DNA of 55,061 nucleotides from a virus (IMGVR_UViG_3300030109_000603:1-55061), one strand, 5' to 3'. Counted from the first letter of the stretch, positions 1 through 55,061 are shown. The notes: generated by a model from the sequence alone, not told the origin. A program made the numbers and translations.

Positions 1-99
1 ACATCTATTAAGTACTCCTTACGTCCACCAGCATACTGAAACACTCTTGCTTCAGGCCAGCATGTCTTACGATACTCACAACCAGAACAAGCATAAGAG
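1..99 (+). repeat. Terminal overlap copy A (assembly circularity)
   Basis: 1-98 identical to 54963-55060; base 99 (g) differs from 55061 (a). Confidence 0.95.
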
Positions 100-818
100 A
101 GCTTAGTGTTCTCTGATGTATCTGATTGTGGTACAGGTGCTATTCGTTCTTCTGGTAGATCACCAGATACAACCTGTTTAATCTGTGTCACTTCTTTCTT
201 TTTATTTTTAATCTCTTTACTAAAGTCGTATGTATCTAAGCACAATTCAAAACTATCTTTTTGTACGACAAGAAAAGCACCACGTTTTTTATCTGTTACT
301 AGTGGATCATCTTTACCTGCATATACATAAGAACTTAGCTGACTGATATAACCATAGGGATCATCATCACGTAGTGTATGATTCTTAAACTTCTGCATTC
401 CATATCGTGAAGCAGACTTTACATCAATAGTCATACCATCAATGACTGCATCCCTATGACCTTTAATACCATGAACAGATAAACGATCCTGCTCACCTTG
501 TACATCGTGTCCTGCAGCTTTTGCTAGTGCAAGGACTAGGGTTTCTAAAAGATCCCCGTAAAAGAAAAGACCAAGTAGTTGAGGTTTAAGCGGTGCAGCT
601 TCCTCTGTTTTATTTATTCTATACCAAGTCTTTCTTTTACAGGGTGAACCCACAGAGGATAAACTTAAATACCCTCTGGGTTTCTGAGGTTCCTTAAACC
701 TATCGTGTGCAACATCAGCTATATTACGTGCTAAGTATTCCGTAATTGTTCTATCCCACCCACCCTTTCCTTCAATTACAGAATAAATATCTTCTACAAG
801 TGTGTTTATGTTAGGCAT
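1..818 (-). CDS. Cas4-like PD-(D/E)XK exonuclease with Fe-S cysteines (5' part; continues across the junction to 54926)
   Basis: Not in ORF track. Manual translation from ATG 818 (GGAG RBS): MPNINTLVEDIYSVIEG...LSLSSVGSPCKRKTWY...GHRDAVIDGMTIDVKSAS...YISQLSSY...CSGCEYRKTCWP; one N-terminal Cys plus C-terminal CxxCx5C. Confidence 0.85.
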   Translation of the reverse strand, partial: MPNINTLVEDIYSVIEGKGGWDRTITEYLARNIADVAHDRFKEPQKPRGYLSLSSVGSPCKRKTWYRINKTEEAAPLKPQLLGLFFYGDLLETLVLALAKAAGHDVQGEQDRLSVHGIKGHRDAVIDGMTIDVKSASRYGMQKFKNHTLRDDDPYGYISQLSSYVYAGKDDPLVTDKKRGAFLVVQKDSFELCLDTYDFSKEIKNKKKEVTQIKQVVSGDLPEERIAPVPQSDTSENTKLSYACSGCEYRKTCWPEARVFQYAGGRKEYLID

Positions 819-828
819 AACCTACTCC

Positions 829-1368
829 TTAAAATGGGATTTCTTCTGAGGCAAGCTCAACACTATTGGTTTGTGTAGCTGCTACACTACCTGACGTAAT
901 ATCCTTAGTAAAAGGATCTGGGCCAGACATACCTGATGCACCATCATATGATACATGCTTCGTTACTTTAACACGCTCTAATCGTGTAGTAACAGTACTG
1001 TACTGTTTGTTCTTGTAGATATCTAGTTCTACCAGAACTTCAGAACCATTGCCGATAGGACCATCAGCTTCAAAATCCCAGACAGTACCATCTGGTTTGT
1101 ACACCGCAGGTGCTCCACCATCCCAATCATTAGGGGTGTCAAACTTACGTGTAAACTTGAAGGCACGTCCTCGTCCTTCTGGATCATCCTTACCTGATGA
1201 CATACAGCCAGCAGCTTTAATACGTGCTGTATTCTCCTCGTCAAGAATCATCTCAATTGTACACCGTCCATCGGTATCACGCCATTGACCCTGATACCCA
1301 TCAAGGTCACGGTTTTCTTCAAATACTTTTGCCCATTGAGCAATACCTGTTACTGTTATTTTAGCCAT
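829..1368 (-). CDS. Single-stranded DNA-binding protein (T7 gp2.5-like)
   Basis: Lies next to PolA; acidic C-terminal tail ending EEIPF; PIGNGSEV motif. Confidence 0.75.
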   Translation of the reverse strand: MAKITVTGIAQWAKVFEENRDLDGYQGQWRDTDGRCTIEMILDEENTARIKAAGCMSSGKDDPEGRGRAFKFTRKFDTPNDWDGGAPAVYKPDGTVWDFEADGPIGNGSEVLVELDIYKNKQYSTVTTRLERVKVTKHVSYDGASGMSGPDPFTKDITSGSVAATQTNSVELASEEIPF

Positions 1369-1397
1369 TAGCTACTCCTTTTAAAGTTTAGAATTGA

Positions 1398-1427
1398 ATT
1401 GTAGCATGTATTAAAAAGAACATGCAA
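1398..1427 (-). promoter_or_regulatory. Sigma70-like promoter for ssb (TTGCAT-N18-TACAAT, extended -10 TG)
   Basis: Read on the minus strand in the PolA/SSB intergenic gap. Confidence 0.5.
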
Positions 1428-1435
1428 GAACTTTT

Positions 1436-3268
1436 TTAATGTATCTCGGAATATTTATTTCCGAACTGTACATCTATACCTAGATCAACATTTAGATTTA
1501 ACTCCTCATTTAGTTTATTAATAGCATTGACAAGCCTACGTTGGTGTCGTTCTTCATCACCTTTTTTAACAAGATTAATTGATTCATCATGGAACTGACC
1601 TACAATATTAGGTCTTGCTACACGATAATAAGCTACCCACTTATCAAAACAGTAAGCACCTGTAGATTGGTTGAGTGTAGAGAATACATCCTTCTCATAT
1701 CGAAGAGTATGCCAGAACTTACTAACAGGATTTTGTACCCACATCTGTCCATTGATAAGTTTAACTTTCTTTAGGTTGTCTGCAGAAAACTGTGCGACAG
1801 CCCAGTTACGTTGCCAGTATGCATTCAAAAGTTTCTTAGCTTCTGCTTCTGTCATACCAGTTTCTCTGGATAACTTAGCTGCACCAACACCGTAAGTTGC
1901 AGAATAGTTAACCACCTTATAGTTTTTACGAAGTGTTTTTAAACTGATCTGACCTGCATTATGTTTGTTAATGTCATCTTGTGTGACTGCTCCTGCATGT
2001 TTAGCTAAGTCTAAGTGTGGATCAAACCCATCCTGAGACATTTCTTCTACATACTTAGGGTCGTATGGTTTCATATAGTGTCGCTTGGTTGTATCTTCAA
2101 GTGATGTCATATCTGCACCACATAATACATAACCTTCTGGTGCTACAAGACAACCACGTATTTCCTTGCCCCAAGGTTTATCTATACCGGGAAGATTTAC
2201 TAAAGGCTTTCTATGTTTAAAGCGTAATGTATTAGTAAGGCCATCAATCTCTGCCTTAACATACCCATTCACTTCACAATCAAGCATACCTTCAAAGATA
2301 CCTAGTCTATGTTGGATTACTGTAAGCCCATCAAGTACACCTACTGTAGGATTATTATTAATTAATAATTTAACTGAGCTAGTAAGCTCACCATTCTTTC
2401 GTACCTGTGGGATCTTACGATCTTCAACAAACTTAAATGTACAAGGCTTCCAACCTAGATCGAACAGCCATGCTTTTACCTGATCACTTGACTTAGGATT
2501 AGGTTCCTCAACTCCTTTTACTATTTCTATTTCACCGATATAGTCAGAGGGATGCATGTGCTCTAGAAGTAAAGCATTCCATTCAGCACCCTGTTTAGAT
2601 AGGGAACCATCTTTCTTGTACATTACCTTTGGCTTTGACTTCTTTCTAAACAAAGTACGCATAGGCATTACTGTTTTTAACTCAGTAATCTTTTGCTCTT
2701 GTTCAGCTTTCAGTTTAGCTACACAATCTTTAGCAAGATTAATGTCAAGCTTCCAACCACTTTCCTCTGCAGCATACGCACACTTCATCTTGAAAGTAAG
2801 ATACTGCAAGAATCTATCAAGATTATCTTTATCTTTATAGACCATCATAAATCTTTGGATAAGATTTTTCCACAAAGAACAGGTAATCCTTACATCTTCA
2901 ATACATCTTTTCTCATACTCTTGTCGAGACAAGTTTTGCCAATCATCAATCTTTGGTTTAGGTATACCAAAGTCTTCACCAAAAGTATCAAGATTGTGTT
3001 TGGGTCTATCAGTATTAATTACCCACGACATAGGTAATGTATCATACAACTTAGCTTTGATCTTAATGCCTAAGATCTTTTCAAGTAATGGTACATCATA
3101 ACGTACAATGTTATGACCTATCAAAACCTTTTGATATTGTAGTATTTGCCTAATAAGTTTTTCATCGTGAGTTGTCTTTACTGTAACTCCATTGTTATCA
3201 GACCAAGACATGCAATGTATTTTAGTGGCATCTTCTAAAAGGCCATCTGCTTCTATATCAAATATCAT
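1436..3268 (-). CDS. polA: Family A DNA polymerase with 3'-5' exonuclease
   Basis: ExoI FDIEAD, ExoII GHNIVRYD, motif A GADMTSLE, motif B KVVNYSATYG, motif C FHDE. Confidence 0.95.
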   Translation of the reverse strand: MIFDIEADGLLEDATKIHCMSWSDNNGVTVKTTHDEKLIRQILQYQKVLIGHNIVRYDVPLLEKILGIKIKAKLYDTLPMSWVINTDRPKHNLDTFGEDFGIPKPKIDDWQNLSRQEYEKRCIEDVRITCSLWKNLIQRFMMVYKDKDNLDRFLQYLTFKMKCAYAAEESGWKLDINLAKDCVAKLKAEQEQKITELKTVMPMRTLFRKKSKPKVMYKKDGSLSKQGAEWNALLLEHMHPSDYIGEIEIVKGVEEPNPKSSDQVKAWLFDLGWKPCTFKFVEDRKIPQVRKNGELTSSVKLLINNNPTVGVLDGLTVIQHRLGIFEGMLDCEVNGYVKAEIDGLTNTLRFKHRKPLVNLPGIDKPWGKEIRGCLVAPEGYVLCGADMTSLEDTTKRHYMKPYDPKYVEEMSQDGFDPHLDLAKHAGAVTQDDINKHNAGQISLKTLRKNYKVVNYSATYGVGAAKLSRETGMTEAEAKKLLNAYWQRNWAVAQFSADNLKKVKLINGQMWVQNPVSKFWHTLRYEKDVFSTLNQSTGAYCFDKWVAYYRVARPNIVGQFHDESINLVKKGDEERHQRRLVNAINKLNEELNLNVDLGIDVQFGNKYSEIH

Positions 3269-4866
3269 TACGCCACCTGCGATTCTTGTGTGAACAAGTC
3301 CTCTCTCAGTATGGTTGTGGATGGGTCATAGTATACCGATCCTGCCCTACCTAACTTAGCAAAGGGTCTGTTTTTATCTACGATAAAGTTTGTTGTGTTC
3401 TGTTCTACTTCGTCCTCACTTTCTGCTGTACGTTCTAGCTTGATACAAATGATTGCCTCTTCCTCAAGTGATGCAGCATACTTGGTACGCCCATCGTCAT
3501 TGACCTGAGAGATAAAGATAACACCAATGTTTAACTCCTTAGCCAACTGAGCCATGCGTGAGCCTAGTGTAGTAAGTGTACTGGTAGCACCATCTACACC
3601 TGAGTTAGATAGGTAGGCTAGACGTTGTACATGGTCGATAAAGATATAACCTGCACCATACACCGTAACAGCTAGACGTACATAGTCGAGCAGCTTGAGT
3701 GGATCATCGTGTGACATCATCTCAAAGATGATTGTCTTCTCACCCTTGGTTGCAATCTTAGCAGCCTCAATAACATTCTTCTCTGATACATTGTTGTTAG
3801 CAGCATCTTCTTTAGTTCTAACGTTAACACCTAGCTCATAGGTAGCCATAGCACGGTAGGTAGTAGACTTCATCTCTTCCATGTGTAGCATAGCTATAGC
3901 ATTGTCACCGTTATTCAGTAAGCCTGTCTCAAAGTATCTGATTACTTCTGTCTTACCTGTACCACGAGGAGCTTTGATAAAGGTGAGTCCACCCTTGACC
4001 ATGCCACGTATCTTATCATCCAAACCAGTATGACCTGTAGGTACATACTCGTAGGGATTCTCATTAATAATAGCTGCCTCAACATCAGCATCAGAACAAA
4101 AGAAGTTCTCTGGTGTATAACGTTGTGGTGATCGTGCAGCCCACATAAGTTTTTCATGCTTGCCTGTCTCAAGGAACTCATTAGCATCTTTGCATTCTGT
4201 CATAGGTACAAAATAAAACTTCTCTGGAAATGCCTGATACAACTTATCTGCAGCCCTACGTCCAGCATCATCTAGCTCACCTGCATACACTATCTCTTTA
4301 AACGATGATAGGTATTTAAGATTGTGTTTGATGAACTTCTCACCAATGGATGCAGAGGGTAGTGACTTAACAGGGAATGTCTTACCAAGTATCTGATACA
4401 AGCTAGCTGCATCAAACTCACCCTCAGTAATATAAATACGTTTACCTGTACCTGCATTAAACTCAGGGCCAAACAGGTGATTCATACCTACACCACGATC
4501 TTTGATCCATGATTTAGATTTGTCATTACACATGCGATATTTAATAGTATGGGGATACTTGTATGCATATCGTACATCTTCACCATTCGGGCCTGTCTGT
4601 ATTTGTATGCCGTACAGCTTACATACATCAGGATCAATGCCCCTGATGCCATCATACTTAACACCAGTAACCTGCACATTCTGTGGCTGTATACGTTCTT
4701 TTAGTGGGTAATCTTGCTTAACCCAATCGTAAGTTTCTGGCATGTTCTTCATTGGATATGCCCTACTGCATGAGTGGCAGTGACCGTAGCCATCATCATT
4801 CCAATTGAATGCATCTGATGAACCGCAGTCTGTATAAGGACATGGTGAATGTGGATTATCTGACAT
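3268..4866 (-). CDS. T7 gp4-like primase-helicase
   Basis: N-terminal Zn finger CPYTDC...CHSC, TOPRIM ITEGEFDA, Walker A APRGTGKT, IFIDH, SF4 ISQVN. Confidence 0.93.
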   Translation of the reverse strand: MSDNPHSPCPYTDCGSSDAFNWNDDGYGHCHSCSRAYPMKNMPETYDWVKQDYPLKERIQPQNVQVTGVKYDGIRGIDPDVCKLYGIQIQTGPNGEDVRYAYKYPHTIKYRMCNDKSKSWIKDRGVGMNHLFGPEFNAGTGKRIYITEGEFDAASLYQILGKTFPVKSLPSASIGEKFIKHNLKYLSSFKEIVYAGELDDAGRRAADKLYQAFPEKFYFVPMTECKDANEFLETGKHEKLMWAARSPQRYTPENFFCSDADVEAAIINENPYEYVPTGHTGLDDKIRGMVKGGLTFIKAPRGTGKTEVIRYFETGLLNNGDNAIAMLHMEEMKSTTYRAMATYELGVNVRTKEDAANNNVSEKNVIEAAKIATKGEKTIIFEMMSHDDPLKLLDYVRLAVTVYGAGYIFIDHVQRLAYLSNSGVDGATSTLTTLGSRMAQLAKELNIGVIFISQVNDDGRTKYAASLEEEAIICIKLERTAESEDEVEQNTTNFIVDKNRPFAKLGRAGSVYYDPSTTILREDLFTQESQVA

Positions 4867-4982
4867 TTGTTTTTCCTTTTATCAAAGGTTTAATAATTCT
4901 GAAAGCCAAGTATAACAGCCAAAGAGGAATGAATGCAAGGCTTATCAATACGACAGACAAAGAAATTAAATGTGGAATGTTC

Positions 4983-5216
4983 TCAATCCCCAACAAAAGT
5001 TCTATTCCTTTGAGTAGATCTTGTGCGTTCTTCCTTTGTCATAGGTCTTATGTATCGTTCATAGTCTACTACGATACCTGTATTCCATCTTGTTAATTCA
5101 TCCTCTGCTTCTGCTCTTGTTTTAAACAAAAGAACTTCTGAATCGTAAGTCCAAGGGTTCTCTTTTCGTACTAAAGTGTACTCACCTTTTTCTATTTCAA
5201 TCTGAACTGCATACAT
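4983..5216 (-). CDS. Hypothetical protein
   Basis: ORF with AGGAG RBS, co-oriented in operon. Confidence 0.7.
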   Translation of the reverse strand: MYAVQIEIEKGEYTLVRKENPWTYDSEVLLFKTRAEAEDELTRWNTGIVVDYERYIRPMTKEERTRSTQRNRTFVGD

Positions 5217-5367
5217 CTTTACTCCTTTCTGATTCTAAACCTCGCTTTACTAACTCAACAAAGCCAACATCAAAGATAGCCATAAAAGTTTCTGGATCAC
5301 ACTCTACTTGTAGTGTAGCACTACCATCCTCGTGTTCTTCTATATCAGTTATTTTTATTTCATTCAT
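5197..5367 (-). CDS. Small hypothetical protein (56 aa, MNEIKITDIEEHEDGSATL...)
   Basis: Manual translation; AGGAG RBS; fills operon gap; below ORF-track cutoff. Confidence 0.65.
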   Translation of the reverse strand: MNEIKITDIEEHEDGSATLQVECDPETFMAIFDVGFVELVKRGLESERSKDVCSSD

Positions 5368-5515
5368 CACTTACTCCTATACATGGTAATAAAATAGTCT
5401 GCTTACAGTAACGTGGGAACTCGTCATAAGTCATAGCAATTAATATTGGTAGACCTGCTATTATAAATGCTACAATAGCTGATGCCTTGATTGCTCCATT
5501 AATATTACCTCTCAT
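5360..5515 (-). CDS. Small membrane protein
   Basis: Hydrophobic segment AIVAFIIAGLPILIAM; probable start MRGNING coupled to the thyX stop. Confidence 0.55.
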   Translation of the reverse strand: MRGNINGAIKASAIVAFIIAGLPILIAMTYDEFPRYCKQTILLPCIGVSDE

Positions 5516-6168
5516 TATACGTTCTCCCTTAATGCTTTCCACGACACAGGAAATAGGTCAATCATCGTATGGTCAATCTCCAACGCTACTTGTTGTGTCT
5601 CAACTTGTGTATCATACGAACAACGAAGCTTACACATGTCAGCAAAGGCATCTAAGCTACCTGACCAGTACCACTCAGTCATCATAGACTGAGGCAGAAC
5701 CATACGGGCTTGCTCAGGGCATACGCCTATATCTAACAGAAGTCTATACCGTCCAATAGCTTCATCGTATACATCCTCTACAATATCATTTGATATAGTT
5801 ATGGTACCTTCAGACCCCTGCTTCTTATCTTCACTACGTCCACGCCAATCTGTAGGTACATAAAACTCAGGCTCACTGTCCACATACCTACGACTAATCT
5901 CATTCCAACGTAGGAACTTATGCTTAACTAGCTGACGTGCCACAAAGACAGGGGCTTTAACATGAAAGGATGCGAAGCAATGCCCAAAGGGGCTGATGTG
6001 CTTATGCTTGGCTAAGTAACGAATAAGCTTGGCATCCTTGTCTTTCAACTTAGGTGGACCCCATACGTCACTCGTATCCATTTCACTTTTCTTACCAAAG
6101 CTTACACGAGCAGCATTAGCTACTGTCAAGTCAGTACCCATGTGATCTATACATGTTACTTCAATCAT
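5515..6168 (-). CDS. thyX: Flavin-dependent thymidylate synthase
   Basis: AARVS, HISPF, ARQLVKHK...NEISRRY (variant of RHRx7SxR), PEQARMVLP. Confidence 0.93.
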   Translation of the reverse strand: MIEVTCIDHMGTDLTVANAARVSFGKKSEMDTSDVWGPPKLKDKDAKLIRYLAKHKHISPFGHCFASFHVKAPVFVARQLVKHKFLRWNEISRRYVDSEPEFYVPTDWRGRSEDKKQGSEGTITISNDIVEDVYDEAIGRYRLLLDIGVCPEQARMVLPQSMMTEWYWSGSLDAFADMCKLRCSYDTQVETQQVALEIDHTMIDLFPVSWKALRENV

Positions 6169-6374
6169 TAATAATCTCCTACGTTAGTAGGTGAGTAAAC
6201 CTCACCATTATACTTACTACCAGTTGCATTCTTACCTGTTTCAACACCGTTGTTACACCCAACAATTACGACAAGTAAACCTACACCAATCCATGTACAT
6301 GCAATTTTTGTCCATCGTAGAAACTCAACGTATGTTTTTTCTGCTTCTATTTGTGCAGCTTCTCTAGGTGTCAT
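6168..6374 (-). CDS. Small membrane protein
   Basis: One hydrophobic segment followed by GC; translationally coupled. Confidence 0.6.
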   Translation of the reverse strand: MTPREAAQIEAEKTYVEFLRWTKIACTWIGVGLLVVIVGCNNGVETGKNATGSKYNGEVYSPTNVGDY

Positions 6375-6586
6375 TAGTTTCTACCCTCTTCTTCAGGATC
6401 TACATAATTGTAATTACTTACATCACCACCCAATAAACTTATAGCATCTATTAAATTATTATGTATATCATAGTACAAACAGCCATGTATTGATGATACA
6501 GCATTACTACTAAGTACATCATCACTACCATCAAGCAAATACTTTAATGATCTTATAACAGTTTCTGGACTATGTTCTTTCATCAC
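6374..6586 (-). CDS. Hypothetical protein
   Basis: ORF in operon. Confidence 0.6.
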   Translation of the reverse strand: MMKEHSPETVIRSLKYLLDGSDDVLSSNAVSSIHGCLYYDIHNNLIDAISLLGGDVSNYNYVDPEEEGRN

Positions 6587-6701
6587 TCTTTCCTTTGTGT
6601 TTTTCTTTTCGTTTAGGTACAGGTTTTTTCTTATCAGGTATTACCTGTTGTTTATACTTAGGTTGCCTAAGATCTTTAGCCATTGGGTTAGGTTTTTTCA
6701 T
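6570..6701 (-). CDS. Small basic protein (MKKPNPMAKDLRQPKYKQQVIPDKKK...)
   Basis: Manual translation; AGGAG upstream; fills gap downstream of integrase. Confidence 0.55.
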   Translation of the reverse strand: MKKPNPMAKDLRQPKYKQQVIPDKKKPVPKRKEKHKGKSDERT

Positions 6702-7785
6702 TACCCTTTCTCCTATCTAATGCAGACTTAGCTGCAGCATAAGTATGCTTATGGTATGGATTAAGTGACGAGATATTCTGATGTCCTGTCACTGACATAA
6801 TAGCTAGATGATCTACCTCTGAGTCAATCATTTCCACAATGGCACTCTTTCGCAAGTCACCAACACGTAAGTCATCAGGTAGTTCAGCAGCAGCTTTAAC
6901 TTGGTTAGCGAGTACCGATACCTGACCAATGTTTAACGGCCTGTAAGCACCATCAGATGGCCTCTGGTGGGGAACTACATAGTCTTGGAACCCCCAATCT
7001 TTCTCCTGCTGAGTGAGCATCTCCATTATCTCGTCAGAGATGGGTAACTCTACCTCTGCCCCACGTTTAGTTTGTTTTATCTTAACCTTTTTATCTTTAA
7101 AGTTTATCGAAGACCACTTCAATAATCTTATATCAGTAGGTCTTTGCGCCCACTCATAGCACATCAATACAATCAGCCCTACATTACGCCAATCAAAATC
7201 AGTAAATGCAGTATCAAGAAACTTTTCTACCTGTTCTTGTGTCCATGTTGTATTCCTTGTTTCATGCTTTCTCTTACGAACTTTAGACATAGGGTTATAC
7301 ATAATTAAATCAATAGATATACAAAAATTTATTAGTAATGAAAATATTCTTGAACACTGATTCCCTTTTGACACACTCACACTTTCACACCATTCTTCGT
7401 AGGCTTCTGTGCAGTGTAAGGAAGTAAGATCTTTAATCTTAATATTACCTAGCTTCTTACTGCCTATGTTTGTGTTAGCAATAGCATCCATAGTATTATC
7501 ATAAGTTCTCTGTGAGTTGTATGCCAACTGTCTAAAGTGTGTAGTGGTCACATAGTATTTGTATATCTGCAATATCGTAGAGTTAGAGCCAATGTTACCT
7601 GCGACAATATCCCCACGTCTAAAGGCTTCTACCTTTTCTACTAGTCTAGGTATTTCATACCTAGCAGCCCTACCATCACGAAAGGTTTGTCTTTGTACAA
7701 CACCAGCATCAATGGCATCTTGTGGTGGCAAGAACTTCCATGCAGGGCCAGTCTTTAAGACTACCTTCTTAGTATATTTATACAT
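6688..7785 (-). CDS. int: Tyrosine recombinase / integrase
   Basis: Catalytic R (WAQRPTDI), K (QTKRG), DLRKSA (HxxR variant), TGH, Tyr in NPYH; 365 aa. Confidence 0.9.
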   Translation of the reverse strand: MYKYTKKVVLKTGPAWKFLPPQDAIDAGVVQRQTFRDGRAARYEIPRLVEKVEAFRRGDIVAGNIGSNSTILQIYKYYVTTTHFRQLAYNSQRTYDNTMDAIANTNIGSKKLGNIKIKDLTSLHCTEAYEEWCESVSVSKGNQCSRIFSLLINFCISIDLIMYNPMSKVRKRKHETRNTTWTQEQVEKFLDTAFTDFDWRNVGLIVLMCYEWAQRPTDIRLLKWSSINFKDKKVKIKQTKRGAEVELPISDEIMEMLTQQEKDWGFQDYVVPHQRPSDGAYRPLNIGQVSVLANQVKAAAELPDDLRVGDLRKSAIVEMIDSEVDHLAIMSVTGHQNISSLNPYHKHTYAAAKSALDRRKGNEKT

Positions 7786-7807
7786 AATAGTTAATCCTTA
7801 AAAGATA

Positions 7808-7849
7808 AGTATAGCATAACAGGATACTGTAAAACAATACCCTGTTATT
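7808..7849 (-). promoter_or_regulatory. Putative integrase promoter (TTGTTT-N18-TATACT, extended -10) overlapped by inverted repeat ATAACAGG...CCTGTTAT
   Basis: Intergenic region directly upstream of int. Confidence 0.45.
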
Positions 7850-7852
7850 TAT

Positions 7853-8053
7853 TTATACTTTGAAGCCATCATCTTTCCAAGACATAACCTCACTGATCTT
7901 CTCAATGTCACATAAACTTTTTATACATTCGTATATTTTTACATGACAATCTTGATAAGATACTTTGTTAGCAAAGTCTACGCTATCCGAAAGTAGATCC
8001 TGATAGGTAGTCGCTACTGTTTCATCCTTATGGGTTACTTCTACATAATACAT
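7853..8053 (-). CDS. Hypothetical early protein
   Basis: ORF in early operon. Confidence 0.6.
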   Translation of the reverse strand: MYYVEVTHKDETVATTYQDLLSDSVDFANKVSYQDCHVKIYECIKSLCDIEKISEVMSWKDDGFKV

Positions 8054-8057
8054 AACA

Positions 8058-8318
8058 CTAACGTTTACCCCCTTGTATCACAATTAGTTGTGGACTTTTT
8101 GGTTTTGAAGTTAATACGCTTCTCAATTCTTCGTACCTTTCTAAGTTGTAGTCTCGCATTTTTATTACAGGCTCAGTATCCATGATGTCAAAGACTGCAT
8201 TAGGAAATGCTTCTTCTAGTTTTTCACAGATAAGACTAGCACTTTCAATAGTAGAGCACCGCATAACAAGACACTCTTCTAGTTCATCTACATACATTTC
8301 TACTACGTAGTAATCCAT
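8058..8318 (-). CDS. Hypothetical early protein
   Basis: ORF with RBS; C-terminal LIVIQGGK. Confidence 0.65.
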   Translation of the reverse strand: MDYYVVEMYVDELEECLVMRCSTIESASLICEKLEEAFPNAVFDIMDTEPVIKMRDYNLERYEELRSVLTSKPKSPQLIVIQGGKR

Positions 8319-8440
8319 CTGTTACCTTTCTCTATTGCCTTTGCATATTCAATAGCAACGTTTTTATTAGTGCATATGATGACGATTTTACCATCGTCAC
8401 CATATACAATCCACTTAGATTTTCTCTGCACTAAGTACAT
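8303..8440 (-). CDS. Small hypothetical protein (MYLVQRKSKWIVYGDDGKIVII...)
   Basis: Manual translation; fills gap between two ORFs. Confidence 0.5.
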   Translation of the reverse strand: MYLVQRKSKWIVYGDDGKIVIICTNKNVAIEYAKAIEKGNRWITT

Positions 8441-8659
8441 CTACCCTGCAAAGTGATATAGCTTACGCCCATAAGCATGTTCAACATACAGGCTACGCTT
8501 ACCAAGGTGGTAGGCATTCATAGTACCTAAAGGTTCATACTTAAACCAGCCACGAGATTTGTGGTTACGCTTACGGTATAATCCTTTTACACCTAAGATG
8601 TTGAAACGAAACCCTTTTGTTCCGTCATTGAGTGGTTTAGTTGCTACTAGTACAAACAT
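8441..8659 (-). CDS. Hypothetical early protein
   Basis: AGGAG RBS, basic 72 aa ORF. Confidence 0.65.
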   Translation of the reverse strand: MFVLVATKPLNDGTKGFRFNILGVKGLYRKRNHKSRGWFKYEPLGTMNAYHLGKRSLYVEHAYGRKLYHFAG

Positions 8660-8681
8660 GTTTTTCTCCTTTGTGTTTGTA

Positions 8682-8963
8682 TTAAGAATAATAAGGGTGA
8701 TTGCAGAGGTGAGGAAATGCCATTCTTAACCTACTTTCTGCTCTAGATATACTTCTAGCATCATCTATCGTAATGTCAAACATTTCGTTAAGATTGCCTT
8801 CCGCTTCTTGTATTGTTTCATAGGCAAATTTAATTGCAGTTATTTGTTCTTCTGTCAAGTTACTGCACTTTTCTTCAAGCTCTATCCTACGTGCTTCTCG
8901 TTTGTCTGCCCACTCTTGATGGTTCTTTGCGATTTCTTCTGGTGTCATTGTAGTTCCTTTCAT
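8682..8963 (-). CDS. Hypothetical early protein
   Basis: ORF starting immediately after palindrome copy 1. Confidence 0.7.
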   Translation of the reverse strand: MKGTTMTPEEIAKNHQEWADKREARRIELEEKCSNLTEEQITAIKFAYETIQEAEGNLNEMFDITIDDARSISRAESRLRMAFPHLCNHPYYS

Positions 8964-8980
8964 TCTCGGAAATTCCGTGA
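8964..8980. promoter_or_regulatory. 17-bp palindrome copy 1 (TCTCGGAAATTCCGTGA)
   Basis: Exactly fills the gap between stop 8981 and start 8963. Confidence 0.85.
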
Positions 8981-9820
8981 TTAAGCTGCTAGTAAAAAGC
9001 GATCATCGCTAACCCATTTAGATACCTCCTGTTCTCTACCCCACATAGAGGTAGCTTGTGTGTCATTACCTGTATTACGCAGATTAAAACCATTACGATT
9101 GTCTGCATAAGATGCATAGTTAGTAAAGGCAGAGTACAAAGCCCACTTGTTTTCACCACGAGTAAATGCTTCTGAACGATATAGCTGATACATCTTCTTA
9201 GCCTTACGTTCTGATGGTATCATTGCTTCTAGCAATGCCTCTACATCTACACCTTTGAGGCTAGTCTGCGCCCATGTTTTCATTTTGATAGCTTGCTCAT
9301 AGAAGTCAGACCGTAGGTTAGACAGTTCATCTATAAATGAACTGAGTGAGAAGTTAGATGTATTCTTCCTGCGGATCTTATCATGTTCACCACTGATGCA
9401 CCCATTGGTGCAGAAGCCATCAATAGCACCAAAGAATACTTGGTTACTACATGACCCATCAATACCATGTAATGATATGATACGGTTCTTTACCTCAGTC
9501 TGATGTCGGTCAGTTTCTATAACTGATTTCATACTAGGTAATGTGATGTCGAGCATAGCCCAAGCACCACCACGAGCAGTGCGAAAGTTAAACTGTGCAT
9601 CATGCATGTCACCATCTTGTAACTCCTGAGTCGCAGTGTCTACGACATTACGAAAGAAATCACCATGATTAGCACAAGTAAAGTCCTTGCCAACAATACC
9701 AAGGTATTCACCTGTGTTGGCATTGATTACATACTTCTTGTCTTTGAATTTAGTTTCCTCGAACTCTACCTCAAAGTCCAAGTGCTCTGGTACGAATGAT
9801 GTTGTTGTATCAAAAGGCAT
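8981..9820 (-). CDS. DUF932/DUF945-family protein
   Basis: LGIVGKDF, SLHGIDGS, FCTNG, NKWALYSAFTNY pattern typical of the family. Confidence 0.75.
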   Translation of the reverse strand: MPFDTTTSFVPEHLDFEVEFEETKFKDKKYVINANTGEYLGIVGKDFTCANHGDFFRNVVDTATQELQDGDMHDAQFNFRTARGGAWAMLDITLPSMKSVIETDRHQTEVKNRIISLHGIDGSCSNQVFFGAIDGFCTNGCISGEHDKIRRKNTSNFSLSSFIDELSNLRSDFYEQAIKMKTWAQTSLKGVDVEALLEAMIPSERKAKKMYQLYRSEAFTRGENKWALYSAFTNYASYADNRNGFNLRNTGNDTQATSMWGREQEVSKWVSDDRFLLAA

Positions 9821-9831
9821 TTTGTTTCTCC

Positions 9832-10530
9832 TTAATGCTCAGATAAGTGTACGATTTGTGTACGGTTGATAGTCTTTTGTGCAAAGCAACCTGCCTTGCA
9901 GTCCTTGCAGTGACCCTTGAGATCCTTGTGGGTCTTAGGGCATAGGAACATTCTTGTTCCATAGGCAGGATCAGATGTCAAGTTATCATCACCATAGAAC
10001 ATAATATTCCAATCATCATCAATCAACATTTTCCATTCAGCTTTGCTGTTGGATGGGTCGAGTGATGCATTAATGGCACAGTTAGGTAGAGACATAAGCT
10101 CTTTCTCAATCAAAGCTTTGAGGCGTGGGTTACGCCATGCTCTGGTAGGAATCCACCATGTGATGTCAGGATTCAGTAAGCACATAGTCTTAACACGGTA
10201 TACATCTACTATATCTTTGAAGGCTTCACCTCTGGTCATGTGACGAACACGACTAGTATCATACCGTTTACGACTAAAGTATTGAGTGAAGTCAGAATTA
10301 GACTTGTTTAGTTTCTGCCAGATAGCCTCGCATCTGTCATCACGTTTAGCCATGTTAGGGTATATCCTATATAACTTAACGTTATAACAAGTTTCATCGC
10401 AGTAATCTGTTCTGTGGTCACAAGAACCATCGTGATTTTCAGTCTCGTTAATTGGCCTAGCAGATGCAGCCATGCCTATATCTGGATTATATTTAAGTAG
10501 ATCATTTAGTTCTTGAGTTGTTAAGGTCAT
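9832..10530 (-). CDS. Gp88-like Cys-rich protein (possible Fe-S / radical-SAM-like fold)
   Basis: C-x5-C-x3-CY, RVRHMTRGE, WWIPTR, C-terminal CP...CKDCKAGC. Confidence 0.6.
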   Translation of the reverse strand: MTLTTQELNDLLKYNPDIGMAASARPINETENHDGSCDHRTDYCDETCYNVKLYRIYPNMAKRDDRCEAIWQKLNKSNSDFTQYFSRKRYDTSRVRHMTRGEAFKDIVDVYRVKTMCLLNPDITWWIPTRAWRNPRLKALIEKELMSLPNCAINASLDPSNSKAEWKMLIDDDWNIMFYGDDNLTSDPAYGTRMFLCPKTHKDLKGHCKDCKAGCFAQKTINRTQIVHLSEH

Positions 10531-10547
10531 TCTCGGAATCTCCGTGA
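10531..10547. promoter_or_regulatory. 17-bp palindrome copy 2 (TCTCGGAATCTCCGTGA)
   Basis: Abuts ATG at 10530. Confidence 0.85.
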
Positions 10548-10560
10548 TTAGATGTTTCGT

Positions 10561-10965
10561 TTAAGTTCTGAATACCTTTATGACAGGTTTATTTTGTTTG
10601 TCAAGGTATAGATAAGCTACCTCGGCATGATAGATCGGCTCATCATGCTCATCTACAAATGTGTTTGCATGATATGGGTTATACCTGACACGCTCAAGCC
10701 TGTCTATGTCAGGGTCATGTGAGTAGTCAGGATCTTGAAACCACAGGTCGGCATCCACCTCAATGCTTTGAGGTCTAACAAACGCATGTACATTCTTGAC
10801 CCTTTCATCTTGAGTCTTTGCCCACCCTGCAGGTTGCACCGCAAACACAGGCTTGTGTGCTATGATACTATTAGTATGCCATTGAACCTTGCCGTTTCTT
10901 TTCCTTACAGAAAAGACATGCTTGTGTAGGTTATAATATATCTCGGTTTTCATTTGATTCTCCAT
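10561..10965 (-). CDS. Conserved phage hypothetical protein
   Basis: YYNLHK...KNVHAFV...YNPY motifs. Confidence 0.7.
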   Translation of the reverse strand: MENQMKTEIYYNLHKHVFSVRKRNGKVQWHTNSIIAHKPVFAVQPAGWAKTQDERVKNVHAFVRPQSIEVDADLWFQDPDYSHDPDIDRLERVRYNPYHANTFVDEHDEPIYHAEVAYLYLDKQNKPVIKVFRT

Positions 10966-10982
10966 TCTCGGAATTTCCGTGA
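10966..10982. promoter_or_regulatory. 17-bp palindrome copy 3 (TCTCGGAATTTCCGTGA)
   Basis: Exactly fills the gap between stop 10983 and start 10965. Confidence 0.85.
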
Positions 10983-11381
10983 TTACAATTTGCTGCCTAG
11001 TACTAGCTTTCGTGATAGCTCATGCCAGCCAGTAGGCATACATAGATACGCCTTGTTCTGCTGTAGATGTACAATTATATTACCTACAGATAGGCTAGTA
11101 TCACCCTTAGCAAGGGTGGTAACCTTAGCCTTACCATAGCCATTACCTGCATCAAAGACAGCTTCCAATGGGTCAACAGATTCAGATAGCACACCCAGAT
11201 GCAGGAACTTGGTTGGATAATACATGTTATGAAACAGGGCATCATTGACACTCTGTTCTGCTGATTTCTCATTGAGAAGCCTCAGATCAAAAGCAATCCT
11301 TGCTACCTCTGATTGAGGGTTCTCATTGATTATGTCATAGACTTCTGGTCTGAACTGATAAACGAGGTATGATCTGGACAT
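10983..11381 (-). CDS. Hypothetical protein (weak YodL-like SLSVGNII motif)
   Basis: AGGAG RBS, own upstream promoter. Confidence 0.65.
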   Translation of the reverse strand: MSRSYLVYQFRPEVYDIINENPQSEVARIAFDLRLLNEKSAEQSVNDALFHNMYYPTKFLHLGVLSESVDPLEAVFDAGNGYGKAKVTTLAKGDTSLSVGNIIVHLQQNKAYLCMPTGWHELSRKLVLGSKL

Positions 11382-11410
11382 TGGCTTAACTCCTTGTTGC
11401 CATGAATTTC

Positions 11411-11443
11411 CTTAGTTCTGTCACAATATGAAACAGATGTCAA
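11411..11443 (-). promoter_or_regulatory. Promoter TTGACA-N17-CAGAACTAAG
   Basis: Perfect -35 upstream of gene starting at 11381. Confidence 0.55.
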
Positions 11444-11525
11444 GGGTTTTGTTTTGAATAGCATCTGTCGATGCCATATAGACCGCCAATATTTGTCGGC
11501 ACGTAGGGCAGACCTGTCACGTTTG

Positions 11526-11657
11526 TTAATGTGCATCTTCATCCTCCATATTTAAAAACATTTCTGAGCACACTTCGCATAGATCACCACACTCATACCC
11601 CCATTCTGTATAATACAGAACTTCTTCTTCGTCACCACAGTTCTCACACTTAGGCAT
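11526..11657 (-). CDS. Small Zn-finger protein (MPKCENC...CEVC...)
   Basis: Manual translation; two CxxC pairs; GAGG RBS. Confidence 0.55.
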   Translation of the reverse strand: MPKCENCGDEEEVLYYTEWGYECGDLCEVCSEMFLNMEDEDAH

Positions 11658-11660
11658 AGC

Positions 11661-11894
11661 TTAATCCTCTTCACCAAACATATCATTCCATTCACGAGGT
11701 GTAATGCCTGACATCAAGAACTCACGCTGATTATCATTTAGATCAGGCATGACATCCTGAATCAGTTTACCTGATTCAATCCAGTATTCTATCTTACCTT
11801 GAGTCGTAGGTAATAGCATAGAGTTTACCCTACCTGATACCGTAGACTTCTTGTGAACAAGAACCTTGTTCTCTGCAATGTGTTCTATATGCAT
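11661..11894 (-). CDS. Conserved phage hypothetical protein
   Basis: LIQDVMPDL...REFLMSGITPREW motif; AGGAG RBS. Confidence 0.75.
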   Translation of the reverse strand: MHIEHIAENKVLVHKKSTVSGRVNSMLLPTTQGKIEYWIESGKLIQDVMPDLNDNQREFLMSGITPREWNDMFGEED

Positions 11895-11896
11895 AG

Positions 11897-12157
11897 TTAT
11901 TCTCCTTTCGCATATGCTTTTGCTTTTACCAAAGCAATTAATAATTTGTCGGCATCCAGATACCGCACCACATCATCATAGTCTTTATCTAATTCAATAT
12001 TGGAATAATACCAATAGCTAGTATCAACAAAATTGTCATCATGTAGAAGTGCTACTTCTACTTTATTTTTATCTAGCCATTCTTGTGCTATGGATAGCCT
12101 GTACCCATCGCCTAGATTTATAGATACGTTACTCATTTTATTCTCCTTTTCTTTCAC
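11897..12157 (-). CDS. Hypothetical early protein (probable start 12136)
   Basis: ORF; AGGAG RBS before MSNVSI. Confidence 0.65.
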   Translation of the reverse strand: MKEKENKMSNVSINLGDGYRLSIAQEWLDKNKVEVALLHDDNFVDTSYWYYSNIELDKDYDDVVRYLDADKLLIALVKAKAYAKGE

Positions 12158-12323
12158 GAAATTCTACTTCGTAGCCACGCTTTTCCCATCTATTTTTTGC
12201 ATTCTTCATAGCTTGCCCAGCTATCTCACAGTCGCCATCATATGGCCCACTATCAAAGATAACTTCACCATTTTTATTCAACACAAGTATAGCATAATTC
12301 ATTTTATTCTCCATTTCATTCAC
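12138..12323 (-). CDS. Hypothetical early protein (probable start 12302)
   Basis: GGAG RBS before MNYAIL. Confidence 0.6.
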   Translation of the reverse strand: MNEMENKMNYAILVLNKNGEVIFDSGPYDGDCEIAGQAMKNAKNRWEKRGYEVEFRERKGE

Positions 12324-12336
12324 GGATTTTCCGTGA
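12320..12336. promoter_or_regulatory. 17-bp palindrome copy 4 (TCACGGATTTTCCGTGA)
   Basis: At junction of two small ORFs; contains the TGA stop of the upstream ORF. Confidence 0.85.
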
Positions 12337-12448
12337 TTAGTTTTGCATTATTAGGGAAACGTTTTAGTATCTTCGATACTTGCCGCATATCACGACAGGT
12401 AAGATAAGAAAACATAAACCCTTCGTCATCATAGAAACATACACGCAT
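12320..12448 (-). CDS. Small hypothetical protein (MRVCFYDDEGF..., 42 aa)
   Basis: Manual translation; GGAGG RBS. Confidence 0.55.
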   Translation of the reverse strand: MRVCFYDDEGFMFSYLTCRDMRQVSKILKRFPNNAKLITENP

Positions 12449-12677
12449 GATTACCTCCAATCAAAAGCTAAAACAGAAAGTAATACTACTAAAGGTAATA
12501 ATGATAGTAATATCACAGGACTGATAGTAGTATAAGCTACTATTAATAATATACTTGTAGTAGATACAAGTATTAACAACCAAGCGAAAAATAATACAAA
12601 ATGCACGGCATGTACTCCTATTTTTGATAGACTTTTGTCGGCATGTAATCGAGTGATCACATACAAAAAGAAAAAAT

Positions 12678-12700
12678 CAATCACGGAATTTCCGTGATTG
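12678..12700. promoter_or_regulatory. Palindrome copy 5, extended to 23 bp (CAATCACGGAATTTCCGTGATTG)
   Basis: Just downstream of a terminator on the minus strand. Confidence 0.85.
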
Positions 12701-12724
12701 ACTATACTTCAAAGAAGTATAAAC

Positions 12725-12755
12725 AAAAAAAAGCTCCCCGAAGGGAGCTTCTTTT
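12725..12755 (-). terminator. Rho-independent terminator with cUUCGg loop
   Basis: Minus strand reads AAGCTCCC-TTCG-GGGAGCTT followed by a T run. Confidence 0.85.
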
Positions 12756-12939
12756 ATATTTCACCAAGAGCAATCAAACAATCTATAAAGCCTTCAGCTT
12801 TATGTTTGTTAACCCAATGGTCATTCTCCCTTTTAAGGAGAACTGGGAAATCATGTTTGTCGTTTATTAAACGACCTTGATAGCAAAAACAGTATTCAGT
12901 ATTTGAATACTCCAAGATTTCAACTCCACAATATTCCAT
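12754..12939 (-). CDS. Hypothetical early protein
   Basis: GGAG RBS; bounded by palindrome 6 and a terminator. Confidence 0.65.
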   Translation of the reverse strand: MEYCGVEILEYSNTEYCFCYQGRLINDKHDFPVLLKRENDHWVNKHKAEGFIDCLIALGEI

Positions 12940-12965
12940 ATTTTAAATCTCCGATTTAAAGTTAT

Positions 12966-12982
12966 TCTCGGAATTTCCGAGA
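12966..12982. promoter_or_regulatory. 17-bp palindrome copy 6 (TCTCGGAATTTCCGAGA)
   Basis: Intergenic; perfect arms. Confidence 0.85.
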
Positions 12983-12987
12983 TTGAA

Positions 12988-13007
12988 TAGCCCCCCGAAG
13001 GGGGCTA
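12988..13007 (-). terminator. GC hairpin with cUUCGg loop after first early gene
   Basis: TAGCCCCC-TTCG-GGGGGCTA on the minus strand; weak U tail. Confidence 0.7.
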
Positions 13008-13013
13008 AATGAT

Positions 13014-13628
13014 TTACTTGAAGAGCTTTGCAAGCTCTTTTGCGAATGTGGATCTGCTAAAGCCTCCGGCTTCAAGAGCATCATAAACTTGCTCTGCAAG
13101 TTCCTTTTCGTTTTTCGCAACCACTGTCTCAAAGACAGTGTTCTTGACTACCTCTTCAGCCTTATTAGGCTGTTCAGAAGCCTTCGGCTTGCCCTTCGAG
13201 GTGTTCCCTGCCGAAGAAGCTTTAGGCTTCTTACGAAGCTCAGGATGAGCTTCCAGAACAATCTTCCGAATGGAAGATACTCCCAAGCTGTTAAGCTTGC
13301 CAGCTTTGTTTAACCTCTGGACTTTAGTCCAGTGAGTGGCGATCCACTTGGCATCATACTTATCAGCAGAGCTGATGTTTTCGTTGCTGAGATCAGTTCC
13401 ACTGATAAATGAGCCGTAGGCTTTCTTGTCACCACCAAACAGATTTTCAATCTGAAGCAGGATGTTTCCAAGCTCTCTGTAGAGAGCCAACTGATCCTCT
13501 TGGATCAGGTAAAGCTTGTCATAACAAGCTACGGCATGACTAATACCATTAGTCAGAGTGTAGGACTTACGTCCTAGCTTGAAGGTTGAGTCCAAAGTTA
13601 CCGTAGGTAAAGCTGCTGATTTTGCCAT
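13014..13628 (-). CDS. First early gene; possible DNA-binding protein (weak DUF3102-like)
   Basis: RELGNILLQI...GDKKAYGSFI helical segment; basic linker; own promoter and hairpin. Confidence 0.7.
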   Translation of the reverse strand: MAKSAALPTVTLDSTFKLGRKSYTLTNGISHAVACYDKLYLIQEDQLALYRELGNILLQIENLFGGDKKAYGSFISGTDLSNENISSADKYDAKWIATHWTKVQRLNKAGKLNSLGVSSIRKIVLEAHPELRKKPKASSAGNTSKGKPKASEQPNKAEEVVKNTVFETVVAKNEKELAEQVYDALEAGGFSRSTFAKELAKLFK

Positions 13629-13688
13629 TTTAATTCTCCGAATTAAGTTAAGGTTGCTGCTTCACCGATTTGCCGATGAAGCCCTTAC

Positions 13689-13718
13689 AAAGTAACACTG
13701 ATTCGTTTGGATTGTCAA
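13689..13718 (-). promoter_or_regulatory. Early promoter TTGACA-N18-TACTTT (extended -10)
   Basis: Upstream of gene starting at 13628. Confidence 0.6.
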
Positions 13719-14023
13719 CCCCTTTAGGGGGTTGGTCATTCTCGGAATTTCCGAGGTTAACTTTCCCTTTAGGGAAAACTTTCTGATCTTTTGGTGCGCA
13801 TTATGCGCAAGGAAAAGCTAGGGGTATACCTCTGCGCCTTGACCCTTTAGGGTTGACCATAGCTTAACCCCTTGGGGTTACCTCCAAAAATTCCCCTTAA
13901 AATACTTGTATTTTAGAGAACAAGAATCCCTTATTGTTTTAAAAAACAATAGATAACAATGCTTTAGCATTGTAGGTAGCTCAAAATCCTACGGATTCAG
14001 ACACGCATAGCCTCTTCAGAGGC
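13716..14023. repeat. Array of short inverted repeats in the non-coding divergence region
   Basis: About 10 mini-hairpins, several built on CCC-TT(TA)-GGG. Confidence 0.8.
13740..13756. promoter_or_regulatory. 17-bp palindrome copy 7 (TCTCGGAATTTCCGAGG)
   Basis: ~20 bp upstream of the early -35. Confidence 0.8.
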
Positions 14024-14332
14024 CGGGGGCATGGGCCACTGGGGGGATACCCGTATGCGTATACACTCAATGACAGAGGGGGGTATTTTTTAAGTGTTAA
14101 CTACAATAAATATAGGCCCATATATAGTATTCTCTATAGAAAACAGGGGGTTAACCCTGCAGTTGGTACGAAAGGTAGACATACTTTTAGAGTATTGTAA
14201 AGATATGTTACAGTGTTTGTAACAATTTGTGATTAACTGGACTTATACTTTGTAGTAACTGGCTATATGTAGAGTATTAATAATGTTAATACTAATTATG
14301 AATATTATTCATATTAATTCTTACTTTAAGTG

Positions 14333-14360
14333 TTGACAAATATTAAAAGTGCGGTATAAT
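14333..14360 (+). promoter_or_regulatory. Promoter TTGACA-N16-TATAAT
   Basis: Perfect hexamers, 16-bp spacer. Confidence 0.7.
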
Positions 14361-14489
14361 ATACTTAAAGGATATACTTAGAGTATGTCTTAAATACTAA
14401 ATACTATTAATAATTATAATTAATAATTAGTATTTAAAGAAATCCTTTAAGGATAGTGTGAATTTTTTTACTGTCGTAGGTAAAAAGTA

Positions 14490-14522
14490 TTGACTTCCCA
14501 TTTTAAAATAGTATAACTAAGG
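14490..14522 (+). promoter_or_regulatory. Promoter TTGACT-N16-TATAACTAAGG
   Basis: Directly upstream of the first plus-strand gene. Confidence 0.7.
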
Positions 14523-14530
14523 ACAATCAA

Positions 14531-14776
14531 GTGCCAAAGATGTATTCTGATGATAATGTGCTAGTAGAGTTCTACAAAGCTCTAGCTGATGAAGACGAAG
14601 GTAGGCTACGTAGAGTACACATCCCCAGATCTGATGTATTCTACGTAAGAGAAAAAATATTTCAAGACACTGGCGTTAAGTATTCCCTAGATAGAGTAGA
14701 AAGAGCTATGTATCTAGAGGGTCATCTTAGTGCCAGTGATGTATTTCAACCTAATGTAAAAAGGGAATGGGAATGA
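14531..14776 (+). CDS. Hypothetical protein
   Basis: First gene of the late arm; GTG start. Confidence 0.65.
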   Translation: MPKMYSDDNVLVEFYKALADEDEGRLRRVHIPRSDVFYVREKIFQDTGVKYSLDRVERAMYLEGHLSASDVFQPNVKREWE

Positions 14777-14979
14777 CGATAGCAATGGAACGTATATTAG
14801 CTTGGAAGATTATGCCCCGGCTAATGATGTTAGTAATGACTTGGATGTATATTGAAGTTTTGTTTTGGTTTATGTCGTTATCTTCTGCTGACATGACTTC
14901 TCAAGCTACTGCACTTACAGCTACAGTAACTGGTGCCATGACAGGTGCATTTGCTGTTTGGTTAGGACATGAGAAATGA
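14767..14979 (+). CDS. Two-TM membrane protein (holin/antiholin-like)
   Basis: Two hydrophobic helices; adjacent to holin and endolysin. Confidence 0.65.
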   Translation: MGMTIAMERILAWKIMPRLMMLVMTWMYIEVLFWFMSLSSADMTSQATALTATVTGAMTGAFAVWLGHEK

Positions 14980-15368
14980 TACAGGCATTAATAGGTCCAG
15001 TATCAAGTTTAGTAGGAACGTGGTTAAATGGAAAAGTTGAAACTAAAGCTGCAGAAACTAAAGCAAAAGTTGCCAAAGCTGAAGCTGAAGCGCAAATTAT
15101 GCTGTCTCGTGCAACCAGTGAGGCAGATTGGGAAAAAATTATGGCGCAAGGTAGTCAGTCTTCGTGGAAAGATGAATGGCTAACTATTTTGTTTTCTATC
15201 CCATTGATTCTAGTTTTCACTGGCAATTGGGGTAGAGAGATTGTGGCAAATGGTTTTGTCGCATTAGAGACAATGCCTGAGTGGTATCAGTATACACTAG
15301 GCGTAATTGTAGCAGCAAGTTTTGGTGTACGCTCTGCTACCAGATTTTTTAATGGGAAAAATAAATAA
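14976..15368 (+). CDS. Holin (3TM GTA-holin-like)
   Basis: SWKDEW followed by TM helices, ASFGVRS, basic C-terminus; precedes endolysin. Confidence 0.75.
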   Translation: MIQALIGPVSSLVGTWLNGKVETKAAETKAKVAKAEAEAQIMLSRATSEADWEKIMAQGSQSSWKDEWLTILFSIPLILVFTGNWGREIVANGFVALETMPEWYQYTLGVIVAASFGVRSATRFFNGKNK

Positions 15369-15820
15369 TGTTTAAACTAAGCAGACGTAGCCTTGACAGG
15401 CTTGAAGGTGTAGATGAACGCATGGTAACAGCAGTTAAACATGCTATTACAGCAACAAATACTGATTTTGGAGTTATTCAAGGTATGCGAACTTTAGAGC
15501 AACAGAAAGAACTGGTTGCAAAAGGCGCAAGTCAAACCATGAAGAGTAAGCACTTAGAAGGACTAGCAGTTGACCTGATGGCTTATATTAATGGTCGTGG
15601 CTCTTGGGAGCTAAACCTGTACGATGATCTAGCTGATGCTATGAAAGAAGGTGCTAACTTTGCTGGGTGTAAAATCCGCTGGGGTGCAGCATGGCACATA
15701 GATAATATTGGTGAGTATGAAGGTACTATGGAAGATGCTATGAATGAGTACATTGATTTACGTAGGTCACAAGGACGTAGACCATTTATTGATGGACCTC
15801 ATTTTGAACTAATGGTTTGA
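15368..15820 (+). CDS. Endolysin, M15 family peptidase
   Basis: GMRT, SKHLEGLAVD, WG, DGPHFEL zinc-binding motifs. Confidence 0.88.
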   Translation: MFKLSRRSLDRLEGVDERMVTAVKHAITATNTDFGVIQGMRTLEQQKELVAKGASQTMKSKHLEGLAVDLMAYINGRGSWELNLYDDLADAMKEGANFAGCKIRWGAAWHIDNIGEYEGTMEDAMNEYIDLRRSQGRRPFIDGPHFELMV

Positions 15821-15910
15821 CGATTAAATTTATTTACATATAATAAATATTATAAGTGTAAGGGTAAATAGTGAATCGTCCACGTTCCCCTTACAAATAA
15901 AGGATTAAAG

Positions 15911-16204
15911 ATGTCTATACCTGAACGGGTCAAAAATAAGATGAAGGAAGAGGGGCTAAAGGGTGTTAATAAACCTAAGCGTACTCCTAACCATCCTAAG
16001 AAATCACACTGTGTTATGGCAAAAGAAGGTGATACATATAAGTTTATCCGATTTGGTCAACAGGGTGTAAAAGGCGCAGGGAAAAATCCTACATCTAAAA
16101 AAGATAAGGCTCGTAAGAAAAGTTATTATGCAAGGCATGATGCACAAGACTCTAAGCCAAGTAAATTAAGTGCTCGTTATTGGAGCCACAAAGTAAAATG
16201 GTAA
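15911..16204 (+). CDS. Conserved basic phage protein
   Basis: IRFGQQG...YYARH...SARYWSHKVKW. Confidence 0.75.
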   Translation: MSIPERVKNKMKEEGLKGVNKPKRTPNHPKKSHCVMAKEGDTYKFIRFGQQGVKGAGKNPTSKKDKARKKSYYARHDAQDSKPSKLSARYWSHKVKW

Positions 16205-16218
16205 AAAGGAAACCTAAA

Positions 16219-16578
16219 ATGAAAACTCTAGCAACTATCTTGGCTTTAACAGCTACAACTGCAACAGCAGCAGACTTTCCTATGTGGGGTCAAACAGTAT
16301 CTATTGGTGCTGAATCAGACACAAGCTACACCACTGGTGTAGAAGATTGGAAATGGGAACTAACTCCTTATGCTGGTATCAGCATGATGGGAGTAGGTCT
16401 AACTGTAGAAACAGAAATTGACATGCTTAAACTAGATGAAGATGATATCTTTACTGGTATAGATGTAACTTTGAATTATGTAGTGCCACAAACTAATATG
16501 AATCTTTATTCTGAAGTTTCTTCGGATAAAGACTTTAAATTTGGTGATGTAGAAATTGGGGCGAAGATTAAGTTCTAA
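16219..16578 (+). CDS. Secreted small outer-membrane beta-barrel/porin-like protein
   Basis: Signal peptide MKTLATILALTATTATA, alternating beta strands, C-terminal GAKIKF. Confidence 0.7.
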   Translation: MKTLATILALTATTATAADFPMWGQTVSIGAESDTSYTTGVEDWKWELTPYAGISMMGVGLTVETEIDMLKLDEDDIFTGIDVTLNYVVPQTNMNLYSEVSSDKDFKFGDVEIGAKIKF

Positions 16579-16829
16579 TGACATTAATATCTCATTTCCC
16601 TTTACCTAACTTTCCTTTTCAAACTCACGAAAATATTGTCTTTGAAAAAGCAGATAAAGATAGGTCTAGTAGAAATAACCAAGAGTATAAACCAGAAGAA
16701 CCTAATAGGATTACTCCTGATACACCAGTAGAAGATCTTAAACTGGTTAATCAGATGTATGCTTACAACCCTAATCCTAACAAACTACGTACACCCACTG
16801 GACAAATAGTAGACTTTATTGTGGCATGA
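16578..16829 (+). CDS. Hypothetical protein
   Basis: Coupled ORF. Confidence 0.6.
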   Translation: MTLISHFPLPNFPFQTHENIVFEKADKDRSSRNNQEYKPEEPNRITPDTPVEDLKLVNQMYAYNPNPNKLRTPTGQIVDFIVA

Positions 16830-17122
16830 AAAAGAAAGATCCTAAAGTAGGTACTGGTAAAAAACCTAAAGGCTCAGGCCGCAGGTTATATACAGACGAG
16901 AATCCTAAAGATACGGTATCAATTAAGTTTGCTACTATGGACGATGCAAAGGCCACAATAGCAAAAGTAAAAAGAATTAAAAAACCTTACGCAAGAAAAA
17001 TTCAGATCTTGACAGTAGCAGAACAACGTGCTAGAGTAATGAAGAAAACTGCAATAGCTAATTTATTTAAAGCCGCTAAAGCAGACTTGCGAAGGAAACA
17101 TAATGCCGTATCTAACAAGTAG
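16826..17122 (+). CDS. Lys-rich conserved phage protein
   Basis: GTGKKPKGSGRRLYTDENPKDT motif. Confidence 0.7.
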   Translation: MKKKDPKVGTGKKPKGSGRRLYTDENPKDTVSIKFATMDDAKATIAKVKRIKKPYARKIQILTVAEQRARVMKKTAIANLFKAAKADLRRKHNAVSNK

Positions 17123-17783
17123 TATACCGTACTTTAAAGCATGGGTAAGAAAAGAGTATACAAATAATTTAGAGGATTATCATGGAGAGTATCTCCACTG
17201 CATGGTCATTGGCGTCACTACTATGCCAAACAGGACTCTCAGCTTTCAAGTTATTTTTACTGGCTGCGAGTCTGACTTTGATGATGGTCCCAATATACAT
17301 GGTGGTGCGATGTGGGCTAGACTACCTCTTGTAGCTTTAGTTGCAGACACACCACTAGAAGAATGGCCCGAAGAATTACCACCTTATTTAGCCCAGCCTT
17401 GGGATTGCATGTCGCACACACACTCTGTGTATAAGTTAGAACGTGCAAGTCCTGCCCCTTGGATAGCAAAGGTAGATGGAAATTTTTATCCAGCTAAATA
17501 TTATTTTACTGTAGATTATACAGATAATGAAGTAGCTGATGATCCTGCACAACATAAACAATCTCATGTACTTGAGTTGTTAGACGCAGGTAAATACACT
17601 GGTAACATTGTTGCGTTGCCCAATAACAGAGTGAGAGTAACTCACCCAGCATGGTTTGAAGTAGGAGAAGGTGCTCCAGACTTTAAACCTAATCAACATA
17701 TATACAACTCGAAAGAAAACGTAGACTATGTTTGGGATACGCAACGAGTGTTTAATAATCTATACAGTGAGGAAGAATCATGA
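17103..17783 (+). CDS. Conserved phage hypothetical protein
   Basis: GGAMWARLP, QPWDC, HKQSH, ALPNNR motifs. Confidence 0.8.
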   Translation: MPYLTSSIPYFKAWVRKEYTNNLEDYHGEYLHCMVIGVTTMPNRTLSFQVIFTGCESDFDDGPNIHGGAMWARLPLVALVADTPLEEWPEELPPYLAQPWDCMSHTHSVYKLERASPAPWIAKVDGNFYPAKYYFTVDYTDNEVADDPAQHKQSHVLELLDAGKYTGNIVALPNNRVRVTHPAWFEVGEGAPDFKPNQHIYNSKENVDYVWDTQRVFNNLYSEEES

Positions 17784-18064
17784 TGAAGAAAAAAGGATAT
17801 GCTAAAGGTGGTATGCCTATGACCACAGTAAATGGTAAAAAAGTACCTAAGTTTGCAGCAGATGGAAAAGGTGCAAACGATATGAAAAAAGGTATGCGTA
17901 AAGGCGGCATGGCTAAAAAAGGTTATGCTAAAGGCGGTGCTATGATGAAAAAGAAAGCATACGCTAAAGGTGGTAAAGTAGCTATGTATAATCAGGGTGG
18001 CATGGTTAAGTCTACAGGAACAATTCCTACTGGAATTAACAACCCTAAAAATACTTATAAGTAA
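17780..18064 (+). CDS. Small basic protein built of [YM]xxGG repeats
   Basis: YAKGG x3, MRKGG, YNQGG. Confidence 0.75.
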   Translation: MMKKKGYAKGGMPMTTVNGKKVPKFAADGKGANDMKKGMRKGGMAKKGYAKGGAMMKKKAYAKGGKVAMYNQGGMVKSTGTIPTGINNPKNTYK

Positions 18065-18073
18065 GGAAGAAAA

Positions 18074-18574
18074 ATGGCTGTAACATTACGCACATATTTA
18101 AACAACCAACTAAAGGCAAAAGGTTTAACTGTCGCCCAAGCTAAAAAGAATGCCAGCAAATATAAAAGTATTGCTGCAGCTAAAAAGGCTGGATCACTTT
18201 ACTACACAGATAAGAATGGTAAAGTAATGGCTGCTGTATATGCAGAAGATCTTAAAAAACCTTTGACCAGTTCTGTACGTCCTAAAGCTAAACCTAAAAA
18301 GAAACCCGGAAAACCCCAAGGTCCAACAAGACTTGGTGCTATGACACTAGCTGAAAAAGTAGAAGTAGAGGCAGCTAATAAAGCTAATAAAGCAGCACGT
18401 AAAAAAATGGGTGAACTTCCATCATTACCAAAGGGTACAGATACTAAACTACCTAGTCAATCTGCAGCATTTACTGCTTTCTTTAAAAAGAATAAAGCTA
18501 AGTTTAAAAAAGAAAGTGGTAAAGGATACAATATGGGTGCGGCTTTAAAAGCCTTTAATAAGCAAAAGAAATAA
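18074..18574 (+). CDS. Lys/Ala-rich protein
   Basis: ORF with RBS; histone-like composition. Confidence 0.7.
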   Translation: MAVTLRTYLNNQLKAKGLTVAQAKKNASKYKSIAAAKKAGSLYYTDKNGKVMAAVYAEDLKKPLTSSVRPKAKPKKKPGKPQGPTRLGAMTLAEKVEVEAANKANKAARKKMGELPSLPKGTDTKLPSQSAAFTAFFKKNKAKFKKESGKGYNMGAALKAFNKQKK

Positions 18575-18939
18575 TGGCTACAGTAACTACAGCTAAGTAT
18601 TTTACTAAGTCAAAAGACTTATCTGCTACGTCAGGTGGGGCAAGTGGTGATGTTATATACACTTGTCCTGCTAATTTTATTTCTCTTATTAAATTTTTAC
18701 ATGTATCTAGTGGATCTAGTGCCACAAAGAAATACAGTCTCCAGTGGTACGAAGCTGCAACAACTACTTATCATTTTATTATAGATGAACATAGTGTAGC
18801 AGGTAATGGTATCGAAGAAGTTGTAGAAGGTGGTGCATATCTTGCACTAGCTGCTGGCGATAAGATAGTAGGATTTGAAGAAAGCAGTTCTGACTTTCAT
18901 GTGATTATATCAGGTGAGGAACATTTTCAACCTACTTAA
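18574..18939 (+). CDS. Hypothetical beta-rich (possibly virion) protein
   Basis: IYTCP...LAAGDKI...ISGEE pattern. Confidence 0.7.
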   Translation: MATVTTAKYFTKSKDLSATSGGASGDVIYTCPANFISLIKFLHVSSGSSATKKYSLQWYEAATTTYHFIIDEHSVAGNGIEEVVEGGAYLALAAGDKIVGFEESSSDFHVIISGEEHFQPT

Positions 18940-18951
18940 TGCATAACGGGG

Positions 18952-18982
18952 TTGCAATATTATCTGTAGTATGTTATAACTA
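18952..18982 (+). promoter_or_regulatory. Promoter TTGCAA-N17-TATAACTA
   Basis: Upstream of the DUF1127 gene. Confidence 0.6.
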
Positions 18983-19025
18983 AATGTGTAAAACTACTCC
19001 TGCACAAATAAAAAGGAGTGGTGCT

Positions 19026-19166
19026 ATGTTAAAAAGAATATTTAAAAAGATTCAAGAGAATCAACAACGAAGAGCAGACTATTGGATACTCATGAACTTG
19101 AGTGATAAGGATCTGCACGATATGGGGATCAGTCGTGGCGAAATCAGGCAAAAAATCTACGGTTAA
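19026..19166 (+). CDS. DUF1127 (YjiS/CcaF1-like) small protein
   Basis: RRADYWILMNLSDKDLHDMGISRGEI matches the L..LSD..L.D.G..R..I signature; AAGGAG RBS; 46 aa. Confidence 0.8.
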   Translation: MLKRIFKKIQENQQRRADYWILMNLSDKDLHDMGISRGEIRQKIYG

Positions 19167-19320
19167 TGCGGCAGGAAATTATACTAAGCCTACTATGCGT
19201 AAACGTCTTGTTGCATCCGTTAAAGCTGGCAGCAAAGGTGGAAAACCCGGACAGTGGAGTGCAAGGAAGGCCCAAATGGTCGCAAAACAATATAAAGCAA
19301 AAGGTGGGGGCTATAAGTAA
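19135..19320 (+). CDS. Basic conserved protein (DUF5872-like)
   Basis: NYTKP...GGKPGQWSARKAQ...YKAKGGGYK; probable GTG start. Confidence 0.7.
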   Translation: MAKSGKKSTVNAAGNYTKPTMRKRLVASVKAGSKGGKPGQWSARKAQMVAKQYKAKGGGYK

Positions 19321-19595
19321 TGGCCCTTGCTAAATCCCAAAAAAGTTTAAAATCTTGGACGAAACAAAAGTGGAGGACCAAGAGTGGGAAACCTAGTGCT
19401 AAAACTGGTGAACGGTATCTACCTGATAAGGCTATTAAGTCTCTTAGCGATGCTGAGTATGCCTCTACAACCAGAGCTAAACGAAAAGGCACTAAGGCAG
19501 GTAAGCAGCATGTGGCTCAACCTAAAAGCATTGCAAAGAAAACGAAACCCTTTAGAGCCTCTAAGGGTGGAATGGTAAGAAAGAAAAAGAAATGA
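19320..19595 (+). CDS. Basic conserved protein
   Basis: SLKSWTKQKWRTKSG...ERYLP; ends SKGGMVRKKKK. Confidence 0.75.
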   Translation: MALAKSQKSLKSWTKQKWRTKSGKPSAKTGERYLPDKAIKSLSDAEYASTTRAKRKGTKAGKQHVAQPKSIAKKTKPFRASKGGMVRKKKK

Positions 19596-19957
19596 GCCGT
19601 AATCTAACGGAAAAACAACAAAAGTTTCTTGATGTATTATTTGAAGAAGCTCAAGGTAATTTATCTCAGGCAAGAAAGTTGGCTGGGTATGCTGAGACTG
19701 TGGCAACTTCATCTATTGTAAATTCTTTACAAGATGAAATTGCAGATCTTACTAAACGGTTTATTGCATCTAGTGCTACTAAAGCTGCATATTCTATGAA
19801 ACAAATTATGGATAGTCCAACTGATTTGGGTAATAAAGAAAAAATGGCAGCAGCAAAAGATGTATTAGACCGCAGTGGATTTAAAGCATCTGATAGAGTA
19901 GAGGTTACCGCAGCAAGTCCTTTATTTATTTTACCGCCTAAAAATGAAGAAGATTGA
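19592..19957 (+). CDS. terS: Terminase small subunit (probable)
   Basis: LTEKQQKFL...ARKLAGY HTH; LDRSG; upstream of TerL. Confidence 0.7.
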   Translation: MSRNLTEKQQKFLDVLFEEAQGNLSQARKLAGYAETVATSSIVNSLQDEIADLTKRFIASSATKAAYSMKQIMDSPTDLGNKEKMAAAKDVLDRSGFKASDRVEVTAASPLFILPPKNEED

Positions 19958-20354
19958 TAGAGTCTGGACATTACCTGCACCAAAGCCAGATGAAAAATTT
20001 GAGTGGAGAAAAGTTGTTAGGGTTGGCAGAGTAGTGCCTTTTGGGTATAGACAAGACCCTGATGATTGTGATATACTCTTACCTATCCCAGAAGAGCTAG
20101 ATCTCTTAGAGGAAGCTAAAAAATACCTAAGACAATATAGCTACAGAGATGTAGCAGCTTGGTTAACCGAAGAATCAGGTAGATATATATCTCATGTAGG
20201 TTTAATGAAGAGAGTTCAAATTGAGCGAAAACGTAAGAGAGAAGCTTCAAACCAACGCTACCTCGCTGAAAAATATAAAAAAGCCCTCGAAAAAGCGCAG
20301 AAACTTGAAGAAGAAAGACTTGGTGGAAAAGAAACCAGAGCCTCTTCAGATTGA
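19944..20354 (+). CDS. Hypothetical DNA-binding protein (recombinase-domain-like PFGY + HTH)
   Basis: VPFGY...SYRDVAAWL...ISHVGL. Confidence 0.65.
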   Translation: MKKIDRVWTLPAPKPDEKFEWRKVVRVGRVVPFGYRQDPDDCDILLPIPEELDLLEEAKKYLRQYSYRDVAAWLTEESGRYISHVGLMKRVQIERKRKREASNQRYLAEKYKKALEKAQKLEEERLGGKETRASSD

Positions 20355-21768
20355 ATATGCAGAAGAATTTAATACTAGGGAAGTTATTTTTGAGCCTAAT
20401 CCCGGTCCACAAACAGAGTTCTTAGCTTCTACTGAACAAGAAGTATTGTATGGTGGTTCTGCTGGTGGTGGTAAATCGTATAGTCTAGTAGCAGATCCTG
20501 TACGTTATTTAAATAACCCTAATGCTAGAATGCTTTTAGTACGTAGAAGTACTGAAGAACTAAGAGAACTTATCTCTGTATCTAAACAATTATACCCTAA
20601 AGCAATTCCCGGTATTAAGTTCATGGAAAGAGATAAGACTTGGGTAGCTCCGAGTGGAGCAACACTCTGGATGTCTTACTTGGATCGTGATGACGATGTG
20701 ATGCGATATCAAGGTCAGGCATTCAACTGGATCGGTTTTGACGAATTAACGCAATGGCCTACACCCTATCCTTGGAACTATATGAGGTCACGTCTTCGGA
20801 CAACCAAAGCCAGTGGACTACCTTTATATATGAGGGCAACAAGCAACCCCGGAGGTCCGGGCCATCAATGGGTAAAGAAGACTTTCATTGACCCTAATAC
20901 TCCTAATGAAGCTTTTTGGGCTACGGATACAGACAGTGGTGAAATTATATGCTGGCCTAAAGGTCATAGTAAAGAAGGTCAGCCCTTATTTAGACGTAGG
21001 TTTATCCCTGCTACCTTATTCGATAATCCTTATCTAGCAGAAGATGGTATGTATGAAGCTAATCTTTTGTCGTTACCTGAGCATCAGCGTAGGCAACTAT
21101 TAGAAGGTGATTGGGATATAAATGAGGGAGCAGCATTCCCTGAGTTTAATCGTAAAGAACATGTAATAGAATCATACGATATACCTAGTAGCTGGGCTAG
21201 ATTTAGAGCTTGTGACTATGGCTACGGTTCTCATACAGGAGTTGTGTGGATTGCAGTAACTCCAGCAGAACAGCTAGTTGTATACAGAGAAATGTATGTA
21301 TCTAAGGTTACTGCTACCGATTTAGCAGATATGATATTAGAAGCTGAAGATGGTGAGAAAATACGATATGGTGTTCTCGATTCTAGTTTATGGCATAATC
21401 GTGGTGATACTGGCCCATCATTGGCTGAACAAATGATTATGAAAGGTTGCCGTTGGAGGCCATCTGATAGATCTAGGGGATCTCGTGTAGCAGGTAAAAA
21501 TGAAATACATAGACGATTACAGATTGATGAATTTACAGAAGAACCTAGATTGGTATTTTTTAACAGTTGTGTCAATACCATTTCTCAGCTACCTGCCTTA
21601 CCTCTTGATAAAAATAATCCAGAGGATGTAGATACAAATGCAGAAGATCACTTGTATGATGCGTTGAGGTATGGTGTTATGACTAGACCACGTAGTAATT
21701 TATTTGACTTTGATTCAAATAATCACCGTACAGGGTTTCAAGTTTCAGATGCAACCTTTGGATATTAA
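20221..21768 (+). CDS. terL: Terminase large subunit (true start probably downstream of 20221)
   Basis: Walker A YGGSAGGGKS, Walker B IGFDE, ATSNPGG, nuclease DYGY and DHLYDALRY. Confidence 0.95.
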   Translation: MSENVREKLQTNATSLKNIKKPSKKRRNLKKKDLVEKKPEPLQIEYAEEFNTREVIFEPNPGPQTEFLASTEQEVLYGGSAGGGKSYSLVADPVRYLNNPNARMLLVRRSTEELRELISVSKQLYPKAIPGIKFMERDKTWVAPSGATLWMSYLDRDDDVMRYQGQAFNWIGFDELTQWPTPYPWNYMRSRLRTTKASGLPLYMRATSNPGGPGHQWVKKTFIDPNTPNEAFWATDTDSGEIICWPKGHSKEGQPLFRRRFIPATLFDNPYLAEDGMYEANLLSLPEHQRRQLLEGDWDINEGAAFPEFNRKEHVIESYDIPSSWARFRACDYGYGSHTGVVWIAVTPAEQLVVYREMYVSKVTATDLADMILEAEDGEKIRYGVLDSSLWHNRGDTGPSLAEQMIMKGCRWRPSDRSRGSRVAGKNEIHRRLQIDEFTEEPRLVFFNSCVNTISQLPALPLDKNNPEDVDTNAEDHLYDALRYGVMTRPRSNLFDFDSNNHRTGFQVSDATFGY

Positions 21769-21777
21769 GGATAAGAT

Positions 21778-23874
21778 ATGGAAGAAGATTTTGAAGAAAT
21801 GATCATGGATAGAGAAGAAACTACATCTATAGAAGATGTGGAAGAAGAAAGCTATTCAGATCCATCAGCAGGACAGATTGTTAGTTTTGTTAGAGAAAAA
21901 TATTCTAAAGCTGAAACTGCACGAGAGCTAGATGAACAACGTTGGATTCAAGCTTATCGTAACTATCGTGGTATCTATGGCCCTGATGTACAATTTACTT
22001 CTACAGAAAAATCTAAAGTATTTGTTAAAGTAACTAAGACTAAAGTACTAGCTGCATATGGTCAAATTGCAGAAGTATTGTTTGGCGGTAATAAATTTCC
22101 TATTACTATTGATCCTACAATTTTACCTGATGGAGTTGAAGAAACAGTAAACTTTGAGTCTAATGCAGATCAACGAAAGGCAAATGAAAGTTTGCCAGAT
22201 TTACTTCCGGGTGAAACGTACCAAGATTTTAAAGAACGTCTTGCAGGTATGCAGTCAAACTTAGAGCCAGTAATGGAGTATCTACAACCCGGACCTGCTA
22301 AAACTCCTACTTCTCCACAGTTTTACCCTGCTGAAGTTGCAGCTAAAAAGATGGAAAAGAAAATACATGACCAACTAGAAGAGTCTCACGCAAAGAAACA
22401 TCTTCGTGCTGCAGCTTTTGAGGCAGCGTTATTTGGTACTGGTATTATGAAAGGTCCATTTGCAGTAGATAAAGAATATGCAAATTGGGATGATGAGGGT
22501 AATTATTCTCCTGTATTTAAAACTATTCCACAAACTAGCTCTGTATCTATATGGAACTTTTATCCTGATCCAGATGCGGCTACTATGGAAGAAGCAGAGT
22601 ATATTATAGAACGTCACAAGATGTCACGTTCACAACTACGTGGTTTAAAAAATCGTCCATACTTCCGTGAAAATGCAATTGATAATGCATTGCGTTTAGG
22701 TGAATCCTACAATAAAGAATGGTGGGAACATGTAATGGAAGATAACTCAGAACAAGATCAAGCAGATCGTTTTGAGGTATTAGAGTTCTGGGGTTTTGTA
22801 GACACTGAGTTATTAGAAGAACAAGCTATTGATATCCCTGATGACCTAAAAGGTGCGGAGCAATTAAGTGTAAACGTTTGGATTTGTAATGGACAAGTAC
22901 TTCGTTTAGTAATGAACCCATTTACTCCAGCTTATATTCCATACTTTACTGCACCATATGAAATGAATCCCTATAGTATCTTTGGTGTTGGTATTGCTGA
23001 AAATATGGATGATACACAAACATTAATGAATGGCTTTATGCGTATGGCTGTAGATAATGCTGCACTATCAGGTAACTTACTTATTGAGATTGATGAAACA
23101 AACCTAGTTCCGGGGCAAGACCTATCTGTATATCCGGGTAAGGTATTCCGTAGACAGGGCGGTGCTCCGGGTCAAGCAATCTTTGGAACTAAGTTCCCTA
23201 ATGTAAGTAATGAAAATATGCAGATGTTTGATAAAGCAAGGGTATTATCTGATGAATCAACTGGTTTCCCATCTTTCGCACATGGTCAGACAGGCGTTAC
23301 TGGTGTGGGCCGTACTGCTTCTGGTATTTCTATGCTTATGTCTGCTGCTAACGGTAGTATACGGAATGTAGTCAAAAATATAGACGATTACTTACTAGCA
23401 CCGCTAGGCAAAGCTTTCTTTAACTTTAACATGCAGTTTAATTTTGATTCTGAGATTAAAGGTGATCTTGAAGTAAAAGCTCGTGGTACAGAAAGTTTAA
23501 TGGCTAATGAGGTACGTAGTCAACGATTGATGCAGTTTTTACAAGTTGTACAGAATCCAGCATTAGCACCGTTTGCACGTATGGATTACATTGTACGTGA
23601 GATTGCTAAGTCTATGGATCTTGATCCTGATAAGGTTGGGAACAATATGACACAAGCAGCAGTACAAGCTGAGATACTAAAGAAGTTCCAAGAAGCTAAT
23701 CCACCTGAACCACAACCGGGTGTTCCACCACAAGGTGGCCCTGAGAGCGCACCTGCTGGCGCTCAGGTTCAGGATACCTCTGGGGCAGGGGGAGGTACTA
23801 TAGGTACTGGTACAGCCCCCCAGCCGGGAGAACAGGGCTTCTCAGGTAATACTGGTGGAGATACTATACAGTGA
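21778..23874 (+). CDS. Portal protein
   Basis: 698 aa after TerL; FGTGIMKGP, GRTASGISML motifs. Confidence 0.88.
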   Translation: MEEDFEEMIMDREETTSIEDVEEESYSDPSAGQIVSFVREKYSKAETARELDEQRWIQAYRNYRGIYGPDVQFTSTEKSKVFVKVTKTKVLAAYGQIAEVLFGGNKFPITIDPTILPDGVEETVNFESNADQRKANESLPDLLPGETYQDFKERLAGMQSNLEPVMEYLQPGPAKTPTSPQFYPAEVAAKKMEKKIHDQLEESHAKKHLRAAAFEAALFGTGIMKGPFAVDKEYANWDDEGNYSPVFKTIPQTSSVSIWNFYPDPDAATMEEAEYIIERHKMSRSQLRGLKNRPYFRENAIDNALRLGESYNKEWWEHVMEDNSEQDQADRFEVLEFWGFVDTELLEEQAIDIPDDLKGAEQLSVNVWICNGQVLRLVMNPFTPAYIPYFTAPYEMNPYSIFGVGIAENMDDTQTLMNGFMRMAVDNAALSGNLLIEIDETNLVPGQDLSVYPGKVFRRQGGAPGQAIFGTKFPNVSNENMQMFDKARVLSDESTGFPSFAHGQTGVTGVGRTASGISMLMSAANGSIRNVVKNIDDYLLAPLGKAFFNFNMQFNFDSEIKGDLEVKARGTESLMANEVRSQRLMQFLQVVQNPALAPFARMDYIVREIAKSMDLDPDKVGNNMTQAAVQAEILKKFQEANPPEPQPGVPPQGGPESAPAGAQVQDTSGAGGGTIGTGTAPQPGEQGFSGNTGGDTIQ

Positions 23875-24071
23875 GTCAACTAAAACTAGTCGTAAATAAT
23901 AAGCCACAGTGGGATGCAATGCTAGAAGAAATTTACTTTCGTATTGCATTCGCACATAAACAATTAGAACAATATGACGATCCTTCAGAAATATATCGTT
24001 TTCAAGGTGAGATTCGTGCATTAAGATCTTTGACTAAACTTAGGGATAAAATAAACAATGACCAATCTTGA
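23871..24071 (+). CDS. Small conserved protein after portal
   Basis: IYRFQGEIRAL motif. Confidence 0.7.
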   Translation: MSQLKLVVNNKPQWDAMLEEIYFRIAFAHKQLEQYDDPSEIYRFQGEIRALRSLTKLRDKINNDQS

Positions 24072-27000
24072 TCAACAAATGAAAAAAGGTATGGGTTATG
24101 GTGAACTGATTGTAGATAATATACTTGGTTTAGATAACGAATATGAATCATTTGGTGAAAAATTAGGTAAAGCAATTAATGAGGATGAAATAGGATTCCT
24201 CAAAGATGCTGCTGTTGGTATCTATGAGGGGGCTAAAGAGTTTGTTACTAGCCCAATAGAAACAACTAAAGAAGTTATTACAAATATTAAAGACAGTGTA
24301 CAAAGGCTTGGTAGTGAAGATTTAGATACAAGACTACAAAGTATGTACGGTGTATCATACGATCAAGCTACAGATCAACAAGTAACTGCTGCAAGAGAAG
24401 CTGTTATTGGTGATGCTATGACTGCATTGGAATTAATTCCTGCAGCTAAGGCAGCAACAGTTACTGCAAAAGCAGCAAGCTCTGCTATACCTAGTGGAGT
24501 TAAAGCTGATATAGTAGGTCAAACCAAAGCAGTCTTTGGTGGTGACATGGAGTTTTTAAAAGGTACACCAACAGAACGTTCTGGTACTGTAGGTGTTGGT
24601 GCAGAAGTAGTTGGTCAAGATGATGTAAGTCTTGATGATATTACTGATTATATGGATTCAGAAGTAACACCTACTAAATCTAAAAAAGAAACAAACCCTT
24701 TAGTTAGAAGTGTAAATGCTAGTAATGTAGAGGTTCAAGCAGATTTAGCAGATTTTCGTAGTTCTGTTTTAGGTTCTTTAGACAATCTTGCCATTGGTAA
24801 AGATGGTATGTCTGGCTTTCAAATTAAAAAGTTTTTAGAAAAGAGAGCACCAAAAATAAATAAAACAGAATTGTATTGGTCAGGTCTTTTAGAAAACTTA
24901 GACGATAACAAAAAATATTCTAAACAACAATTAAAAACTCTTGCAGATAGAAATGTACCCAGAGTAGATATAGAAGTTCTTGATGGAAGTTATGCACGAT
25001 ATCGTGATCAGCAAAGAGTAGCTTTAAATGTTAATAACAATGTTATGCAGCCTTTAGATGGTTACAAAGAAATAGTTATTGTAAATAAAAATACTAAAGG
25101 AACTGAATACAGTGCAGGTCATTATGACATTATGTTTCAACCTGACGGTAATGTTTTAGCTCATGTAAGAGGTAGTTTTGTAGAAAATAATGAACCAGAC
25201 TTTCCAATAAAAGAAAAGTTTTTTCTTGTTGAAGAATTGCAAAGTGATGCTGTACAACAACATACGGTAGCAGATAAAGCAATTGCTAAGAAAATTAAAG
25301 AAGAAAAAGCATCTAAACCAACTTTAGGTGATATAGGTCTTCACTATCAAACAAAAATAAATGAAGCAGTTTTTGATTACCTTATGAACGGCCTTGAGTT
25401 TACGGATAAATTTATAAAAGATATAGATAGTTATAATTACCATTTTAGATATATAGGAGATCAAGACACTGCAGAGCAAGCTACACATTTAGGTTTAACT
25501 AATATCATAGATGATATGACAAGGTTAAAAAGTCGTTTCTTAGATGGTAATACTAGTAAAGATGCAATTGTATTGCAATTAAGTCAGAAATACGGTTTAA
25601 AAGAAAGATCAATTACAAGAAGAAGCATAGAAGAACTAGATGAAGTTGATAATATTTTTGCAAATGTTTTAGGTGATTATGTTTTTGGAAAGACTGCTGT
25701 AAGAAAATTTAATAAAGAAAATAATAATAAATTTAAAGAAGATTTAATAAACATCTTTAAAGGTATAAATATTGACACTGGTTTAGAAAAAGATTTAGTT
25801 CCAGCTAAATTATCTGATACAATTAGGATGTCTTTGCTTGCTGTAATTAGAGAATCTAAAAGTGAGGGTGTAAATAAAATATATATCCCTACCCCTGAAG
25901 TTATATCTAAAGCTCATGATTTAAGTTTAGAAGCTGCTAAAAATACCTATAGTGATGGGGTTAGAAAAGTTTTAAGAACACTTAATAATGAAACAAATGG
26001 TAAGATAAAATTTAAAAATAAAAATCCAGAGGGTATATCTTATTATGAAAATAAAGACGCAGTAGGAATAGAAATAGACATTACAGATTTTGATTTACCA
26101 GATAACCCACAGTTTAGATTTGATAGAGGTGGACTAGCTGTAAGTCAAACAGAACAAATGATGGGTATGCCTACTATGAGAGATCCTGCTGTCATAGATC
26201 CAACAACAGGACAACCGTATGATGCTTTAGGCTCTATGCGACAGCAAGCAGAACAAACTCGTCAAGCAGAAGTTAAAGAAGAATTTGAAAAGTTAAAACT
26301 TCCAGAAGATATTCAAGAAGAAGCTGAAGAAATTCTTAGACCTAAGTTAAGACCTGAAGGTTTACCTAATGTTTATGAAACTAAAACTGCAGTAGATAAA
26401 GTATTAGATTTAGGATATCTTTTAAAAGAAAAACAAAAAACTGGAGGTGGTCTTAGTAGAATTGTTTCTGGTTTAGATGAAAATAATCCTGTTCATCAAA
26501 AAATTATTAAAGGTTTTTTTGACAATGCAGTAGGTGGAGACACAGGATTTAATCCTACTAAAGACGCTTGGTGTGCTGCTTTTGTAAATCACGTACTTAC
26601 AGAACTTGGTGCAGACCTTATAAATTCTAAAGATCGTTATGATAGGATCAGAGCAAATAAATATAAAAACTATGGGCAGCCTGTAGATATTAATAATATC
26701 CAAGAAGGTGATATTGTTGTATTTGATTTTGATAAAGATGGTACTGCTGATCATGTAACTTTTTACGCAGGTGGTAGAATAACAAGTCAAGGTGAAGGTC
26801 AGTATATAAATGTAATTGGTGGTAATCAAGCTGGTGAAGTTTCTATAAGAGAAAATCATCCCTTGTATACATTAGATAATGTGGCTGCAATTAGAAGAAT
26901 TACTTATGATGGTGATGCATATGAAATAGCTCAAAGCCATAAAGATTCTGACCCAATATTTAAAACCTTCTTACCAGAAGAACATGAAGACTATGCCTTT

Positions 27001-28803
27001 AATTTACAAGGTAATTATAACAAAGGTGGAATGACTATGAATGGACAAATGGAAATGGCATTTATGCAAGATGGTGGATTAAAAGATGATGGGATGAAAA
27101 AAGATCCGATATCAGGTAATCCAATCCCTAATGGCTCTATGGCTAAAGAGGTGCGAGATGATATTCCTGCCCAACTGTCTGAAGGTGAGTATGTTGTACC
27201 TGCTGATGTCGTAAGATACCTTGGTGTAAAACACTTTGAGGATTTACGTGATAGAGCAAAAAGTGGCTTGCAGAATATGGAAGCAAATGGTAGAATAGGT
27301 GGAGAGCCAATTCCACCAATGCAACCACAGATGGCTGATGGTGGTGATCTTACTCCACAAGAAATGAATGAAATTACTAATATGATGAACCAAGGTGGTA
27401 TGGCTCGTAAAGGATACTATGGTGGTGGGTTTTCTAATACTGGTGGTGGTACTAGTTTTTATGATCCAGACCCTGCTAAAACTGCAAAAGCAATTGCTAC
27501 ACCAACAAAATATACTGGCTCATTTAGTAATGTAAATAGGCCAGTTGGTACAGGTACTGTTGTTCAAGATAGTCCTGTTACTTTGTATGGACCTAATGGA
27601 CAAGTAGTAACTGTACAGCTACCTTCACAACAAGAAGCTTATAATAATTATCTTACACAAGGTTATTCAACTACACCTCCGGGTACTACAAGTATTACAC
27701 AACCTCAAACAAGAAGCTCTAGTGATAGAGATGATGCTAAAGCAGAAAAGAAACGACTAGCTGATATGGTTGCAGAACAAGAAAGAGCTAGTCGAGTTGC
27801 AATATCAGATATGACTAAAGAACAAGCCCTTGAAGCATATCAAGGTGTAGAAATGGCTAAGTATGTTACTTCTGGTATGGTAGCTTTAAATCCAGCTATT
27901 GCTATTATTGGTAGACTATTTGCTGGTAATGAAAGCAAAAAAATTGAAGAACGTTTAAAAGAACTAGGTGTAACTGAATTACCAAAAGTTGACTATAAAA
28001 AAGGTGGTATAATAGGTAATATACTAGGTGGTAATAGTCTATTAGATGTATTAGATAATGCTATTACAGGACTACAAGAAGGTAAAATTGGTGCTGGTAA
28101 ATCTACATATGTAGCACAATTTAAACCTTCTAACTCTGGAGAGTATGGAAATAATTTGCAACAGTCTACAGGCAGTCTGTGGGGCAGTGAACAGGAAGCA
28201 TATGATCATGCAGTTAAAAGTGGTAACTATCATGTAGCAAATCACTTTGATGCTGTTAATCGTTTACGTGGTAAACAAAATAATTTTTATGAGTCAACTA
28301 AAGGTATGAGTAAAACTGCTGCATATGCTGAAGGACGTAAACTTGGACTATCTGTACATGACATGGATCAAGCATTTAAATATGGTGGTAGTTTAGGTAG
28401 AGCTATTTCTCAAGGTGTTGTTAAAAAAGAAGGTTTCTTTGGCACATATGAATTTATAGAAGGTAAAACAGTAGCTGATGTACAGGGTGGAACTACACCT
28501 GATCCTAGCAAACCTACAACTCCACAAGATAAAATTACTCCTGTTAAATCTGAGGATAATAATAAAGGACCATCTCATTCAGAGATTATGGCTCAACATA
28601 ATGCAATGAGAGAAAAAACTAAAAAAGCAGGTGAAACAGCACAAAAAAGTTTAGATACTTATAAAAAACAAACTGCAGGTCTTTCTAAATCAGATCAACA
28701 AAAAGAAGCAGAAAAAAGAACAGAGTCTGTTATAAGTGATATGCAAAGAGGAATACAACGAGGATTTAAAAAAGGTGGTTTAGCATCTAAACCTAAAAAA
28801 TAA
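24058..28803 (+). CDS. Giant multidomain (probably internal virion) protein with polyvalent-protein-like domain and CHAP/NlpC-P60-like amidase
   Basis: EELQSD-containing domain; WCAAFV...HVTFY...GGNQ; DDIPAQLSEGEYVVPADVV; repeated xxGG motifs. Confidence 0.75.
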   Translation: MTNLDQQMKKGMGYGELIVDNILGLDNEYESFGEKLGKAINEDEIGFLKDAAVGIYEGAKEFVTSPIETTKEVITNIKDSVQRLGSEDLDTRLQSMYGVSYDQATDQQVTAAREAVIGDAMTALELIPAAKAATVTAKAASSAIPSGVKADIVGQTKAVFGGDMEFLKGTPTERSGTVGVGAEVVGQDDVSLDDITDYMDSEVTPTKSKKETNPLVRSVNASNVEVQADLADFRSSVLGSLDNLAIGKDGMSGFQIKKFLEKRAPKINKTELYWSGLLENLDDNKKYSKQQLKTLADRNVPRVDIEVLDGSYARYRDQQRVALNVNNNVMQPLDGYKEIVIVNKNTKGTEYSAGHYDIMFQPDGNVLAHVRGSFVENNEPDFPIKEKFFLVEELQSDAVQQHTVADKAIAKKIKEEKASKPTLGDIGLHYQTKINEAVFDYLMNGLEFTDKFIKDIDSYNYHFRYIGDQDTAEQATHLGLTNIIDDMTRLKSRFLDGNTSKDAIVLQLSQKYGLKERSITRRSIEELDEVDNIFANVLGDYVFGKTAVRKFNKENNNKFKEDLINIFKGINIDTGLEKDLVPAKLSDTIRMSLLAVIRESKSEGVNKIYIPTPEVISKAHDLSLEAAKNTYSDGVRKVLRTLNNETNGKIKFKNKNPEGISYYENKDAVGIEIDITDFDLPDNPQFRFDRGGLAVSQTEQMMGMPTMRDPAVIDPTTGQPYDALGSMRQQAEQTRQAEVKEEFEKLKLPEDIQEEAEEILRPKLRPEGLPNVYETKTAVDKVLDLGYLLKEKQKTGGGLSRIVSGLDENNPVHQKIIKGFFDNAVGGDTGFNPTKDAWCAAFVNHVLTELGADLINSKDRYDRIRANKYKNYGQPVDINNIQEGDIVVFDFDKDGTADHVTFYAGGRITSQGEGQYINVIGGNQAGEVSIRENHPLYTLDNVAAIRRITYDGDAYEIAQSHKDSDPIFKTFLPEEHEDYAFNLQGNYNKGGMTMNGQMEMAFMQDGGLKDDGMKKDPISGNPIPNGSMAKEVRDDIPAQLSEGEYVVPADVVRYLGVKHFEDLRDRAKSGLQNMEANGRIGGEPIPPMQPQMADGGDLTPQEMNEITNMMNQGGMARKGYYGGGFSNTGGGTSFYDPDPAKTAKAIATPTKYTGSFSNVNRPVGTGTVVQDSPVTLYGPNGQVVTVQLPSQQEAYNNYLTQGYSTTPPGTTSITQPQTRSSSDRDDAKAEKKRLADMVAEQERASRVAISDMTKEQALEAYQGVEMAKYVTSGMVALNPAIAIIGRLFAGNESKKIEERLKELGVTELPKVDYKKGGIIGNILGGNSLLDVLDNAITGLQEGKIGAGKSTYVAQFKPSNSGEYGNNLQQSTGSLWGSEQEAYDHAVKSGNYHVANHFDAVNRLRGKQNNFYESTKGMSKTAAYAEGRKLGLSVHDMDQAFKYGGSLGRAISQGVVKKEGFFGTYEFIEGKTVADVQGGTTPDPSKPTTPQDKITPVKSEDNNKGPSHSEIMAQHNAMREKTKKAGETAQKSLDTYKKQTAGLSKSDQQKEAEKRTESVISDMQRGIQRGFKKGGLASKPKK

Positions 28804-28850
28804 TAAGGCTACTCAGCTACGGCTGACCCCAACATAAAAGGAGATAGGAT

Positions 28851-29732
28851 ATGCCTGAACTAGCAGAAGTGGAAGCACCAAAAACTGCAGGATTTGTAGA
28901 TCGTGGATATAGTTACGAGAAACGAAAAAAGAAAATAGAAGATGAAGAAAAGGAGATAGCAGAGCTTGAAGCCCAACAACGTGGTGAATCTGAAGAAGTC
29001 GAAGAAGAAACCAAAGAGGAAGAGGCCAATACAGAAGCTGAAGAAGAAACGTTATCTGCAGAAGAAAAATCTTTTAAAAAACGTTATGGTGATCTAAGAC
29101 GCCATATGCAGCAGAAAGAAAAAGAATGGGATGCAAAGCTTGAAAAGCTACAAACTTCTAAATCAAGTGTTATCCCACCTAAGTCTGATGAAGACATAGA
29201 AGCATGGGCAGAAAAATATCCTGACGTTGCTGGTATAGTAGAAACTATCGCAACTAAAAAAGCACAGGAGATGTTTGAGAAAGCTGATACTCGACTAAAA
29301 GAACTAGACGAAGCTCAATCAGAAGCTAATCGAGTTAAAGCTGAGAATAAAATACGTGAGTCACATTCTGACTTTGATAAACTACGTGAGTCAGACGAGT
29401 TTCATAATTGGGCTGACGAACAACCTAAGTGGGTTAAAGATGCACTTTATGAAAATGCAGATGACCCAGCTTCAGTAGTACGTGTTATTGATCTTTATAA
29501 AATAGATAAAGGTCTTACTATTAAAGATAAAAAAGCAAATAAAAAAGCAGCAGCTTCACCAGTTACTAAACGTAGCAAAACACAAGTTGATGTAGCTGAT
29601 GCTAATGAAATGATCCGTGAGTCAGATGTTGCTAGAATGTCTGATAAAGAATTTGAAGAACGCTCAGATGAAATTACTAAAGCAATGCGTAATGGTAAAT
29701 TTATCTATGACGTGTCTGGTAATGCCAGATAA
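28851..29732 (+). CDS. Capsid scaffolding protein
   Basis: Acidic coiled coil, FKKRYGDLRRH, directly upstream of capsid. Confidence 0.75.
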   Translation: MPELAEVEAPKTAGFVDRGYSYEKRKKKIEDEEKEIAELEAQQRGESEEVEEETKEEEANTEAEEETLSAEEKSFKKRYGDLRRHMQQKEKEWDAKLEKLQTSKSSVIPPKSDEDIEAWAEKYPDVAGIVETIATKKAQEMFEKADTRLKELDEAQSEANRVKAENKIRESHSDFDKLRESDEFHNWADEQPKWVKDALYENADDPASVVRVIDLYKIDKGLTIKDKKANKKAAASPVTKRSKTQVDVADANEMIRESDVARMSDKEFEERSDEITKAMRNGKFIYDVSGNAR

Positions 29733-29735
29733 CTA

Positions 29736-29767
29736 TTGACAAATAAAAAATCAATAGTATAACTAGG
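29736..29767 (+). promoter_or_regulatory. Capsid promoter TTGACA-N16-TATAACTAGG
   Basis: Shared promoter class. Confidence 0.75.
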
Positions 29768-29969
29768 GAGTATGAAACAAAAGCCTCTTGTGACTACCTT
29801 TTGTTTTATACTTATTTCCAATAAAGTCTAAACTAGGAAGAACTACCTGTTCGAGTATAGGCCCGTATGTTTAACGGTTGGCCGACTGTTAGCCTTACGC
29901 ACCCTAGAAAAGCAACAGCCTCTTATTGGTATTAGCTTTTAAGTAAGCCAACTATCAGGAGGATTTATT

Positions 29970-31043
29970 ATGGCTTTTACAACTGCAGGGGGATACGGTA
30001 ACTTACCTAACGGTAATTTTAGTTCCGTAATCTACTCCAAAAAAGTACAACTTGCATTCCGCAAGAGTACTGTTTGTGGTGATATCACTAACTCTGATTA
30101 TTTTGGGGAAATTGCTGCCCAAGGTGATACGGTGAAAATCATCAAAGAACCTGAGATTTCAGTCTCGTCTTATGCACGAGGTACACAGGTTTCAGCACAA
30201 GATCTTGACGATGAGGATTTTTCTCTTGTAGTCGATAAAGCAAACTATTTTGCTTTTAAGATTGACGATATTGAGGAAGCTCACTCACATGTTAACTTTA
30301 TGGATCTTGCAACTAACCGTGCAGCATATCGTTTGGCTGACCAACATGACCAAGAAGTTCTTGGCTATTTGGCAGGTTTCAAACAGTCATCTTTGCACTC
30401 GCAAGCAGATACAGCTAATGACGTTGTAAACGGATCAAAAGCTGTTTCAACTGCTGGTTCTAACGAATTGCTTTCAAGTATGCAATTGAAAAAGGGTGAC
30501 TTCGGTAACATCACAACTGGTTCTGCTGGAGATCATTCGATCCCACTAGCAGCACGTTTGCCGGGTGCTACTGCACTACCAACTGCTACAGCTTCACCAG
30601 CAATGGTTGTTGCTCGTATGGCACGTCTACTTGATCAACAACAAGTTGATAAAGCTGGACGGTGGCTTGTAGTTGATCCAGTATTCATGGAACTTCTTGC
30701 TGACGAAGACTCACGTTTCTTCAATGCAGATTTCGGTGAATCAGGTGGACTACGTAATGGTCTTGTCTTGAATAACTTCCACGGTTTCCGTGTATACACT
30801 TCAAGCAATTTGCCAGCAGTAGGTACAGGACCGGGTACAACAGGTTCTGCAAACCAAAACACTAACTATGGTGTTATTGTCGCTGGTCATGATTCTGCAG
30901 TAGCAACTGCAGAGCAGATCAACAAAACTGAAACATATCGTGACCCTGACTCATTTGCAGACATTGTTCGTGGTATGCATCTATATGGTCGCAAGATCCT
31001 TCGTCCAGAAGCTCTTGTTAATGCCAAGTATAACGCAGCGTAA
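29970..31043 (+). CDS. Major capsid protein
   Basis: 357 aa; GDTVKI, ETYRDPDSFADIVRGMHLYGRKILRPE; AGGAGG RBS. Confidence 0.9.
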   Translation: MAFTTAGGYGNLPNGNFSSVIYSKKVQLAFRKSTVCGDITNSDYFGEIAAQGDTVKIIKEPEISVSSYARGTQVSAQDLDDEDFSLVVDKANYFAFKIDDIEEAHSHVNFMDLATNRAAYRLADQHDQEVLGYLAGFKQSSLHSQADTANDVVNGSKAVSTAGSNELLSSMQLKKGDFGNITTGSAGDHSIPLAARLPGATALPTATASPAMVVARMARLLDQQQVDKAGRWLVVDPVFMELLADEDSRFFNADFGESGGLRNGLVLNNFHGFRVYTSSNLPAVGTGPGTTGSANQNTNYGVIVAGHDSAVATAEQINKTETYRDPDSFADIVRGMHLYGRKILRPEALVNAKYNAA

Positions 31044-31057
31044 GGGAGGATTGAATT

Positions 31058-31549
31058 ATGGCATTAGGTGATAACACACTCCAATCTGCACGAGGAGCGA
31101 ACAGCAATCCGGGTAGAAAACCTTACATGGTTCAAACTGTATTGAACCTAGCAACTGCTTTGTCAGACAAAGGTTCTGCTCTTGCAGCATCCGATGTTGT
31201 TCCTGTAATTGCTGTACCAAAAGGTACAATGATTTTGAATGCAGGTATTGAAGTTGACACAGCATCAGATGGTTCTACATTTACTGTAGACCTTGGAACT
31301 GGTGTAGATGCTGACGTATTCGTTGATGGTTTTGACGGTACATCTGCAGCAGCGGTAGTTGCACAAAATCCTGCAGCATATCAGCCAGTAATGGCTGTAG
31401 CTAATGACAACATTGATCTGACAATTGCTACATTGTCTGGTGGTGCTGTTACTACAGGTAAATTCCGTATCTGGGCAGTAATGATGGATTGCACAGATGC
31501 AGGTAAAGACGGTACTGCTCAAGAAGTAGACCGTGATTTACTAGCATAA
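31058..31549 (+). CDS. Capsid decoration / minor capsid protein
   Basis: Beta-rich, follows capsid, precedes terminator. Confidence 0.65.
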   Translation: MALGDNTLQSARGANSNPGRKPYMVQTVLNLATALSDKGSALAASDVVPVIAVPKGTMILNAGIEVDTASDGSTFTVDLGTGVDADVFVDGFDGTSAAAVVAQNPAAYQPVMAVANDNIDLTIATLSGGAVTTGKFRIWAVMMDCTDAGKDGTAQEVDRDLLA

Positions 31550-31556
31550 AATAACT

Positions 31557-31586
31557 TTAAGGGGCTGCTTTAAGGTGGCCCCTTAA
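31557..31586 (+). terminator. Hairpin terminator after capsid genes
   Basis: TTAAGGGGC...GCCCCTTAA. Confidence 0.7.
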
Positions 31587-31608
31587 ACTTAACTAGAGGA
31601 TTCCAAAC

Positions 31609-32046
31609 ATGGGCATTACAACAGCAATGTGTACAAGTTTTAAAGGTGAACTGCTTGGCGGTATCCATGATTTGGATACCCATACTATTAAACTTGCATT
31701 AATTAAAGCTTCACCTTCTGGTACATATAATGCAGCAACAACTAATTATTCAGATGTAACGGGTAACTCTGATGAAGCATCTGGTACAAATTACTCTGCA
31801 GGTGGTCAAAACCTAGATAGTCCAGCTATTACTACATCTGGAACTACTGCAATGGTAGACTTTGCAGATGAAGTATTTTCAAACGTAACAACATCAGCAG
31901 ATGGGTGTATTATATATAATTCATCTGCATCTAATAAAGCCATTGCTGTAATTGATTTTGGTGGTACAGTTAGTGCTACAGCAGGTGATCTAACTATTGA
32001 GTTTCCAGCAGTAGGAACAAGCACTGCAGTAATTCGTATTGCCTAA
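31609..32046 (+). CDS. Virion structural protein
   Basis: Small beta-rich, YSAGG, IDFGG motifs. Confidence 0.7.
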   Translation: MGITTAMCTSFKGELLGGIHDLDTHTIKLALIKASPSGTYNAATTNYSDVTGNSDEASGTNYSAGGQNLDSPAITTSGTTAMVDFADEVFSNVTTSADGCIIYNSSASNKAIAVIDFGGTVSATAGDLTIEFPAVGTSTAVIRIA

Positions 32047-32056
32047 GAGATAAACT

Positions 32057-32779
32057 ATGGCTGTTATAAAGGCTTCAGCAAGATACGGTACAGGTAGATA
32101 TGGAGTATCTGCTTATGGTGTTGAAGACATATCAATTACTCTTGCTAGTGTTGCAGCTACAGGCGCAGTAAATACAGTAGAAGAAAAACCTACTGAAGTT
32201 CTTAACAGTGTAAGTGCAACAGGTGCAGTTAATACTGTAACTGTAAATATACAAGAAGACATAGCTGGTGTAAGTGCAACTGGTGCTTTAGGCACAGTAG
32301 GTATTAGTAACACTGTAACACTCACTGGTATAGCAGGTACAATAGCAGTAGAATCTGTATCTGCTGGTGGTTTTGAAATTGACATTACAGAACGTATTAG
32401 TACAAGCGTAGTTGCAACAGGTGCTATTGGTACTGTAAAACTACAAGTAGATGAAAACTTAAATAGTGTAAGTTCTACAGGCTCTATTGGAACTCTTGTA
32501 CTACACGCAGATTCACAAATAACATTAATAGGTGTTACAGCCACAGCTTCGGTAAACGAAGTAGAAGATCAAACAACTGAAAAACTTGATAGTGTATCGG
32601 CAACAGGTACAGTACAGGCATTAGCACAAGTTAAAATATCAGAACGTTTAGCATCTGCATCAGCTACAGGAACTATAGGATTTAGTGCAACTAATGTAAC
32701 AGCCGTTAGTCCTAACTTTAATACATTTGCTGAAAATTATAGCCGTAGACGTACAGTTATATTACCAAAGGCAGCATAA
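32057..32779 (+). CDS. Fibre-like structural protein with SATG repeats
   Basis: ~20-aa repeats (L.SVSATGAV.TV). Confidence 0.7.
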   Translation: MAVIKASARYGTGRYGVSAYGVEDISITLASVAATGAVNTVEEKPTEVLNSVSATGAVNTVTVNIQEDIAGVSATGALGTVGISNTVTLTGIAGTIAVESVSAGGFEIDITERISTSVVATGAIGTVKLQVDENLNSVSSTGSIGTLVLHADSQITLIGVTATASVNEVEDQTTEKLDSVSATGTVQALAQVKISERLASASATGTIGFSATNVTAVSPNFNTFAENYSRRRTVILPKAA

Positions 32780-32955
32780 TGTCTACAGGATTTGATAGGA
32801 CAATAAGAGTAAGATCAGAGCAACGTTTAGTTTATATAGATGGTGCAACAACTACAACTACAAAAGAAAGAACTATAATAGTTCAAAAAGAAAATAGAGT
32901 AGTTCTTCCTAAAAGAGAAACAACTGCTTTAGACAGAACCATACGTATAGGTTAG
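32779..32955 (+). CDS. Small hypothetical protein (MSTGFDRTIRV..., 58 aa)
   Basis: Manual translation; TAATG coupling; repeated (D/E)RTI motif. Confidence 0.6.
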   Translation: MSTGFDRTIRVRSEQRLVYIDGATTTTTKERTIIVQKENRVVLPKRETTALDRTIRIG

Positions 32956-32963
32956 GATTAAAG

Positions 32964-33329
32964 ATGAGTTTTCGGTGGCCTAGTAAAGACCCAGATGAAC
33001 AGCTAGATTACAGTGTAGATTGGTCACGATTTCTTGACGATGGTACAGTTACACCCCCAACAATTACTGCTGTAACTTGGTTTATTCAATCTACTTTGTA
33101 TAATACAAAAACACAAATAGATGCAGGTGAAACATTTACAACTGCTTCAAGTAGTGCAACAACAGATAGTATGCAGAATGTATCTCAAACAAATACAGGA
33201 ACTGTTGCAACTATAAATCTTGCTGGTGGGCAAAATAATGTAGAGTATACACTTACATGCCGTATTACTTTTGGTGCAACAAATAGAATTGCAGAACGAA
33301 CTGTTAAATTAAAAGTGAAGGAACGTTAA
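32964..33329 (+). CDS. Fibre-tail adaptor-like protein
   Basis: KDPDEQLDYSVDW motif. Confidence 0.65.
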   Translation: MSFRWPSKDPDEQLDYSVDWSRFLDDGTVTPPTITAVTWFIQSTLYNTKTQIDAGETFTTASSSATTDSMQNVSQTNTGTVATINLAGGQNNVEYTLTCRITFGATNRIAERTVKLKVKER

Positions 33330-33330
33330 T

Positions 33331-34053
33331 ATGGCATATGATTACATTGGATTAGTCAATGACATAAACCGTAGGATTAATGAAGTTGAATTAACTTCTA
33401 GTAACTTTGCAACTGCATCTGGTGAGTATGCAATGGTAAAAGATGCGGTTAACTCTTCTATTCGTTATATTAATCAACATGAATATGAGTGGCCCTTTAA
33501 TCATGTAGAAACAACAGAAACATTAACTGCAGGTATTACACGTTATGCATACCCTTCAGATGCAAAAACTTTAGACTTCGATAGTTTTCGTATTAAACGT
33601 AATGACACTTTTGGTAACGAAACTAAAAAACTAAGAATAATGTCTTATGAGGAGTATTTAGAAAATTTTGTAGATGCTGAATATAATACATCTACTGCAC
33701 TTCGTGGTTTACCTGATTATGTTTTTAGAACACCTAGCTCAGAGTTTGGTTTATCAAAAACACCAGATAAAGCTTATGAGCTAGTATATGAATACTATAG
33801 ACTACCTGTAGATTTATCTAATAACACTGATGTGCCATCTATACCAGAACAGTTTCGTTATATTATTGTAGATGGTGCAATGCATTATGTTTATATGTTC
33901 CGTGGTGAAACACAAGAAGCACAAATTATGCAAGCTAAATATTTAGACGAGATAAAAAGTATGCGTAGCTTGTATGTTAATCGTTATGATTATTTAAGAT
34001 CGCCAGTAATAAATCAAACAAATACTTCCTTTAATACTATTAGGGTTTCTTAA
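33331..34053 (+). CDS. Tail tubular A / adaptor protein
   Basis: EWPF, P.IPEQF motifs; position in tail module. Confidence 0.7.
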   Translation: MAYDYIGLVNDINRRINEVELTSSNFATASGEYAMVKDAVNSSIRYINQHEYEWPFNHVETTETLTAGITRYAYPSDAKTLDFDSFRIKRNDTFGNETKKLRIMSYEEYLENFVDAEYNTSTALRGLPDYVFRTPSSEFGLSKTPDKAYELVYEYYRLPVDLSNNTDVPSIPEQFRYIIVDGAMHYVYMFRGETQEAQIMQAKYLDEIKSMRSLYVNRYDYLRSPVINQTNTSFNTIRVS

Positions 34054-34056
34054 TAC

Positions 34057-36039
34057 ATGCCAACAACTCGTCAAACATACCCTATAGAATTTAAGGGTGG
34101 ACTTGTTACTAATATGAGTCCTTTGCAGCAAGGTATTAATGCACCGGGATCTGCAAGAACTCTTAGAAACTTTGAACCATCTATTGAAGGTGGCTATCGT
34201 AGGATTGAAGGGTATACAAAATACAATAGTAGTATTATACCACCGTATGGTGCTCCTGTAGTACATGGAGCTAGTCAATCTGGCACTACCCTTATTATAG
34301 GTAATATACATCAAACACCAGAAGCAGGTGATACACTTACAATAACAGGTGTAACAGGAACATATACTATTGCATCTGGTGGTGTAACATACGATGCTAC
34401 AAATAATAGAGCTACATTAACTCTTACAGGTTCTCTTGCTAGTTCTCCTGCAAATGCAGCAGCAGTTACATTTGCTACAACAACCAGTAATTATCTTATG
34501 CTTGGTTGTGGTGTATTCTTAGACAGAGTTATTGTTGCTAAAAACGATGATCTTTTTAAAGTATCTTCTAGTACAATAACACATATCAATGTACCTAATT
34601 ATGGTACTGTACTTGTGAATGGTGCATCACAAACTGGATCAAGTCTTATTGTAGATGGTTTAACTGCAGCCCCACAAGCAGGTGATGTATTTAAAGTAGC
34701 AGGTATAGATAAAGTATATACTGTAACTTCAGATGCATCTGTAAGTTCTGGTGGTTCTACATTAGCCATAAACCCTGCATTAGCTAGTTCACCAGCAGAT
34801 GATGCTGCAATAACTTTTTTAAGTACATCAAGAGAAAGTGCTGGTAAAACTAGATTTGCACGATATAACTATACAGGAACAGAAAAAATAGCTATAGTAG
34901 ATGGTACTAATGTTCCTGCATTATATGATAACAGTACGTTTACTGCACTTAACGATGCTCCTACAGATGTTAATGGTGCAAGTTTTGTAGTCAACTTTAA
35001 AAACCAACTGTTCTTTGGCAAAAGTAATTTATTAACTTTTACTGCTCCATATACAGATAATGACTTTACAGCAGCTAATGGTTCTGGTACAATCTCTTTA
35101 GGGGCGACAATAACAGGACTAGTAGTATTTAGACAACAGTTAATTATTTTTACTGAGTCTTCTATATTTCAATTAGTTGGCAATACAATATCAGACTTCC
35201 AACTTCAACCAGTAACAACAGATATTGGCTGTGTAGATACAGATACTATTCAAGAGGTTGGTGGTGATGTAATGTTTTTAGGTCCAGACGGACTTAGATT
35301 ACTAAGTGCTACAGATCGTATCGGTGACTTTGGTTTAGGTGTCGTATCTAAAACAATACAAAAAGAAGTAACAAGTTTTATTTCTACTAATACTTCTTTT
35401 GCTAGTGTAGTTATTCGTGACAAATCACAATATCGCATATTAGGATACAACACTAACATCACACAAGAAAACGCTCAAGGTATACTAGGCACACAGTTTT
35501 CTGGTCAAGGTGGTGAAGGAATGGCTTGGGGTGAGTTACGTGGCATTAGAGCTTATGTAGCAGATAGTAGATTTTATCAAAACACAGAAACAATTGTATT
35601 TGGTAATGACGATGGTTATTTATACCAAATGGAAGATGGTAATAATTTTGATGGGGCTAATATACAAACTACTTTTGCTACTCCGTTTATGCCAATTAAT
35701 GATCCACGAGTTCGTAAGACATTTTATAAAGCATTTTTGTATACAGATCCACAAGGTAGTGTATCATTTGATATGAGCCTTAAATTAGACTTTGACCAAA
35801 AAGATAGTATACAACCAACAGAAATAAATTTTGATAATAATACAGGACAAGTTGCATTTTATGGTACAGCAGCATTTGGATCATCTGCAGTATATAGCAC
35901 TAAACTTTTAACTTTATTTGAGACACAATTAATTGGATCAGGATTTACAGGGTCCATACAGTTTGAATCAGACAGTACAGACCCACCATTTTCTCTTGAT
36001 GCAATCACAATAGAATTTGGTAATAACACGAGAAGGTAA
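34057..36039 (+). CDS. Tail tubular B / nozzle protein with two inserted repeat domains
   Basis: Beta-propeller-like IGCV...FLGPDGLR; size and position. Confidence 0.75.
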   Translation: MPTTRQTYPIEFKGGLVTNMSPLQQGINAPGSARTLRNFEPSIEGGYRRIEGYTKYNSSIIPPYGAPVVHGASQSGTTLIIGNIHQTPEAGDTLTITGVTGTYTIASGGVTYDATNNRATLTLTGSLASSPANAAAVTFATTTSNYLMLGCGVFLDRVIVAKNDDLFKVSSSTITHINVPNYGTVLVNGASQTGSSLIVDGLTAAPQAGDVFKVAGIDKVYTVTSDASVSSGGSTLAINPALASSPADDAAITFLSTSRESAGKTRFARYNYTGTEKIAIVDGTNVPALYDNSTFTALNDAPTDVNGASFVVNFKNQLFFGKSNLLTFTAPYTDNDFTAANGSGTISLGATITGLVVFRQQLIIFTESSIFQLVGNTISDFQLQPVTTDIGCVDTDTIQEVGGDVMFLGPDGLRLLSATDRIGDFGLGVVSKTIQKEVTSFISTNTSFASVVIRDKSQYRILGYNTNITQENAQGILGTQFSGQGGEGMAWGELRGIRAYVADSRFYQNTETIVFGNDDGYLYQMEDGNNFDGANIQTTFATPFMPINDPRVRKTFYKAFLYTDPQGSVSFDMSLKLDFDQKDSIQPTEINFDNNTGQVAFYGTAAFGSSAVYSTKLLTLFETQLIGSGFTGSIQFESDSTDPPFSLDAITIEFGNNTRR

Positions 36040-36045
36040 ACCAAG

Positions 36046-39000
36046 ATGGGAACAGGTTACACTAGAAACGATACATCTAATAACATTGCTGATGGTAACA
36101 TTATTAATGCTGCAGACTTAGATGGTGAATTTGACGCAATTGAAAGTGCTTTTGGTACAAGTGGACACACACATGATGGAACATCTGCAGAAGGTGGTCC
36201 TATTACTGTGCTTGGTCCTGTCCAAGACTTTGTAGCAAGTGCCACTGAAATTAAACCTAAGACTACCAATACACTTGATATTGGTACAAATAGTCTTTTG
36301 TTTAAGGATATGTTCTTAGATGGTGTAGCTACACTTGGTAGTATTAAAATTGATAATGCTGGTACAATTGGTTCTGCTTCTGATAGTGATGCTATTGCTA
36401 TTTCTTCTGGTGGTGTTGTTTCCTTCTCACAAAACACTATTGGTAAGACAGGCTCTGGTCACGTACTTTCAATTCAAACATCACACACAACTATGGAATC
36501 AGGCGATGTACTAGGTAAGATTGAGTTTAGTGCTCCTGATGAAGCTAGTGGTACAGATGCCATACTTGTTGGTGCATCTATTGAAGCATTAGCAGAAGAT
36601 ACATTTAGTTCTTCTGTAAACTCTAGTGCTCTTGTATTTAAAACCAATACATCTGCAGCAGCTACAGAGCGTATGCGGATTAAGTCTACTGGTGAAATGT
36701 CATTTACTGGTGCTGCAGAAATATCCAACACTTCAGGTGATTTTACTCTTGATGTAGCAGGTGATATTATCCTTGATGCTGCTGGTGGTGAGGTTCGTTT
36801 TGCAGATGGTAGTCAACAAGAATTTGTAGTTGATATGAATGATGCAGCAACAAAAACGATTTTAAGAACTTTAGTTTCTGATGCTGATTTGGTTTTTGAA
36901 GGTAATGATGGTGGTGCAGGTTTTACTGCCCTTACCCTTGATATGTCTGAGGCTGGTGCTGCTACGTTTAATTCGGCAATAGGGGTTGGTAGTGCGGCTG
37001 CAACTGGTTATGCCGTTGATGTAACAGGTCTATCTGGCTATGACGATATTATGCGGTTGACTGCGGTTGGTACAAATATTGGTGCAAGAATAAACCTTAC
37101 CAGCACAGGCACAGGCGTTAATAGAATTAATGCTACGAATAACAGCCTTGCTTTGCAGACTGGTGGCACATCTCGCATAACCATAGACAGCAGCGGTAAT
37201 GTTGGGATTGGGCAATCTCCAAATATGAAGCTAAACATTCTTCATGCTGATGAAGATGGAATAAGATTAAATACTGCAGATGGTGCAGCAAGTTTTATAG
37301 ATTTTGGTGATGCAAGTGATAACGATATAGGTCGGATTAGCTACGACCATGCAGACAATCACATGGCATTTCGCACTAATAACGCAGAACGCATGCGCAT
37401 CGACAGCAGCGGTAATGTCGGCATCGGCACAAATTTGCCAGACACCCTTTTGCATCTGTCAGGTGCAGATACAGCGGTAATTCGTCTTGAAAATAGTGAT
37501 AGCTCCCTTGTGGCTGATCAACTTATTGGTGGTCTTGAGTTTGAGAAAACCGATGGCTCTGGCGCTGGTGTAGGTGTTGTTGGTGGTGTGCGAATGCACT
37601 CAGAGGGTAGCATTGGGCAAAGCACATATTTAGCTTTTAGCGTTGCATCATCATCTTCAAATAATTATGAAGCCATGCGCATTGATAGCCTTGGCGATAT
37701 TGGGATTGGTACAACCGATCCAAGGCATAGATTGGATATAGAAGATAGCGCAACTGGAGCCATTCCGACAAATGCTGATATGGGCGCATCTAATGAAAAC
37801 GGCAATTATTTCTCATTTCACAACGAAAATAACTCTGCAACATTTTCTGGACTGGCATTAGAAACAAGAACATCTGGTGCTTCAAAGTGGTTAATTGCTA
37901 ATGAATGGCAGAGTACTTACCTTGGTGACTTAGTATTTAGAGTTAGAGATGGTGGCACTTCTTCCTCTGAAGTTATGCGCATCGACAGCAGTGGTCGAGT
38001 GGGAATTGGAGGAACTCCTAACACTAGTTGGCGTGATGATATAGCAAATCAAAAAGTTCTTATGCTTGGTACAGAGGCTACTCTTTTTTCAGATGCAGGA
38101 GTAACAACTGAACTTTATAATAATGCGCTTGTAAATGACAGCGATACAATCGTAAACATATCTACACGAGGGGCTTCTCGTTATTATCAATATCAAGGGG
38201 CGCATAAGTGGTATACCGCAGCTTCTGCTAGTGCAGGGTCAAATATAAACACTGAAATGACCACTCCAAAGATGACACTGGATGTAAGCGGTAATGTTGG
38301 AATTGGGGCTACCACCGTTGATGAAATGCTCCACTTGGAGAAAACATCTGGCACAACCTTGGTTAAAACAGAAGTAGGCGGTAATTCTACTGTAGGTTTT
38401 GAAATTAAAAAGACTGGTTCTACTACTAGCAACTGGAGAATCGTAGACGGTCAAACGGTTAACGGCAAGTTAGAGATATACGATGTAACAGACAGTCGTT
38501 CTATTATGACGTTTGATGGCGATGGCAACGTAGGCATTGGGACGATAAGTCCGATTGCTGATCTATCCATCGTTGATAGCAGCACAGGCTCAGGGATTGA
38601 AATCCAACCAGAGGTAACAACCAATACAAACAGAATTACAAACTATGACCGTGTAGAAAGTGCTTATAAAAAGTTTCGCCTAGATGCGCTTGAGCATGCT
38701 TTCTACGTTAGCGGAACAGAGCGTATCCGTATCGAGGATACAGGCAGCACTGTACGCTTTGGCGGTACTACAAATGCAGGATACGTTGATTTTGATAGTT
38801 CAAGTCTTCAACTAAATACCCAACGTAATCCAAACACTGGTAGTTTTACGAACACAGGCAGGGCGCATACTTCTATTACCCTGTCTGATGGTAATGGCAC
38901 AGCCGCTAATTCTTACATTAGATTTATGACTTCAGAATCTAATAATACCACTGCAACAGAGCGTGTGCGAATAAAAGCAAACGGCAACGTAGGAATCGGA

Positions 39001-39972
39001 ACAACAAGCCCAGCCTCTCGTCTCCATCTAAATGCTAGTTCTGGTGTTGATATGATGATGACTAGAACATCAGGAGCAACTTCAGGACAACTAGGAAATA
39101 TTAGATTTGGCAACACAAATGTTGACAGTAACTTAGCAAACATTGGAGCGCATCAAGACGGTGCGACAGATGCCGCATATTTAACTTTTGAAACACAAGC
39201 AACAGGCGCAGCTACGGCTGAACGAATGCGTATTCTAAGCACTGGCGACATAAGAATGTCTACAAACAGTCAAACAACTGCTTTTTACTTGGACCACAGT
39301 AGTGATGATATTATTTTTGGGTCATCCTCAACAGGAAATAGCAATGCATACTTTGGTAATTTACATAGTGCTGACAATTTCTTTTATGCAGCAAATAATT
39401 CTTCTAACACAACAACACCACCTATATTTGTAAATCGTCAAAATAATGACGGTCTTTTAATTTTATTTAGGCAGGGCGATTCGGATGAAGGCAGCATTGA
39501 GGTTAGTGGTTCTACTGTTTCACTAAACGGTTTTTCAGGTAAACACGAAAGCTCTGGTATTTCTACGAGTGTAGAGATTGGCACTGTAGTAAGTACTATT
39601 GATGAATTGGATGTTTATCCAAATACACAACTTGACGTGAAAACAGGAGAAGAAATACCTAATCCCAAAGCAGGGCAAACTAGAACAGACCACGCAAAAG
39701 TAAAAGTCTCTGACAGAGAAGGTGATACAAGAGTTTATGGGGTGGTAAACAAATTTACACCAGAAAATAAAGTTATGGTTACTTCTCTTGGCATTGGATC
39801 AGTAAAAGTAACAGGTGCCTGTGCTGGTGGTGATCTGTTAGAAAGTAATGGCGATGGTACTGCTAAGGTTCAGTCGGATGACATTATAAGAAGTAAAACA
39901 ATCGGAAAAGTAACAATAGGAAACAGCAACACAGGTGTTAAACTTGTGTCTTGTGTCCTGTATTGCGGATAA
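36046..39972 (+). CDS. Tail fibre protein
   Basis: N-terminal anchor, repeated ERMRIDSSGNVGIG-type units, C-terminal GDLLES...TIGKV domain. Confidence 0.88.
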   Translation: MGTGYTRNDTSNNIADGNIINAADLDGEFDAIESAFGTSGHTHDGTSAEGGPITVLGPVQDFVASATEIKPKTTNTLDIGTNSLLFKDMFLDGVATLGSIKIDNAGTIGSASDSDAIAISSGGVVSFSQNTIGKTGSGHVLSIQTSHTTMESGDVLGKIEFSAPDEASGTDAILVGASIEALAEDTFSSSVNSSALVFKTNTSAAATERMRIKSTGEMSFTGAAEISNTSGDFTLDVAGDIILDAAGGEVRFADGSQQEFVVDMNDAATKTILRTLVSDADLVFEGNDGGAGFTALTLDMSEAGAATFNSAIGVGSAAATGYAVDVTGLSGYDDIMRLTAVGTNIGARINLTSTGTGVNRINATNNSLALQTGGTSRITIDSSGNVGIGQSPNMKLNILHADEDGIRLNTADGAASFIDFGDASDNDIGRISYDHADNHMAFRTNNAERMRIDSSGNVGIGTNLPDTLLHLSGADTAVIRLENSDSSLVADQLIGGLEFEKTDGSGAGVGVVGGVRMHSEGSIGQSTYLAFSVASSSSNNYEAMRIDSLGDIGIGTTDPRHRLDIEDSATGAIPTNADMGASNENGNYFSFHNENNSATFSGLALETRTSGASKWLIANEWQSTYLGDLVFRVRDGGTSSSEVMRIDSSGRVGIGGTPNTSWRDDIANQKVLMLGTEATLFSDAGVTTELYNNALVNDSDTIVNISTRGASRYYQYQGAHKWYTAASASAGSNINTEMTTPKMTLDVSGNVGIGATTVDEMLHLEKTSGTTLVKTEVGGNSTVGFEIKKTGSTTSNWRIVDGQTVNGKLEIYDVTDSRSIMTFDGDGNVGIGTISPIADLSIVDSSTGSGIEIQPEVTTNTNRITNYDRVESAYKKFRLDALEHAFYVSGTERIRIEDTGSTVRFGGTTNAGYVDFDSSSLQLNTQRNPNTGSFTNTGRAHTSITLSDGNGTAANSYIRFMTSESNNTTATERVRIKANGNVGIGTTSPASRLHLNASSGVDMMMTRTSGATSGQLGNIRFGNTNVDSNLANIGAHQDGATDAAYLTFETQATGAATAERMRILSTGDIRMSTNSQTTAFYLDHSSDDIIFGSSSTGNSNAYFGNLHSADNFFYAANNSSNTTTPPIFVNRQNNDGLLILFRQGDSDEGSIEVSGSTVSLNGFSGKHESSGISTSVEIGTVVSTIDELDVYPNTQLDVKTGEEIPNPKAGQTRTDHAKVKVSDREGDTRVYGVVNKFTPENKVMVTSLGIGSVKVTGACAGGDLLESNGDGTAKVQSDDIIRSKTIGKVTIGNSNTGVKLVSCVLYCG

Positions 39973-39985
39973 AAAGGAGAATAAA

Positions 39986-40294
39986 ATGGCAGTTTCATAC
40001 ACATGGTTAGTATCAAACACTGAACGCAACTTATCAGACGGTGGTGTAACAGTAGCACACTGGCGTTGTACAGGAGTAGAAGGTGACAATAGTGCATCTT
40101 CTTATGGTACAGCAGGTTTCACACCTGATGCATCAGCAGATGGTTTTGTAGCCTATGATAGCTTAACTGAAGCAAATGTACTTGCTTGGGTATGGGGTCA
40201 AAGTGAAACATGGAAAGCTGATGTAGAAGCATCTATTGCAACTAAGATTGATGCAATAGCTAACCCCACCACAGGCACAGGAGTGCCTTGGTAA
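39986..40294 (+). CDS. Fibre-associated small protein
   Basis: AGGAG RBS; YDSLTE..VLAW, ends VPW. Confidence 0.7.
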   Translation: MAVSYTWLVSNTERNLSDGGVTVAHWRCTGVEGDNSASSYGTAGFTPDASADGFVAYDSLTEANVLAWVWGQSETWKADVEASIATKIDAIANPTTGTGVPW

Positions 40295-40321
40295 TTTGTC
40301 AACTTAAAAAGGAGAAAACAG

Positions 40322-40543
40322 ATGGCAGAGAAAAAAACAACGCCTATTGTTATTGATGACGTAGAATATCAATATGAGGATATGACACAGGAGCAGCAAG
40401 TTCTTGTTAATCACGTAGCAGATTTGGATCGTAAGATTAAATCTACACAGTTTAATTTAGATCAGTTAAATGTTGGTCGTGGGGCATTTATGAATGCACT
40501 TACAAATGCATTAACTGTAGAGCCAGAAGAAAAGGCCGCATAA
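40322..40543 (+). CDS. Small coiled-coil protein (possible fibre chaperone)
   Basis: AGGAG RBS. Confidence 0.7.
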   Translation: MAEKKTTPIVIDDVEYQYEDMTQEQQVLVNHVADLDRKIKSTQFNLDQLNVGRGAFMNALTNALTVEPEEKAA

Positions 40544-40544
40544 T

Positions 40545-40811
40545 ATGCAAGAGGGTTGGCACTTATCAAAGTCTGTACCAGTTACATTCATTTTAGCAAT
40601 TGTAATGCAAACGGTAGCATTAGTTTGGTATGTGTCAACTCTTGACGCAGCAATCAAAAACAATTCTCGTGAACTAGCTAGACAAGAAGCAAGGTTAGAA
40701 ACTGTAGAAAAAACAGTGCAGTCACAAGCTGTAATGCTTGGTCGTATAGATGAAAACATAAAAGCAATAAGATCATCTGTAGAAAAGATGGCAAATAGAG
40801 ATGATAATTAA
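40545..40811 (+). CDS. Membrane-anchored coiled-coil protein
   Basis: N-terminal TM helix then coiled coil. Confidence 0.65.
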   Translation: MQEGWHLSKSVPVTFILAIVMQTVALVWYVSTLDAAIKNNSRELARQEARLETVEKTVQSQAVMLGRIDENIKAIRSSVEKMANRDDN

Positions 40812-40822
40812 GGTTTGCCATA

Positions 40823-41290
40823 ATGATAGAAGTATTAGCCTTAGCAGGTGCAGTAACTAAGATAGCTGGTGCAGTTAGCTCATCTATTAAAGCTGGTGGT
40901 GATGTAGCAAGTTTACTTCCTCATTTTGGTAAATTAGCTAAATTAGAAGCTGACATTAATTTAGCTGAACAGGGTAGACACAAAGGCCCACTAGGTAGGT
41001 TAAGTTCATCTGAAGAAGAAGGCTTTGCAATTGCACAAGCCAAGATGAAACACAAAGAAGCACAGAACGAATTACGTGAAGTGTGTAGACTATATGGCCC
41101 TCCCGGTATGTGGGATCTTGTTGTAAAAGAACAAGCTGCCGCTAGGGTAAGACAAAAAGAAGCACTAGAGGCACAAGCTAAAGCAAGAGACAGATTGTTT
41201 TGGGGTATATCAGTAGCAATAGGTGTGACATTTTTTGTTGTTGGATTAACCGCAATGATCTGGGGTCTTAACGAAGTAGTGAATGGATAA
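40823..41290 (+). CDS. Membrane protein
   Basis: C-terminal TM helix. Confidence 0.7.
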   Translation: MIEVLALAGAVTKIAGAVSSSIKAGGDVASLLPHFGKLAKLEADINLAEQGRHKGPLGRLSSSEEEGFAIAQAKMKHKEAQNELREVCRLYGPPGMWDLVVKEQAAARVRQKEALEAQAKARDRLFWGISVAIGVTFFVVGLTAMIWGLNEVVNG

Positions 41291-41296
41291 AATATA

Positions 41297-44200
41297 ATGG
41301 GATTTTGGAGTGACTTATCAATGGGTTTAGGTGTAACACCTAAGACTCAAGACTATGTAGATCGTACAGCAAGAACAATTGAAAGAACTCAAGGTTCTAA
41401 TAATGCTAGTACTTATTCAAATCAAATGACTAATAAAGTTAATGAAAATACAGGTCAAAACTTTCAAAATAACTACACTCCTAGTGAAGGATCTCAAGCT
41501 GTTGTAAATCAATTTAATGATAATGATGACAACGATAGATCTACAACTACTACTACATCAACATCACAACCAGACAGATCAACAATGTTTGGTGGTAATT
41601 TAAAAGATTATTCATATTTAAATAATAATCGTTTTCAAGCAAATGATTTAACTAGCGATGGTAATATGGTTGGCTATTCAAAGTATGGTCAATCTGTAGG
41701 TTCTAGTATTATTATTACTCCAGAAGGAAAATATCAATTAAATCCTAGTGAGGCTGTTAAAGACAGGCTAGGTGTAGCTGCAACAGATTTTGATACATTA
41801 GACGAAGCATTTAATATGCTTGATAGATTTAATGATGAACCATCAAATACTTTTGCTAGATATAATGCAGCTATACAACAGGGTTTAGATGATACTAAAG
41901 CTAGTATCTATGCAAACAATACTAGTTTTGGTAATCCCTCAGAGGTAACTGATGATGATGTAGGAGAAATGCAAGGTCCAGTTTATGAACCTGACGATCT
42001 AGAGGGAACTAGTGAACCCGATACTTCTGAACCTTTTCGTAGAGAAGGTGTTAATTATGTTGAACATGATGGAAAGATGGTTCCAGAAGAAGTTAAAAAT
42101 GGTTTAGAAATGCTTGTTGGGCTTCGTGATACTGACCTAAGCTATGATGTTAATGGTGATGGTAAGGTTGATATGAACGATATCTTAGGGTTTATAAGAT
42201 ATGGCACAGGTTTAAGTCAAGATGAAGCTACTGAAACCTTTATGCAAAACTTTTATACACCAAAAGATGAACCAGAAGAAACTATAGTAGAACCTGAAGA
42301 GCCTGATGTTGGTGAAGTTATGGATGATGTAGAAGAACCTGAACCAGATCCTACACCAGAACCAGTAGTTCAACCAGAACCTCAACTAGAACCTCAACCA
42401 GAACCTCAACCAGTAGTTCAACCAGAGATAATAACTCGTCCTGTCGTATCAGGAACTGATGCAGTTTATAAACCATTGCCACAAACAGACAGTGGTACAT
42501 ATACTGCTACACCTTATGATCCTGCAACACCTACATATTCAATCCCTGCACAAGTACAGCCACAAACTACACAATTCAGTCCTCAGTATGTAGCTGGACC
42601 TGTACAACAAACCGTAAGTTTACCAACTGCAGGTACTCCAACAGGTCAAACTAGGACAATTATGTATAGAAATCAAAGAGGTCAACAAATACCAATAACA
42701 GAAATAGATGGTAAGCCTATGACTTATGTACCACCCGGATATACAAGAGTTGGGGCAAGCCAACCTTTTAATCAAGGTGGACCAGTTGGTTATGCAGAAG
42801 GTGGTGATACTAGTCTAGATGCAGAGTATAACTTAGCAACTAAATTTCTTGGTTATAAAGGGCCAAAATCTAGATCTTCACTTAATGATTTTATGGAAGC
42901 CAACCCCGGTGCTGCTGCTCGTATGGGTAAGTATCAACAAGCTATGAGAGGTATGTATAAAGGTGGGGTTGTATATGCTTATGAGGGTACAGATGTAGGA
43001 CTTACTGATGGTGGTACTGCAGATGCTGGTATCTCTGGTGAAGGTGATGAATACTACGACACAACATTACCACAGTTTTTTGATGCTGTTAGCCAGACTA
43101 TGCAGCCAATGCAGTCTACTTATTCTACTATTGGCTACGATCCTAATCAAGCTATAGCAGGTACTGCAGGTCAAGTAGGAACTTATGCTCCTACAGTTGA
43201 TGCTGCACAAGTAGGTAGGGTAGAACAAGCAACTACACCAACATATACCCCTACAGCAACTTACGGTGCAGCTACTACTGCAGGTCAAGTAAGAGATGAA
43301 ACTGGTCGGTTACAACCTGTTGCAGGTCAAGTAAGTCGTGAAGCTCAAGTAGATGCAGCACAAGGTAGGTCAACATTAGATATTAATGCAGCCCAAGGTA
43401 CTGCAACAATGATGACTAACCCTGTAACTAGGGAGATACAATCAGGTGAATTAATTAGTGGTGCTGCAGACGCTCAGAAGGCCGCTAAGTTCACTGAACA
43501 GATTCAGGCTGCTCAAGCTACCCCAAGTAAACAAGCCACTGTACAGGGCCAATTAGAAGGTCTTATGCAGCAGTTTGAAGGTGGTGATACACCTGCATGG
43601 GCTGCTGGTGCAATGCGTAATGCTATGGGAGCTATGGCTGCTCGTGGTTTAGGTGCTTCTAGCCTTGCTGGACAAGCTGCTGTACAGGCAGCAATGGAAT
43701 CAGCATTACCTATTGCTCAAGCTGATGCACAAACAATTGCATCTTTTGAAGCTCAGAACTTGTCAAACCGTCAACAACGTGCTATGCTTGCGGCACAACA
43801 ACGTGCTCAGTTTATGGGTCAAGAGTTTGACCAAGCATTCCAAGCACGGGTACAAAACTCTGCACGTATTGCTGACATAGCTAATATGAACTTTACTGCA
43901 GAGCAACAGGTAGCATTAGAGAACTCTCGTGCTGTTAATACAATGAACCTAGCTAACCTATCTAATAAGCAAGCAGGTATTATGGCTGAAGCTGCTGCTA
44001 TTGCTAACATGGATATGGCTAACTTAAATAATCGCCAACAAGCTGCAGTACAAAATGCTCAGAACTTTATGGCAATGGACATGTCTAATCTTGACAGAGC
44101 ACAACAGACTGCATTGTTTAGATCACAACAGAATATACAAGCAATGTTTACTGATCAAGCTGCTGAGAATGCTGCACTACAGTTTAATGCTTCAAGTGAA

Positions 44201-44692
44201 AATCAAACTAAACAATTCTTTGCATCACTGTCTAGCCAAACTTCACAGTTTAATGCAGCACAAACTAATGCAGTAAATCAGTTTAATGTAAATTCTGTTA
44301 ATGCTATCCGTGAGTTTAATGCTAACTTACAACAACAACGAGATACCTTTAATGCTACTAATGGTTTGGTCGTAGCACAAGCTAATGCTCAATGGAGACA
44401 AAACCTTGCTACATTAAATACTGCTGCTGCTAATGAAAGTAATATGGCTTTTGCTGCAGCTATTAATGGTATGACATCAAAGAATATTGATGCTATATGG
44501 CAACGTGAACGTGATCTAATGAGTTATAATATTACATCAGTAGAATCTGGTAAAGATCGTGCCTTACAAGTTCTTTTAGGTGAGCAAACACTAGAAGCAT
44601 TAAGAGAAAAAATTGGTTATTCAGAAGATGCAGCAGAGTCAGAGTTTATGATGAGATTTTTATTCGGTGATTTTGGGGATCTCTTCGATTAA
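41297..44692 (+). CDS. Internal virion / ejection protein
   Basis: Long Gln/Ala/Asn-rich helical C-terminal half; EF-hand-like motif; Pro/Glu repeats. Confidence 0.7.
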   Translation: MGFWSDLSMGLGVTPKTQDYVDRTARTIERTQGSNNASTYSNQMTNKVNENTGQNFQNNYTPSEGSQAVVNQFNDNDDNDRSTTTTTSTSQPDRSTMFGGNLKDYSYLNNNRFQANDLTSDGNMVGYSKYGQSVGSSIIITPEGKYQLNPSEAVKDRLGVAATDFDTLDEAFNMLDRFNDEPSNTFARYNAAIQQGLDDTKASIYANNTSFGNPSEVTDDDVGEMQGPVYEPDDLEGTSEPDTSEPFRREGVNYVEHDGKMVPEEVKNGLEMLVGLRDTDLSYDVNGDGKVDMNDILGFIRYGTGLSQDEATETFMQNFYTPKDEPEETIVEPEEPDVGEVMDDVEEPEPDPTPEPVVQPEPQLEPQPEPQPVVQPEIITRPVVSGTDAVYKPLPQTDSGTYTATPYDPATPTYSIPAQVQPQTTQFSPQYVAGPVQQTVSLPTAGTPTGQTRTIMYRNQRGQQIPITEIDGKPMTYVPPGYTRVGASQPFNQGGPVGYAEGGDTSLDAEYNLATKFLGYKGPKSRSSLNDFMEANPGAAARMGKYQQAMRGMYKGGVVYAYEGTDVGLTDGGTADAGISGEGDEYYDTTLPQFFDAVSQTMQPMQSTYSTIGYDPNQAIAGTAGQVGTYAPTVDAAQVGRVEQATTPTYTPTATYGAATTAGQVRDETGRLQPVAGQVSREAQVDAAQGRSTLDINAAQGTATMMTNPVTREIQSGELISGAADAQKAAKFTEQIQAAQATPSKQATVQGQLEGLMQQFEGGDTPAWAAGAMRNAMGAMAARGLGASSLAGQAAVQAAMESALPIAQADAQTIASFEAQNLSNRQQRAMLAAQQRAQFMGQEFDQAFQARVQNSARIADIANMNFTAEQQVALENSRAVNTMNLANLSNKQAGIMAEAAAIANMDMANLNNRQQAAVQNAQNFMAMDMSNLDRAQQTALFRSQQNIQAMFTDQAAENAALQFNASSENQTKQFFASLSSQTSQFNAAQTNAVNQFNVNSVNAIREFNANLQQQRDTFNATNGLVVAQANAQWRQNLATLNTAAANESNMAFAAAINGMTSKNIDAIWQRERDLMSYNITSVESGKDRALQVLLGEQTLEALREKIGYSEDAAESEFMMRFLFGDFGDLFD

Positions 44693-44724
44693 TAAAGTGA
44701 GTGCTGACAGGAGTTTTAATTTCA

Positions 44725-45489
44725 ATGGCAATGTATACTAAATCCTACAATGATATGCAAAAGGTTTTACAAGACCCAAGCATGTTAAGAAATATATCTA
44801 AAGATAAAACAGAGTCTACTGGATTAGCGTCTAGGCTTAAGTCTGCTGCTGCTTCAACAGATGTTGAAGATCCTGCATCAGGTTTAGATCCTGCACCAGA
44901 GCTAATGCGTAGGATGCAAAAGTATAAAGGATATACGGATAATGCTGCTGAATCCAGAAAACAAATGATGGATAAAATTAAAGTTCAAAAAGCTTCTCTT
45001 GAAGAGCCAATTGAAACAGAAGATAATACTGCTACTTCTTCGTCTGAAACCTTAATGCCTAAACCTAGTAATGTTACAAGTCTTATTGATTTTATTATTG
45101 GAGAAGAAGGCTTTAAAGAAAAAGCTTATTGGGATGTAAAGCAGTACACTATTGGTTATGGAACTAAAGCTAAAAGTGCAGATGAAACTATAACAAAAGA
45201 AGAGGCTCTTAAACGTCTTAATGAAGAACTAGAGGTTGCTAAAAAAGCAGTGAGTAATTTAGAAAAAGGTTATGATGAAAAATTTACTGCTGGACAAAGA
45301 AAAGCATTAACTAGTTTTGCATATAATGCAGGTCAAGGAAACCTTAAAAAACTATCAGACAATGGAACTAGAGGCATTGAAGAAATAGGTGATATGCTGC
45401 TTGAGTATGTATATGCTGATGGAAAGAAACTTCCGGGCTTAGTTAAAAGACGACAAAAAGAATACGAATTATTTAACGAGGGTAACTAA
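44725..45489 (+). CDS. Virion-associated GH24 lysozyme
   Basis: EEGF...YWD...TIGYG, ALTSFAYNAG, GLVKRRQKE. Confidence 0.85.
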   Translation: MAMYTKSYNDMQKVLQDPSMLRNISKDKTESTGLASRLKSAAASTDVEDPASGLDPAPELMRRMQKYKGYTDNAAESRKQMMDKIKVQKASLEEPIETEDNTATSSSETLMPKPSNVTSLIDFIIGEEGFKEKAYWDVKQYTIGYGTKAKSADETITKEEALKRLNEELEVAKKAVSNLEKGYDEKFTAGQRKALTSFAYNAGQGNLKKLSDNGTRGIEEIGDMLLEYVYADGKKLPGLVKRRQKEYELFNEGN

Positions 45490-46019
45490 TGAGCATTATA
45501 TTTGCAGCACCAATCCCCGGTCAGTCACTAACCACTGAACCAAAGAACATGCCTTTTGAAAGACCACCAGAGATAGTTGATCCTATCGAAGCTCTTGATA
45601 TGCACATCGAAAACATTACTAAAGTAGAAGCATTAGAAGATGCATTTTATTTTCTTGAGCAAGGATTAACACTAACTGCTTTAGTAGAGGGAGTTCTTCG
45701 TAGTGCTGTTATGGAAGGAATGCATAGTATAGATGTTAGTCTTATTATTGCACCAGTATTACATGAATACATTAAAGGTTTAGCTACTGAGGCTGAAGTA
45801 GATTTTGATGAAGGGTTTGACAATCCAGAGCGTAAGAAAGCAATGACTTATGAAAGGGATCGTTCTCGTGCTAGGGAAATGTTAAACGAACTTCGTAAAG
45901 AAACTGGTGAGTTTCCTGAAGAGATGCCAAAGGATCTTGTAACAGAAGAACCTGCAATGGAAGAACCAAAGGTAGAGGCTGAACAACCAGCCCCCCAAGG
46001 CTTGATGGCAAGGAGATAG
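45489..46019 (+). CDS. Conserved virion-module protein
   Basis: APIPGQSLT...ERPP; ends GLMARR. Confidence 0.7.
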   Translation: MSIIFAAPIPGQSLTTEPKNMPFERPPEIVDPIEALDMHIENITKVEALEDAFYFLEQGLTLTALVEGVLRSAVMEGMHSIDVSLIIAPVLHEYIKGLATEAEVDFDEGFDNPERKKAMTYERDRSRAREMLNELRKETGEFPEEMPKDLVTEEPAMEEPKVEAEQPAPQGLMARR

Positions 46020-46022
46020 TAG

Positions 46023-47036
46023 ATGGGATGGAGTTGGGCAGGAGCTTTAAGTGGCATTGATAAGATGCAAGAAAAAGCTTTAAAACAAAAAGAATTAGAA
46101 GATGAACGTGAACAAAGCTTACTTGGTTTATATCTTGCTAAGTTAGAGAAACAAGCAGCAACTAAAACTGGTGATAAGTATCGTAATGCTGCACAGTCTG
46201 CAATGAAACTACAAAAAAGAATTAGTGGTGCAGATCTTAGTGAGGAAGATTTAGCTTTCTTTAATAATATTATTGATGATCCATTTGCTGCAGAAGAGGT
46301 TCTTAACTTCTTAGATACTAATGTTGGTGTTACAGGAGCACCTATTCCATTATCGGATGTCAGATCAATGATGAATATTGTTCAATCTAATATCCCTGAA
46401 GAAGAAAAGATAGATTACATGAGTTTAATTACTGGTGCTGATCTTTCTGATAAAAGTAAATACTATGAACTAGCTACACAGTTAACTAATATTACTACTA
46501 CTCCGGGTCGTACAATTCTTACTGATGTTAAACCTGAAGCTAGGGTTATACCAAAAACTCAAGAAGAACTTTTTGAAAGACAGTTAGGTATCGTTTCAGG
46601 TAATCTATTAAGAAATGCTAAACAATTTGTTAAAGATCAAAATTATGATACTAACAATCAACAAGTTGTTAAGATACAAAGTGCTATTGATATGATTAAT
46701 AGTGGTAATAAAGATTCTATTCAGGTTGGTAGAGAAATATTAATGGAAGAATATTTAACTCCTGAAAACTTTAGACAAGACTTTTTAGAAAACCACCCTG
46801 ATGCGTTTAGAGGATGGGAGAAAAACTATTACTTACCACCTTCGTTAAAAGCTGGATCAGAACCTACTGAAACACCTGCACCAAAACCAAAAGCAACCTC
46901 AGTACCTGAAGCAGCTATAGATGATTTACTTCAAAACAGAAGTGACCCACAAGTTATAAAAGACTTTAATGATGCCTTTGGTCACTTAGGAACTTCAGCA
47001 GAAGAATATATAAGACAAAGAACACGAGAGCGATAA
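46023..47036 (+). CDS. Internal virion protein (putative)
   Basis: Position, helical content. Confidence 0.6.
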   Translation: MGWSWAGALSGIDKMQEKALKQKELEDEREQSLLGLYLAKLEKQAATKTGDKYRNAAQSAMKLQKRISGADLSEEDLAFFNNIIDDPFAAEEVLNFLDTNVGVTGAPIPLSDVRSMMNIVQSNIPEEEKIDYMSLITGADLSDKSKYYELATQLTNITTTPGRTILTDVKPEARVIPKTQEELFERQLGIVSGNLLRNAKQFVKDQNYDTNNQQVVKIQSAIDMINSGNKDSIQVGREILMEEYLTPENFRQDFLENHPDAFRGWEKNYYLPPSLKAGSEPTETPAPKPKATSVPEAAIDDLLQNRSDPQVIKDFNDAFGHLGTSAEEYIRQRTRER

Positions 47037-50000
47037 TGACAAATTACTTTGATAAGTATCTTGAAACAGAGCCTGTAGATACTGAAGAAGAAGAAGAAAA
47101 GGATCGTGAAAACTACTTTGATAAATATATAACAGAAGATATTAAAGTAGATTCTTCTCCTGCATTACCAGAGGCTGGTACATATACTCAAGATGACATA
47201 GTAGAAAATGACTATGCCTATTCTATTGTAGAGGGGTATATGCGTGACAGATATGGTGATGAATCTATAAAAGATGAAACCAAAGAATCTGTTGTTGATA
47301 GTTTTTTAAATAATCGTAGAGGTGTAGTATCAGGAAACTCCGTAAGGGGTTTAGCTGAGATGGATTACATTAACGACATAAAAGATGATGCAGATAAAAA
47401 GGCTAGGGCCGCTAAAGCATACCAGTTGTATGAGAATATGGCTGGTATTTTTAGTAAAGAAACATCTTTTGCTGAAAAAGCTGAAGGACTAATGGACTTT
47501 AGTAGAAGTGTAATACTTGATCCAGTAAACCTTGTTGGTGGTTTAATTGGTAAAGCTGTTGCTGGTGGATCTCTTCGTGTAGGAACTAAGGGCGCACAAA
47601 AAGTTGCTCTTGAAGCAATGAAAAAAGAAGCTACAAAAGAGACAGCTAAAAAAGTAGGCACTAAAGTATTTAGTGATGGAGTAAAAGCTGCACGTACTGC
47701 CACTAAAGGTAAGATAGCTGCATACTCACAAAATGTATTAGGTAAAACTGCAGCACAAAGACTAGCTACTAGGGCAGCTATTACAGAGATAGGTGTTGTA
47801 ACTAGTATTGATGCTATGGTTGGTGCAGGTACAGAATATATGTATCAAGAAGGTATGGTTGATGTAGAAGCACAAGAGGATATCAGTTATTTGTCAGTAG
47901 GTATTGCTGCACTTGGTGGTATTCTTCTTGGTGGAGTTCAAGCAGGATTAATTGCTAGACGAGGTGTATCAGATACAGCATTACCTAGTACACTAATACC
48001 TGAAGGAAAGACTGAGGGTTTTGTTTCTGAAGTATCTAAAACTATTGATAATTATGTAAAACAAGATAAAGTAGAAATAGGTAGAGATTGGAAAACAAAA
48101 TTAAAAAGTGGTGCAGTACTATCTAAAGATAGTAAAGATTTTGGTGTAGAGTTTGTACAAAACTTATTGTTTGGTCATGCTGATGAAGAAGGTAATGTTA
48201 TCTTAAAGGGTATGACTCAGGTTGCATATGAACGTGGATTCGTATGGGCTAAACGTTTTGAAGATGATAAATTTAGTAACTGGATGGCAGATCTAATTGC
48301 TGAAGTAAGTGATAAAGAAGCTCAAGGACTACTACGTTCTATAGAAAAAGCAACTGGCAATAAAATTAAGGTTCGAGGTGATGATGGTAAGATCATACCA
48401 AGATCTAAAGTTACTGGTCGTGACATAGGCGATATCTTTGCTTACAAACTATCTGAAGCAGGTACTGCACTTGGTGCAGCAGGTAATTCAGCCAGACAAT
48501 TAGGTATGTCTATTACTGATAAAGAGCTTAAAGATTTATACGACTCAGCTATAGATGGTGGCTTTGTAAAAGATCCTAAAGCAAAGCCCTCTGAACCTAG
48601 TAAGTTTATGGAAGGTAGTGCTAAACTTCAAAATAGATTGATCAGACTACTTGTTGCACATCCATCTACCAGTGCATTAAATGTAATTGGTTGGGGTGCT
48701 AATAGTGCATTACAAAGTGCATCAGATATGTCTGTAGCATTAATCTATGCAGGTAAAGGTACGCTACAAAAACTTGCTGGTGAGGTAGAAAAAGGTGCTA
48801 ATACACAACGTATAGCTAAAGCACTTATAGAAGCTAACGCACAAAGAGTTAGATTTTTATTAGATGCTGATATGACTTATACCGCTTTTGAATCAGCACT
48901 ACAAAGAAACTCTGAAGCTTTAGAAAAATTAAACAGTGTTCTTCCCGGTGGGATAGAAAACACAAATCAACTTTTAACTGGTGGTAAGTTTAGTGTAGAT
49001 CAAAAGCTTACTGGTTTAGCTATTGATGATAAGATTGATTTAATTCAAAAACTATCTTTAGTGCAAGCACAAGATGCATTTACTAAGTCGCAAGAGTTTT
49101 TATTTCAGATGGATAAAAAACTTAGAATTGCTACAGGTAAAGGTTGGAATGATTTTTATCGGTCAAAAAACATTGGAGATATGACACTTCAAAAGTACAT
49201 GGCATCAAAAGAATATCGTGATATAGAAGCTAGTGCTGTTGATGATACAATAGAAGCAATATTCTCTAAGTCGTATAAGGCTAGTGATGGTATAGGTAAA
49301 CTGGCTGGTTATTTAGAAGATGCCAGAAACATGCCGGGTCTTGGTATGATGGTTCCTTTTGGAAGATTTTTTAATAACACTTTAGGTTTCTTAGGTAAGA
49401 ACACTACAGGTGTAAATGTCTTATTAAAAATGGCAGGTAAGTATGAAAATATGTCATACGAGGAAGCGGTATCTAGGTCACTAGTTACTGCTGGTATTAT
49501 CTATCAACTGTCTGAACAAGAAATAAAAAATATAGGTCAAGGCTTACCTATGTATGCAGGTCAAGATCCTTTAACAGGTGAAACGTTTAGTCAACAGTAT
49601 GACTTTCCTGTTTCAGCATACAGGGCTGCAGCAAGAATTGTTGCATTAAGTAGAATGGGTGAAAGTGAACAAGCTTTAAAAGCTTTCGGTCAATTTACTC
49701 AAGACTTTGGCCTTTCAGGTTTGCTTAGAAACTTAGATAAGACACAACGTGATACATTAGAAGCTATTAAATTTATGGCTGATCCTGAAAGAAGAGATGT
49801 AATTAAAGGTATGGAAATAGTTCGTAATACCTTAGCAACTCAGTACGTTAACCCATTGATCAGACCACTAGAACCATTAAATATTCTAGCTGGTGTTGCA
49901 AGGGGTGAGGATGCAGCACCAATTGATAGGGTTCAAAATAATAAATTAATTAACAATGCATTTCGTTATGTTGATAATATTATTCCTCTGTTTACAGGTA

Positions 50001-50551
50001 AACCACTAGCAGAGCCTAGAGAGACTGCAGCAGGTGGTAGGGCTGATATACAATCAACTAAAGTATTGGGTGCTAGAATCATTAGACTTACTGACACACA
50101 ACGTGTAATGAATAAAATGGGTCTTAGAGATTTTGATTTAAATACTGCTAAGAAGATAAGAGATCAAGCACCTAAAGCAGCTAATGCTCTTAATGGTATT
50201 GTGTTTGATATTATGGAAGCTGAGTCTAGCCTACTATTAGAAAGTAGTTGGTTCGATAAATTAACTCAACAAGAAAAACTAGATCATTGGAATGGTGATG
50301 TTGTACCAAGAGTAAAAGACTTAGCTAAAACATTTTTAAGAATGCAATACTCTGGTCCTGAAGAAGTAATATCATTACAGTACGACATAACATCTAAGCA
50401 CTCTAAAAAAGATATTGAAAAAGCTAGAAAAGAATTAGACTTAGAGGAAATAGAAGATTTAGAACAAAGTGAACTGTTTATTTTACAACAGTATTTAAAA
50501 ACTGAAAAGTCGTTAAGGGATATGTCAAGATTCCAAAAGATGACACAATAG
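47036..50551 (+). CDS. Large internal virion protein (T7 gp16-like position)
   Basis: 1171 aa, last gene of structural arm, hydrophobic segments. Confidence 0.65.
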   Translation: MTNYFDKYLETEPVDTEEEEEKDRENYFDKYITEDIKVDSSPALPEAGTYTQDDIVENDYAYSIVEGYMRDRYGDESIKDETKESVVDSFLNNRRGVVSGNSVRGLAEMDYINDIKDDADKKARAAKAYQLYENMAGIFSKETSFAEKAEGLMDFSRSVILDPVNLVGGLIGKAVAGGSLRVGTKGAQKVALEAMKKEATKETAKKVGTKVFSDGVKAARTATKGKIAAYSQNVLGKTAAQRLATRAAITEIGVVTSIDAMVGAGTEYMYQEGMVDVEAQEDISYLSVGIAALGGILLGGVQAGLIARRGVSDTALPSTLIPEGKTEGFVSEVSKTIDNYVKQDKVEIGRDWKTKLKSGAVLSKDSKDFGVEFVQNLLFGHADEEGNVILKGMTQVAYERGFVWAKRFEDDKFSNWMADLIAEVSDKEAQGLLRSIEKATGNKIKVRGDDGKIIPRSKVTGRDIGDIFAYKLSEAGTALGAAGNSARQLGMSITDKELKDLYDSAIDGGFVKDPKAKPSEPSKFMEGSAKLQNRLIRLLVAHPSTSALNVIGWGANSALQSASDMSVALIYAGKGTLQKLAGEVEKGANTQRIAKALIEANAQRVRFLLDADMTYTAFESALQRNSEALEKLNSVLPGGIENTNQLLTGGKFSVDQKLTGLAIDDKIDLIQKLSLVQAQDAFTKSQEFLFQMDKKLRIATGKGWNDFYRSKNIGDMTLQKYMASKEYRDIEASAVDDTIEAIFSKSYKASDGIGKLAGYLEDARNMPGLGMMVPFGRFFNNTLGFLGKNTTGVNVLLKMAGKYENMSYEEAVSRSLVTAGIIYQLSEQEIKNIGQGLPMYAGQDPLTGETFSQQYDFPVSAYRAAARIVALSRMGESEQALKAFGQFTQDFGLSGLLRNLDKTQRDTLEAIKFMADPERRDVIKGMEIVRNTLATQYVNPLIRPLEPLNILAGVARGEDAAPIDRVQNNKLINNAFRYVDNIIPLFTGKPLAEPRETAAGGRADIQSTKVLGARIIRLTDTQRVMNKMGLRDFDLNTAKKIRDQAPKAANALNGIVFDIMEAESSLLLESSWFDKLTQQEKLDHWNGDVVPRVKDLAKTFLRMQYSGPEEVISLQYDITSKHSKKDIEKARKELDLEEIEDLEQSELFILQQYLKTEKSLRDMSRFQKMTQ

Positions 50552-50578
50552 ATAAGGGGGCTTGCGCCCCCTTTATTT
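50552..50578. terminator. Bidirectional terminator between convergent arms
   Basis: AAGGGGGC-TTGC-GCCCCCTT with A/T flanks. Confidence 0.85.
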
Positions 50579-50795
50579 ATTCTATATCATCGTCTAGCAT
50601 ATAGTCTGCCCACTCATATGCTTCACGTTTTATATCTGCCTTATGTGTATGACCCGAAGATCTAGACAACAATGCCGCCATAGCTTGACCAGCCATAAAC
50701 CTACGTGCAGTTAGTGGCTTGGTTTTAGTTGGCGGCTTTTTGTTTTTCTGCCTGTATTTTTTGGCTTCCTCTTCTAAGTTTAAGTTTTTGCTCAT
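50577..50795 (-). CDS. Hypothetical protein
   Basis: AGQAMAALL...AYEWADYML motif. Confidence 0.7.
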   Translation of the reverse strand: MSKNLNLEEEAKKYRQKNKKPPTKTKPLTARRFMAGQAMAALLSRSSGHTHKADIKREAYEWADYMLDDDIE

Positions 50796-50937
50796 GTAGT
50801 TTTACCTTCTCAAGGTTAAGGAAGTAGGCTTTGTTAAAGCCCAACTCCCAATCCCTGTTTTGTTTTGTATTTGTAGGGTGGGGATTACCCAGCTTACCAG
50901 TTTTAAAAGCTTTCATACCTGCATCATATGGTTTCAT
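50725..50937 (-). CDS. Rmf/CrpP-fold-like small protein
   Basis: G..AF..G...NP......W..GF pattern. Confidence 0.5.
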   Translation of the reverse strand: MKPYDAGMKAFKTGKLGNPHPTNTKQNRDWELGFNKAYFLNLEKVKLHEQKLKLRRGSQKIQAEKQKAAN

Positions 50938-51167
50938 TTATGCATCTCCTTCATAACTTCCAACATTTTTCGTAAGTACCATTCAGCTTTTTCCATATCC
51001 TCAACAGGTTTATTTTTGTAACCATGTCGATGTTGATATTTAATTAAGTTACCATGACAATAACCTTTAAACTCTTGTGGTGTTAAGACTTGTTTAATGT
51101 AATCAATACATTCAATACCATCACCTAGTTTGTAATGTGCTGGATTGTTTACAGGATCATAACTCAT
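50934..51167 (-). CDS. DUF3310 (T7 gp1.7/SaV-like) protein
   Basis: DPVNNPAHY, IECID, GNLIKY, EDMEKAEWY. Confidence 0.85.
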   Translation of the reverse strand: MSYDPVNNPAHYKLGDGIECIDYIKQVLTPQEFKGYCHGNLIKYQHRHGYKNKPVEDMEKAEWYLRKMLEVMKEMHK

Positions 51168-51637
51168 TTGATTTCTACTAGCTCCGCTTCTGTGTAAGGG
51201 ATGTGAAAGAAGTGTTCATAACGTCTAGCATTGGTTAGCCATACTTCCTTTGCACAATCTTTTGTAAGTTGAAAGTCTTTGATTCTCCATGCTTGTTTAC
51301 AGTCATTACGTATTACGTAAAAGTTACAATAAGTATTGTTACCTTCTACATCTTTATATTTATTTATAAGTCTGTACTTTCGGTAAGGTATACGTATTTC
51401 TTTCCACTTAGGGTTCCAATCACCTCTCCACTGATTCTTCATTTCTACTTCAGAAAAGTACATACCATTTTTCTTTTCACTTTTTATGTCAAAAGAAAAG
51501 TCTTCTTCAGTGTCAAGGATAGTATGCCCATGACTTTCTAAGTAACTTGTTATTGCATTCTTAGCTTTACTGTCATTTTCCTTATACGATTGAGGTTGAA
51601 ACTTTCTGTAGTACGATCCTTTAATTGGTTGTAACAT
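51164..51637 (-). CDS. Putative PD-(D/E)XK-fold protein
   Basis: FSFDI...SEVEMK; probable start MLQPIK with AAGGAAG RBS. Confidence 0.6.
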   Translation of the reverse strand: MLQPIKGSYYRKFQPQSYKENDSKAKNAITSYLESHGHTILDTEEDFSFDIKSEKKNGMYFSEVEMKNQWRGDWNPKWKEIRIPYRKYRLINKYKDVEGNNTYCNFYVIRNDCKQAWRIKDFQLTKDCAKEVWLTNARRYEHFFHIPYTEAELVEIK

Positions 51638-51666
51638 TACGCTTCCTTTTTGTAGTGAGATTTGAA

Positions 51667-51855
51667 TTATATACTTTCTGGTATTTGAAAGCAATAGGTA
51701 TTTACAGTTGCATCTGGTGCAGGTCTAGTACTCATTAATCGTTGTCGCATACTTTGACTTACTTGAGTACAGGTTTCCCAATTTGGGAACAGGGAGGGAA
51801 AAGACTGAACTCTTACATCACCTTGAAAACTCATAATGAGTACTAAAACATACAT
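51667..51855 (-). CDS. Small hypothetical protein
   Basis: AGGAG RBS; hydrophobic N-terminus, two Cys. Confidence 0.65.
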   Translation of the reverse strand: MYVLVLIMSFQGDVRVQSFPSLFPNWETCTQVSQSMRQRLMSTRPAPDATVNTYCFQIPESI

Positions 51856-51866
51856 ATTATTCTCCT

Positions 51867-53774
51867 TTAGGTTATATCTACTATTTCACACACATCTCCA
51901 GTACATGCCATTGTTTGCATTGAAACTGTGTTGTCTTCACTTTCATATGCAGCAAGCTTAGTCCAATCAATTTTATCTGGCATACAAGATAACAAAGTTT
52001 TGTAATCGTGTTTACCTATCTCTTGATAGGGTGCTTGTTGATATGTGTGTTCATTATAAGGTAAGAAAGATACACCTGACATTTCATCAAAGTGCTCATA
52101 AACAAATGCACCTACCTCGAACCATTCTTCTTTTTTAACATTGATTGTAACACTAGGTTTATGTTCACACCAATGCCGTTGGTAAGTTAGCCACATTTCT
52201 AATTGCTCTATAGCAGTCATATCTGACGTTACGACAGAGCCTTTAGGCGACTGAACAGGAAAGCTGAATACTGTTGTTTGATCTGGCTTCATAACACAAG
52301 GCTCACTAGGTATCCTCTGATCAATCATAAACTGTGTTAGTGGATCTTTATTATCACCACGGACAGTACGGATATAATAGGAACTATGGCGAGCATGTAT
52401 GCCAGAGGAACTATCCACCAGTTGTGATACCGTTCCCGAAGGTTTGCAACATGTAATCGCAGTAGCAACAGGTATACCAAGACGGTCAGCCCATTCAGCA
52501 TTAGTAGAAATAGCAACGCTACGAAGATGTTCAAGAGTCTTATCCAATCCTTTATTCTTTTTAGTCATTAACGGGTTATCCATTATCCCTGTGAGTGACA
52601 CACCAAGCAGTCGTTCTTCTTCTGTATTTCTAGACCACACCTTTCGCAAGTAGGGGAATTTAGTGTATGTGGATTGGATAGTTCCCAGAATTGTTGCCAG
52701 ACGGACTTTTCGTTCAAGATCATCCAGACTGTCTGTGGCACGGACAACAACCTCTGTAAGATTACAGAACTGATATGGACGCAAAATGATTTCACTGCAT
52801 GGGTTAGTTCCAAACTCGTAGTCTGTATTACGTCTGCCATTTTTAGCAGCTTGTGTTTTACTTGCTTGACGGTTAAATACGCCACGTTCACCACTCCCTG
52901 ATTCTACTAATGCCATCCACTCTCGCATGAAAGATACAGCATCTGGTTTCTCTGTGTATGCCACAGAATTATTAGCTAAGGCACGTTGTGGATCATTCTC
53001 CCACCAAGCACCTGACTTAGCATGACGCATACGGTCATCGCTTAGATTAGATAGAGATATCATTGCTGATCTACGCACTCCACCTACTACAACTACCTCA
53101 CCAATCTTACACATGATGTCATGGCATTCAATGCTAGATAATTTACGTCCTTGTGCAGATCTAAATGTATTAGTTACAAAATTAAATAGATCTACAAGAG
53201 GTGCAGGGCCAGAGGCTCTACCACCAAATGTCTTTAGTTTAGCACCAGCAGGTCGAACTTTAGACACATCCCACTTGGGAACCTCACCACTATATAGGAG
53301 TGCAATCAATTGTCTAAGACCCTTAGCCCAAGCTTCCTTGGAGTCACCAACAACAATAGTAGTCTCACTGTCGAACAAGTCAGGAACCTCTGGGAGCTTG
53401 CTGATGAACTGCCGTTCAACACTGAAGCCGACACCAGTACCACAGAGAAGGACGAACATAGCTTCATCGAAGGACTTAGGGTCATCTACGGGTAGATAGC
53501 TACAGTTATACATACAAGTGTTATCACGGTTAGCAGCAGGACCAGCAGTCATCATTGCTCTCATAGATGGCATAACTTCTAGACCAAGGATAGCTTGCTC
53601 TATTTCTTCTGCAGTATGTGGGTTATCATCATTAATAACTGGCCCGACAATATTATCTACATAACGAGATACTGTTTCATCCCATGTTTCTCTTCGTCCT
53701 TCTTCTTCTAGCCATCGTGCATATCGTGAGGTATGAATGAATGCTTGATAGTCTGTTGGTAAATAGTTGTTCAT
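51867..53774 (-). CDS. nrdJ: Class II (B12-dependent) ribonucleotide reductase
   Basis: TNPCSEI, VVVGGVRRSA, KPSGTVSQL, C-terminal CTGDVC; no small-subunit gene. Confidence 0.92.
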   Translation of the reverse strand: MNNYLPTDYQAFIHTSRYARWLEEEGRRETWDETVSRYVDNIVGPVINDDNPHTAEEIEQAILGLEVMPSMRAMMTAGPAANRDNTCMYNCSYLPVDDPKSFDEAMFVLLCGTGVGFSVERQFISKLPEVPDLFDSETTIVVGDSKEAWAKGLRQLIALLYSGEVPKWDVSKVRPAGAKLKTFGGRASGPAPLVDLFNFVTNTFRSAQGRKLSSIECHDIMCKIGEVVVVGGVRRSAMISLSNLSDDRMRHAKSGAWWENDPQRALANNSVAYTEKPDAVSFMREWMALVESGSGERGVFNRQASKTQAAKNGRRNTDYEFGTNPCSEIILRPYQFCNLTEVVVRATDSLDDLERKVRLATILGTIQSTYTKFPYLRKVWSRNTEEERLLGVSLTGIMDNPLMTKKNKGLDKTLEHLRSVAISTNAEWADRLGIPVATAITCCKPSGTVSQLVDSSSGIHARHSSYYIRTVRGDNKDPLTQFMIDQRIPSEPCVMKPDQTTVFSFPVQSPKGSVVTSDMTAIEQLEMWLTYQRHWCEHKPSVTINVKKEEWFEVGAFVYEHFDEMSGVSFLPYNEHTYQQAPYQEIGKHDYKTLLSCMPDKIDWTKLAAYESEDNTVSMQTMACTGDVCEIVDIT

Positions 53775-54157
53775 CGGTTATCCCCACTTCCTTTTAGTAC
53801 GCCACGTTGTTGTCTATCGTTTAACTTATCCATGTTCATTTCCATGATCTTACGTAAGTTACCACCGAAAATATTTGATAGTGCTACTGTATAAAATAAT
53901 ACGTCACCTAGTTCTTTTAAAACTTCTTCATCTGAAAACTTACCCTTGTCTCTGAATATCTTTTTTATCTTTTCTGATACCTCTCCAGCCTCACCAACAA
54001 GACCCAAAGTATTTTCAATCAACCTCTCACGTCCTTTAGTAAATATTTTATCCTCTACAAATTGACTGTAAAAACGTACAGGATCTTTATCATAGTCGGG
54101 GCTGTTCTGAAACATATCAAAATACCCAAAAGCTTCTAGGTCAGTCTTATTTATCAT
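53771..54157 (-). CDS. mazG: MazG-like nucleotide pyrophosphohydrolase
   Basis: GLVGEAGEVSEKIKK, ELGDVLFY, GSGDNR. Confidence 0.88.
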   Translation of the reverse strand: MINKTDLEAFGYFDMFQNSPDYDKDPVRFYSQFVEDKIFTKGRERLIENTLGLVGEAGEVSEKIKKIFRDKGKFSDEEVLKELGDVLFYTVALSNIFGGNLRKIMEMNMDKLNDRQQRGVLKGSGDNR

Positions 54158-54320
54158 TTGGCGTTACCTCACAATTCTTTACGGTTATGTCATCTAAATC
54201 ATACAAGCAATCTTGTATCATCTCCTGAAGTACATCTAAGTCATGTGCAATACTTCGATCTACCCCAAGAAAGTTTGCATCAGGATCTACTTTAATATTA
54301 ATAGTAACTTCATAATGCAT
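54147..54320 (-). CDS. Small hypothetical protein (MHYEVTINIKVDPDANF..., 57 aa)
   Basis: Manual translation; GGAG RBS directly after a promoter. Confidence 0.6.
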   Translation of the reverse strand: MHYEVTINIKVDPDANFLGVDRSIAHDLDVLQEMIQDCLYDLDDITVKNCEVTPNDK

Positions 54321-54330
54321 ATCGGAAACT

Positions 54331-54362
54331 CCTAGTTATACTCATTTAGAACTCCATGTCAA
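54331..54362 (-). promoter_or_regulatory. Promoter TTGACA-N16-TATAACTAGG for the mazG-nrdJ unit
   Basis: Shared promoter class. Confidence 0.75.
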
Positions 54363-54592
54363 TCTTCAAATTCGAGTTCTATTGGCTCAATATTTTTTTG
54401 AAAATATTTTACCATTTCGTAAGCGTCATTAAAGCTATCGAAAAAATATTCCATTGACTCTACCTTGCCATCAATCTCTATCTTACACAAATTAAAATGC
54501 ACATCTTCTACACCGGGAAGATCACATGGGTACGGCCCTGATATAACATCCCAAATCTTAACTTGTTTATTTCTAAGGTCACTGTTTGTCAT
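54359..54592 (-). CDS. Hypothetical protein
   Basis: Acidic ORF in operon. Confidence 0.6.
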   Translation of the reverse strand: MTNSDLRNKQVKIWDVISGPYPCDLPGVEDVHFNLCKIEIDGKVESMEYFFDSFNDAYEMVKYFQKNIEPIELEFED

Positions 54593-54929
54593 CTTTATTC
54601 CTAAGCAATTGTATATAGTGATCTAACTCAGTTACTACCAACCATTTCTGTCTATCAGAACGATAGAAAACTACAGGTGGATTATCTGTATGATTGTCTG
54701 CTTGTGACATCCAAGCATATACTGTTTTTAAAGCTGACTTTCTCCTTTTAACTTCTATTGATATAGGTATTAACTTACGTGCTGCAGGTGATAGCTGTAT
54801 ATCTGCACCAGTATCACCCATAACTGTTGACTTGATATCATCAGGCTCAAGTTCAGGAAATGCCTGTAGTAAAGCATCTCTGATTTCTTGTTGGCCTAAT
54901 CTACCCTTCTGTTTAGCTTGCTTACTCAA
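54579..54929 (-). CDS. Holliday junction resolvase-like PD-(D/E)XK nuclease
   Basis: AKQKGRLGQQ, GADI, IEVKRR. Confidence 0.75.
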   Translation of the reverse strand: MSKQAKQKGRLGQQEIRDALLQAFPELEPDDIKSTVMGDTGADIQLSPAARKLIPISIEVKRRKSALKTVYAWMSQADNHTDNPPVVFYRSDRQKWLVVTELDHYIQLLRNKDDKQ

Positions 54930-54962
54930 TCTATTAACTCAGGTACTTTGGGCTTCTTAACC
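54926..54962 (-). CDS. 3' end of the Cas4-like nuclease across the circular junction (...VKKPKVPELID*)
   Basis: Frame continues from position 1 through the overlap to TGA at 54926-54928. Confidence 0.8.
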
Positions 54963-55061
54963 ACATCTATTAAGTACTCCTTACGTCCACCAGCATACTG
55001 AAACACTCTTGCTTCAGGCCAGCATGTCTTACGATACTCACAACCAGAACAAGCATAAGAA
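54963..55061 (+). repeat. Terminal overlap copy B
   Basis: Matches 1-99 apart from the last base. Confidence 0.95.

Follow-up and report, generated by a model that had tools for sequence, protein, structure and literature searches.

What is the role of the 17-bp palindromes that punctuate the early gene junctions of this marine phage? The window, which is the whole 55,061-bp stretch of DNA analysed, corresponds to the complete genome of an HMO-2011-type podophage. The sequence TCWCGGA-N3-TCCGWGA occurs in it as six exact copies and one copy with one mismatch, all inside positions 8964–13756. A motif search of the whole window located TCWCGGANNNTCCGWGA exactly at 8964, 10531, 10966, 12320, 12681, and 12966, while the copy at 13740 differs by one mismatch and reads TCTCGGAATTTCCGAGG. 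With up to two mismatches allowed, seven matches were found across the window, against 0.00 exact and 0.10 relaxed matches expected from shuffling, and the observed count was reached in 0 of 100 shuffles. Thirteen of the 17 TCWCGGA half-sites are within the seven copies, and the four lone ones equal the chance expectation (4.06). Since the window is a complete virus record, the absence of the motif elsewhere is valid genome-wide. The sites are thus non-random and confined to 5 kb of the early region, which confirms the seven dyads noticed in the sequence-only reading; that reading also called them undescribed, and no prior description was found within the literature searched. The dyad element is longer than 17 bp, extending over about 23 bp, and is perfect over 25 bp at 12677–12701.

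The copies, for which no strand is assigned, are distributed along a leftward series of genes. Copy 1 (13740..13756; minus strand CCTCGGAAATTCCGAGA), with CCCTTTAGGG hairpins in its flanks, is located 19 nt upstream of the minus-strand hexamer TTGACA (13715..13720), in agreement with the earlier estimate of about 20 bp. This hexamer, identified by consensus match only, is the −35-like element of the presumed gene 1 promoter, and its region is kept as ggggTTGACAat in most close relatives. Gene 1 (13014..13628, minus strand) is followed by a G+C-rich hairpin (12989..13006, minus strand; agcccccttcggggggct), conserved in relatives and devoid of a T run, 6 nt before copy 2 (12966..12982). Copy 2 is a perfect dyad, TCTCGGAAATTCCGAGA, and the ATG of gene 2 (12754–12939) follows at 26 nt. 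A canonical intrinsic terminator after gene 2 (12726..12755, minus strand) precedes copy 3 (12677..12701, core 12681–12697), a perfect palindrome followed by a T run. Copy 4 (12320..12336) shares sequence with the end of ORF 12320..12448, its last codons and TGA included, and was correctly described as containing a stop codon; the Shine-Dalgarno sequence of the next gene comes after it. At the far end of a 58-aa gene (12138–12314) that is absent from most relatives, a degenerate right half of the motif with a Shine-Dalgarno sequence (12136..12162, minus strand) repeats CGTGAAWGAAAWGGAGAATAAAATG.

Copy 5 (10966..10982) is between the TAA of 10983–11381 and an L5-gp82-like gene, which starts at 10965 or 10953. 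Copy 6 (10531..10547) abuts the conserved ATG (10530) of a GP88-like gene, as had been stated for one copy, and is the only copy that abuts a conserved start codon; its central GAT creates a GGAG. Copy 7 (8964..8980) abuts the TAA of a DUF932 gene (8981–9820), and the real start of the following gene is at 8948. The gap TAA-motif-ATG claimed for two copies is literally present at 8964 and 10966, but the ATGs abutting the 8964 and 12320 copies are not start codons: in relatives, these triplets are out of frame with the conserved protein, read ATA in some, or open a frame of six codons. The true layout of the junctions is stop codon, motif, 3–13 nt, Shine-Dalgarno sequence (GGAGA-like), 5–8 nt, and ATG; some copies sit within coding sequence. 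A tyrosine integrase gene (6688..7785, minus strand; Pfam PF00589) has the orientation of the array and starts 1,179 nt beyond the last copy, matching the 1.2 kb given for a recombinase.

The motif is conserved across the whole phage family with lineage-specific half-sites. The window and 54 related loci of uncultured phages together supplied 167 distinct instances, whose consensus is TAnTSWCGGA-N3-TCCGWSAnTA; in these loci the array always begins about 75–135 nt upstream of gene 1. A single 3.5–5.6-kb stretch after gene 1 holds 35 of the 36 core copies of five near-complete relatives, and the orthologous copy upstream of this gene was found in 51 of the 52 related loci with enough flank. Among 14 contigs retrieved by the motif alone (at least three copies), 11 carry gene 1 and the remaining three end before its position. 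On the other hand, the ten cultured HMO-2011-type phages have no motif array (nine have no core copy and one has a single copy in the structural region) and also lack gene 1, for which no match was found among 50,697 cultured phage records. The neighbour gene 14531–14776 and the large virion proteins are present in these motif-less phages. The sites co-occur with gene 1, which is the only gene linked to them across the family, although the link may reflect shared ancestry alone.

The core CGGA-N3-TCCG remains constant while gene 1 diverges down to 31% identity, and relatives whose gene 1 N-terminal domain is only 38–39% identical retain TCWCGGA. In lineage L078, in which gene 1 shows 61% N-terminal and 80% C-terminal identity, the half-site is TCATGGA in three of three copies; the sister lineages L090 and L091 have a 4-nt centre in all five copies seen, and L085 has 3 nt. 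Half-site variants do not simply track the gene 1 sequence. All copies within a genome share such lineage-specific changes, which indicates concerted evolution.

Gene 1 encodes a 204-aa protein of an orphan family, with a helical N-terminal domain (residues 1–130), a disordered Lys/Pro-rich linker carrying the conserved AGN[TV]SKGK, and a two-helix C-terminal domain. It was modelled as a symmetric homodimer with an ipSAE of 0.68 (0.64–0.69 in three runs; best of three controls, 0.00), at least 72% contact agreement, and partner pLDDT of at least 70; among proteins of solved structure, 20 of 30 known as pairs attained this homodimer mark, as did one of 23 known as single chains. Searches of Pfam, PHROGs, and PDB sequences assigned no family, Foldseek found nothing at E ≤ 0.001, and no DNA-binding family could be assigned by either sequence or structure searches. 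Among the best 50 of 48,161 chains compared with VIA, the N-terminal domain matched the DNA-binding domains of KorB (1r71, Z 5.4, rmsd 3.7, 88 aligned; 8qa8, Z 4.1), Spo0J (1vz0, Z 4.6), and SopB (3mkw, Z 4.1), a weak lead, as every VIA score is under the tool's stated noise level of Z 8. The KorB operators (OB) of IncP plasmids and the ParB/SopB centromere sites are palindromes repeated over kilobases of a mobile element, at promoters and away from them, and are read by a dimer whose C-terminal dimerisation domain is attached through a flexible linker. The multiple scattered palindromes described here resemble those sites; however, gene 1 has no Pfam match and no ParB/Srx CTPase domain, and no partition ATPase is present in the genome.

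The reading that fits best, although we would put it at slightly under an even chance, is an operator at the gene 1 promoter combined with roadblock-like sites within the early operon. The copies would be double-stranded DNA sites of a two-fold symmetric, sequence-specific protein, and the symmetry of the sites is of the kind read on DNA by a protein dimer: in the 167 instances, position −10 is A in 133 and +10 is T in 130, and −8 is T in 129 and +8 is A in 133. The binder is most likely the gene 1 product, inherited with the sites, a role already suggested for it and for which its family-wide linkage makes it the candidate. Copy 1 would be the operator of the gene 1 promoter. In the clade of the window its centre precedes the start site by about 63 nt, and in several other clades it is at about −41, over the −35 position; a conserved CATAAT follows the dyad at exactly 20 nt in three or more other clades. 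Each of the remaining copies lies between the stop codon of one early gene and the ribosome-binding site of the next, and three come immediately after hairpins that resemble terminators. Once gene 1 protein accumulates, dimers on these copies would hinder or stop RNA polymerase, and the early leftward operon would be shut down stepwise, or silenced in a lysogen. A search of 185,579 species genomes for prophages with gene 1 yielded none, the single match being a 4-kb MAG contig, so that a lysogeny repressor is not favoured. We infer repression or blocking instead of activation; no sigma-70-like promoter for the downstream genes is evident after the strong terminator at 12755–12726, and the sites might therefore be needed for transcription, not oppose it.

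Operators of lambdoid repressors are clustered in threes at two promoters. Those 17-bp operators share with the present dyads their length, two-fold symmetry, half-site centres one helical turn apart, and A/T-rich centre, whereas here the sites occur singly and are spread through an operon, at the junctions between genes and even within them. The sequence-only reading is therefore partly supported: its operator array agrees best with the symmetry, the promoter copy, and the co-inherited modelled homodimer, and the binder is a candidate.

Integron-like exchange, promoter activity, and an RNA function are less probable alternatives for the dyads. It is unlikely that they delimit exchangeable motif-Shine-Dalgarno-ORF units, moved by a site-specific enzyme or by homologous recombination; the mover would be the nearby tyrosine integrase, the gene 1 dimer, or recombination between repeats as in the promoter-early stem-loops (PeSLs) of T4-like phages. 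Units do come and go: four relatives carry an insert of an extra copy plus a small ORF at the 9832 junction, an insert directly follows the 10531 copy in two, and the 58-aa gene 12138–12314 is missing in nine, bounded by a 25-nt repeat that starts in the right arm. In addition, the gene 1 linker carries a copy in other clades, and in the clade of the window the N-terminal domain was exchanged there (break at 13211–13215). In one DNA run, seven of 17 contig joints had an end within 25 nt of a copy, against about 15% expected from the share of sequence, and one skips gene 1 by linking copies 1 and 2, but these joints derive from contigs of other strains, with 85% likeness and short sides of 21–43 nt. 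The concerted TCATGGA and 4-nt centres also fit this explanation, although stoperators, too, reportedly change at many sites together with their binder.

Gene order, however, is broadly conserved between clades, and breakpoints do not fall preferentially on the motif. In close relatives, the homology breaks found from 8000 to 13750 number about two dozen, of which only about five are within 25 nt of a copy, a share no higher than that of junctions with a copy (6 of about 19). The other breaks are at copy-less junctions (8318–8326/8441, 11524/11664, 11897–11908, 12158–12162) or inside genes. Only the boundary of 12138–12314 was resolved in detail; there a direct repeat of 25 nt, ribosome site included, points to homologous, not site-specific, exchange. 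A 3-bp centre with 7–10-bp arms is also a poor match to known tyrosine recombinase cores or attC. The attC sites are 57–141 nt long and are recognised as folded single strands with extrahelical bases. The array resembles integrons in its same-direction ORFs, each bounded by an imperfect palindrome, and in the nearby tyrosine recombinase, but its dyads are of 17–25 bp, its gene order is conserved, and its integrase is downstream in the same orientation; the integron-like layout suggested earlier is weak at most. Recombination unit by unit is seen at the sites, yet it is not specific to them. Under the operator and roadblock reading it would be a secondary effect, shown in part, in which repeated sites and ribosome-site sequences provide short homologies for the gain or loss of a motif with its ORF.

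Quite unlikely is a hairpin in the transcript, between stop codon and ribosome site, governing translation, processing, or stability, perhaps via an RNA-binding protein. All junction copies are transcribed in one direction, 3–26 nt before Shine-Dalgarno sequences, and four of the seven fold well (−9.2 to −17.4 kcal/mol, the latter for copy 3), whereas those at 8964, 10531, and 10966 fold no better than shuffles (−4.0 to −4.6 kcal/mol, z −0.2 to −0.3). Clade changes retain complementarity of the arms (C.G to G.C at ±7, C.G to T.A at ±5), but the conserved two-fold relation is one of base identity, beyond mere pairing. Position ±9 is unpaired in 117 of the 167 instances and ±6 is A.A or T.T in 65, so a continuous stem is not what is conserved. 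At ±6, all four A/T combinations are found at orthologous sites, the choice in each arm being independent. Complementary bases, which a 3-nt loop would not allow to pair, are at the central ±1 positions in 99 of the 167 instances against 57 expected, a count confounded by the G+C content of clades. No excess of G-U was found on the sense strand at four positions (20 vs 24, 8 vs 12, 28 vs 13, and 22 vs 63). Loops are of 3 or 4 nt, and the 4-nt centre of L090 and L091 would be easier to explain by a hairpin loop than by a rigid dimer. The flanks are polar, with A/C at both −9 and +9 and TAA ... ATG in the clade of the window, a feature that a symmetric binder leaves without explanation. Contigs from RNA libraries span the array and bridge copies 10966, 12320, and 13740 instead of ending there, although contigs cannot show ends. 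Copy 1 is upstream of a promoter-like site, and no Rfam family was found in the window. The two-fold symmetry, independent A/T arms, lack of G-U bias, and weak folds favour a double-stranded dimer site, and the RNA hairpins of the sequence-only reading are disfavoured, with conserved positions flanking unpaired ones.

Very unlikely is a promoter-type recognition site from which each early unit would be transcribed. Its reader would be either an unrecognised phage polymerase or the host polymerase modified by the phage, gene 1 then acting as activator or sigma-like adaptor; an N4-like hairpin promoter is one version. The succession of terminator, dyad, ribosome site, and gene recurs in the clade of the window and in distant ones, the stretch past 12755–12726 has no visible sigma-70-like promoter, and the −41 centre of copy 1 in several clades is at a class-II activator distance from CATAAT. 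At the junctions, however, the start codon is just 12–30 nt from the dyad, so that class-II geometry would begin transcription inside the gene, and some copies are within coding sequence. The 7-bp stem and 3-nt loop, upstream of early genes and after terminators, are reminiscent of N4 early promoters, but stem mismatches are common, which speaks against an extruded hairpin, and no virion RNA polymerase was detected. PHROGs and Pfam found no RNA polymerase in the genome, PDB sequence searches with the 1171-, 1131-, and 1581-aa proteins were empty, and the first two have homologues in cultured phages that lack the motif. That the copies are decoys or hijacked sites for a host protein on the first-expressed DNA, with clade variants reflecting hosts, has the slimmest chance: it would suit the constant core and the half-sites that do not follow gene 1 similarity, but cultured relatives infecting related hosts have no sites, and in bacterial and archaeal genomes totalling 596 billion bases the scan listed only single, scattered matches (at least 120 loci; about 280 expected by chance, by arithmetic), with no genome holding clustered copies among the matches listed.

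With the operator and roadblock reading preferred, a close comparison is with the operators and stoperators of mycobacteriophage L5 and other cluster A phages, described in PMC9283540 as asymmetric 13-mers, strictly oriented, genome-wide, more than twenty in number, and read by a monomer with two HTH-type domains. As in that description, one short word recurs many times, both at a promoter and in the narrow gaps between genes of operons, host RNA polymerase is used, and action on initiation and elongation is proposed (PMC9283540); early proteins similar to gp82 and gp88 of L5 are also encoded in the window. Here, unlike in L5, the word is two-fold symmetric over about 23 bp, seven copies are confined to 5 kb, and the protein proposed as binder belongs to an orphan family and was modelled as a dimer. 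The PeSLs, which consist of a strong sigma-70-like promoter and a terminator, are likewise short, conserved, and situated between small early ORFs of unknown function, with preceding stem-loops and with indels or replacements at the elements in relatives, according to PMC2839356 and PMC4122927, but the present dyad is not sigma-70-like and breaks are not concentrated at it. Taken in this light, the array resembles a new set of binding sites for a phage gene regulator.

The palindrome TCWCGGA-N3-TCCGWGA occurs exactly at 8964, 10531, 10966, 12320, 12681 and 12966; a seventh copy, at 13740, has one mismatch. A scan of the whole 55,061-bp genome allowing up to two mismatches detected no further dyad, and shuffled sequences gave an expectation of 0.00 exact dyads and 0.10 with up to two mismatches, which bears out the sequence-only reading of seven copies, with none noticed elsewhere. 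Lone half-sites were at chance level (4 observed, 4.06 expected). All seven copies lie within 4.8 kb, six of them at gene junctions and one proximal to a promoter. The elements follow the order stop codon, dyad, 3–13 nt, Shine-Dalgarno, 5–8 nt and ATG; in the 10531 copy the dyad centre provides the GGAG and the adjoining ATG is the conserved start. The placements first described for the copies were found as claimed, except that the ATG touching the 8964 and 12320 copies is not a start codon, as comparison with relatives shows. Hairpins precede only the copies at 13740, 12966 and 12681. The 13740 copy is upstream of the sole promoter-like site for gene 1 (13014–13628, minus strand; the first gene of the leftward arm); the junction copies have no sigma-70-like site, and promoter-like sites across the region numbered 24, with 27.1 expected. 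The dyad core is palindromic, polarity being present only in the flanks (±9, ±12 and TAA...ATG).

The window is a whole virus record of 55,061 bp with 38% G+C, for which PHROG and Pfam scans gave a podophage layout. The leftward arm lies on the minus strand, between 13628 and 1 and onward from 55061 to 50577, and encodes small unknown ORFs followed by a tyrosine integrase (6688–7785), ThyX, primase/helicase and DNA polymerase; a Cas4-like nuclease, RNR and MazG are also encoded there. Early proteins 9832–10530 and 10561–10965 match the mycobacteriophage-named Pfam families GP88 (PF17338) and L5 gp82 (PF25735), and a further early protein is a DUF932 (8981–9820). The rightward arm (14531–50551) contains lysis, packaging and structural genes, and opens with small membrane proteins and an endolysin (15368–15820), not with packaging genes. 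In the coat protein, identity is 82% with Roseobacter phage CRP-9, and 72% with Puniceispirillum phage HMO-2011; the phage was therefore placed in the HMO-2011-type group.

Other elements are found around the 13740 copy. Three exact copies of the palindrome CCCTTTAGGG (13720–13729, 13765–13774 and 13843–13852) bracket it, with CCCCTTGGGG alongside them near 13866. Two of these palindromes abut mirror-image GGGTTGAC(A/C) boxes at 13711–13721 and 13850–13860, which look as if they marked divergent -35 elements. Relatives keep the order hairpin-dyad-hairpin around this copy. A G+C-rich island (13960–14110) lies within the control region, which spans 900 bp and is A+T-rich. The island folds as minus-strand RNA with -40 kcal/mol (z -2.2), has no Rfam match and may be a non-coding RNA; contigs from RNA libraries (two runs) cover 13590–14422 and 13120–14058, and their depths, about 13, were the highest observed. 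Set among A+T-rich direct and inverted repeats (14260–14440), a perfect consensus sigma-70 promoter, TTGACA-16-TATAAT (14333–14360), is directed to the rightward arm.

The motif scan of IMG/VR matched 30 contigs. Nineteen are related to the window, with 71–90% nucleotide identity across the same region, and 14 of these bear 3–8 copies at corresponding places; the remaining 11 are unrelated and present single matches. A search with the gene-1 protein gave 54 loci (31–92% identity) with the same kind of dyad array. Half-sites are lineage-specific among these loci (TCATGGA, TGTCGGA, TG(A/T)CGGA, (C/T)(C/T)TCGGA and TGACGGA), and the core CGGA-N3-TCCG is kept across the arrays. Of the 52 loci with enough flank, 51 have a dyad at most 260 nt upstream of gene 1, and 38 of 49 have one at most 260 nt past its stop codon; five near-complete relatives keep 35 of their 36 core copies in a single 3.5–5.6-kb stretch after gene 1. 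The dyad is localised rather than evenly spread, and it is conserved in relatives (14 multi-copy contigs and 54 loci). Some clades also have copies inside coding sequence at conserved positions. The gene-1 linker contains a dyad, encoding TDGPS, in L094–L100, L119, L121 and L122, and the orthologue of 8058–8318 bears one in L099, L102, L113 and L122. These coding dyads are read in a single frame and give TDGPS or SDRP-like peptides; the window has no dyad at the matching places.

The consensus from 167 distinct instances is TAnTSWCGGA-nnn-TCCGWSAnTA, and what these instances conserve is two-fold symmetric base identity rather than an unbroken stem. At ±10/11 both sides read T-A, and ±8 is T...A. 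Position ±9 is non-paired in 117 of the instances and ±6 is A.A or T.T in 65, with all four A/T combinations found at orthologous sites. The innermost ±1 positions, which are unable to pair in a 3-nt loop, are complementary in 99 instances against 57 expected, a figure to which the G+C of the clades contributes. At least three other clades have a conserved CATAAT exactly 20 nt beyond the end of the dyad, which puts the dyad centre near -41. RNA hairpins for processing or translational control, another option of the sequence-only reading, agree with the folding of four of the seven copies, which fold well; against them, three copies are no better than shuffles, G-U pairs are no commoner on the transcribed strand than on the opposite one, and stem positions are left unpaired. 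No Rfam match at the gathering score was found in the whole window. The sequencing runs (21) consisted of contigs; those from the RNA libraries of two studies match parts of the stretch with 85–95% likeness and may hold DNA.

Taken together, the symmetry, the non-pairs at ±6 and ±9, the ±1 positions, the G-U pairs, the folds and the placement of the 13740 copy favour a duplex site that would be read by a symmetric dimer. Against this, the centre changes from 3 to 4 nt between sister lineages: L090 (3 copies) and L091 (2 copies) have a 4-nt centre in every copy seen (GTCGGA-CTGA/CAGA-TCCGAC), whereas their sister L085, with a nearly identical gene-1 C-terminal tail, has a 3-nt centre in all 5 copies. 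The polar flanks also speak against a dimer site, and the arm changes between clades are equally expected of a stem.

Gene 1 is the sole gene of the neighbourhood that co-occurs with the dyad. Its presence in 54 of 54 loci is by construction, since the search used gene 1; of the 14 multi-copy contigs that came from the motif scan by itself, 11 carry it and the other three end short of its place. No gene-1 match was found in 50,697 cultured phage records, and no dyad array in ten cultured HMO-2011-type phages, nine of which are without any core copy; CRP-207 has one, in the structural region. In the early region of the cultured relative CRP-9 there is no comparable repeated palindrome, the best being GTTTAA-N2-TTAAAC with 3 copies. 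The motif-less cultured phages do carry the divergent neighbour 14531–14776 and gene 15911–16204, as well as the virion-region proteins of 1171 and 1131 aa.

The gene-1 family is unannotated; one search gave 136 relatives and another gave 71 clusters at 50% identity. The model presents a helical N-terminal domain of high confidence (pLDDT 85) and a C-terminal domain of two helices, joined by a linker that is disordered and basic. The two-copy prediction reached 0.68 (best of three controls, 0.00), with contacts in both domains, agreement between runs in at least 72% of contacts and a partner pLDDT of at least 70; among proteins of solved structure, 20 of 30 pairs and 1 of 23 single chains attain the dimer mark. 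The modelling supports a probable homodimer, and the gene-1 protein is the candidate dyad binder. PHROGs, and Pfam with the whole protein, 28 relatives, C-terminal pieces and 40 remote relatives, identified no family, the remote relatives giving in Pfam only two repetitive proteins and two sub-threshold matches to unrelated families. The PDB search by sequence and profile gave no match, Foldseek with the full and N-terminal models gave no row at E ≤ 0.001, and Pfam found no HTH family in any early ORF. No DNA-binding family was assignable, and the one hint came from VIA with the N-terminal domain: DNA-binding domains of KorB, Spo0J and SopB recur among the best 50 of 48,161 chains (1r71, Z 5.4; 1vz0, Z 4.6; 8qa8, Z 4.1; 3mkw, Z 4.1), all under the tool's noise level.

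Gene-1 similarity is no simple predictor of the half-site: N-terminal domains only 38–39% identical still go with TCWCGGA, and L078, with 61% N-terminal and 80% C-terminal identity, has TCATGGA. A C-terminal ribbon-helix-helix had been prompted by a VFETVV strand, a G-F-S turn and two faint Mnt matches (E 0.16 and 0.019); it was dropped because the strand is missing from distant clades and is identical in L078 despite the differing half-site. An Atlas lead to DUF3102 (0.92, 42% of members) was unsupported by Pfam. Four loci (L080, L082, L083 and L101) have a different gene-1 N-terminal domain (38–39% identity) on a similar C-terminal part, and the domain break is at 13211–13215, in the linker beside a conserved AGN[TV]SKGK peptide.

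The closest known logic is that of the operator and stoperators of cluster A mycobacteriophages, as given in PMC9283540. Like the L5-type stoperators, the dyad is a short word repeated in intra-operon gaps with one copy at a promoter. The L5 stoperator is an asymmetric 13-mer bound by a monomeric repressor (PMC9283540), whereas the dyad is two-fold symmetric over about 23 bp and its candidate binder is modelled as a homodimer. The L5 sites are genome-wide and those described here are confined to 4.8 kb. L5 stoperators are oriented with transcription and their bound repressor is proposed to stop elongation; in the dyad only the flanks have polarity. The two systems differ in symmetry, number, spread and binder. 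A lambdoid operator resembles the dyad in its two-fold symmetry, its length of about 17 bp and its dimeric reader, as sequence and model suggest for the dyad. Lambdoid sites are clustered in tandem at divergent promoters and have an HTH repressor; here the control region has one copy only, and no HTH family was found in the early ORFs. For a dimer on palindromes, the closest analogue is the KorB-type multi-operator control. The KorB/ParB-type systems are alike in their multiple palindromic sites over kilobases and unlike in that Pfam found no ParB/Srx CTP-binding domain in the 204 aa of gene 1.

A promoter or activator role of the dyad is possible, and the recurring order terminator, dyad, ribosome site and gene is in line with it, as is the fact that no sigma-70 promoter is visible past the terminator at 12755–12726. 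Against a promoter role, no phage RNA polymerase was detected in the genome by PHROGs, Pfam and PDB sequence, including the virion-packaged one that an N4-type hairpin promoter would need. The three largest proteins had no RNA polymerase match in Pfam or PDB sequence, and the 1171- and 1131-aa proteins also occur in motif-less relatives; a very divergent enzyme is possible.

The dyad could also be the site of a host protein. An occurrence of the motif in hosts found no backing: among the matches listed from 596 billion bases of genomes, there were only single scattered matches and no clustered copies. No prophage carrying gene 1 was found in 185,579 species genomes. The sole gene-1 relative there (86% identity) is in L130, a 4,151-bp GTDB contig from a MAG labelled Patescibacteria, which is most likely a wrongly binned phage contig. 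The nearest cultured group includes an integrating phage, according to PMC9038755, and the closest cultured relatives infect RCA roseobacters.

Recombination sites delimiting exchangeable cassettes, in an integron-like layout, had also been proposed. Among close relatives, units are gained and lost beside copies: relatives have an additional dyad and small ORF at the 9832 junction and an insert directly after the 10531 copy, and the 58-aa gene 12138–12314 is flanked by a 25-nt direct repeat from the right arm through the ribosome site. One DNA run, taken as contigs, shows 17 joints, and 7 of these end within 25 nt of a copy. Of about 24 homology breaks among close relatives, about 5 are at copies and about 19 are at copy-free junctions or within genes. 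The attC sites are of 57–141 nt, with paired R/L boxes and extrahelical bases, whereas the dyad has 17–25 bp and a 3-nt (rarely 4-nt) centre. Integrons have an IntI-type integrase with an extra domain, beside attI and divergent from the array; here the integrase (PF00589) is downstream of the array in the same orientation. Nor do cassette content and order vary freely, the early-gene order g1...g9, g10, g11...int being broadly conserved across clades. We read the unit exchange as ordinary homologous exchange at short repeats, as described for PeSLs, where indels and replacements between relatives lie at the elements and neighbouring elements can exchange into mini-circles. A PeSL combines a strong sigma-70-like promoter and a stem-loop terminator, whereas the dyad has no sigma-70-like site. 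The observed exchange is, in our reading, no evidence for a dedicated cassette system.

There is a small probability that the phage carries a gene-cassette system made up of the dyads and the dimeric gene-1 product. Each [dyad-SD-ORF] unit would then be gained by capture, lost or replaced at its dyad, also within genes where two domains meet, as in the gene-1 linker. Two dyads would be brought into synapsis by the gene-1 dimer, and strand exchange would fall to the integrase or to a host enzyme. If true, this would be an integron-like engine of early-gene turnover that works on a minimal 23-bp site, in phages that rank among the most abundant in the sea.

No description of the dyad element was found by title or abstract start in the HMO-2011-type phage literature searched, and the text of the main comparative paper (PMC9038755) contains none of palindrom-, inverted repeat, promoter or RNA polymerase. 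The dyad, favoured here as a duplex site for a symmetric dimer, is a real, family-wide and undescribed regulatory word with a named candidate partner; how it acts is inferred.

Few marine viruses are as abundant as the HMO-2011-type phages. In a large branch of the group that is uncultured, these results define a conserved regulatory word, its exact places and a single candidate partner protein, from an unannotated family with 71 clusters at 50% identity; the regulation can therefore be tested without an isolate, with a synthetic site and the expressed protein. Should the gene-1 protein bind the dyad, a new DNA-binding family would be added, and the operator-plus-roadblock logic, until now known from mycobacteriophages, would have a second form that is symmetric. 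Should the dyads be points of exchange instead, the turnover of early 'ORFan' genes would be accounted for.
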